Positions 1 through 55,159 of a stretch of 55,159 bases of DNA are shown here, piece after piece. A model generated the notes under the pieces. That model saw nothing but the letters and a program-made list of their open reading frames with translations. It had not been told where the DNA came from and did no database searches. A program made the position numbers and the translations under genes. The DNA comes from Octopus sinensis (taxonomy: Eukaryota): the NCBI RefSeq assembly GCF_006345805.1, contig NW_021833739.1, positions 1 to 55,159 on the forward strand, read 5' to 3'. The number at the start of each line of letters is the position of its first letter. The stretch's first letter is position 1.

Positions 1-608
1 TCGAATTTATCGAATTTTTTTCAGAACTGGGGGTAACCTTTCAAAATTTTCGCTGCGTTAGTTTTGAATTATGACATTGGGCTATTGTGTGTCAAGTTCA
101 TCAGAATCGTTGACAGCCGTGGTCAGGGTCGGGTACAACCTGACAGACACACAGACACACAGACAGACAAACTGCCGTTTATATAGAGAGTGTCAGTTTC
201 ATCAGAATCGGTTGACAGCCGTGTCAGGTCAGGGTACAACCTGACAGACACACAGACACACAGACAGACAAACTGCCGTTTATATAGAGAGTGTCAAGTT
301 TCATCAGAATCGGTTGACAGCCGTGGTCAAGGTCAGGATACAACCTGACAGACACACAGACACACAGACAGAAAAACTGCCGTTTATATAGTGTCAAGTT
401 TCATCATCATCAGAATCGGTTGACAGCCGTGGTCAAGGTCAGGATACAACCTGACAGACACACAGACACACAGACAGACAAACTGCCGTTTATATAGAGA
501 GTGTCAAGTTTCATCAGAATCGGTTGACAGCCGTGGTCAGGGTCAGGGTACAACCTGACAGACACACAGACACACACACAGACAAACTGCCGTTTATATA
601 GAGAGAGA
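1..608 (-). mobile_element. Non-autonomous Helitron-like element, 5' part (runs off window start), with its 5'-terminal ~101 bp in 5 tandem copies
   Basis: Reverse complement of the element at 49651-50010. Units start at ~89, 190, 291, 391 and 501 (gtgtcaagtttcatcagaatcgg...aaactgccgtttatatagaga). Confidence 0.75.
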
Positions 609-909
609 TAATCTTTCTATTTAAATTATTTTTGACAAATAATGAAGTAGACGCTAGTAGATTTCACATTTTTGCCATATCGTGGTAAGCATATCAACTC
701 CTTAAATCACTTATCGAATTTTTTTCCATGTATCTATGCATGCATGTGCTTTTGTCCTTTTCAATAAATTTCATAATATGACAGAAATTTCTGAAAAATT
801 GAGTCAAATGAAAGAAAATAGTTTGTAAAGAAGCATAAAAGGAAGAAAAAATGAAACTTGTGTAGTTTTTCTCTCGTGAAATCGTTTTTCACTATATTTT
901 TTTATAGAC

Positions 910-1226
910 TCCTTCTCTATATATGTGTGTATTAATGAGTGTGTGTATATGTATATATATATGTGTGTGTGTGTACGTGTGTTTGCTTGTGTGTGTGTGA
1001 ATGCGTGTGTGAGTGGGATGTCTGCGTATTATAAACATACATGCAGTGATGTATAGTACGGCAAATAAGTTAAGACAGATGAAGTAAAATCAAGCCACAT
1101 TAAATACACACATACATACATATATACAATATGTATATATATATATATATATATTATATATTATATATTATATAATATATATATATGTATATATATGAAT
1201 ATGTACATATATATAATATATATATA

Positions 1227-1281
<55 letters not shown>

Positions 1282-1527
1282 TAAAACTTACTTGGAGAAA
1301 AGAAAAGAATGAAACGACGCGAGGGCGGGCTCAGTCATACAATAATTTAATAAATAAAATATATATGCATACATACATACATATATGTACTACCTACATC
1401 TACATGTATATATATATATATATATAACGTATACTATATATCTATATATGCATTTGTATATAATTATATATAATATATATATTGTATATATATACACACA
1501 TACATATATATATATGTATGTATGTTG

Positions 1528-1580
<53 letters not shown>

Positions 1581-1902
1581 TTACGTGTGTGTTTACACGT
1601 GTGTATCTATATCAATGTATATTATCTCCGGAGATAGATCATTACGAGTGGGAGAAAGCAAATATCTCAAGCGCCTTTTCATATTAGCACCTTATAAATA
1701 CTAATGTATATATAAGTGTGTGTGTGTGTGTGGTGTGTGTGTGTGTGTGTGTGGTGTGTGTGTGTGTGTGTGTGTGTGAGTATAGATACTTATGCATATA
1801 TATATGTATTATAGCTTTAAATCTGATAGTTTTTTTACATTTGTACAACCATCTCGCTAAGTGTTTTTTCGTGTGGCGAATATTTTTGGCTTTTAATGTA
1901 TG

Positions 1903-1947
<45 letters not shown>

Positions 1948-1954
1948 ATATGTA

Positions 1955-2005
<51 letters not shown>

Positions 2006-2505
2006 GCATTTATGTACTATGCACGTACGTATATATGTATGTATGTATTTATGTACGTATGTATGTATTTATGTACGTATGTACGTATGAATGTATGTAT
2101 GTATGTATGTATGTATGTATTATGTATGTATGTATGTACGTATGTATGTATGTACGTACGTATGTATGTATGTATGTATGTATGCATGTATGTAAGTATG
2201 TATTATGTATGCATGCATGTATGCATGTATGTATGTATGTATATATGTATGTATATATGTATGTATGTACGTATGTACGTATGTAAGTATGTATGTATGT
2301 ATGTATGTATGTATGTATGTATGTATGTACGTATGTATGTATGTAAGTATGTATGTATGTACCTATGTATATATGTATGTATATATGTATGTATGTATGT
2401 ATTTATGTATGTATCTATGCATGTATGTATGTATGTATGTATGTATGTACGTACGTACGTACGTACATACGTATGTATGTATGCATATACACTATTCCAG
2501 TCGTT
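910..2505. repeat. Compound microsatellite: (TG)n, (TA)n and a long (TATG)n tract
   Basis: Visible directly; source of the IYIY/MYVC pseudo-ORFs. Confidence 0.95.
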
Positions 2506-2819
2506 AAAAGCATATAAATAATAATCGTTCAAGACAACGTATCTTATATTCTGGTGTTTATATGTTCTATGGCGCCCATAACAGACTTACCGTTTACTCA
2601 TTATGTTCTTATTCAGAGCAGACGCTTATAAGATCGCATTATAATATATCGTATTATGTTATACAATGTATAATCTTATCTTATTATATTATATTATATT
2701 ATATTATATTATATTATATCATATTATAGTATGTGATTTGATTTTCTTCGACTAGCCTTTTGTCGAAGACGAAGGAAACGCAGTCAAGCATTGTTCTATA
2801 GTATGGCTATATATATATA

Positions 2820-3200
2820 GGAGCACTCCGTCGGTTACGACGATGAGGGTCCCAGCAGATACGATCAACGGAACAGCTTGCTCGTGGAATTAACGTGCAA
2901 GTGGCTGAGCACTCCACAGACACGTGTACCCTTAACGTAGTTCTCAGGGATATTCAGCGTGATACAGAGAGTGACAAGGCTGGCCCTTTGAAATACAGGT
3001 ACAACAGAAACAGGAAGAAAGAGTAAGAGAAAGTTGTGGTGAAAGAGTACAGCAGGGATCGCCACCACCCCCTGCCGGAGCCTCGTGAAGCTTTAGGTGT
3101 TTTCGCTCAATAAACACTCACAATGCCCGGTCTGGGAATCGAAACCGCGATCCTACGACCGCGAGTCCGCTGCCCTAACCACTGGGCCATTGCGCCTCCC
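2820..3200 (-). mobile_element. tRNA-headed SINE (head type D, tail type 1)
   Basis: Minus strand begins ggaggcgcaatggcccagtggttagggcagcgg...ggtttcgattccc (A and B boxes). The first ~190 bp are shared with 32124-32427; the 3' tail differs. Confidence 0.8.
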
Positions 3201-3304
3201 CACTATGCTACAATATGTATGGCGTAAGTTGTGGTTTCCGTATGCAAATCTCGGACGATTTTGTAGAGTGGGATGTGTGAACGGTGTGTTGCGTCAATAG
3301 CTAT

Positions 3305-3665
3305 TTGGACACTTACACACGCACACACCACACACATGCACATAAACGCATACACTTACACACACATACACTCGCACACACCACAAATATACACACACAG
3401 AGACATACACTCGCACACGCACACACAGGCATTCACTCACGCACGCATACACACATACACTCTCATACACATACACTCACACACGAGCGCACGCACACAC
3501 ACACACAAAGACACTCACATGCATACACACACACATACACTCACACACGTGTGCACTCAAATACACACGCACTCACAGACACTCAACACATACGTACACA
3601 CACACCCACCCCCCACACACACACACACACTCAACACATACGTACACACACACACATACTCGTGC
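3305..3665. repeat. Degenerate (CA)n microsatellite
   Basis: Visible directly. Confidence 0.9.
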
Positions 3666-3854
3666 ACGCAAAATGGCTAAAATGTAGGATGGAACTCAAT
3701 GAAAAGGGCTGAGATGAAAATTTTCTCACTAATTTGATAGCTGGCAAATTGCGCTGAGCCTTTAATGGTAAAAATAGCTTAATATCATTTGCGCTTATTT
3801 TATGCTAATCCAATGTGGAGTTACGTAGCCTAGTGGTTAGTGGTATTGCATTTG

Positions 3855-4090
3855 AAAAAGGCGGCGAGCTGGCAGAAACGTTAGCACGCCGGGCGAAATG
3901 CTTAGCGGTATTTCGTCTGCCGTTACGTTCTGAGTTCGAATTCCCCCGAGGTCGACTTTGCCTTTCATCCTTTCGGGGTCGATAAATTAAGTACCAGTTA
4001 CGCACTGGGGTCGATGTAATCGACTTAATACCTATGTCTGTCCTTGTTTGTCCCCTCTATGTTTAGCCCCTTGTGGTTAATAAAGAAATA
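3855..4090 (+). mobile_element. SINE family B, single-unit copy with 13-bp target-site duplication
   Basis: Head ggcggcgagctggcagaaacgttagc with B-box gagttcgaattcc. ggtattgcatttg flanks both sides (3842-3854 and 4091-4103). Inserted into a decayed tRNA-like SINE head. Confidence 0.85.
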
Positions 4091-4155
4091 GGTATTGCAT
4101 TTGTAATCATGGTTTCGATTTCCGGACAGAGTTCTTGGGAAAAAAGAATTAATTT

Positions 4156-4725
4156 TATTGGGTTGTTCGGAAAGTTCGTGCCGATTTTCAAAGGAAAAAA
4201 AAAGGTCAATTAATACTTACCATTACATTTTTAATCAACCAAATATGAACCATTTTGTTGCACAATGCGTCTCCATCTTTCGTTTGCCTTGAAAATACAC
4301 CTTTCCCAGAATTGAAGTGGTTTCATGGCAAAGAGTTCATCAAGATATCTTTTTACGTCATTCAAGGAATTGAAATTTTTACCATTAAGACTATTCTGCA
4401 GAGACCTGAATAAGTGGAAATCTGAAGGAGCAATATCCGGTGAATATGGCAGATGGGGTAACACATCCCAGCCGAGCTGCAGCAATTTTTGTCTGGTTCC
4501 CAAAGCATCAAGTGCCGAAAATGAATTTTCTTACCTTCCATTTTAAAGGGTTACAGAATTAACACAGGTTATAGGAACATAAGTCTTCTTCCATGAAAAG
4601 ATAGCTTAAACAGTGCTCTAAATGGAGGTGTAGTCAAATCCTATTTTACAGACTCAACCATGTTCTAAAATAAGTCGAAAAGTAAGCTACAATAAGTCGG
4701 CACGAATTTTCCAGACAAACCAATA
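4156..4725 (-). mobile_element. Internally deleted mariner element with both TIRs
   Basis: Imperfect ~30-bp TIRs (tattgggttgttcggaaagttcgtgccga / tcggcacgaattttccagacaaaccaata) with TA ends. ORF 4231-4503 has the mariner motif PYSPDIAPSDFHLF. Confidence 0.9.
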
Positions 4726-5325
4726 AGTTGCTCCAGTTTATTCAGATAGTAAATATGTTCCAGCAATAGGGGGTAAGTTGACTCTACGACGGAATGACCT
4801 CCGATTCAAGCGGAAAGAGGTGATTAAAATCTCGATCATTTATAATCCATAAAAAGCAATGCTAAGTCCGGCCCTTATGAGTCCTGTGTCTCATTACAGT
4901 AAGTATTCTGATCCAAACATTTCAAAATTAACGTTTCATTTTATTTTCCTCTCCCTCTGCAATTCAAACTACACAACATTAATGCAACGTTGTCGTCCTT
5001 CTTCTTTTACTTATGCTACTTCTTTCACTTTTACTACTCCTACTACGCCTTTTTCATTTTCTTGTACATTCACTAGTTCTTCTTTGCTCGAACAATACAA
5101 ATATGATGCAATGTAATCCTCTAACGTCTTCATTGAAATTTCACTGAAGAAGCAAATAATACTTAAACAGCCGTTTACAGTTATAGAGACAATGAAATAT
5201 GAAGCAAAATACAAATGTTGCATTAAATTACTATTTATTTAAACGATTTAAAATAATATTTATTCTTCGCTTACTTGTCTCTTCAGCATAAGATTAATGA
5301 ACTTGTGTCGTGATGAACACAGGGA

Positions 5326-5377
5326 TTTTAGCCAAACAACCAATCAGCATATATCCTGATTGGTTGTTTGGCTAAAA
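5326..5377. other. Perfect 22-bp inverted repeat with 8-nt loop
   Basis: ttttagccaaacaaccaatcag-catatatc-ctgattggttgtttggctaaaa. Confidence 0.9.
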
Positions 5378-6094
5378 ATATATAACTATTTGTTATATAC
5401 TAATCTTCTTGCTGAAATGTGTCTATGAATTTACGTGTATATATTTTGTTCATCTGGAGCATTTCATTGTCAGGTCAGAGATCTCATCACAAGTTGATAA
5501 GGCCTGCTATTTGTATCATGTAAACAAATACTATTCCGTAGTCGGGTGGTCGGCAAATAAAAAGGTCTCCTACTTGAGTAACTTACTACTCTAGTAATGA
5601 GGGTGCCTGGACTTTCAGCAAGATTAAAAACAAGACCTGTCGTAGTATGAGTGAGCTCCTTGTAGGCCAAAGCAATGGCAAACCACTCTAATATCTCGGC
5701 CAAGAAAACGCGATGAGAAAGTCAGAACGAGGTAACGCTATGGTTTCATCCGATGGCAGAAATCGCATTTCATCGGTAACACTTTTTACAAATTGTGTCG
5801 TCAACGCGCAGACAGAAACGTATGGTCCATGATGGTGATGACGGCTAGAGTATTTTGTTCAATCCTTCTGACGCTAGCTTAGCTCACCACAGCAGTGATT
5901 CCCGCAAGCACAAAATATTCCTCGAATGAAATTTCAAACGATAATGAATTCCATTTAAATGAATTCCATTTAGCTAATAAATTTTGCTTTGGCTTAATCT
6001 ATTCGCCGCAATCTCTCCTATGACAAGTCATTTTCTTTTCTTTTTCTACATTAAACTTTGTTTTTCCGCCCACAATAACAGTGTAGTTCCAACA

Positions 6095-6100
6095 TATATG

Positions 6101-6162
<62 letters not shown>

Positions 6163-6354
6163 TATTATGTATGCATGTATGTATATATTATATATATATA
6201 TATGCATATATATGCATATATATATATGTATGCATGTATGTATGTATATATATATATGTATATATATATATGTATATATATGTATGTATGTATATGTATA
6301 TATATATACACATATATAGATATAGATATATATATATATATATATAATATATAT

Positions 6355-6419
<65 letters not shown>

Positions 6420-6422
6420 TAT
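6095..6422. repeat. (TA)n/(TATG)n microsatellite
   Basis: Visible directly. Confidence 0.95.
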
Positions 6423-6452
6423 ACGTTAGGACTGACAGTATATATATATATA

Positions 6453-9400
6453 ATACGTTAGGACTGACAGTTTTAAATGATCTCATCGCTAACAACCTAT
6501 TAGAATTTCGTTAATTCTCCCTAAATTCCGGCTGACCTGTTCGCTGGCCATTTTTTATTTTCATTCTGCCACACGATGACGATACGCAAAGCTAAGAATA
6601 TTTTTGCTCCTTTTTCTTTTTTCTCCCTCTCTACTACGTTAGGACTGACAGTTTTAAATGATCTCATCGCTAACAACCTATTAGAATTTCGTTAATTCTC
6701 CCTAAATTCCGGCTGACCTGTTCGCTGGCCATTTTTTAATTTTCATTCTGCCACACGATGACGATACGCAAAGCTAAGAATATTTGTGCTCCTTTTTTCT
6801 TTTTTCTCCCTCTCTACTACGTTAGGACTGACAGTTTTAAATGATCTCATCGCTAACAACCTATTAGAATTTCGTTATTCTCCCTAAATTCCTGTGACCT
6901 GTTCGCTGGCCATTTTTTTATTTTCATTCTGCCACACGATGACGATACACAAAGCTAAGAATATTTTTGCTCCTTTTTTCTTTTTTCTCCCTCTCTACTA
7001 CGTTAGGACTGACAGTTTTAAATGATCTCATCGCTAACAACCTATTAGAATTTCGTTAATTCTCCCTAAATTCCGGCTGACCTGTTCGCTGGCCATCTTT
7101 TTATTTTCATTCTGCCACACGATGACGATACGCAAAGCTAAGAATATTTTTGCTCCTTTTTTCTTTTTTCTCCCTCTCTACTACGTTAGGACTGACAGTT
7201 TTAAATGATCTCATCGCTAACAACATAGAATTTCGTTAATTCTCCCTAAATTCCAGCTGACCTGTTCGCTGGCCATTTTTTTTTCATTCTGCCACACGAT
7301 GACGATACGCAAAGCTAAGAATATTTTTGCTCCTTTTCTTTTTTCTTTTTTCTCCCTCTCTACTACGTTAGGACTGACAGTTTTAAATGATCTCATCGCT
7401 AACAACCTATTAGAATTTCGTTAATTCTCCCTAAATTCCGGCTGACCTGTTCGCTGGCCATTTTTTATTTTCATTCTGCCACACGATGACGATACGCAAA
7501 GCTAAGATATTTTTGCTCCTTTTTTCTTTTTTCTCCCTCTCTACTACGTTAGGACTGACAGTTTTAAATGATCTCATCGCTAACAACCTATTAGAATTCT
7601 TTAATTCTCCCTAAATTCCGGCTGACCTGTTCGCTGGCATTTTTATTTTCATTCTGCCACACGATGACGATACGCAAAGCTAAGAATATTTTTGCTCATT
7701 TTTTCTTTTTTCTCCCTCTCTACTACGTTAGGACTGACAGTTTTAAATGATCTCATCGCTAACAACCTATTAGAATTTCGTTAATTCTCCCTAAATTCCG
7801 GCTGACCTGTTCGCTGGCCATTTTTTTTTCATTCTGCCACACGATGACGATACGCAAAGCTAAGAATATTTTTGCTCCTTTTTTCTTTTTTCTCCCTCTC
7901 GACTACGTTAGGACTGACAGTTTTAAATGATCTCATCGCTAACAACCTATTAGAATTTCGTTAATTCTCCCTAAATTCCTTCTGACCTGTTCGCTGGCCA
8001 TTTTTTTATTTTCATTCTGCCACACATGACGATACGCAAGCGAAGAATATTTTTGCTCCTTTTCTTTTTTCTCCTCTCTACTACGTTAGGACTGACATTT
8101 TAAATGATCTCATCGCTAACAACCTATTAGAATTTCGTTAATTCTCCCTAAATTCCGGCTGACCTGTTCGCTGGCCATTTTTTATTTTCATTCTGCCACA
8201 TCGATACGATACGCAAAGCTAAGAATATTTTTGCTCTTTTTTCTTTTTTCTCCTCTCTACTACGTTAGGACTGACAGTTTTAAATGATCTCATCGCTAAC
8301 AACTTATTAGAATTTCGTTAATTCTCCCTAAATTCCGGCTGACCTGTTCGCTGGCCATTTTTTATTTTCATTCTGCCACACATGACGATACGCAAAGCTA
8401 AGAATATTTTTGGCTCCTTTTTTCTTTTTTCTCCCTCTACTACGTTAGGACTGACAGTTTTAAATGATCTCATCGCTAACAACCTATAGAATTTCGTTAA
8501 TTCTCCCTAAATTCCTGCTGACCTGTTCGCTGGCCATTTTTTATTTTCATTCTGCCACACGATGACGATACGCAAAGCTAAGAATATTTTTGCTCCTTTT
8601 TTCTTTTTCTCCTCTCTACACGTTAGGAGGACTGTACAGTTTTAAATGATCTCATCGCTAACAACCTATTAGAATTTCGTTAATTCTCCCTAAATTCCGG
8701 CTGACCTGTCGCTGGCCATTTTTTATTTTCATCTCTCCACACGATGACGATACGCAAAGCTAAGAATATTTTTGGCTCCTTTTTTCTTTTTTCTCCCTCT
8801 CTACTACGTTAGGACTGACAGTTTTAACTGATCTCATCGCTAACACCTATTAGAATTTCGTTAATTCTCCCTAAATTCCGGCTGACCTGTTCGCTGGCCA
8901 TTTTTTATTTTCATTCTGCCACACGATGACGATACGCAAAGCTAAGAAAATATTTTTGCTCCTTTTTTCTTTTTCTCTCCCTCTCTACTACGTTAGGACT
9001 GACAGTTTTAAATGATCTCATCGCTACAAACCTATTAGAATTTCGTTAATTCTCCCTAATTCCAGCTGACCTGTTGCTGGCCATTTTTTATTTTCATTCT
9101 GCCACACGATGACGATACGCAAAGCTAAGAATATTTTTGCTCCTTTTTTCTTTTTTCTCCCTCTCTACTACGTTAGGACTGACCGTTTTAAATGATCTCA
9201 TCGCTAACAACCTATTAGAATTTCGTTAATTCTCCCTAATTCCTGCTGACCTGTTCGCTGGCCATTTTTTATTTTCATTCTGCCACACGATGACGATACG
9301 CAAAGCTAAGAATATTTTTGCTCCTTTTTTCTTTTTTCTCCCTCTCTACTACGTTAGGACTGACAGTTTTAAATGATCTCATCGCTAACAACCTATTAGA

Positions 9401-10167
9401 ATTTCGTTAATTCTCCCTAAATTCCGGCTGACCTGTTCGCTGGCCATTTTTTATTTTCATTCTGCCACACGATGACGATACGCAAAGCTAAGAATATTTT
9501 TGCTCCTTTTTTCTTTTTTCTCCCTCTACTACGTTAGGACTGACAGTTTTAAATGATCTCATCGCTAACAACCTATTAGAATTTCGTTAATTCTCCCTAA
9601 ATTCCGGCTGACCTGTTCGCTGGCCATTTTTTATTTTCATTCTGCCACACGATGACGATACGCAAAGCTAAGAATATTTTTGCTCCTTTTTTCTTTTTTC
9701 TCCCTCTCTACTACGTTAGGACTGACAGTTTTAAATGATCTCATCGCTAACAACCTATTAGAATTTCGTTAATTCTCCCTAAATTCCTGCTGACCTGTTC
9801 GCTGGCCATTTTTTATTTTCATTCTGCCACACGATGACGATACGCAAAGCTAAGAATATTTTTGCTCCTTTTTTCTTTTTTCTCCCTCTCTACTACGTTA
9901 GGACTGACAGTTTTAAATGATCTCATCGCTAACAACCTATTAGAATTTCGTTAATTCTCCCTAATTCCGGCTGACCTGTTCGCTGGCCATTTTTTATTTT
10001 CATTCTGCCACACGATGACGATACGCAAAGCTAAGAATATTTTTGCTCCTTTTTTCTTTTTTCTCCCTCTCTACTACGTTAGGACTGACAGTTTTAAATG
10101 ATCTCATCGCTAACAACCTATTAGAATTTCGTTAATTCTCCCTAAATTCCGGCTGACCTGTTCGCTG
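6453..10167. repeat. ~180-bp tandem satellite, about 20.5 copies
   Basis: 21 unit starts (tacgttaggactgacagttttaaatgatctcatcgc...); the last unit is truncated at ctgttcgctg; no spacers. Confidence 0.95.
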
Positions 10168-10364
10168 TGCGCCCGCCCAAACCCCCCCCACCACCAATAC
10201 CGGATATCTCTCTATCTCTCCCTTCCCACTTCCCTCGTAGTGATATTGCTGCTTCTACTACAACTGCTGCTGCTGATGATGATGGTGAATATTAGTGGTT
10301 GAAATTTAACATAGGCAAAAAAAAAACCGTAATAATAATTTAACATTACTTGAAAAGGTAGTGG

Positions 10365-12875
<2,511 letters not shown>

Positions 12876-12915
12876 TATATATATATATTAAATATATATA
12901 TACATATATATATGT

Positions 12916-13277
12916 GTGTGTGGTAAATAGCTTGCTTACCAACCACATGGTCCCGGGTTCAATCCCTCTGCGTGGCACCTTGGCCAAGTGTCTTCAACTA
13001 TAGCCTCGGGCCGACCATAGCCTTGTGAGTGGATTTGCTAGGCGGAAACTGAAAGAAGCCCGTCGTATGTGTCTGTGTGTGTGTGTGCGTATCTGTTTGT
13101 TCCCACTATCGCTTGACAACTGATGTTGGTGTGTTCACGTCCCCGTAACTTAGCAGTTCAGCAAAAGAGACCGATAGAATAAGTACTAGACTTACAAAGA
13201 ATAAGTACTGGGTTCGACTAAAGGCGGTGCTGCAGCATGGCCGCAGTCAAATGACTGAAGCAAATAAAAGAATAAAA

Positions 13278-13280
<3 letters not shown>
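12916..13280 (+). mobile_element. SINE family A (tRNA-like head, CORE-like centre, internal TA/TG tract)
   Basis: tgtggtaaatagcttgcttaccaaccacatggtcccgggttcaatcc...gcagtcaaatgactgaagcaaataaaag; many copies in the window. Confidence 0.85.
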
Positions 13281-13318
<38 letters not shown>

Positions 13319-13322
<4 letters not shown>

Positions 13323-13470
13323 GTTAGGAAGGGCATCCAGCCGTAGAAACATTGCCAGATCAAACTGGGCCTGGTGCAGCCTTCTGGCTTCCCAGACCCC
13401 AGTTGAACCGTCCAACCCATGCTAGCATGGAAAGCGGACGCTAAACGGTGATGATGATGATGATGATGAT
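13319..13470 (+). mobile_element. 3' fragment of a SINE/LINE ending in (GAT)n
   Basis: ggcgttaggaagggcatccagccg...cccatgctagcatggaaagcggacgctaaacgg(tga)n. Such trinucleotide tails are typical of RTE-mobilised elements. Confidence 0.55.
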
Positions 13471-13599
13471 ATGGTGCAATGAGTAAATTGTTGCCATTTT
13501 ATTTTTTATTTTGTGCATGCGCATTGTTTGCTTTTGTTTTTGTCGACTACACAGTATAGTAGGGTCAGTTGGATACCGTCTGTGAGGAAAACATCACCA

Positions 13600-14650
13600 T
13601 GATGCAATTCACTTTTCCATAAATTTGAAAACAACTTACTGTGCTGCCTGGCATTCGCGCCGGAAGCTCCAATACGAACATTTCAGAGAGTTTGGGTGTC
13701 AACCTAAGGACAATGCAGAGGATTCGGAAAGAGTTGGATGAGTCTAATGGGGATTACAAAGGTACGGCAGCTCGGAAAACTTACTCTGATCGTTCTGACA
13801 AGAAAAAATCTACTCCTGAATTTGTTGGTGAGATCCAGGCCATGGTTGACAACGATCCCTCCAAGTCAATCGGGTCCATCGCCAGGGACATGAGAGTATC
13901 TGAGTTTCTGATCAGGCAGGTAATGCATGAAGACATTCGGTATTCCTCATACAAGATGAGAAAGGGCCAATTATTATCCCAAACCATTAAGGACAAGGGG
14001 AAAGACCGTGCTACAAAGCTTTTGAACTAATTCAAACATCTCCTCCAACCGAACATGCTTCGGTTTTTCTCAGACGAGAAAAATTTCTGCCAGGATTAGA
14101 TGGTAAAAACACAGAAAAACCGTTGGCCTGTCATGTCCTCAAAACATGTACCGGGAATGATAAAAATCAAACATCCAGTCAACATCATGGTGTTTGGAGT
14201 GATCACTAGTGATGGCGACGTTATGTCTCCATTCATCTTCCCACACGGCCTCAGACTCAACACGGAGGCCTATATCAAGTACCTGGAGGTGGTTGTGCTA
14301 CCCTGGCTCAAGAGGGTGGCTGCTGGATGACCCTGTATCTAGCAACAGGACTCTGCACCATTCCACACAAGCAGGAGAACACAGTCATGTCTGTCAGACA
14401 ATTTCTGTGACCACATCACCCCTAACATCTGGCCACCTAACTCCCCAGACTGCAACACCCTTGATTATTATGTGTGGAGTGTAGTTGAGCGAGAAACCAA
14501 CAAAACTCCTTGTAACACCAAAGATGAACTGAAGGCAAGGATTAGAGCAGTGTTCACCAACTTAAAGAAGCAGACCGTCTTGAAGAGTTGCAGAAGATTC
14601 CGAAGTCGTCTAGAGGTCGTGGTTGAAGCGAATAGCGATTTTATTGAATA
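13600..14650 (+). pseudogene. Tc1/mariner superfamily transposase, maT (DD37D) family, inactivated by nonsense codons
   Basis: One frame throughout: HTH region (13641-14030), FSDEKNF, QQDSAPFH, then exactly 37 residues to the D of SPDCNTLDYYVW. Stops end at 14030, 14099, 14330 and 14342; the natural stop is at 14650. Confidence 0.9.
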
Positions 14651-15614
14651 AATTTACTCTTTAGTATTTCAAAATATTTTTATGAAACATTGGTAAACAC
14701 GTCTGTTAAAATAAGATGTCAGTGTTATTTTCAATTTTGCATAATTTCGACGACGTTGAACTTTACATTCTTATAAATTCTGCTGCTTCTCAGTTTTAAT
14801 AATCTGCCTAGACAAACTCATTTACTCCACCCACGATATGAAATTAGGTATATAACTTCGTGTCTACAGCTAAAGTATTCGCAGTCTGACATCGCTGAAA
14901 CTTTAAAGTCATTATTTACCACATTTTGTTATATATATATTAATAGCAAGAATAACGTAAACATGAACAACAACAACGACGGTCAGAAGAATGCTAACAT
15001 TTCTGCCAGTTACAAGGAACCATCAGTGCTTCTGACAGAGCTATCACCTCAATTACAATTCACCAAACATTCCATTACAGCCACCAGCACCACCGCCATA
15101 ACCACCACTATCCTCGCAATCACATGTACGCTTATATATATAAGCATACATGTGAAAGAAAAGTCTATCTAGATATATATTCGAGATATATTGGTTTCTC
15201 ATCAGAAGTGACATCATCAATTTGACCAGTCCCAGAGACATAAGCGGCCAGTTTGTATATATACTCAATAAATCCAGTAGCTACAGGAAACTGGAGTTCT
15301 TAATTTGCATACCGTAATTGTTTAACATTAATATTTAATATCAGGGGCCGGTCAAAGGGGATTTCAGTCTACACAGTATCAGAGTATGATATAATATATG
15401 TAACTTATATACCTATGCATGTAGTATGCATGTATATAAACTGATTTAATATTAGATAAGTACTTCCATTAGCATAGAGGTGTTTCTGCTATAGGTAAAC
15501 GTGCGCGCAGAGCTGAGTGGTCGTGCGACATTTTATAGCTTCCTCGGAGCCATTTAAATTAACATTACTCGTGTACGTATGTAAGTACATGTGTGTGTGT
15601 GTGTGCGTGTGTGT

Positions 15615-15679
<65 letters not shown>

Positions 15680-16385
15680 TTTGTTTCCATTGAAACTGAA
15701 ACTACGAGTTTGTCTCGCGGCTCCAATATCACTCAACGGTGATCTTCAGGCGAGTTCTCAGCTGAAAACGCAGTAGCGTGAAACTCGAAACTCGGGGTAA
15801 ACTCTGATTTGCAGTTTTAATATAAAAGTCAAATCCTCTACACCATGTATCGAGGAAGTCTCTGTCATTCGTCCGACATAGACCAAGGTTAGGTATGTAT
15901 GTATGTATGTATGTATGTATGTATGTATGTATGTATGTATGTTAGACCACTGGTAACAAAGAATTTTTCTAAGTATTTTTTGCACCCTGAAATTTATTAA
16001 TTAATGATAAAATGTTTTTTGGCTAATTTTGAAAGAAAATCGTCATTTTTTGTATTTGCTGCCGATAAAAAAACTGCGCGTGCGCGGTGGATTTTGAAAA
16101 ATTATAACATGTGAACACGAGGCATGTTCTTTTTCGCCTCGTTTTTATATGTTAATCTCAGCTTTCCTGCTGATGATACCTTCGCCAATGTAGATTATTT
16201 TATTTACTAAAGATTGCTTGAAACCATGCATGGTACAGGAAATAGGGGGTAAATGTTTTTATTTTTCGTCCCCTTTCGATATTACCCCTAATAGGGGTTT
16301 AGCGTTTAACTACTCTTTCTAGCGAATCAGAGGTGCTGTTATGACTATCTCTTATGTGTTTAAATGTACACTTCATTTATATATA

Positions 16386-16429
<44 letters not shown>

Positions 16430-16437
16430 TATATATA

Positions 16438-16690
16438 AAGTAGTTGTATACTGTCAACTTAATGTGACAGTGCCATGAAGGGAATCATACTACTGCTATT
16501 TAGCCCTAGGAAGCATCAACGCTTCCTGTCGGCCTTGACACAGTTCCTGTGTCCTTATGTTTACAAAGGGGAGACAAGCACCCCCAACAGCTAAGCCTGC
16601 ATCCAGAGACTAGTTTCTGAGTCTTGCTCGTCATCAGTCTGGAGTAGCATGGCCTGCTAAGACAACACTAAAACAACACAGAAACTACAA
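16438..16690 (-). mobile_element. Hammerhead-containing non-coding element, diverged relative of the 352-bp unit; 3' end abuts (TA)n
   Basis: HHR at 16602-16643 followed by three hairpins homologous to those of the 352-bp unit. The 5' boundary is uncertain. Confidence 0.75.
16602..16643 (-). ncRNA. Type I hammerhead ribozyme (minimal stem III)
   Basis: UCCAGA-CUGAUGA-c GAG caaga CUC a-GAAA-CUAG-UC/UCUGGA. 6-bp stem I, intact core, GUC site, C.A mismatch at the base of stem II. Confidence 0.8.
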
Positions 16691-16882
16691 CACTTTAATA
16701 TGACCGTCACTGTCAGTATAGCTATCATCACCATCACTAAATATAACATCACCATTAGATTTCCTTCACAATATCAAAGTGAGTTATATACAGTAGCGGT
16801 AACACATCGTGACGTATCAGCGACAGTGGACGCTGGAAAAACTATAAGTATTTGTGAAGGAAATCTAATTCTCGGCGACAAC

Positions 16883-16943
16883 TATGATTGTCACACGCTG
16901 ACGAGAGGTCAATACCTCGAAACTCGAGTCCGTGTGTATCATA
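16883..16943 (+). ncRNA. Type I hammerhead ribozyme, copy 1
   Basis: UAUGAU.ugu.CACACG-CUGACGA-GAGGU caau ACCUC-GAAA-CUCGAG-UC/CGUGUG.u.AUCAUA. All core nucleotides are present; predicted cut after 16930. Confidence 0.9.
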
Positions 16944-17234
16944 AGTTGAAGACGGGAAGGATGACTTCCCTTTGCAAATACTGACAGGACACAGATAGTG
17001 TGTCTATGGCCAGCTGGAGGAGTGTGTCCTCCTGGGGCTAAAAACTACAGTAGCATCCACCCTTAGGGGTAGCCATATTGAAATGGCAAAAATACGTCAC
17101 GATGTGTTACCGCTACTGTATATAACTCACTTTGATATTTATCATTGTTTGATTTCACTTTTTCAATATCAGCGACAGTGGACGCTGGAAAAAGTATAAG
17201 TATTTGTGAAGGAAATCTAATTCTCGGCGACAAC

Positions 17235-17294
17235 TATGATTGTCACACGCTGCGAGAGGTCAATACCTCGAAACTCGAGTCCGTGTGTATCATA
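17235..17294 (+). ncRNA. Type I hammerhead ribozyme, copy 2 (core deletion)
   Basis: Same fold, but CUGACGA reads CUGCGA (one A lost, either mutation or sequencing error). Cut site equivalent at 17281. Confidence 0.7.
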
Positions 17295-17586
17295 AGTTGA
17301 AGACGGGAAGGATGACTTCCCTTTGCAAATACTGACAGGACACAGATAGTGTGTCTATGGCCAGCTGGAGGAGTGTGTCCTCCTGGGGCTAAAAACTACA
17401 GTAGCATCCACCCTTAGGGGTTAGCCATATTGAAATGGCAAAAATACGTCACGATGTGTTACCGCTACTGTATATAACTCACTTTGATATTTATCATTGT
17501 TTGATTTCACTTTTTCAATATCAGCGACAGTGGACGCTGGAAAAAGTATAAGTATTTGTGAAGGAAATCTAATTCTCGGCGACAAC

Positions 17587-17647
17587 TATGATTGTCACAC
17601 GCTGACGAGAGGTCAATACCTCGAAACTCGAGTCCGTGTGTATCATA
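17587..17647 (+). ncRNA. Type I hammerhead ribozyme, copy 3
   Basis: Identical to copy 1; predicted cut after 17634. Confidence 0.9.
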
Positions 17648-17804
17648 AGTTGAAGACTGGAAGGATGACTTCCCTTTGCAAATACTGACAGGACACAGAT
17701 AGTGTGTCTATGGCCAGCTGGAGGAGTGTGTCCTCCTGGGGCTAAAAACTACAGTAGCATCCACCCTTAGGGGTTAGCCATATTGAAATGGCAAAAATAC
17801 GTCA

Positions 17805-17805
<1 letters not shown>

Positions 17806-17835
<30 letters not shown>

Positions 17836-17876
17836 CACTCTACTTCCCTCTCTATCTAGCTAGCTATCTCACTACT

Positions 17877-17912
<36 letters not shown>

Positions 17913-18007
17913 CTCTCTATCATTATCTCTGTACTTTTCTCTCTCGATCTATCAATTTATCTCTCTACTTTTCTCTCTATCTATCTATCTGTCTCTCTAC
18001 TTTTCCC

Positions 18008-18043
<36 letters not shown>

Positions 18044-18230
18044 CTTCTCTCTCTCTCTCTCTCTCCCTCTCTCAATATATATATCTATAAATACACACAC
18101 ACGCACATATGTATGTATATATTATTTCTATCTATTTCTCTATCTGTCTATCTATCTGTTTATTTATCTATCTCTATCTCTATTTTTCTCTCTTTCTCTG
18201 CTTCTCTATATATTGTCTTGTCTCACTTTA

Positions 18231-18305
<75 letters not shown>
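17806..18305. repeat. Compound (TA)n/(TC)n/(TATC)n microsatellite
   Basis: Visible directly. Confidence 0.95.
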
Positions 18306-18308
<3 letters not shown>

Positions 18309-18749
18309 GCCGCATCTCTGCTCCAACCGAACAAGTGATTATTCGGGTATCTGTCTCAATTCTTCTTTTCGAGTGATGTTAATTGATCTCTTAAACATAA
18401 TAACAAGATGTCTGCTTAAAGATAGGATATGGCTTAACAGAAACTAAACTCCATTTTGTTGCCCCGGAGGGGAACACTTTATAGTTCTTTGTCTGTAGAA
18501 TTTCTGAATTCTGATTTAGTTACACATGTTTTGGTTGGCTTTTTTTTTCCTTTTATGTTATTGTATTTCTATATTTTTTCTTTAGCTATGTAGTTAGGCT
18601 AGCTGATTCTCAAATATGTACTATAGTGAGTTAAAAAATTTCCATTGAGTTACATAACACCACCATGAGAAGACAAAATTTCCTTTAAGGACCACTCCAA
18701 TGGTTTCCCACCTTTTCACTAACAATTCTTTTTTATTTCATCTTTCGCT

Positions 18750-19248
18750 TATTTAAGTTACTGGACTGCGGCCAGACTGGGGCACTGCTTTGAAAGTGTT
18801 TTTAGTCAAACAACTCGAACCTAGTATTTATGCTTGTTTGTTTATTTTTGTTTTTTTTAGTCAAGTACTTATTCCATCAGGCTCTTTTGTCGAACCGCTA
18901 AGCTATGGAGACGCAAAGAAACCACACGGGCTGTCGAGCGTTGGTGAGGTACAAACACAAGCTGAAAAACACATACACACACACACAAACACATACACAT
19001 GCACACATCCACACACACACACATATACACACACTAACAGACACACATACACACACTCATACACCTGCACACACATACACTGACACACACTCATACACAT
19101 ACATAGACAATTTTTGTCTGCCAATGGTCGACTCGGGGTTCTGGTAGAAGACATTTGCCCCCTCCTAGACGCTGAGCAGTGGCACTGAACTTGAAACCAC
19201 ACGGCTGCAAACCCAGCTTCTTAACCACACAACTGTGTCGTCTGCGCC
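18750..19248 (-). mobile_element. Diverged SINE family A copy
   Basis: Recognisable tail (gactgcggcc...gaaccgctaag), internal (CA)n, and head (ttcttaaccacacaactgtgtcgtctgcgcct). Confidence 0.65.
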
Positions 19249-19635
19249 TTTCATTGAATTTGCCACGGATACTCATTTATAGGCACGGAAGGGTCTATAT
19301 GCTCAACAAGCCTTGAACTCGGCTGAAGGACCCCTAATCCCTTCTTAGTGGACATCCACCAGTCCACTGACCCAGGTTCGACCTTTGTAACTGCGAAATT
19401 AAACTTCCAGTAATGACACTGGATACCTATCAAAAACTAGTATATATATATATATATACGACGGTCTTCTTTCAGTTTCCGTCTCCCAAATCCACTCACA
19501 AGGCTTTGATCGGCCCGAGGCTATAGTATATATATATAACTGATTGTTATATAAAATTGATTTAGTTAAGGCAATGAAAATTTTAAGCGAATTTGTCTGA
19601 TTTTCACAGTAGAAAGGTTACCTATATTAACAACA

Positions 19636-19956
19636 GTGGAGGCACATTGCCTAGTGGTTAGAGCAGCGGACTCGCAATTGAGGGATCGCGGGTTTGAATC
19701 TCAGACCGGTCGATGTGTGTGTTTCTGAGTGAAACACCTAAGGTTCAAGCGGCTCTTGCAGAAGGCAATGGCGATCTTCTGCTGACTTTTTCGCCACAAT
19801 TTTCTCTCACTCTTTCCTCCTGCATCTTGCTGCTCACCTGCGACGGACCGGCGTCCCGTCCAGGTGGGGAACCTATACGCCAAGAAACTGGGAAACCGGC
19901 CCTTATGAGCCAGGCATAGCTTTAGAACGAACAAACAACAGCAACATTAACAACAA
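19636..19956 (+). mobile_element. tRNA-headed SINE (head type D, tail type 2)
   Basis: gtggaggcacattgcctagtggttagagcagcgg head; cacctgcgacggaccggcgtcccgtccagg block; ends in (CAA)-rich sequence. Second copy at 33938. Confidence 0.8.
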
Positions 19957-20289
19957 GCAAGGGAGAATATTTTAATAATATAGCCCATACAAATTTTTCT
20001 GAAAAACCATAACGCTGCAGTTGATGTTTGTCTTTAAAGACTATCATGTAAAACCAGTGGTTAGGTTTCAATCCTGTCTTTTGCCAGTTACCCTTTAAAG
20101 CAATATGATCTCATTCCTGTTGGGATCGTCTTTATTGCACAAAAATGTATATTACCGTGATAGTATCACAGTTATTTGCCTAGTTATTTTAGATTTTTAA
20201 CGCCACCGGAGGGAGGTTTTGTTTTCTCATTGCAGAGATAATGTCATTTAATCGTAATTTCTTTTTCACTTCACAGAGACTGGTTGTTT

Positions 20290-20640
20290 ATTCGTTGGTT
20301 GGTTGGTTAATTGGTTAGTTGCTTAGTTGCTTGGCTGCTTGGTTGCTTCACTGCTTGGTTGCTAAGCTGCTTGGTTGCTTGGCTGCTTGATTGCTTGATT
20401 GTTTGGTTGGTTAATAGACTGGCTGGTTGATTGCATTGTAGTCTAGTCCTTGGTTGATTGGATGGTCGGTTATTTGGTCTATTTTGCTGAACCGCTAAGT
20501 TACAAGGACATAAACACACCAACACCGTTGGCTGCTTGTTTGTTTACTTGCTTGCTTGCTGGTTACTTTTCTTGCTTTCAGTTGTAAAAATGATGGTTTC
20601 GATGGTTGGTAGTTGATTGAGTTTAGTCGACTTGTTACTT
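20290..20640. repeat. Degenerate (TTGG/TTGC)n low-complexity tract
   Basis: Visible directly; contains a short SINE A fragment near 20480-20525. Confidence 0.8.
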
Positions 20641-21030
20641 GGTAGTAAACATTATCCTCATTTACTTACCATTCCTCATCGGGGATAATTTGGTTCTAAA
20701 CAACACAATTAGATGCTACTTACGGTAATTGGCGTAAAGCAGACAGATGTTGACGCACAAACTGACGTATGCAAAAATTCTTAATGAATTGAATTTTTTT
20801 CTTTTCTTTAATTCAAAACAAAACACGAAAATCTAATGGTGACTGTTGGCAATTCTTGAAGATAAGAGTGGGTTAATTTCAACGAATTAAGAATTAATTA
20901 TAAGAAATGCTCTATAATAGGATGATCTTAAACAGACGACAACAACTGTACAGAACGACGCCATTTTGCAACGAATCTTACCAATCAAAAATGCTATAAC
21001 TCATGTTTAACAAAAAAGAAAACGGTTGTA

Positions 21031-22085
21031 TGTGATTGTGTGGTAAGATGGCGGCGAGCTGGCAGAAACGTTAGCACGGCGGGCGAAATTTTTAGCGGTA
21101 TTTCGTCTGCCGCTACGTTCTGAGTTCAAATTCTGCCGAGGTCGACTTTGCCTTTCATCCTTTCGGGGTCGATAAATTAAGTACCAGTTACGCAATGGGG
21201 TCGATGTAATTGACTTAATCCGTTTGTCTGTCCTTGTTTGTCCTCTCTGTGTTTAGCCCCTTGTGGGTAGTAAAGAAATAGTTATTTCGTCTGCCGCTAC
21301 GTTCTGAGTTCAAATTCTGCCGAGGTCGACTTTGCCTTTCATCCTTTCGTGGTCGATAAATTTAAGTACCCACTGGGATCGATATAATCGACTTAATCCG
21401 TTTGTCTGTCCTTGTTTGTCCTCTCTGTGTTTAGCCCCTTGTGGGTAGTAAAGAAATAGGTATTTCGTCTGCCGCTACGTTCTGAGTTCAAATTCCGCCG
21501 AGGTCGACTTTGCCTTTCATCCTTTCGGGATCGATTAAATAAGTACCAGTTACGCACTGGGGTCGATGTAATTGACTTAATCCGTTTGTCTGTCCTTGTT
21601 TGTCCTCTCTGTGTTTAGCTCCTTGTGGGTAGTGAAGAAATAGGTATTTCGTCTGTCGTTAAGTTCTGAGTTCAAATTCCGCCGAGGTTGACTCTATGTT
21701 TAGCCCCTTGTGGGCAATAAAGAAATAAGAAGCTTCTTTCCCAATCCAGTGGCTCCGGGTTCAATCCGGGGACAAGTGTCTTTTATTCTAGCTTCGAGCC
21801 GACCAAAGCCTTGTGAGTGGATGTGGTAGGTGGAAACTGAAAGAAGCTCGTCGTATATATATATGCATGTATCTTTGTGCCTGTGTCTTTGTGTTTGTGT
21901 TTGTTCCCTATCACCAGCTGACAACCGGTATTGCTGTATTTATGTGTCTGTAACTTAGTGGTTCGGCAAAAGAGACTGATATGAAAAATAAGCCCCAGGG
22001 TCGATTTGTTCAACCAAAAACACTTCAAGAGGGTGCTCCAGCATGGCTGCAGTCAAGTAACTGAAACAAGTAAGAGATAAAAGAC
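21031..22085 (+). mobile_element. SINE family A copy split by a family B insertion
   Basis: The head tgtgattgtgtggtaaga (21031-21048) resumes as aagcttctttcccaatcc after 21731 and continues to the family A tail. Confidence 0.7.
21050..21731 (+). mobile_element. SINE family B with internal 184-bp tandem array (3 full units plus 1 deleted unit)
   Basis: Unit starts (tatttcgtctgcc) at 21099, 21283, 21461 and 21645. Ends gggcaataaagaaataagaa. Confidence 0.88.
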
Positions 22086-22194
22086 ATTCACCAAAGCTAT
22101 CAACGCTTTACAACGAAAGACTTAAATATGATCAATGCACTTTTTCATGATTCGCAAGATTAGCAGAGACACGAACTGAAAACACGATAATCCT

Positions 22195-23042
22195 TTCTGG
22201 TATAGACACACAGCCTGGAATTCCGTTCAAGCAATTCGTAATGGATAATCCCTTCCCAGTCCCACCATACGCACAACATCGTTTTACGCGGATGAAGATC
22301 TTGTTTCACGCATGGAATCGCTTGTTTGCCAGGGCTACGCCATTTCTTACGCTTCTTCATATTGATGTACAGGCACCATTTTCCGTCGCCAGTGACGATT
22401 CGCTAAAGAAATCGTTGCTTGTGTCCATGAGTTGAGCGGTGACGAGTAAACAAACCAGCGGAGATTGTGGCTCGTTGAATTTTGTTATTGTCACTTAAAG
22501 CATACGGAACCCGTGCTCCATACTTCTGAACCCTTCCCATCGATTGAAGATGCTTCTTTATAGCAGTGTGGGAGCATTCCATTTTCTCTGCCAGTTCCCT
22601 TGTTGTTTGAGGAGAATTTTCGTGCAAAAGTTGGTTTAATCGCTCTTCATCGAACTCAACAGAACGACAAGAACGAGGTGCGTCTTTGAGGTCAAAATTT
22701 CCATTTTTGAACTTGGCATACGCATCTCGAGCGGTTCTTTCAGCTATGGCACCCTCCCCATACATAGCACCAATGTTACGAGCAGCTTTTACGGCCTTAG
22801 AACCTTGATTAAAAGCAAAAAGAAGGAGGTGTCGAAAATGCTCGTTTTTCTTAATTGACATTCCATTTTAATGATCTGAAAATAAACAATAATTAACTAA
22901 AATGAACTAGAAAAAAAAAACAAAATAGATTCCAAAATTATTCAAAGATAGACTTCTCGAAAAAAAATAGATTCCAAAATTTAAAAACGCAATAAATTCC
23001 AAAATATAAAAAAACCGCGGGAACTTAGTTGCCAACCAAATA
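22195..23042 (-). mobile_element. Mariner element, 5' half (TIR, HTH domains, first catalytic D)
   Basis: TIR ttggttggcaactaagttcccgcgg. ORF 22403-22861 (HFRHLLLFAF...DLKDAPRSCR), then IVTGDGKW and HPRKTMLCVWWD. Confidence 0.9.
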
Positions 23043-24739
23043 CATAATTCATCTCTTAAATATAGAATTCTATTATCTTTATTTGAATTTAGATATTCAG
23101 CTGGTCATTTTAGAAAATATCCAGTTCTTCTGATTTGTAGTAGAACTTTTCCATATTTTAGATATCGATTACATTTCTATTGCACTGCTCTGCTATCTCG
23201 TTATCTTTCATCCAGCTAATACTTCCTTCATCAGTACTTTTGTCTAGTTTTACATTTTCTCAACACCCGTTTTTAAATAGAGTTTCCGATGTGGATATGA
23301 AATAATTTTCATTGAGTAGTTCAGTTTTAATATCTAGAATACTTCTATTCCGGGTATTTGTTTCGTAATATTTGTGCACATTGAGGGTACTCGATAGTAC
23401 AGGGGTGATAGTATATCGTTTACTTTTGCTGACGTAGTTGGATGGTAAGAAGCTTATAGACTTGATTGTGTGGTAAGGTCGTTTATATGCAGATAAAACT
23501 GCCAGGCACAGGTATGGCTGTGTGGTTGAGAGATACGCTTTGTAAATATATGGTTTCAGGTTCAATCCTACTAAATATGTGTTAACTTGCTCAGGATGTC
23601 GAGAGCAATACATAGGCCAAACCAAAAAGTCTATGTCAGAGGTTGACCATACATAGATCCCAGATTAAAATTCGGGAATACAGAAAAATAACATTTAGCG
23701 AACACATCGACATTTGCGCCACTAACGAACAACCCAACTTTAGAATTTTTATCCTATAAATTCAGGGAAGATGCAACCTATAATCAACGCATTAGCAAAG
23801 AGTCAAATTTTATCGCAAAATATAAACCGCTTTTGAATGCTTCCATCTCAGATGAGGTAGACGCATTCAAAAGCTAACGTTTCAGCCAGCTCGCCGCCTT
23901 GTGCGTGTATGTGTGTTTGCGTCTTTGCGCGTATCCTTTTGCACGCATCTGCTTTGCTTCCAATCTACTATAATTTTAATGTCAATTCATCGAAAATACT
24001 TTATAGAAATAATGGTTGATCGACAACAATCAATGAACAAAAAATATCATTTGATCGAAATAAACAGCTGCTGCAATCAATGATTCAAGTAAATTATGGC
24101 AACTATTAAATTCATATAAAATATATTTTCCCGAAATGTTATAAAATAAAAGTTTATATGTCAGGTTTGAAAACCTATGTACTTTAAGCTAATGGCCCTT
24201 TATGGGGGCAAAATCTGTGGTATTTGAATCAATGTTGAAAAACGAGACTAATGTACGAAGAAATTAGCAATTCAATAAAATTAGAATAAACTTAATAACA
24301 ACATGTTATTGATAATTTATAATAGTGTGATAAATTACATATCGATCGATTGATTTCTGCATAAAGAAGAATAAAGCCTTGGAGACTTACATACAGACTT
24401 AGATATCTACTTCTATAGATACACGTGTATACATGTGGTACAATACTTCGGTCCAATAAAAATATACTAAACAAAATATGCGTTTGTTTTTGAGAGTGTG
24501 TGAGTGTGTATATAGATAGACAGACAGACAGACAGAAGACAGGCTGACAGACAGATAGATATGTTTCTTTATTAGCCACACAGGGCTACACACAGACGGG
24601 ACAAATTACAAGGTAGAGCTTTTCTTTTTGGGGAGAAAAAGAAAGGTGGGGGTAGGTTTTCGATCAAAAGGGATCGTAAAAAGGAAAGAAAAAGGAAAGA
24701 GAAAGAGGAAAGAAAGGAAAAGAAAAATCGATCAATAGA

Positions 24740-25790
<1,051 letters not shown>

Positions 25791-26489
25791 AATCTGAATT
25801 TGGTGAAATCTTAGTTTCTAATAAGTAAAACTGTACAATTTGGTTCAACAAAGAATGGTACTGAAACCATTATAGCCAAATACTTTATCTTCTGCTCTAC
25901 TGATATCTTCTATATTTGCATTCATACATGTATGTATGCTTGTGCGAACACGCTATCTTCAAGATAGCGTGTTTTGCATTAATTTGATATCATTATGTCA
26001 TATATTCTTATAGTGTACGGAAGTGGGTCGAAAAGTGATGCTAAAGCTATAAAACTTAGCATGCATTAATTTCGACCCTTGTTATTGATAATTGCTCTGT
26101 GTCTTTCCAAGTAAACTAATGTGTTATTGATTCAAAAAGATACCAAATGTAACTTGTAGCGACTTCTCTTGATAATGTACAAAATTTTACTTGGAGAAAA
26201 AGGGTTTCGCACTGATATAGTTGCTGCGTTAGTTCACTATTCTGAAAATTTTTTAATTCATTGAAACTTTTATTTTAACCACTACACTGTTGTTTGAAGA
26301 AAAGTAACCCCAATAATGCTGGCGTGCAGTTAAAACCAGTTGTAAGGAGAAATGGAATAGCATAAGACTAACGGTTATACCATATGTCGTTCAGGTTGTT
26401 GTTTTCAACGATTGCACTAAAAGAGAGGAGGCAATTGTGCCCAGAATTCCGCTCACGGCACTATATTTCACAAAACTATGGTGGATACA

Positions 26490-26826
26490 GTGAAGGCACA
26501 TTGCTCAGTGGTTAGAGCGTCGAATTACGATCGTAAGGTTGTGAGTTCGATTCCCGGACCGGGTTGCGTGTTGTGCTCTTGAGCAAGACACTTTATTTCA
26601 CGTTGCTCCAGTTCACTCAGCTGTAGAAATGAGTTGCGACGTCACAGGTGCCAAGCTGTATCGGCCCCTTTGCTTCTCCCTTGGATAACATCGGTGGCGT
26701 GGAGAGGGGAGGCCGGTATGCATGGGCGACTGCTGGTCTTCCATAAACAACCTTGCCCGCACTTGTTCCTGAGAGGGTAACTTTCTATGTGCAATCCCAC
26801 GGTCAGTCATGACCGAAGAGGATCTC
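26490..26826 (+). mobile_element. tRNA-headed SINE with CORE-like centre
   Basis: A box (tgctcagtggttagagc) and B box (gagttcgattccc), then gtgctcttgagcaagacactttatttcacgttgctccagttcactcagctgtagaaatgag, which resembles the CORE domain from recall. Confidence 0.7.
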
Positions 26827-27569
26827 AGCAGGTGGGTACAAATCTACTATCATATAAGACGGGACTCATCGTAATACTTTATTTCTTTAGCACAGCATGT
26901 ATTGTCAATCCAACATTTTGTTATTTCTTAAGCACAGCATCCAACATTCGATGCAAAGGTTTCCTCTAAGCAATTCGATTTCTGCCTGTTTTAAGAACAG
27001 ATTTTCTTTCCAAAGTGATGATGAGTACAGACCTAATACAAAAGCTGAGGCTCATCACTTGTCTTTATATAATTTCTTTTAGCACAGCATGTATCGTAAA
27101 CCCAACATTTGAATGCGTAAGTTTTCTGCAAGTTAGAATTATGTTATTCTTCGTCAGATTACCAAACACTTCGGTTTATTTTCATTTTTTCATATTATTT
27201 TAAGAACTAAAAAAATTCCTGCACAAAAGATAAGAATGCGTTCAATAACAGTTTCAAATGAAATAAAACTGCTTCCACGTCTATTTAATCCTATGTTCAT
27301 ACTTAATTCGCCTGGATTAAGTATTTTAGGTTTGTACACTTGTATTACGAAATCTACGCGTTGCGTTCAAAAATTTTCCGACTTTAGTTTTTTTCTGCCA
27401 AAACTAACATCACGTGGGCAAAACAATTTATGTGGAAGATGATGTTGCCTTTCATACGCATGCATGAAATTTTTTGCTCTGGCGAACTGCGTCATTTTCT
27501 GGCTGTTACGCCTAGAGTAAACGCATGTGGTGCATGCCCGTCGGATTTTCATTTTCCCAGAACGCATCG

Positions 27570-27705
27570 AGGCGCAGGCGTGGCTGTGTGGTAAGAAGCT
27601 TGCTTCCCAGCCACATGGCTCCGGGTTCAGTCCCACTGCGTGGCACCTTGGGCAAGTGTCTTCTACTATAGCCTCGGGCCCGACCAAAGCCTTGTGAGTG
27701 GATTT
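27570..27705 (+). mobile_element. SINE family A, 5' part
   Basis: aggcgcaggcgtggctgtgtggtaagaagc...ccttgtgagtgga. Confidence 0.85.
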
Positions 27706-27950
27706 TTTTTAATTATTACTTTGCCACGATTAATTGAATACAGCAATGTCTTGGATTCAATTCCCACGAAGCGTTCACTTTGTGAGCGTTTGTGTACAGG
27801 AAATATTTCCCTATGTTCAATCCGAACTCCACTAATTTTGGATCACCTTTGATAAACCTTGCGTTAACATACATTTCAGGAAACACTAATATAAATGCTA
27901 ATGTTCTCTTTAAACTTGTATGTATGTAAATATATGAATATTATATATAT

Positions 27951-27982
<32 letters not shown>

Positions 27983-28347
27983 GTTGAGTGTAGAAATTCG
28001 GGGTGAGTACTTGATAATTATAAGCACCTGTGTATACCGTTTGATCAATTTATTTTATTTTGATCAATATATATAATATATATATATAGTAGTATATTAT
28101 AAAGAGAATGGGGAGTTTGAATACAGTAAAATCAATTTATCTACGTAACTGTCAATTCCGTAATGCCTACGTAATACCAAAATTGACATATTTATATTCA
28201 TATCCTAATAGATTAAGTGTTCACTATAAATTGAGTGCTATATTCAAACTCTCCCATTTTCTTTGTATTATACAACTAAATTTATATTCACATATATCGA
28301 ATAACACATCCCTGGAAGGAGCAATCTCTTTCTTTATAAAACATCAT

Positions 28348-28438
<91 letters not shown>

Positions 28439-28680
28439 ATATAATAAAACTTTATATATAAAGAACGTGAAATTCACGAATTGACGAACACGGAAAACAG
28501 ACAGTCATTCAGAGCCTTCATTCTTCAGTCAGAAACCGATTCATCATGGCAAATTTCGGCTGTTTAATTCTGAGATTTGCTCCAAAACGGCCAGCCCCAA
28601 GGAAAAGCTAAGCTATGGGCATTAGATTTCCTTGGTAGAAGGAAAGAATGTGACAGCAGAGACATATATATATATATATA

Positions 28681-28881
28681 GTTAATCCAAACATGAAAGC
28701 ACAAAAAAACACAACAACGAGAGGACGTGGAACAAATATAGTATTATTGGACGCTCAGGAAGGAAGGAAAGAAGGGGGGGTTTAACGTTTCGAGCGGAGT
28801 TCTTCGTCGGAAACATAGGAGAAGGAAAGATCAAGAGAAGGGAAGACAGAGGGAAAAAATCGCCAACGGTACACACGCGGT

Positions 28882-28885
<4 letters not shown>
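28681..28885 (-). mobile_element. ~205-bp (TA)n-embedded element family C with minimal hammerhead (degenerate)
   Basis: Same ends as 33230 and 37392. HHR-like 28780-28814: GUUU-CCGACGA-a-GAAC ucc GCUC-GAAA-CGUU-AAAC (U4 to C). Confidence 0.75.
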
Positions 28886-28932
<47 letters not shown>

Positions 28933-29749
28933 CATTAAGTTACTGATTTAACTTATGAAACAGAGTTCAACAAATTTATTCAGTTTTAAATAACTGAGGA
29001 GATTAGATATTAATATGGATGATAATTTTTTTTGTTTATCTAACTATACATTAGTTTCATTCAGAATGACAAGAAATTCATATTTACGAATTTCAGTTGT
29101 CATAAACTACTCCCATATAAGAGCTTAAATTAGTTCATATATACAAATTTATAGAGAGAATGTTAGCCTTTAATATTTTATTATATATGTCAGCACCCAA
29201 GCTTTATTTTTTAGCCTTGTTTAAATAGACATGTCTCCATGAACAATAAAACATAACAAAAGGATTAATAGCACCATACCTGTGTAATTTCTTACGTCTT
29301 TTTAGTTTTTTTAGCTACTGACGAGTACTTTATGACAACTCAGATTCTTAAATATGAATTTATTGTTTTTCTGTACGAAACGATCGTATAGCTACATGAA
29401 TAAAAAGAAATTATCATCCATATTAACATCTAATCTCCATTTACATCTAATCTTCCATTTACTTAAATGAATTCTGTTTAATAAGTGAAATCATATAATT
29501 AATACTTCTTTATAACGTTTCATATCTTCACAAATTTACATTAGTAAACTCAAAAGAGAAGTATGAAGAAGCAACGTTAGAAATCTTTTCAAATTACTCT
29601 AATTAGAGGACGAACTAGCATTCAAACCCTATGTACAGGAATGTGTATTTGAAATCAATATCGTAATCCAATGCGGTATATTTCTTAACGAGAACTAACA
29701 ATCTAAAATATCACCAGAGAACATCATACATACATACTTATATGTATAC

Positions 29750-30062
29750 ATGTGAATATCTACCCAACTATTGAGAAATCTGCTGTTACTCTATCCAGAT
29801 TACAAGTTCAGGTTTATACCTGTAATTATTGGGGCACTGGGATATGTAACACGCTGCCTAAATACCAATCTTGAGAAATTAGGCTTCTCAAAACCAGAAA
29901 GAAGAAAGCTGATTCGAAGAAAAACAGATCCAATCAATCACTGGAACTGTAAAAGTCTGTAAAACTTTCCAGAAGTTTGTCATTTAAATATATATGAACA
30001 TGTCTAGATATGTAACTATATGCATGATAATGCATACATAAAACAAAACATACAAATCTGAA
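29750..30062 (+). mobile_element. 3' end of a restriction-like-endonuclease non-LTR retrotransposon (R2/R4/Hero type)
   Basis: LRNLLLLYPDYKFRFIPVIIGALG matches the C-terminal IP-x-x-x-GALG motif of RLE-type LINEs, followed by an A/C-rich 3' UTR. Confidence 0.6.
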
Positions 30063-30067
30063 CAAAT

Positions 30068-30492
30068 TTTGGGTTGGCAACTAAGTTCCCGCCGTTTTTT
30101 TTTTATTTGGAATTTATTGCGTTTTTAAATTTTGGAATCTATTGTTTTCGAGAATTCTATCTTTGATTAATTTTGGAATCTATTTTGGGTTTTTTTTTCT
30201 AGTTAATTTTAGTTAATTTTTGTTTATTTTCAGATCATTAAAATGGAATGTCAAGTTAAGAAAAACGAGCATTTTCGACACCTCGTCCTTTTTGCTTTTA
30301 ATCAAGGTTCTAAGGCCGCAAAAGCTGCTCGTGACATTTGTACTGTGTATGGAGAGGGTAGCACAGCTGAAAGAACCGCTCATGATTGGTATGCCAAGTT
30401 CAAAAAGGGAAATTTTGACCTCAAAGATTCACCTCGTTCTCGCCGTCCAGTTGAGTTCGATGAAGAGCGATTAAACCAACTTTTGCACGAAA
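30068..30492 (+). mobile_element. Mariner 5' fragment, same family as 22195-23042
   Basis: Same TIR and T-rich UTR. ORF from 30243 (MECQVKKNEHFRHLVLFAF) is broken off at LLHE by SINE B. Confidence 0.9.
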
Positions 30493-31104
30493 CGTTAGCA
30501 CGCAGAAATGTTAGCACGCCGGGCAAAATGCTTAGCGGTATCTCGTCTGCCGCTACGTTCTGAGTTCAAATTCCGCCGAGGTCGACTTTGCCTTTCATCC
30601 TTTCGTGGTCGATGAAATAAGTATCAGTTACACACTGGGGTCGATATAATCGACTTAATCCGTCTGTCTGTTCTTGTTTGTCTTCTCTGTATTTAGCCCC
30701 TTGTGGGTAGTAAAGAAATAGAAATAGGTATCTCGTCTAGCGCTACGTTTTGTGTTCAAATTCCGCCGAGGTCGACTTTGACTTTAATCCTTTCGGGGTC
30801 GATTAAATAAGTACCAGTTACGCACTGGGGTCGATATAATCGACTTAATCCGTATGTCTGTCCTTGTTTGTCCCCTCTGTGTTTAGCCCCTTGTGGGTTG
30901 TAAAGAAATAGAAATAGGTATCTCGTCTGCCGCTATGTTCTGAGTTCAAATTCCACCGAGGTCGACTTTGCCTTTCATCCTTTTGGGGTCGATAAATTAA
31001 GTACCAGTTACACACTGGGGTCCATATAATGGACTTAATCCCTTTGTCTGTCCTTGTTTGTCCCCTCTATGTTTAGCCCCTTGTGGGCAATAAAGAAGTA
31101 AGAA
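30489..31104 (+). mobile_element. SINE family B array, 3 units (190-bp period), 5'-truncated
   Basis: Unit starts at 30539, 30729 and 30919. Locus-private variants tatctcgtct and gaaatagaaatagg. Ends gggcaataaagaagtaagaa. Confidence 0.88.
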
Positions 31105-31584
31105 CACGCTCGCCCAAGGTGCACATTGTGGGACTGAACCCGGAACCATTTGGTTGGGAAGCAAGCTTCTTAGCACACAGCCACATATTATATAGCATTC
31201 ATTTACACATCTACTATATATTTCTCAGGAGAATCATCATTAAGATATCGTGGTTAAGTGAATACGGTGAAACTGAGATATCAATAAATGACTCCATTAC
31301 ACATTGTGGCTGTCAGTCGTAATCGATGAATTAATTATGCATTAGTAAGTATTTTAGAGAAAGAGTTTATGTTTTATGAAACTTAATTACTTACTATCTT
31401 ACAAATTATTAACACTCAGTGACTACATTAACGCTATACATCATATGTAGTTCATTGCTTGACTAGAATGACTATTAAACGATAGCGAATTGTTTATCAG
31501 TTTTTTTTTGGTTGTGCAGGAGATCAGGCTTCTTTAAGGTGGATGGCATGGTCGAAGGATCAATCTTGTAATAGCACTATACAT

Positions 31585-31855
31585 GTATGTATGTCATTAT
31601 TCAGTTTTATTTCAAGATTTCTTGCCAACAGAGAAAGAGACGGTTTCTAACTTAGATCCAAGGATTCTTCATTAAAATTTCAACATCAACAACGGGGCAT
31701 TTTTGTATATATGTGTATATGTATGTGTGTGGGACAAAAACTCAAAACATCCAGACATATAGATAGAAAGAAGGAAAGAATAAAAAAATAGAGTCAAACA
31801 AGCTTTAGATAAATATATATTTACATATAAGAGACCAAAGTGTACGTGCGCCGCA

Positions 31856-31915
<60 letters not shown>

Positions 31916-32100
31916 CAAAATGGGACAACAACGTGTATGTGGATATGTATGTATATATGTATGTGTGTATGTATGTATGTTATTATTCAATTTTATTTCA
32001 AGATTTCTTGCCAACAGAGAAAGAGCCAGTTTCTAACCTAGATCCAAGACTCCTTCATTGAAATTTCAGCATCAGCAACGGTGCATTTTTGTATATATGT
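31585..32100 (-). repeat. Two ~135-bp copies of a probable retroelement 3' end with a (TACA)n tail
   Basis: ttattcagttttatttcaagattt...tagatccaag...caacggggcatttttg at ~31585-31720 and ~31970-32100. Confidence 0.55.
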
Positions 32101-32123
32101 ATATATGTGTGTGTGTGTGTATT

Positions 32124-32426
32124 GTGGAGGCGCAATGGCCTATTGGTTAGGGCAGCGGATTCGCGGTCGTAGGATCACGGTTTCGATTCCCAGACCGGGC
32201 GTTGTGAGTGTTTATTGAGCGAAAACACCTAAAGCTCCACAAGGCTCCGGCAGGGGGTGGTGGTGATCCCTGCTGTACTCTTTCACCACAACTTTCTCTC
32301 ACTCTTTCTTCTGTTGGCCTGCTTCGTTTAGCCAGCGGGGTGGCGTCATTTGAAGGCTACAACAATGCGAAGCACATTGTGACCAGCGATGTGTAACAAC
32401 ATCTGATAGCCTGGTCGGTCACGGTG

Positions 32427-32427
<1 letters not shown>
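32124..32427 (+). mobile_element. tRNA-headed SINE (head type D, tail type 3)
   Basis: Head and body match the 2820-3200 copy. The tail (gtggcgtcatttgaagg...gcctggtcggtcacggtga) also occurs alone, inverted, at ~37138-37226. Confidence 0.8.
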
Positions 32428-32458
<31 letters not shown>

Positions 32459-33229
32459 TTGTATGATGTTATCTGGTGATATTTTTGCTGCACTGAATTA
32501 AGATATCAATTTTGGAATTTCGGCACAAGACCAACAATTTTGAGGGGATGTTGCATCTCTATGAAATCGGCGCCAGTACTCAACTGGTACTCATTTTAAC
32601 GACCTCGACAGAATTTAAACACAGAACGTTAAAAAAGCCGGAAGAAACCACGCTAAGTATTTCGTTCGGCAGAGTAACAATACTGCCAGCATGCAGCCTT
32701 CATTAAGACAATTAAAAGACTCTATAGATTTCCACCTCTTTCAGATCAATCACTCTTAAACGAAAACTACTAGTATTTTCTAATTAGTCTTTTCAAGATT
32801 TTGCATATCTGCAGTAAATTCATAAAAGTTGGCCGGCATTTTGGTCCAAGCTGCCAAAATCTAAATTACTTCATAGAATTCTTTTCTAGTTTTTGTTCAT
32901 CGTGAGAATAAGATCTGCTGCAATGAATATCTTCATCTCAAGAAAATGGGAATTTGTAAATTCTTTATATCTCTTTCAAAATCAAATCCTAATGCCTGTT
33001 TTGAATACCATTACAGTGGATATGTGTGAATCTAAATCTTCTTAGCACCAAATGGTCAAAAATCAATAAATTACATGTTCGGAATACAGCTTCTTCGCTG
33101 GTATTCTCTGCTATACTCTGTAATGAGAGTGACAACGATTGCCATGTAATTCTATGTTTCTTGAATACTGAGTTTAGAATATAATATAATATTCTGTTAA
33201 CATGATATGTATGTATATATATATATAAA

Positions 33230-33434
33230 GTTAATCCAAACATGAAAACACAAAGAGAAAACACAACAACGCGAGGACGTGGAACAAATATAGTATTATT
33301 GGACACTCAGGAAAAAGGAAAGAAGGAGGGTTCAACGTTTCGAGCGGAGCTCTTCGTCAGAAACATAGGAAAAGGAAAGATCCAAAGAAGGGAAGACAGA
33401 GGGAAAAAAATCGCCAACGGTACACACGCGGTCA
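33230..33434 (-). mobile_element. Family C element with intact minimal hammerhead core
   Basis: Bounded by gttaatccaaac and gcggtca, inside TA-rich tracts. Confidence 0.8.
33330..33364 (-). ncRNA. Minimal Penelope-type hammerhead variant
   Basis: GUUU-CUGACGA-A-GAGC ucc GCUC-GAAA-CG-UU/GAAC. Stem III is reduced to the palindrome AACGUU. Confidence 0.65.
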
Positions 33435-33504
33435 TATATATACACATATATGTATATATATACATATATATATACGCTCACACACATTAAACATTATAGA
33501 CATA

Positions 33505-33640
33505 CCTGGCCGTGTGGTAAGAAGCTTGCTTCCCAACCACATGGTTCTGGATTCAGTCTCACTGTGTGGCACCTTGGGCAAATGTCTTCTACTATAGCCT
33601 CGGGGCCGACCAAAGCCTTGTGAGTGGATTTGGTCGACGA
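33505..33640 (+). mobile_element. SINE family A, 5' part
   Basis: gtgtggtaagaagcttgcttccc...gtgagtggatttgg. Confidence 0.8.
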
Positions 33641-33937
33641 AAGAACTCTGGTTGAAATACAATTAATATAAAATAAAGCTGAAGCAAGTGAGCACCAAAT
33701 ATATTGTGCGGGCGAGAGGTTTTGATTGAATATTCACAAACCAGACACGATTGAAGGTTTTGCTGTCGTCGATGGGTGACGCTACTTTCACCAAATATTT
33801 CTAAAGCGAAATCTACAATGAGAACTCCCCATTTAGTGATATAAGATTTGTGTGTATGTATGTGTGTGTGCCTGTACATGTACATGTGTGTGTTCACGCC
33901 TTGTGAAAACATATATGTAGCCACCTTAGGTGATATT

Positions 33938-34224
33938 GTGGAGGCACATGGCCTAGTGGTTAGAGCAGCGGGCTCGCGGTCGAGGGATCGCGAGTTCGAA
34001 TCTCAGACCAGGCAATGTGTTTGTTTATGAGCGAAACACCTAAGCTCCACGTGGCTCTGTCAGAAGGTAATGGCGAACCTCTGCTGACTCTTTCGCCACA
34101 ACTTTCTATCACTTTTGCAGCTCACCTGCGACGGACCGGCGTCCCATCTAGGTGGAGAACCTATACGCCAAGGAAACAGGGAAACCGGCCCTTATGAGCC
34201 AGGCATGGCTCGAGAAGGAACAAC
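33938..34224 (+). mobile_element. tRNA-headed SINE (head type D, tail type 2)
   Basis: Matches 19636-19956; ends ggctcgagaaggaacaac. Confidence 0.8.
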
Positions 34225-34305
34225 ACCTTAAGTGATATTACATCTTTAGAACGGAAACTAAAACTAATCGCATCTCACTGTCAAAGAAGGTATAAAGGTT
34301 CATAA

Positions 34306-34905
34306 GGCGGCGAGCTGGCAGAATCGTTAGCACGCCGAGCGAAATGCGTAGCCGTATTTCGTCTGCCGTTACGTTGTGAGTTCAAATTCCACCGAGGTCC
34401 ACTTTGCCTTTCATCCTTTCGGGGTCGATAAATTAAGTACCAGCGACGCACTGGGGTCGATATAATCGACTTAATCCCTTTGTCTGTCCTTGTTTGTCCC
34501 CTCTGTGTTTAGCCCCTTGTGGGTAGTAAAGAAATAGGTATTGCGCCTGCCGTTACGTTCTGAGTCCAAATTCCGCCAAGGTCGACTTTGCCTTTCATCC
34601 TTTCGGTGTCGATAAATTAAGTACCAGTTACGCACTGGGGTCGATATAATCGACTTAATCCCTTTGTCTGTCCTTGTTTGTCCCCTCTGTGTTTAGCCCC
34701 TTGTGGGTAGTAAAGAAATAGGTATTTCGCCTGCCGTTACGTTCTGAGTCCAAATTCCGCCAAGGTCGACTTTGCCTTTCATCCTTTCGGTGTCGATAAA
34801 TTAAGTACCAGTTACGCACTGGGGTCGATATAATCGACTTAATCCCTTTGTCTGTCCTTATTTGTCCCCTCTGTGTTTAGCCCCTTGTGGGTAGTAAAGA
34901 AATGG
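34306..34905 (+). mobile_element. SINE family B array, 3 x 184 bp
   Basis: Unit starts at 34355, 34539 and 34723. Confidence 0.88.
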
Positions 34906-35646
34906 GTAAAAAGATTCATTCCGTGGGAATGAATATTCAGTCAAATAGATTATTGTGAGGAATGCTTTGCCGTACGGAGGCGGTGGAAGCAGATGCGCAT
35001 TATACAGCGTTAAAATGCTTGCAACTATGAAACTCAAAGAAAACATAATTAATAGTTTGATGGAATGATAATGAGATACATCCACAAATTGAAAAGGTGT
35101 TACTCATACAGATACTTCAAATAATTTAACTAATTGATAACAGGTTTCTTTAATTCAACCGTGTGCGACACGCGATATATTAAATAAAGTCTAGTTGCAA
35201 GCTATTATACACACTTACGTTTGAATGACTAGCTTCGGGAAGAAGAGAAACTGCACTTTGAAGAGTTTAATTATGTATTTTCGTAATTAAGGACTTTCGA
35301 GGTGTTTTGAAATTATTTAAATGTAAAATGTACTTAGAATCCGCAAAATTAAACTGATTTGAATGTAATGATATATTTCAGATACGACATGATATTTTAG
35401 AAATATGTAATAATGTACTTTGGAAATAATTTGAATGTGTGATAATCTATATGTTTATCGATACACGTTATTGTATTCTAAAGTAATTTGTCTGCATTAA
35501 TGTAATTGGGAATTAATTAACAGTAATGAATGAAAAGGGGGAAAGCGCATTTCCTTCTTTTAATTATTAGTTTCCCATATCTTCCGACTTGCGTACGATA
35601 TTTCTCGAATTACGTACATACACACAAAGTCAAATACATGTGTATG

Positions 35647-35687
<41 letters not shown>

Positions 35688-35688
<1 letters not shown>

Positions 35689-36093
35689 CTCTTTTACTCT
35701 TTTACTCTTTTACTTGTTTCAGTCATTTGACTGCGGCCATGCTGGAGCACCGCCTTTAGTCGAGCAAATCGACCCCGGGACTTATTCTTTGTAAGCCCAG
35801 TACTTATTCTATCGGTCTCTTTTGCCGAACCGCTAAGTGACGGGGACGTAAACACACCAGCATCGGTTGTCAAGCAATGCTAGGGGGACAAACACAGACA
35901 CACAAACACACACACATACACATATATATACATATATACGACAGGCTTCTTTCAGTTTCCGTCTACCAAATCCACTCACAAGGCATTGGTCGGCCCGGGG
36001 CTATAGCAGAAGACACTTGCCCAAGATGCCACGCAGTGGGACTGAACCCGGAATCTTGTGGTTGGTTAGCAAGCTACTTACCACACAGCCACA
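35688..36093 (-). mobile_element. SINE family A, near full length
   Basis: Reverse complement of the 51300 copy. Confidence 0.88.
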
Positions 36094-36109
36094 TAAACTT
36101 AGATGTGTT

Positions 36110-36539
36110 TCGACCAAAGATTGGTCCAGGCCATGTCTATCTTAATAGCACCACCTGATAGGATTATTCGAATCCTGTTTAAGTCAAGTTTTGTTCAAGT
36201 AGTGAGTTCTTGTTGGGCGAGTTGTATCCAATTATGGGTGGCTTATCTGGTATTCCTTGAAGGAATCTATCCAGACTCCGTTTAAAGTTGATGGGATCCT
36301 TTTCCTCTTTGATCTCTTTCAGGACAATGTTAAATAGGGCAGGGCCTGTTGAGGAAAAGAAATTATGTTGCAGTGTACATGTATGCTGTGATCTTGAATT
36401 GGGGATGGGACGTATGGCCCGTGGTCCCAGTCTTGGATGAACCTTGAAGCTAATGTTCAGGTCGTTTGGGCAAGATGGCGGTATATTCTCCACATCGTAC
36501 AAATGATGTACCGCTCACGGCGACGCTGGAGAGAGTATG

Positions 36540-36540
<1 letters not shown>
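36110..36540 (-). mobile_element. 3' end of a CR1/L2-group LINE
   Basis: [10 protein letters not shown], then FKRSLDRFLQGIPDKP...GY...NSL, both typical C-terminal motifs; frameshifted. Confidence 0.75.
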
Positions 36541-36621
<81 letters not shown>

Positions 36622-36631
36622 TTTATATTTA

Positions 36632-36680
<49 letters not shown>

Positions 36681-36789
36681 AATTTGAAATTTAAATGAGG
36701 GTGAAAACTGGATATTAATTTGATAACATCAATTTAACACTAGTGGTCTAGCATATTAAAAAACTGAAGGTTCAGTAAATTGTATAACA

Positions 36790-36868
36790 TACATATGAGA
36801 GGGTGACCACTATGTGGACAACTTCTAGCATTAGGGTTGTCCACATAGTGGTCATCCCTCTCATATGT

Positions 36869-36869
<1 letters not shown>
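36790..36869. other. 80-bp hairpin (about 33-bp arms, 13-nt loop) with TA ends; tiny MITE or fold-back
   Basis: tacatatgagaggg-tgaccactatgtggacaac / gttgtccacatagtggtcatccctctcatatgta, with one indel. Confidence 0.8.
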
Positions 36870-36917
<48 letters not shown>

Positions 36918-37391
36918 AGACCAGAAGTGTACGTATGCCGCTAAATGTATATATTTTAAAAAATGGAGCAAGAGCTGGCTGAAACTGCAACGACAATCTC
37001 GAACGAACTCGACTGACGATAGAAAGCTCCGAATGTCCCGTCCTTTTTTGTATCGTCTAAATGACCGGATGTTTTGTTGTCGCCTGGTACGTTTTTGATC
37101 TATTTTTGTTTTGTTTTATAGATGCATATATATATATCACCATGACCGACCAGGCTATCACATGTTGCTACACATCGCTGGTCACAATGCGCTTCACATT
37201 GTTTCAGCCTTCAAATTACGCCACGTGCGTATATATATATATATATATATAAAAACCACTAGAATGGGAGAAAGCGCTAATGATCTAAGTGATATGATAT
37301 ATATATAAAAAATGTAATATACAAATAAATATCTGTAAATATAAACCATCCGATCTTCTGAGTACCTCATTTCTTCTAATATATATATATA

Positions 37392-37594
37392 GTTAATCCA
37401 AACAAGAAAACACAAAAAAAAACACACCAACGCGAGGACGTGGAACAATTAAAGTATTATTGGACGCTCAGGAAAGAAGGGAAGGAGGGTTTAGCGTTTC
37501 GAGCGGAGCTCTTCGTCGGAAACAAAGGAGAAGGAAAGATCCCGAGAAGGGAAGACAGAGGAAAAAAATTGCTGGCGGTGCTCACGGGGTCACA
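37392..37594 (-). mobile_element. Family C element, degenerate hammerhead
   Basis: Same ends as the other copies. HHR-like 37489-37523 carries U4-to-C and U16.1-to-C changes. Confidence 0.75.
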
Positions 37595-37596
37595 TA

Positions 37597-37649
<53 letters not shown>

Positions 37650-37690
37650 TATTATATATTATATATATATATATATTATATATATATAGA

Positions 37691-37725
<35 letters not shown>

Positions 37726-37759
37726 TACGTATGTAGTAAAGGTATGTCCTATATATCTA

Positions 37760-37905
37760 CAGAGGTGGGCACCGTTAATCGAAAAGTTCACTTCGTTAAT
37801 CATTAATCTGTTAACCAAAAAGTTAACTTCGTTAATCGTTAATCCGTTAATTCTTCGAAAATGTAACCGAGATTAACGTTAATCCGTTAGCGTTAACTTT
37901 TATTG
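37760..37905 (+). mobile_element. Probable hAT-type transposon end with GTTAA(TC) subterminal repeats
   Basis: Starts cagaggtgggca, followed by about ten gttaa motifs. No partner TIR was found. Confidence 0.4.
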
Positions 37906-38297
37906 AAGAAAAAGCATAACAACTGTTTAATACCCCACAGATTTTGTTGCCTCATAACTTCCAGCAAAATGGATACTTTTTAACGAAACTTTCACCAAAT
38001 AATCGCGTAGATTCTGTAGATTGAGAGTATGCAAAGATTTGTTAGAAAAATTTTTCTGAGGGATTGGGCAGAGGAGTTTTGGAAAATTAACAGGACCCGA
38101 CATTTCCCACCTCATAACTTCCTGGGAAATAGGTATTTTTTTAATGAAATCTTATACAAATACCTTTCAAACGGTGTAGATTATGATTGCAAAGAAATTT
38201 GTAGTCAAAATTTTTGGAAGAGCGCGGAGAGGGGAGTTTCTGGAAAACGGAGTTTCGGATCAGACGGCCCACATAAGTCAATATTTTCTCACCATAA

Positions 38298-38706
38298 GCA
38301 GGAGTGGCTGTGTAGTAAGTAGCTTGCTAACCAACCACATGGTTCCGGGTTCAGTCCCACTGCGTGGCATCTTGGGCAAGTGTCTTCTGCTATAGCCTCG
38401 GGCCGACCAAAGCCGTGTGAGTGGATTTGGTAGACGGAAACTGGGAGAAGCCTGTCGTATATATGTATGTAAATGTGTGTATGTGTGTGTGTTTGTGTGT
38501 GTGTTTGTCCCCCTAGAATTGCTTGACAACCGATGCTGGTGTGTTTACGTCCCCGTCACTTAGCGGTTCGGCAAAAGAGACCGATAGAATAAGTACTGGG
38601 CTTACAAAGAATAAGTCCCGGGGTCGACTTGCTCGACTAAAGGCGGTGCTCCAGCATGGCCGCAGTCAAATGACTGAAACAAGTAAAAGAGTAAAGAGAA
38701 AAGAGT
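38298..38706 (+). mobile_element. SINE family A, near full length
   Basis: caggagtggctgtgtagtaag...gaaacaagtaaaagag. Confidence 0.88.
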
Positions 38707-39643
38707 ATAAGCAAATTTTATGGAATGATGATGTCAAAGTAACACACGTGTAGTGCCAACCGAGTGAGGAAGTGTTATGTGTGTGTGTAAGAAAAATACA
38801 TCTTTAGCGTTCATATAAATCTGTCAAATATAATGCTTATTTGTTCGTTAATTTGAATTATTCAGGTTCAAGAGGGGTGTCCACAATATTTACATACATA
38901 TTTGAAATTTTGTCAGTGGGTGCTTTATATACCACTAGTTTATAGTTATGCAATTTTATCTGATCTTGCTGAGTAAATTTGACTTTTATGGGCAGATAAA
39001 TTTAATTGACATGTGTAAAAGCAATAACATTATGAATAAACACTAAAATTGAAATTCTTAATGCATCTTACGTGTTTAATTTGTTACTAAAATTATCCCA
39101 GATGGCAACTGACAAAATTTTGCCCCTTTTCAAGATGATTACTTTAATTTGAATTAATTAAAATACAGGTATTATAGGTACAAGATTTTATTCTTTCGAT
39201 AAATATTTCGTACCTCGGAATGGAATAATATTTTCCCACAGTTTTTTCGGGTGAATTCAAAGTATCTCACCACCAAAGCCGCTGCAAGCCACTTTTTTCG
39301 GAAAAGAAAGACGGGAGAAGTGGTAGGGACCTCGAAGTTTCCCACCAACGGAGTTTTGCTCTGGCGGTCTTTTTTTCTTTCCAAGTTATTTTGCATACTT
39401 TCAACGAATGTGAGACCGAGATCGCGCGTAAACGGCTCCTTTTTCCAGAAAAGGAAAAATTTGGCCGTTATTTCTAGCAAGCCCTACTACCACGTAATAG
39501 CTATTTGCGTTCACACCGAAATACTTACCACCTTTTTTATTTCCATTTGTTTTTTCCACCTTTATAGGAATCAATATTTTCTCCGTTGACATCCACCTCA
39601 GTTAATTTTGATTTTCTTCCAGTTCTGTGCTTTCTGGAAGACA

Positions 39644-39685
<42 letters not shown>

Positions 39686-40037
39686 ACACACACACACACA
39701 CACACAAACAACAAACACACACAGACTTGTTACCAGATACAATAAGCCTGTGGCATATCGGAACCTATAAGAAAGCCATTCACGTTATTTTGCCATGGAG
39801 AAAGTTTCTCGTTGTAGACTGATGAGCGTGCGAACTGACTTGATATGTTTACACCTATCTGTCTCCTGTGAGAAATTTTCACCATTAAAAAACACCATGA
39901 ATTGATTTCTAATGAGTTCGAATATGCTTCGAGAATATTCGAGCCGGTAATAAGTTTGTATTTATGCACATCACTTCTGAACGCTTTTATTTTAGAATAT
40001 GAAATGTAGGTCTTATGCCACCACATATATATATATA

Positions 40038-40092
<55 letters not shown>

Positions 40093-40093
<1 letters not shown>

Positions 40094-40380
40094 TTTAAAG
40101 GGCTAAAAAACAACGAAGTGGTCAGCCGTATGCTAGAAGTAGATCACCAACGATCAAACTACAAAAGAAAAAATGTTCTCTAGAGAAAAATTCAGCGGAT
40201 ACCAGAACAATATGCGGGTAAGACAGATGAAAATTCTATAAAAAAACAAGAATTACTCGCAGACCGGCGATTTCGCCTATTAACGAATGAATCACTTACG
40301 TAATCCCTCGTCCGTAGGCTCGTCAGTGCGATCGTTCTACAGGTAATATAATTTGTAAAACTAACCACCAGTTTTCCGTA
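40093..40380 (-). mobile_element. ~290-bp hammerhead-containing element between (TA)n tracts
   Basis: TA tracts on both sides; HHR at 40257-40331. Confidence 0.7.
40257..40331 (-). ncRNA. Type I hammerhead ribozyme with extended stem II
   Basis: UCGCA-CUGACGA-GCCUA[35 nt]UAGGC-GAAA-UC gcc GG-UC/UGCGA. Intact core, G10.1-C11.1 pair, GUC site. Confidence 0.85.
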
Positions 40381-40381
40381 T

Positions 40382-40423
<42 letters not shown>

Positions 40424-40424
40424 A

Positions 40425-40471
<47 letters not shown>

Positions 40472-40473
<2 letters not shown>

Positions 40474-40795
40474 ATAAGATCGTTATTTAAATATCGAACT
40501 TATCAAGTGGCAAGCATGGGAGTAAAAACCTTCAAAGGTAATACATTATTAAAATTATAATTTAGGGTATCTAAGAGATACCACCACGCTTGAAATAGCA
40601 GCCAAAATTTGACTCTAAAATCACATTAAAAGTTCATACAGCACCAAGAGAGAAGACAAAAAGAAAAAAATAAACTAGCAAAAAATTACTGGATAATTCC
40701 AGATCCCGGATTTCTGACTCTGCATAAGAAATGCTTTGCCTCATCAGTGGAATATACGCAGCATATAAATACAAATATTTAAACTGGTGGTGTGT
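40472..40795 (-). mobile_element. ~320-bp hammerhead-containing element next to (TA)n
   Basis: HHR at 40697-40752. Shares the aatagcagccaaaat motif with the 48056 fold-back. Confidence 0.65.
40697..40752 (-). ncRNA. Type I hammerhead ribozyme
   Basis: UUCCA-CUGAUGA-GGC aaa GCAU uucuu AUGC aga GUC a-GAAA-UCC g GGA-UC/UGGAA. Confidence 0.8.
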
Positions 40796-40914
40796 ATACG
40801 TGCATATATATGTATGTATATGTTCGTATATGTAAGTATTCGTATGTTATATATATATTTCTCAACAAATTAAACTATTAGTAATACTTACAGACATATT
40901 TGTGTCTTATGATA

Positions 40915-41095
40915 GATCGGTAGCCACTACACACATTTTTTCTCTCCTTGTTTTTTTTTCTGTGTCCCTTTCTGTAGAAGAGCGTAGGCTCGAAACGTAA
41001 AATACTTTTTCAATTCCTGAGCGTTATACTAATACATCTGTTTGTTTTCTACACACCACCTGTCTTCGTCTTTTGTTTTGTTCGTGAAGTCTCCC
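40915..41095 (+). mobile_element. Family C-related element with variant minimal hammerhead
   Basis: 40969-41002: UUU-CUGUAGA-A-GAGC guag GCUC-GAAA-CG-UA/AAA (A6 to U). Downstream ttcctgagcgt...aatac...tttgtt is shared with family C. Confidence 0.65.
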
Positions 41096-41101
41096 TATAT
41101 A

Positions 41102-41506
41102 TACTCTTTTTACTCTTTACTCTTTTATTTGTTTCAGTCATTTGACTGCGGCCATGCTGGAGCACCACCTTTAATCGAGCAACTCGACCCCGGGACTTAT
41201 TCTTTTGTAAGCCCAATACTTATTCTATCGGTCTCTTTTGCCGAACCGCTAAGTAACGGGGACATAAACACACCAGATCGGTTGTCAAGCAATGCTAGGG
41301 GGACAAACACAGACACACAAACACACACACGCATATATATATATACATATATATGACGGGCTTCTTTCAGTTTCCGTCTACCAAATCCACTCACAAGGCT
41401 TTGGTCGGCCCGAGGCTATAGTAGAAGACACTTGCCCAAGGTCCACGCAGTGGGACTGAACCCGGAACCATGTGGTTGGTAAACAAGCTATTTACCACAC
41501 AGCCAC
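41102..41506 (-). mobile_element. SINE family A, near full length
   Basis: Reverse-complement match to the other copies. Confidence 0.88.
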
Positions 41507-42319
41507 AGCCATATATATACATATATGCCAAAAGTTTTTTTATCTCGTCTGCTCTTTTTAATGTCGTCTGCTCATACTCTCAAAATTTTCCATACACTCT
41601 CACTGCCTTTCCTTCCCAATTACTTTGTTTTTTCATCTTCCACTGTCATCGTAAACTGGTTTCTGTTTGACAAAATAACAAGAGTTTATATTTCTAATCA
41701 TACGCTGTAATTCTCTGGTCCTGAAGTGGAACAGCAAATTTTGCTAAAAGAGATTTATGAAAAGTTTTAATCATAAAGCGCTTCGTCTAAGCTCTTATCT
41801 GTTATATTTGCAGCTTGCAGTACCCGTAGAAATTCCCATGTAATCCTGCCATAGATGCAAGTTTATAGAAAACCATAAAAATATATTATTTCTTTTCAAA
41901 TTATATATTTTTTTACAGCATTTTGTTGCTTAGGTGCTATTAAAGTCCACAGAGATAGTACTGAAGGCACCGGCTTAAGAGACATCGCCTCGTAAAGCTG
42001 TAATTCTTTATATATCTCCCCAAACACGTGGTTTCGTGGACAGACCCACTGCGTGGCACCTTGGGCAAGTATTTTCTGTTATAGCCTTGAGCCGACCAAA
42101 GCCTCGTGAGTGGATTTGGTAGACAGAAACTGAAAGAAGCCCATCATATTTATATGTATATATATATATATATGTACATATTTATTTTATAGAAGGAGCT
42201 TCTACAGGACTAGAACTGTTTCATTCAAATGAAATCATCAGGAAGCTCATTTACTCTGCTATGTATTGAGTACCTTATTTACTGTGGTTAACCCCGACTC
42301 AACCCGGGATCTACATATA

Positions 42320-45300
42320 TATGTACATATATATATGTACATGTTCTCCCCAAAAGAAGAAACGTCGTCAAAACTCCAGTGGGGCAGATTTAGCTATGAA
42401 ACCTGACCACGATAAACAGTCTCCTGTTGACGCAGAGTCACCCTTGATTTCTTCCCTGGAGACGTCCAAACCGAAGGGAACAAAATCGAAGCGGCCAAAG
42501 AAGGCGAAGGAACCGGCGGTCGTTTCTGCACATGATCGTTCATGTGCGGATTCTTCCTCATCTGCCTTTTCGGTCCCGGAGGTTCCCCAACCTAATTTGA
42601 GGAGCGTAGACTCAAACCCACCTGAGGACCGTTGTTCTCCCCAAAGAAGAAACGTAGTCAAAACTCCAGTGGGGCAGATTTAGCTATGAAACCTGATCAC
42701 GAAAAATCTGTTTGGATTCTCCCTCACTTGTCCTTCCCATTAATGCCATTGCTCAACCAATTCTGAACGATCTCGATGTGAGTTCATCTGGGGAGTGGTG
42801 CTCCCCCAAACAGAAGAAGAGGCAGTGCAGTTCCAAACCAGGCGGGAAAATTATGACCACTAAACCCATTCCGATCGACCCCGCAGGCCGACATAAGTCC
42901 GATGGCTATGAAACCACCCTTTCGAAATCTTCCAATGAAGAATCGAATACCGCAGCTCATAGTAGAGAACATTTTGCCCACTCAAGATCAGCAATAATTT
43001 ATGGTAAAGCTGAATCCACCTGTGATACAGGCATAAACCGCCTAAAAGATGACATTAATTTTGTTTCCATTTTAGTTGGAAAATTGTTCTCTGTGAACGA
43101 AAATGTCAGTGTCCATAAGGTCGCTCGGCTAGGAAGATTCCAAGCGAACCAACCTCAGATACTAGACCACGCCCAATAAGGGTAATCTTCTCCTCCGATC
43201 GGGAGGCTTCAGTCTTTCTGAACAGAGCTCAGACGCATGCCTGGAGGACCCCAATATGGGTTTCGCGAGGAATACTCACTAAGAGAGAGAATTCGCGGAG
43301 AAACCTGATATCCGAACTAAAGATGAGGAAACAAAGGGGAGAGAAGGTTTACGAATCCAAGATGGACAGATAATCAAGTCCTACTCTGGTCCCATGCTGT
43401 AGTGCTGACAGGGAAAGTGATGTGAGGGCAAATCGAAGTGAAGTCGATACCCCCGCCCCCGTCACGTGCTATCTCTGATACCCCTTATTCTGCTTGTTTC
43501 CCAACTCCCGCCCCTCAGACTTCACAGCTCAGCATCGTCTACACCAACTCGTGCTCCTTATTCCCAAAGTTCATTGAACTATTTACACTGGCCATACGTG
43601 ACTCCCCTGATGTGATAGCTATCACCGAGACTTGGCTGACTCCAGCAGTAAAGGACTCAGAAATCCACCTGCAGGGCTACGTCCTTTTCAGATGTGACAG
43701 AGGGAAAAGGCGAGGTGGAGGTGTTGCTGTGTATGTTAAGTCTGAGCACAAACCGTCCAGCGGTATTCTAACCACTAATGCTCAACCTACAACAAAATTC
43801 GATGGCCGTCTATTGCAAGCTGAGCCTATCTATCTGAGTTTTGCCTGCCCGTGTTGGCTGTCTACAGGCCGCCTCTTGCGACCCCAGGACGATGCTCATC
43901 TACTCGAAGCGATAAGATTCGTTTCAGCTTCGCATGACTGTTTGGTACTAGGAGACTTCAACGCTCCCACGATCGATTGCCCGCATCAATTTGTACAACA
44001 TCTTCCCGTTTCGGCCAGGCCCTTCTTTGACGTGGATGAAGATTGTTTTCTATCGCAACCTGTTGAATATCCGACAAGGCATCGGTCTGGGCAGCAGCCA
44101 TCTATGCTAGATCTGGTATTCTCCGCTATCCAAGATCAGTGTCAGACGTATCTGTGTGCGCCCCTCTTGCCAAGAGTGATCATGCGGTCCTGAAGTTCGT
44201 CATGCACACAACTTTTCTACGCCCCACGACTACTTCGCTGCGCACGTAGAGTCTTCTCTGCAATTAATCTTGAAATTCTAACCGAGGCTTCCGCGCTTCT
44301 GGACTGGCGATCCCTGATGACGTTGTCCTCTGTTGACGAACTATGGTCATCCCTCAAAGCATATGTAATCTGTTTGACTGACCAGGCAGTTCCCGTTGGG
44401 CTTCCCAAGAAGAAGAAACACAAGCCCTGGGTGACGAAGAAGGTTAAACGAGAACGTCGACTCAGAGATATTGCTTGGGCTGAATTCAAAAATCTGGATT
44501 CGACTGCAGCTTTTGAGGTGTACAAAACTCAACGAGACCGAGCCGTGAAAATTGAAAAGAAAGAACGCTTCAGTTATGAATACAAAATCGCGGCAAATGC
44601 CAGTAGCAATCCAAAACCTTCTTTGCCCATGTCCAGCGGATTCCCGCTTGAAAAACAACCAGATTGCAACGTTGGTTGTAAGACTCAACAGGCGTATCGA
44701 TTGAGGACCCTTATCAACAGAGTCAATTATTTGCCGAGGTTTTTCAACTATTTTCAAACAAGATGATGGTCGTGAACCCCCGCCATTTGATAGATCGGTA
44801 CCTCTCCAATGCTTCGATTGGTCATCACGCGGGACGAAGTCAAACGTGTTATTCAAGGCCTCGATGTCAACAAGGGTCGGCCCTGACGGCATACACCCAC
44901 GGGTTATCAAAGCGTTGGCTCTGGTCATCTGCGAGCCCTTAACACGACTATTCAATATGTCATTGGCGACGGGTGTTATAACCTGCAGATGGAAACAGCG
45001 ATAATCTGCTGCCCAATTTTCAAGAAAGGGAGCCGCGAAGACCCGCTTAACTACCGACGGTTCCCTACAAATCAATAATCAGCAGATGTTCGAAACATCT
45101 CTTAAGAAAAGTATGATGCTTCACCTCCTAAACACAGCCTCTATCTCTGATTCCAACACGGCTTCGTGCCGAAGAGATCATGCTTGACCAACTTACTAGT
45201 AATGGAAGAATTGGTGACGCGCATCCTCGATGATAGTGATGCTGTTGACATCGTTTTATTGGACTTTGCCAAAGCTTTTGACTCGGTAAACCACCGCCTA

Positions 45301-46411
45301 TTACTTGTCAAGCTTCAAGCATATAGTTTCCATCCGGATATTATACGATGGGTTGGTGCCTTTCTCTCAGATCGCTCCTTCCAAGTCCAAGTTAATGGTT
45401 CGCGGTCCGACGTCTCCAGTGCGAGCAGTGGCGTGCCTCAAGGTTCTGTGCTTGGGCCCTTGTTGTTCTTAGTCTTCATAAATGACTTGCCCGACGACCT
45501 CACGCAACACACCCTTCTATTTGCCGACGATATCAAACTGGTCGCTCCTCGCGGTAATATAGAGGATCTTCGTCGATGCCTCCACCAAATTTGATTATTG
45601 AATTTGGAAGTGGTCTAACGATTGGGACCTGTGTCTGAACGTGTCAAAGTGCTGTCATCTGCCTGTCGGCTCTACTCCTGCAACTCAACTTGATTTCGAG
45701 CCGGGTCGTCTGCTGCTGGAGAGGACCGATCAGGTAAAGGGCCTGGGTATCTTGGTGGATTCCTCCTTTTCGCCTTCGGCCCAGTGCGTCCATGCTGCCA
45801 ACAAAGCACGCGGATTCTGTTCTTGATTCGACGGTCATTCGGAATGCTCACAGCAGCCATATTCCTACCACTATGTCACGCTGGTGAGACCCATATTGGA
45901 GTATGGGATTCAAGCCTCTTTCCTTAAAGACATACAGCATCTCGAAAGAGTCCAGAAGCTGTACCCCCGCATGGTTCATGATCTCAAAAATTTGTCCTAC
46001 GAAGAAAGGCTGAGGACGCTCGACCTTTATTCTCTTGAAAAACGCGCGCCGCCGTGGTGATCTCATTCTCATCTCGCCCACAACATCATAAGCGGAAAAT
46101 GTGAACCTCTCGAAAGAGGCTGTTCTTCACTCCGCTCCAGAGCGTCGGCTGCGGGGTCATTCGAAAAGCTCTACCTGCGACGATTTCATCTCAATCGAAG
46201 GAGAAAGCTTTCTCCGTCCGGGTTGCGGATCCGTGGAACAAGCTGCCAGACGAGATGGTGAAGATGCCGACGACCGCTTTGTTCAATCAGCCTCCCTGGA
46301 CCTCAAGTGGCCTGAACTCTTTACATGAACACCACCCTGTACTTAACTCCATGTCCCCCTACATGGCCTTGCTATTTGCTTTTGAGCCAAATTAACTAAC
46401 TACTAACTAAC
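42320..46411 (+). mobile_element. Near full-length CR1-group LINE: ORF1 remnant, APE endonuclease and RT, multiply frameshifted
   Basis: APE motifs: IVYTN, IAITETWL, DRGKRRGGGVAVYVK, VLGDFNAP, SMLDLVFS. RT motifs: RSCLTNLL, LDFAKAFDSV, GVPQGSVLGPLLF, LFADDIKL. 3' (ACTA)-type tail. Confidence 0.92.
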
Positions 46412-46416
46412 ATATA

Positions 46417-46496
<80 letters not shown>

Positions 46497-46498
<2 letters not shown>

Positions 46499-47128
46499 AA
46501 TAATGCCCTCTATACAATATAGATATAATTAATTTGTTCAAAAGAAAAAATTATTTTCGAATTCTTTTCTTTTATGAGGTTTTCAGCGAGCTACCGCGAT
46601 AATTTCTTGTTAAGATCCCTTATTAAGAGATTATCCTTAATGTTAAACTTATTCCGAAATACTTTTCATTACCCGACATGCAGTTCGTAAAAAGCCCGCC
46701 ATTTTACCGGATATATGATTTATAAAACATTCCATGTGCTTGGCCGGAGTGAGCATTGTCTGTTCGTCTTCGCTACGTAAGGTTGTAGTTTATTTATGAT
46801 GTGTTCAGAACAGTTCTGCTGACGATCATTAGACGTAAGTTGAATGTGAAATCACGGTGATACAGAACTAAATTCATTTTTTAAATGTCTTGCTTGAAAA
46901 ACTGCATTTGGGTATGATAGTATAATTTTGGTAGTAAGGACTTTGTCGTCCCTCCTAGTGTGAGGCATTTATGGTAATAATGCCCTCTATACAATATAGA
47001 TATAATTAATTTGTTCAAAAGAAAAAAAGATTTTCGAATTCTTTTCTTTTATGAGGTTTTCACGCTAGCTACCCGATAATTTCTTGTTAAGATCCCTTAT
47101 TAAGAGATTATCCTTATTGTTAAACTTA
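46497..47128 (+). mobile_element. Hammerhead element: 477-bp unit with 155-bp terminal redundancy
   Basis: Direct repeats at 46497-46651 and 46974-47128 with an HHR between them. The 3' end runs into (TA)n. Confidence 0.8.
46813..46868 (+). ncRNA. Type I hammerhead ribozyme
   Basis: GUUCUG-CUGACGA-u CAUU[12 nt]AAUG u-GAAA-UCAC g GUGA-UA/CAGAAC. Perfect 6-bp stem I; U.U at the base of stem II. Confidence 0.8.
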
Positions 47129-47129
47129 T

Positions 47130-47182
<53 letters not shown>

Positions 47183-47192
47183 TATATATATT

Positions 47193-47555
47193 ATATTAAA
47201 TTAGAGATTAAACCACTATATTGGCAAATCAAACAATGAAAAAACTTAAGCCAATACATAAAATTATTAATTTATATTATTTTAAATATATATCAAAAGT
47301 ATTAAAAGTTAAATAAAAGATAATGAATAAACACTACGATCGTTTCATGGCTGTCCAATTCGTAATAATTCGAGTTATGGTTACAGTCAATCTTCAGGTA
47401 ATTGAAATATCTAAAATATAATCAGAAATATTTAAACAATAGTGGTTTTATCTCTAATTTAATATGATATATATTTTACTATAAAATTGGATGCAATCCT
47501 AAATCTGATTTTTCCCTGTAAGTTTGGATTTATTCCCTAATATTTTATTATATTA
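47193..47555 (-). mobile_element. (TA)n-embedded element with 27-bp inverted repeat and degenerate hammerhead
   Basis: Inverted repeat 47193-47219 / 47439-47465. 47333-47400 on minus reads CUGAAGA-uugACUGU..ACAGccau-GAAA-CGAUCG-UA, with a weak stem I. Confidence 0.6.
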
Positions 47556-47560
47556 TATAT

Positions 47561-47623
<63 letters not shown>

Positions 47624-47710
47624 TATTATGTACGCATGTACCTATGTATGTATTTATGTATGTATGTATGTATGTATGTATGTATGTATGTATGTATGTA
47701 TGTATGTATG

Positions 47711-47880
47711 TACGAGGGTGGGTCAAAAAGTAATGCCACTTTGTTTAGGACAGGTATAATTACCAATACAGGAACATGTATCGTACGTCAAAATGAAGCT
47801 GATCCTCTGTGGATCACATCATCCTACTTCCTAACATAGTCACCGTTTCTCTCAATAGCAATGTTCCACCTTCGAATGAG
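47711..47880 (-). mobile_element. Mariner 3' end with TIR
   Basis: TIR-like tacgagggtgggtcaaaaagtaatgc. The minus strand encodes IHVLIRRWNIAIERNGDYVRK*, a mariner C-terminus. Confidence 0.75.
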
Positions 47881-47991
47881 AACATGTATCTCAGCCCCGA
47901 AAACATAAACACGCCAACATCGGTTGTCAATCAAAGGTGGGTGGACAAACACAGAGACAAACACGCACACATCAATATATATACATATATA

Positions 47992-48055
<64 letters not shown>

Positions 48056-48060
<5 letters not shown>

Positions 48061-48385
48061 TAATTAAGGTTTAATTGCAACAAGTTGCTCAAAACCACAT
48101 ACCGAAAATATTAGGAATAGCAGCCAAAATGATCACTATTTCCTCTACTAATAAAAAGTCTCCACAAACAAACACAGAGACTTTTTATTAGTAGAGGAAA
48201 TAGTGATCATTTTGGCTGCTATTTCTAATATTTTCGTATGTGGTTTTGAGCAACTTGTTGCAATTAACCTTAATTATAATTATTATAACCCTTATCAAAT
48301 ATGGTCTTTTCTATACCGATAAATCTACTAGTGATATTTATTAATTTTATTAAATTAATTATATTCCACCCTTTTTTTTGCATAT
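48056..48385. repeat. Fold-back (about 105-bp arms, 14-nt spacer) plus extension, between (TA)n tracts
   Basis: 48056-48162 is inverted at 48177-48281. Shares motifs with the HHR elements at 40472 and 48901 but has no HHR itself. Confidence 0.8.
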
Positions 48386-48900
48386 ATATAATATTATATA
48401 TATATATTATATATATTATATATTATATATATATATTATACATGACGGGCTTCTTTCAGTTTCTGTCTACCAAATCCACTCACAAGGCTTTCGTTGGCAC
48501 GACTCGTATAACAGAAGACACTTGGACATGGTGCCACGCAGGGGGAATCAACTCGAAACCATGCGGTTGGGAAGCAAGCTTCTTACCACGCAGCCACGTT
48601 ATAGATATGTAGTGTGCATGTATGTATGTATATACATATACATATATACGTACACACAGGGCTAAACGTATATATATATATATATATGTGAAGACACACA
48701 GATACATATATATTAAGCATAAACACACACATACACACAAACACACACATATACATATAAATATATGTCTGTATTTATGTGTGTACATATATATATATGC
48801 ATATGTATATATACATATATATGCATATATATACACATATATATATATTCATATATACACATATATATATATTTAAGTATATATATATATATATATATAT

Positions 48901-49596
48901 ATACAATTAAGGGCTCCTAAATAAAGATGCCGAGTGCTGGGAACACAAAAAGGGGATGAATTTATCGAGAGTGAAAATCAAAAACATTTACCGATAACTT
49001 TAACAACTCGTACCGCGGTTTCTGCTTCTTTCTAGCAAAACACAGAATATGTTTGCTAAGGCTAGCTTCATCAGCGAGTCGCCTGAATTTAATCGAGGTC
49101 TGCAGCGATGTGGGGCTATATGTTAAACCCGACTACTAGCAGATCTTAACTTTTCAAATCTCTGCGCAGACGCAAATTTACACGGGCATGCCGGGAAGAA
49201 TTTACGAATAAATTCATCATGTAGTATGCGAATATAAACAAGAAGGGTAGTAATATTATTTACTACCAGGTGCCCAGCACAAAAGACGAATTAGTCATGA
49301 GACAAAAATATTATTCATATAGAAAAATATTATTCATGTGGTTATACAATTAAGGGCTCCTAAATAAAGATGCCGAGTGCTGGGAACACAAAAAGGGGAT
49401 GAATTTATCGAGTTGATTTTCACTCTCGATAAATTCATCCCCTTTTTGTGTTCCCAGCACTCGGCATCTTATTTAGGAGCCCTTAATTGTATAACCACAT
49501 GAATAATATTTTTCTATATGAATAATATTTTTGTCTCATGACTAATTCGTCTTTTGTGCTGGGCACCTGGTAGTAAATAATATTACTACCCTTCTT

Positions 49597-49604
<8 letters not shown>
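48901..49604 (-). mobile_element. Hammerhead element: 443-bp unit with terminal redundancy and a ~190-bp inverted 5' segment, in (TA)n
   Basis: Direct repeat 48901-48969 / 49344-49412. Palindrome arms 49232-49412 and 49425-49604. HHR at 49006-49079. Confidence 0.8.
49006..49079 (-). ncRNA. Type I hammerhead ribozyme with long stem II extension
   Basis: ACUCG-CUGAUGA-a GCU..UAGCAAACA/UGUUUUGCUA..AGC a-GAAA-CCGCGG-UA/CGAGU. GUA site. Confidence 0.82.
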
Positions 49605-49650
<46 letters not shown>

Positions 49651-49653
<3 letters not shown>

Positions 49654-50008
49654 AACGGCAGTTTGTCTGTGTGTGTTTCTGTGTGTCTGTCAGGTTGTAC
49701 CCCACCCTGACCACGGCTTTCAACCGATTCTGATGAAACTTGACACACACATAGCCCAATGTCATAATTCAAAACTAACGCAGCGAAAATTTTGGAAAGT
49801 TCCCCCAGTTCTGAAAAAAATCGATAAATTCAACATGGGGTCGAGAATCAGAAACACAAACCACATACTGTCTAGGAGACGCAACTCGACCTTTTTAACT
49901 AAAAAAAATTTACCATCATTTTTTTTCCATTTTTTGGCTATAACTCTCTAAAAATGCTTTATAGTTATTTCCCTTACAAACCCGAGCAATGCCGGGCGTA
50001 TACTGCTA

Positions 50009-50010
<2 letters not shown>
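49651..50010 (+). mobile_element. Complete non-autonomous Helitron-like element (~360 bp)
   Basis: 5' (CTGT/GT)-rich tract; 3' GC-rich hairpin cccgagcaatgccggg followed by terminal CTAGT; no TSD; inside (TA)n. Confidence 0.8.
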
Positions 50011-50057
<47 letters not shown>

Positions 50058-50391
50058 CTGCTTCGATCTTAATCGTATATGATGTGGTTTTGATAAACCA
50101 ATACACTAACGATAATCGACCGCAGGCCGTATTTTCCATATAAAAACAATATTAAAAAATAATAATAGGTTTTCCTTATAAAATTCACCACCGGTTTCGT
50201 TTGTCAAATTTTTTTTTTTTTTAGTTTCTTATGTCCTAATCCTGCTCTATACAAATACATACATAAGAAATTTGTTGCTTAAATACACCCGAAAGGTACA
50301 TACACATACATACAACCGGCTACTCGGGTCTCTCACATATACAAACAGCGACAGACACACACTTACGAATGCATATATTTAGATTTATATA

Positions 50392-51011
50392 CAGGAGTGG
50401 CTGTGTGGTAAGTAGCTTGCTTACCAACCACATGGTTCCGGGTTCAGTCCCACTGCGTGGCATCTTGGGCAAGTGTCTTCTGCTATAGCCCCGGGCTGAC
50501 CAATGCCTTGTGAGTGGATTTGGTAGACGGAAACTGAAAGAAGCCCGTCGTATATATGTATATATATATAAGTGTGTGTGTATATGTTTGTGTGTCTGTG
50601 TTTGTCCCCCTAGCATTGCTTGACAACCGATGCTGGTGTGTTTACGTCCCCGTCACTTAGCGGTTCGGCAAAACAGACCGATAGAATAAGTACTGGGCTT
50701 ACAAAGAATAAGTCCCGGGCTCGATTTGCTCGACTAAAGGCGATGCTCCAACATGCCCGCAGTCAAATGACTGAAACAAGTAAAAGAGTAAAAGAGTATA
50801 TATACACATATATGTGTGTATGTGTGTGCGTGTGTTGTGTGCGTTTGTGCGTGTGTGTGTGTATGTGTGTGTGTAGGCGCAGGAGTGACTGTGTGGCAAG
50901 TAGCTTGTTTACCAACCACATGGTCCGGGTTCAGCTCCACTGCGTGGCACCTCAGGTCGACCAAAGCCTTGTGAGTGAATTTGGTAGACGGAAACTGGAA
51001 GAAGCCTGCCG

Positions 51012-51065
<54 letters not shown>

Positions 51066-51878
51066 TGTATATATATACATGTCTGTATGAGTGTGTTTGT
51101 CACCCCACCATCGCTTGACAACCGATGCTTGTGTGTTTATGTCCCCGTAACCTAGCGGTTCGGCAAAAGAGACCGATAGAATAAGTACTAGGCTTACAAA
51201 GAATAAGTCCTGGAGTCGATTTGCTCGACTAGAGGCGGTGCTCCAGCATGGCCTCAGTCAACTGACTGAAACAAATAAAAGAATAAAAGAATATATAATA
51301 GGCGCAGGAGTGGCTGTGTGGTAAGTAGCCTGCTAACCAACAACATGGTTTCGGGTTCAGTCCCACTGCGTGGCACCTTCGGCAAGTGTCTTCTGCTATA
51401 GCCCCGGGCCGACCAATGCCTTGTGAGTGGATTTGGTAGACGGAAACTGAAAGAAGCCCGTCGTATATATGTATTTATATATATATGTATGCGTGTGTGT
51501 GTTTGTGTGTCTGTGTTTGTCCCCCTAGCATTGCTTGACAACCGATGCTGGTGTGTTTACGTCCCCGTCACTTAGCGGTTCGGCAAAAGAGACCGATAGA
51601 ATAAGTACTGGGCTTACAAAAGAATAAGTCCCGGGGTCGAGTTGCACGATTAAAGGCGGTGCTCCAGCATGGCCGCAGTCAAATGACTGAAACAAGTAAA
51701 AGTAAGAAGTAAAGTATATATATATATATATATATATATACATACGCAGTGTTAAGAAGTTTGCCTCACAACCACATGGTTCTGGGTTCAGTCCCTTTGT
51801 GAGGTACCTTGGACAAGTGCCTTCCACTACCGTTCTTGTGAGTAGATTCGGTTAGCAGAAACTGAAAGAAGACTCGTC
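50392..51878 (+). mobile_element. Head-to-tail cluster of four SINE family A copies
   Basis: Copies at ~50392-50800, 50875-51291, 51300-51715 and a partial one at 51748-51878. Confidence 0.85.
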
Positions 51879-51920
51879 CGTTGATGAAGAGCGCAGCTAT
51901 CTGCGTGACAAAAAAATAAA

Positions 51921-52495
51921 GGCGGCGAGCTGGCAGAAGCGGTATTTCCTCTGCCGCTACGTTCTGAGTTCAAATTCCGCCGAGGTCGACTTTGCCTTTC
52001 ATCCTTTCGGGGTTAATTAAATACGTACCAGTTACGCACTGGGGTCGATATAATCGACTTTAATCGTTTGTCTGTCCTTGTTTGTCCCCTCTGTGTGTAG
52101 CCCCTTGTGGGTAGTAAAGAAATAGGTATTTCGTCTGCCGCTATGTTCTGAGTTCAAATTCCGCCGAGGTCGACTTTGGATTTCATCCTTTCGGGGTTAA
52201 TTAAATAAGTACCAGTTACGCTCTGGGGTCGATATAATCAACTTAATCTGTTTGTCTGTCCTTGTTTGTCCCCTCGTGTTTAACCCCTTGTGGGTAGTAA
52301 AGAAATAGGTATTTCGTCTGCCGTTACGTTCTGAGTTCAAATTCCGCCGAGGTCGACTTTGCCTTTCATCCTTCCGGGGTTAATTAAATAAGTACCAGTT
52401 ACGCACTGGGATCTATATACTAGACTTAATCCCTTTGGCTGTCCTTGTTTGTTCCCTCTGTGTGTAACCCCTTGTGGGCAATAAAGGAATAAGAA
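51921..52495 (+). mobile_element. SINE family B array, 3 units
   Basis: Unit starts at 51943, 52127 and 52310. All units carry the private variant ggggttaattaaata. Ends gggcaataaaggaataagaa, followed by a SINE A 3' fragment. Confidence 0.88.
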
Positions 52496-53475
52496 ACTGA
52501 AAGAAGTCTTGATAACCGGTATTGGGTTTTTGCGTCTCCGTAACCTAACGGTTTAGCAAAAAGACACCGATAGAATATGTGCCAGACTTTAAAAAAATAA
52601 GTCCTGGGGTTGATTTGTGCTTCTAAAAATCATCAAGGTGGTGCCCCAGCAATGCCGCGGTCTATTGACTGCAATAGTAAAAAAACAATAAAAGATAAAT
52701 TATAAAGCTGTATTCAGGCTCCGGGCTGAAATAATATGTAGCGAGTGATTGATTATGGAAATTACCAAAAACAAAAAAAAAAGGGGATCGCTGGTCCTGC
52801 TAAAGATAGCATCAAGATTTCCTTCAAATTACACCCTACTGTCTTGAAAATAGAGGATCTCATTCAGTAATGTGATCCTGGATACATTATGACAATACGG
52901 TCGAGGCTGGGTTACCTTTAATCGTGGATTTACCCAGTTAGGCTCGATGTGGCACAAGCTAGAACAACACGAAGTCGAATCCACCACTGCAAGTTTACTA
53001 AACATATATTCAGTACGTTGTTGAATTCAGGCGCTGAGCTGAGATATATAATATCTGGCGATCGCATGATTAAGAAACGCTGCCAAATGGAAATAAAGAA
53101 ATTAAATATAAAAGGCATGCAGGCAATCAACGAAGGAGACAGAGAAAACCATTTGTTTCAAAATGAAATTATCTAAAATGGTTTATTGACAAATTCAATT
53201 TTAGTTTCCACCATATTGAGCTGTAATTCAGTTAGGTGGCCTAAACTAGCGATGAAATGTTTCCGTTGTAAATTTACGGTGAGAAGACGGGGTAGAAACG
53301 ATAGGACGTTAGATAGAATGCCTTATTGTATTTGGTTGACTTTATATATTTTCTCAATTCAGATTCTGTATTGGTGGATCTTAGCTTTCATCGTTCCGGA
53401 ATTGATAAAATATCGACCAGTCAAGTATAGAGATCGATATAATAGACTCTAAAATTTACGGTTAGTATCTAAGCA

Positions 53476-54075
53476 ATATAATTCTTTATTGTCCACGAGG
53501 GGCTAAACATATAGGGGACAAACCAGGACAGGCAAGCGGATTAAGTCGATTATATCGACCCTAGTGCGTAACTGGTACTTATTTAATCGACCCCGAAAGG
53601 ATTAAAGGCAAAGTCGACCTCGACGGAATTTGAACTCAGAACGAAGCAGCAGACGAAATACCTATTTCTTTACTACCCACAAGGGACTAAATACAGAGAG
53701 GACAAACAAGGACAGACAAACGGATTAAGTCGATTACATCGACCCAGTGCGTAACTAGAACTTATTTAATCGATCCCGAAAGGATAAAAGGCAAAGTCGA
53801 CCTCGGTGGAATTTGAACTCAGAACGTAACGGCAGAGGAAATATTTCTTTATTAACTACCCACAAGGGGCTAAATACAGAGAGGACAAACAAGGACAGAC
53901 AAACGGATTAAGTCGATTATATCGACCCAGTGCGTAACTGGTACTTATTTAATCGACCCCGAAAGGATTAAAGGCAAAGTCGACCTCGGCGGAATTTGAA
54001 CTCAGAACGTAGCGGCAGACTAAATACCGCTAAGCATTTCGCCCGGCGTGCTAACGATTCTGCCAGCTCGCTGCC
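53476..54075 (-). mobile_element. SINE family B array, 3 units
   Basis: Head at 54075 (gccagctcgctgcc); the terminal unit ends ggacaataaagaa. Confidence 0.88.
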
Positions 54076-54480
54076 TTAGTATCCCAGCAATATGCCACAT
54101 CAAATGATTTAGGCTAGAAAAAGAGTACAAGAATGTATGCGGCTACAAGCGAAAGGGTCGACTGGTCCCTGGAATTTGGGCTCTCAGCGTGTTATGTTAA
54201 GGCGTCTAGATTGCATAGTTCAAGTTGTGACATCGTTTTTGATAACACGGTTTACAGCAGGAAATAAAGGTTTAATTCCCGTAAGTAAGTTGGAAATTAT
54301 GCTGTAGTCAGGTAAAAGCAGTCCTGACAAGTATAATTCTGGACAGACGCCAAAGCGTATAGAGAGACGCAGCAAAAGGATGAAATATATCGTATCTAAA
54401 AACCATAGAACTTCGGCGAAAAAGTGACGGCAGAGCTAAACACCACTACCCTGCTGACCCTGTGTCAAAACAAAAACCAT

Positions 54481-54544
<64 letters not shown>

Positions 54545-54551
<7 letters not shown>

Positions 54552-54944
54552 TCTTTTACTTGTTTCAGTCATTTCTCTGCGGCCATGCTGGAGCATGCCT
54601 TTAGTCGAACAAATCGACCCCGGGACTTATTCTTTCTAAGCCCAGTACTTATTCTATCGCTCTCTTTTGCCGAACCGCTAAGTGACGGCGACGTAAACAC
54701 ACCAGCAGGTTGTCAAGCAATGCTAGGGGGAACAAAAACCACAGACACCAACACACACACTTATATATATATTTACATGCATATATACGACGGTTGCTTC
54801 TTTCTTCCGTCTACCAAATCCACTCACAAGGCTTTGGTCGGCCCGAGGCTATAGTAGAAGATACTTGCCTCAGGTGCCACACAGTGGAAGCGAACCCGGA
54901 ACCATGTGGTTGGTAAGCAAGCTACTTACCACATAGCCACTCCT
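54545..54944 (-). mobile_element. SINE family A, near full length
   Basis: Reverse-complement match to the other copies. Confidence 0.85.
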
Positions 54945-55159
54945 TAGTAATCTCCGTAAAGATGGTTACTATGTGAGAGCTACACCTACTAAATCTCTCC
55001 TATCTCCATCGACGCTGATAAGCAGAGAAATGGTATCTAGGCAATCAGATATGGTCGATGGCTTAATGGAGCAATATCGTATTCTCTTACGAATCATAAT
55101 TCACCGTTTTTCCTCGCTTCGAGGCGTAAAAACATTGTTTCCGTACGATAAACCGATTT

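What the first reader, a model, noticed from the sequence alone, without database searches (positions are those of the whole stretch)
16816..17805. Retrozyme-like array: 352-bp units each with a type I hammerhead, predicting a ~352-nt self-excising (circular) RNA
Seen: three HHRs at a fixed period, with predicted cuts after 16930, 17281 and 17634 (monomers of 351 and 353 nt; 704 nt if the middle core is dead). There is no meaningful ORF, and the non-integer copy number ends in (TA)n. Established: metazoan retrozymes are tandem non-coding repeats of a few hundred bp with type I HHRs that yield circular RNAs and are thought to be mobilised by Penelope-like elements. Inference: this is such an element. 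I know of no description of this family, but cannot verify that.
Basis: partly seen in the sequence, partly recalled or inferred. Interest (0 to 1): 0.92.

Follow-up and report, generated by a model that had tools for sequence, protein, structure and literature searches.

The report
Hammerhead retrozyme array in (TA)n
This is a young, non-coding 352-bp tandem repeat carrying a self-cleaving hammerhead ribozyme, one of about 600 near-identical copies in a 2.7-Gb animal genome. The shape of its insertions indicates that a Penelope-like retrotransposon copies it into (TA)n microsatellites.

Summary
Window 16815-17805 holds 2.8 tandem copies of a 352-bp unit (99% alike). Units 1 and 3 carry a complete type I hammerhead (Rfam RF00163, 32.2 bits, E 1e-5, 1.8 bits under the curated cut-off). 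Unit 2 has lost core base A6. The predicted cuts at 16930, 17281 and 17634 are correct, and there is no ORF.

- The exact 45-nt ribozyme occurs 587 times in the genome, in short dispersed arrays.
- In 27 insertions the 5' ends vary, while 38 of 40 3' ends fall at two points 46 nt apart (unit 287-291 or 332-336).
- Most flanks are (TA)n.
- About half of the insertions carry a head-to-head inverted arm, and each pair uses one 3' end of each kind.

These are the published marks of Penelope-like element (PLE) insertion, including the PLE "tail". Intact Neptune-like PLE ORFs that also sit in (TA)n coexist in the genome, but none I sampled shares sequence with the repeat.

It is a new member of a known kind, not a new kind. 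Cleavage, circular RNA and the exact partner are untested. The host is probably an octopus, inferred from assembly statistics only.

The parts
16754..16771 (-). 18-nt inverted fragment of the unit (consensus positions 38-55), at the outer edge of the short inverted arm
   Evidence: blastn of the 352-nt consensus against the window: 100% identity. The DNA to its left (16655-16775 as query) is single-copy in the genome.
16770..16817 (-). 48-nt inverted fragment of the unit (consensus positions 279-326), joined head-to-head to the 5' end of the array. It is a stub of the inverted 5'-truncated arm typical of PLE-type insertions.
   Evidence: 100% complementary to 17092-17139 and 17444-17491. Short junction fragments from the same stretch (about 279-329) recur at L002, L012 and L016.
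16815..17165 (+). Unit 1 (351 bp), complete
   Evidence: TRF; 99.4% identical to the family consensus.
16892..16936 (+). Type I hammerhead ribozyme 1, complete core; predicted cut after C at 16930
   Evidence: RF00163, 32.2 bits, E 1e-5, model positions 1-45; sequence read.
17166..17518 (+). Unit 2 (about 352 bp), complete
   Evidence: TRF; 99.7% identical to the consensus.
17244..17287 (+). Hammerhead 2 with core base A6 deleted (CUGCGAG). The core is predicted to be dead. The GUC site ends at 17281.
   Evidence: Sequence; variant '87-' against the consensus; no Rfam match.
17519..17805 (+). Unit 3, partial (consensus 1-287). It ends at the family's first fixed 3' terminus, ...AAAATACGTCAC.
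   Evidence: The same terminus (287-291) is seen in 23 of 40 arms at other loci.
17596..17640 (+). Type I hammerhead ribozyme 3, complete core; predicted cut after 17634
   Evidence: RF00163, 32.2 bits, E 1e-5.
17806..17835 (.). (TA)n microsatellite abutting the 3' end: the target sequence of the family
   Evidence: TRF. Nearly every 3' end at 27 other insertions is followed by (TA)n, and most 5' flanks are (TA)n too.

Best explanation
The array is one insertion of a young, non-autonomous, non-coding retroelement of the metazoan non-LTR retrozyme class.

Proposed cycle:
1. A source array is transcribed as a multimer.
2. The type I hammerheads cut after GUC and release 352-nt monomers. Folding suggests they may act in pairs, through the palindromic ACUCGAGU helix III.
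3. A host RNA ligase can close the monomers into highly base-paired circles.
4. A Penelope-like element (PLE) reverse transcriptase/GIY-YIG endonuclease nicks a (TA)n microsatellite.
5. It starts cDNA synthesis inside the RNA at one of two fixed sites (unit positions about 287-290 and about 333-336), not at the ribozyme-made end.
6. It copies round the template more than once, which gives a tandem array with a variable 5' end.
7. The other target strand is often extended too, which gives a head-to-head inverted arm.

What is shown:
- the array and its ribozyme motifs;
- the copy number and youth of the family;
- the fixed 3' ends and variable 5' ends;
- the (TA)n flanks and the inverted arms;
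- coexisting intact PLE ORFs.

What is inferred:
- transcription, cleavage and circularisation;
- that a PLE supplies the enzyme, and which PLE it is;
- that the template is a circle rather than an uncut multimer.

The window copy itself lacks its left-hand (TA)n and has one dead core. It is probably an ordinary daughter insertion and not necessarily a source.
For: Array and ribozymes.

Family size and age:
- 587 exact copies of the 45-nt ribozyme, 0 for the reversed control.
- The first 100 listed copies form 60 clusters, with same-strand spacing of 344-356 bp.
- Units in short arrays differ from the consensus at 1.9 of 352 positions on average, 0.54%.

Insertion architecture in 27 independent loci:
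- 3' ends lie at 287-291 in 23 arms and at 332-336 in 15 arms, out of 40.
- 5' ends are scattered from position 1 to 320.
- (TA)n flanks most insertions on both sides.
- In all 13 informative head-to-head pairs, one arm ends near 290 and the other near 335.
- All 10 arrays without a full inverted arm, the window copy with its 48-nt stub included, end at 287-291.
- Among neighbouring ribozymes on opposite strands, 12 of 14 are head-to-head.

These features match the published PLE hallmarks.
- 5' truncation, partial tandems, an adjacent inverted 5'-truncated copy, a tail at one end only, and a (TA)n bias (Craig et al. 2021, PMC8557442).
- Reverse transcription starting at two adjacent internal RNA sites not homologous to the cleaved AT-rich DNA, with both strands cleaved and extended (Frangieh et al. 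2024, PMC11167929).

Template:
- Private variants are shared by all units, and by both arms, of one insertion: L005 211C 4/4, L008 189C 3/3, L014 188T 4/4, L023 180A 3/3, L029 163G 3/3. This fits a single-unit template.
- Only 4 of 40 5' ends lie at the ribozyme cut, while 17 of 40 lie at 273-320, just upstream of the start sites. The template is therefore mostly not the linear cleaved monomer.

Partner candidates:
- GIY-YIG hits number at least 147, with 4846 first-look candidates.
- There are intact ORFs of 775-883 aa with RVT_1 plus a C-terminal GIY-YIG domain. They carry a CX4CxxC linker (CGRPNCGIC), the Neptune/Nematis-type motif.
- Copies of this PLE are 5'-truncated, share one 3' end and sit in (TA)n.

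RNA:
- The circular MFE is -117.3 kcal/mol, z = -6.7 against 200 shuffles.
- For two copies, the lowest-energy fold is the double hammerhead: -40.3 kcal/mol against 2 x -17.8.
Against: - There is no RNA evidence of any kind. Transcription, cleavage and circles are untested.
- The ribozyme scores 1.8 bits under Rfam's curated cut-off.
- No sequence similarity was found between the unit and any of the 28 PLE loci sampled. The partner is therefore not identified, and the pLTR relationship reported for Xenopus retrozymes (bioRxiv 10.64898/2026.07.22.740005) is not shown here.
- In the double-hammerhead model the two hammerhead segments are free to associate, whereas in a real transcript they lie 352 nt apart.
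- Ribozyme positions in inserted copies vary about as much as the rest of the unit (0.63% against 0.88%, Fisher p = 0.12), so selection on the motif is not demonstrated. This is expected if daughter copies decay neutrally.
- Some within-array variants are not shared by all units (L014 112T and 306G, L019 141T).
- The 273-320 interval for 5' ends was chosen after seeing the data.
- The window copy is atypical on its left side: unique DNA, no (TA)n, and only a 48 + 18 nt inverted stub.
Confidence: 0.8

Rival explanations
1. The repeat is a SINE-like passenger of a LINE (APE- or REL-type non-LTR element), not of a PLE. The (TA)n would be a 3' microsatellite tail, and the inverted arms would arise by L1-style twin priming.
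For: LINE fragments are present, even in this window: an RVT_1 ORF at 11296-11784 and an APE endonuclease ORF at 43438-44193. 5' truncation and 5' inversions also occur with LINEs (established knowledge of twin priming). No PLE with sequence similarity to the unit was found.
Against: - (TA)n lies on both sides of most insertions, so it is a target and not a tail.
- There are two discrete 3' ends 46 nt apart, used one each in 13 of 13 inverted pairs. That is the PLE-specific 'tail' signature.
- The 3' end is internal to the ribozyme-defined RNA.
- Hammerheads are a PLE association (PMC7229834).
Confidence: 0.08
2. The arrays are ORF-less remnants (solo pseudo-LTR tandems) of an autonomous hammerhead-bearing PLE that I did not sample, rather than a separate non-autonomous family.
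For: PLE pLTRs carry hammerheads and form partial tandems. Xenopus retrozymes are sisters of PLE pLTRs. Only 28 of thousands of PLE loci were inspected.
Against: - None of the 27 insertions has an ORF between or beside its units, and most are bounded by (TA)n on both sides.
- The unit repeats with a strict 352-bp period, up to 10 or more times (L027).
- There is no similarity to the Neptune-like PLEs sampled.
- Even if true, this would differ from the main explanation only in ancestry, not in mechanism.
Confidence: 0.07
3. It is an ordinary satellite DNA that happens to contain a hammerhead-like sequence. It would spread and grow by DNA-level processes (unequal crossing-over, segmental duplication), with no RNA intermediate.
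For: The two longest arrays (L021, L027) are more heterogeneous and show higher-order variant patterns. They probably did grow or homogenise at the DNA level.
Against: - The first 100 listed ribozyme copies alone form 60 separate clusters on two chromosomes, mostly of 1-3 units.
- The 3' ends are fixed, the 5' ends vary, the flanks are (TA)n and the arms are head-to-head. None of this is expected from unequal crossing-over.
Confidence: 0.03

Closest known systems
Metazoan non-LTR retrozymes (Cervera & de la Pena, NAR 2020, PMC7229834), e.g. the 350-390-bp Mytilus galloprovincialis and 330/350-bp axolotl repeats
   Same: - Tandem non-coding units of a few hundred bp, each with a type I hammerhead.
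- GC below 50% and no LTR, PBS or PPT.
- Thousands of bases of dispersed copies.
- A strongly self-paired monomer.
[quoted passage not shown]
- A palindromic helix III that allows dimeric action, as in amphibians.
   Different: - The sequence is unrelated as far as I can tell, and no literature hit exists for it.
- The host is probably a cephalopod, for which I found no retrozyme report.
- RNA expression and circularity were shown for those families and are not tested here.
- The fixed 3' ends, the (TA)n target and the inverted arms are documented here, and I did not find them described in that paper.
Penelope-like elements (Neptune/Poseidon/Naiad) and their insertion signature (Craig et al. 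2021, PMC8557442; Frangieh et al. 2024, PMC11167929)
   Same: - 5' truncation and partial tandems.
- An adjacent inverted 5'-truncated copy.
- An extension ('tail') present at one end only, equal to the stretch between two internal RT start sites.
- An AT-rich or (TA)n target.
- Association with a hammerhead.
   Different: - No RT/EN ORF.
- The tail here is 46 nt, against the 30-40 bp usually quoted.
- The hammerhead is a full canonical type I, not a minimal PLE variant.
- No sequence similarity to the PLE copies sampled in this genome.
Newt satellite 2, Schistosoma Sm-alpha and cave-cricket hammerhead repeats (classic animal hammerhead satellites; from my own knowledge and the citations in PMC7229834)
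   Same: Tandem or SINE-like genomic repeats that encode type I hammerheads. The weak helix III is compensated by double-hammerhead formation in multimeric transcripts.
   Different: These are different sequences in different hosts. Most were described as satellites before the retrozyme/PLE framework existed.
Plant LTR retrozymes (Cervera et al. 2016, PMC4918200)
   Same: Non-autonomous retroelements whose hammerhead-flanked RNA circularises.
   Different: Plant retrozymes have type III hammerheads inside LTRs, a PBS and PPT, 4-bp TSDs and Gypsy-type mobilisation. None of these features is present here.

Membership tests
Type I hammerhead ribozyme (Rfam RF00163) | Invariant catalytic core: C3-U4-G5-A6-N7-G8-A9, G12-A13-A14, the A15.1-U16.1 pair, and H17 at the cleavage site | tested here: met
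   CUGACGA ... GAAA ... A/U pair ... GUC| in units 1 and 3. Unit 2 fails because A6 is deleted.
Type I hammerhead ribozyme (Rfam RF00163) | Three helices around the core, with the open ends in helix I | tested here: met
   - Helix I is CACACG/CGUGUG (6 bp), extended by AUGAU/AUCAU across a UGU/U internal loop.
- Helix II is GAGG/CCUC with loop UCAAUA.
- Helix III is AC/GU capped by UCGA.
(Alignment; folds.)
Type I hammerhead ribozyme (Rfam RF00163) | Score at or above Rfam's curated gathering threshold (34 bits) | tested here: not met
   32.2 bits, E 1e-5 in a 1.6-kb scan. No match at the gathering threshold. The shortfall is 1.8 bits, with all 45 model positions aligned.
Type I hammerhead ribozyme (Rfam RF00163) | Site-specific self-cleavage | not testable with these tools
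   Needs in vitro transcription. Folding predicts that the single-motif fold (-11 kcal/mol) loses to an alternative fold (-17.8), and that a double hammerhead is the lowest-energy state for two copies.
Metazoan non-LTR retrozyme | Tandem repeats of about 150-450 bp, each carrying a type I hammerhead | tested here: met
   Period 352, 2.8 copies. Spacing across the genome is 344-356 bp.
Metazoan non-LTR retrozyme | Non-coding; no LTR, PBS or PPT; GC below 50% | tested here: met
   The longest ATG ORF is 41 aa. Most arrays are bounded by (TA)n on both sides, with no terminal repeats other than the unit itself. GC is 42.6%. I ran no specific search for a PBS or PPT.
Metazoan non-LTR retrozyme | Multi-copy and dispersed in the genome | tested here: met
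   587 exact ribozyme copies on many chromosomes.
Metazoan non-LTR retrozyme | Monomer RNA predicted to be stable and highly self-paired | tested here: met
   Circular MFE -117.3 kcal/mol; z = -6.7; 0 of 200 shuffles fold as well; 63% of bases paired.
Metazoan non-LTR retrozyme | Expressed as monomeric linear and circular RNA | not testable with these tools
PLE-mobilised element (PLE insertion signature) | 5' truncation with a fixed 3' end, and partial tandems | tested here: met
   40 arms: 5' ends range from position 1 to 320, and 38 of 40 3' ends lie at 287-291 or 332-336.
PLE-mobilised element (PLE insertion signature) | An inverted 5'-truncated copy adjacent to the 5' end | tested here: met
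   Full inverted arms are present at 16 of 27 loci, and 12 of 14 opposite-strand neighbours are head-to-head. The window copy has only a 48 + 18 nt stub.
PLE-mobilised element (PLE insertion signature) | A 'tail': an extension at one end only, equal to the distance between two internal RT start sites | tested here: met
   In 13 of 13 inverted pairs one arm ends near 290 and the other near 335. All 10 arrays without a full inverted arm, the window copy included, end at 287-291. The extension is 46 nt, against 30-40 bp in the literature.
PLE-mobilised element (PLE insertion signature) | AT-rich or (TA)n target preference | tested here: met
   (TA)n follows nearly all 3' ends and precedes most 5' ends. 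In the window this holds on the right side only.
PLE-mobilised element (PLE insertion signature) | A coexisting autonomous EN+ PLE | tested here: met
   ORFs of 775-883 aa with RVT_1 plus a C-terminal GIY-YIG domain and a CX4CxxC linker. Copies are 98-99% alike and flanked by (TA)n.
PLE-mobilised element (PLE insertion signature) | Sequence relatedness of the unit to a PLE pLTR or terminus (as shown in Xenopus) | tested here: not met
   blastn (word sizes 7-9) of the consensus against 28 PLE loci gave no match, apart from an unrelated neighbouring retrozyme monomer in L067. The sample is small, and further fetching was blocked.
Plant LTR retrozyme | Type III hammerheads within LTRs, PBS, PPT, 4-bp TSD | tested here: not met
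   The topology is type I, there are no LTRs, and the flanks are (TA)n. I ran no specific search for a PBS or PPT.

The most novel reading that the evidence does not exclude
This family may be a clean natural record that retrozyme RNA is copied by a Neptune-type PLE through target-primed reverse transcription. Synthesis would start at two internal sites and run round a circular (or unit-homogeneous) template into (TA)n. It may also be one member of a wider set of hammerhead-bearing, (TA)n-targeting non-autonomous elements in a probable cephalopod genome. Two further candidate families sit in the same 55-kb window, at 16439-16659 and 40094-40378. If so, the long-standing question of how animal retrozymes move becomes directly testable with a defined RNA, a defined target and intact candidate enzymes.
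Probability: 0.45. Interest if true: 0.6.

Novelty: new member of a known kind. Interest (0 to 1): 0.45.

Why it matters
Animal retrozymes are known, and PLEs have been proposed as their mobilisers, on co-occurrence (2020) and on pLTR similarity in Xenopus (2026 preprint).

This family adds a different kind of evidence. Its copies differ from the consensus by only about 0.5%, so the insertion architecture is still readable. That architecture reproduces the PLE-specific features that were reconstituted in vitro in 2024:
- two internal start sites, which give the one-sided tail;
- extension of both target strands;
- an AT-rich target.

Intact Neptune-like PLE ORFs in the same genome make this a tractable pair for a biochemical test.

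It also shows that a below-threshold Rfam score can hide a real, abundant ribozyme family. For genome annotation, these arrays should be labelled as retrozyme or PLE-dependent repeats, not as unknown satellites.

Tried and rejected
- **Rfam at the gathering threshold over the whole window** gave no hit. The hammerheads appear only in the permissive mode.
- **Rfam permissive scan of eight PLE loci** was swamped by microRNA false hits on (TA)n and (TG)n and showed no hammerhead. It was not informative.
- **A CUGA...GAAA...GUC pattern hit in the sequence upstream of a PLE** (L065 584-626) lacks a helix I. I rejected it as chance.
- **Looking for the autonomous partner by similarity** (blastn of the consensus against 28 PLE loci) found nothing.
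- **Selection on the ribozyme in inserted copies** gave no significant depletion of variants.
- **A Helitron or other DNA-level rolling-circle element** was considered, because Helitrons also insert at AT. I rejected it because the 5' ends vary and the 3' ends are not CTRR.
- **A coding or viroid-like/HDV-like agent** was rejected: there is no ORF, and there are hundreds of chromosomal copies.
- **The window's left flank (16655-16775)** was tested as a possible variant unit. It is single-copy DNA.
- **Organism.** A protein search with the PLE ORF returned no named hit from the host. The only named hits are relatives binned with bivalve symbionts. Assembly size (2,719,151,902 bp), about 30 chromosome-scale scaffolds and an N50 scaffold of 105.89 Mb fit the published Octopus sinensis assembly (2.72 Gb). 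The N50 match rests on my memory of the published figure. This is inference, not proof.
Full report
**1. The observation**

Tandem Repeats Finder reports a single array at 16815-17805 with period 352, 2.8 copies and 99% matches. The three units start 351 and 353 bp apart.

Rfam finds nothing in the window at its curated threshold. A permissive scan of 16400-18000 gives two full-length matches to Hammerhead_1 (RF00163), at 16892-16936 and 17596-17640 on the + strand. Each scores 32.2 bits against a gathering score of 34, with E 1e-5.

Read from the sequence, the motif is CACACG / CUGACGA / GAGG-UCAAUA-CCUC / GAAA / C-UCGA-G / UC | CGUGUG. All invariant core bases are present, the three helices are present, and the open ends lie in helix I, so this is type I.

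The middle copy (17244-17287) reads CUGCGAG. It has lost core base A6 and gives no match.

There is no coding capacity. The longest ATG ORF in four tandem consensus units is 41 aa. The array ends in ...ACGTCAC, followed by (TA)n at 17806-17835.

Positions 16770-16817 are a perfect reverse complement of unit positions 279-326. Positions 16754-16771 are the reverse complement of unit positions 38-55.

**2. The family**

The window is scaffold C10210 of a 2.72-Gb animal assembly.

- The unit matches at 93-100% identity on many chromosomes.
- The exact 45-nt hammerhead occurs 587 times, and its reversed control 0 times.
- The first 100 occurrences fall into 60 clusters of mostly 1-3 units, with same-strand spacing of 344-356 bp.
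- Units in short arrays differ from a 352-nt consensus at 1.9 positions on average, or 0.54%. The family is therefore young.
- The hammerhead is letter-perfect in 68 of about 88 units sampled.

**3. Architecture of the insertions**

I mapped the consensus onto 27 independent loci.

- 5' ends are scattered from position 1 to 320.
- 3' ends fall in two narrow classes: 287-291 (23 arms) and 332-336 (15 arms), out of 40.
- Almost every 3' end is followed by (TA)n, and most insertions have (TA)n on both sides. (TA)n is therefore the target and not a tail.
- Sixteen of the 27 loci carry a second arm in inverted, head-to-head orientation.
- In all 13 pairs where both outer ends can be read, one arm ends near 290 and the other near 335.
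- All 10 arrays without a full inverted arm end at 287-291. This count includes the window copy, which has only the 48-nt stub.
- Only 4 of 40 5' ends lie at the ribozyme cut (position 117).
- Seventeen of 40 5' ends lie at 273-320, just upstream of the start region. The binomial p is 7e-6, but I chose the interval after seeing the data.
- Private variants are usually shared by every unit, and by both arms, of one insertion: L005 211C 4/4, L008 189C 3/3, L014 188T 4/4, L023 180A 3/3, L029 163G 3/3. There are a few exceptions (L014 112T, L019 141T).

**4. What this means**

These are the features the literature lists as peculiar to Penelope-like elements (PLEs).

- Craig et al. 2021 (PMC8557442) describe frequent 5' truncation, partial tandems, an inverted 5'-truncated copy next to the 5' end, a 30-40 bp 'tail' at one end only, and a bias for (TA)n in elements with a CX2-5CxxC linker.
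- Frangieh et al. 2024 (PMC11167929) reconstituted a PLE in vitro. The enzyme cleaves AT-rich DNA on both strands and extends both. It starts reverse transcription at two adjacent sites inside the RNA that are not homologous to the target. The tail is the stretch between the two starts. Ribozyme cleavage was not needed for insertion.

The 46-nt difference between the two 3' ends here, their one-of-each use in inverted pairs, their position away from the ribozyme-made RNA end, and the (TA)n target all fit that picture.

In the predicted fold, the first start lies in the loop of a short AC-rich hairpin at unit positions 278-295. This resembles the AC-rich stem-loop reported for the anole PLE, but it is only a prediction.

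**5. The candidate enzyme**

GIY-YIG domains are abundant in the genome: at least 147 hits over the cut-off among 4846 first-look candidates. Several lie in intact ORFs of 775-883 aa that combine RVT_1 with a C-terminal GIY-YIG domain. The linker CGRPNCGIC (CX4CxxC) sits upstream of the nuclease, which is the motif of the Neptune/Nematis type.

Copies of the 781-aa family are 98-99% alike, 5'-truncated at different points, share one 3' end and are flanked by (TA)n. They are therefore recent and have the same target as the repeat.

I found no sequence similarity between the repeat and any of the 28 PLE loci I could inspect. The specific partner is not identified.

**6. The RNA**

The 352-nt monomer, folded as a circle, has an MFE of -117.3 kcal/mol. 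That is 6.7 standard deviations below dinucleotide shuffles, and 63% of its bases are paired. This matches descriptions of retrozyme circles.

For the isolated ribozyme domain, the canonical fold (-11 kcal/mol) loses to an alternative fold (-17.8). That alternative pairs bases of the catalytic core and of both helix II strands, so neither helix II nor the core can form.

For two copies, the lowest-energy state is the classic double hammerhead, with an 8-bp intermolecular helix III (ACUCGAGU) and swapped helices I (-40.3 against -35.6 kcal/mol). This suggests cutting in multimeric transcripts and stability of the single-motif circle, as in newt and axolotl repeats.

Invertebrate hammerheads with this 2-bp/tetraloop helix III are reported to cut well as monomers, so I hold the dimer point loosely.

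In a double hammerhead each core cuts the partner's site. The dead core of unit 2 therefore need not leave site 17281 uncut.

**7. Comparison and novelty**

All sequence-level criteria of the metazoan non-LTR retrozyme class (Cervera & de la Pena 2020) are met. Expression and circularity cannot be tested here.

Plant LTR retrozymes are excluded, because they have type III ribozymes, LTRs, a PBS and a PPT.

The PLE link was proposed in 2020 on co-occurrence and argued in 2026 from pLTR similarity in Xenopus. The evidence here is architectural and independent of those arguments.

I found no paper in the library that contains this sequence or describes a cephalopod retrozyme.

The host is probably an octopus. 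Its size, about 30 chromosome-scale scaffolds and N50 fit the Octopus sinensis assembly (plus my memory of the published N50). This is not proven.

Verdict: a real feature, correctly interpreted, and a new member of a known kind. It has added value as a clean and possibly tractable case for the mobilisation mechanism.

**8. The window copy itself**

It is somewhat atypical. Its right side is canonical, with the end at 287 followed by (TA)n. Its left side is a 48 + 18 nt inverted stub joined to single-copy DNA, without (TA)n.

Further left, at 16439-16659, lies a 5'-truncated copy of a different repeat on the minus strand. Its 3' end abuts another (TA)n tract at 16378-16437.

With one dead core out of three, nothing marks this copy as a source. 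It is best read as a daughter insertion.

Noticed in passing
window 40094-40378 (- strand): A 285-nt element bounded exactly by (AT)n 40025-40093 and (TA)n 40379-40471.

My own scanner finds a hammerhead-like motif in it: helix I of 5 bp, CUGACGA, helix II GCCUA/UAGGC with a loop of about 43 nt, GAAA, helix III AUC-GCC-GGU, and C17. Rfam does not detect it.

It is a repeat family: at least 46 matches at 89-95% identity, 1708 first-look candidates, mostly full length, some with adjacent inverted partial copies. It is possibly a second, older, mostly monomeric retrozyme-like family.
   Followed up: partly
window 16439-16659 (- strand): A 5'-truncated copy of another abundant repeat (at least 55 matches at 82-97% identity, the near-full-length ones 93-97%; 2883 first-look candidates). 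Its 3' end abuts (TA)n at 16378-16437.

At the tip of a long hairpin it carries UCCAGA-CUGAUGA-(C/U)GAG...CUCA-GAAA-CUAG-UC|UCUGGA. Copies with U at position 10.1 have a proper U-A pair there. Helix III is only AC/GU around a palindromic CUAG, like the minimal PLE hammerheads. There is no Rfam hit even in a 121-nt scan.
   Followed up: partly
L065-L070 (G000 C1:207.47 Mb, C3:65.73 Mb, C6:12.73 Mb, C19:35.62 Mb and others): A Neptune-like PLE family with intact 781-aa RT + GIY-YIG ORFs. In some copies an upstream 479-aa ORF is also present. Copies are 98-99% identical, 5'-truncated, share a 3' end and are flanked by (TA)n. The family was apparently active recently.
   Followed up: partly
window 23576-23741 (+): A remnant of a PLE GIY-YIG domain (tblastn with the 781-aa PLE ORF: 53-65% identity over about 58 aa), next to a mariner-type HTH_48 ORF at 22403-22861 (-).
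   Followed up: no
window 11296-11784 (+) and 43438-44193 (+): An RVT_1 reverse-transcriptase ORF and an APE-type endonuclease ORF, both LINE fragments. Neither matches the PLE ORF by tblastn.
   Followed up: no
L067 5748-6072; L025 371-781: Older relatives of the 352-bp unit, at 89% and 82% identity. The L067 copy is a (TA)n-flanked monomer whose hammerhead has N7 = U and a G.U pair at the base of helix II. The family therefore has older subfamilies.
   Followed up: no
G000 C16:25146363-25146408 and 25146794-25146839 (-), C13:29988995-29989039 (+) and others: Other type I hammerheads above Rfam's cut-off elsewhere in the genome, two of them 431 bp apart. Only 74 of 265,664 first-look candidates were scored. 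This suggests further retrozyme families.
   Followed up: no
proteins P0030, P0042, P0060, P0074, P0110: The only named homologues of the PLE ORF are filed under 'Candidatus Thiodiazotropha' and 'Solemya velum gill symbiont'. These are bacterial symbiont bins of bivalves. A eukaryotic RT + GIY-YIG retroelement there most likely reflects host DNA binned with the symbiont.
   Followed up: no
window 15590-15676, 15893-15942, 16378-16437, 17821-18305, 18969-19103: Very dense microsatellites surround the array: (TG)n, (GTAT)n, (TA)n, (TCTC/TATC)n and (AC)n-rich tracts. In permissive Rfam scans they produce spurious microRNA-family hits such as mir-297 and mir-1277.
   Followed up: no
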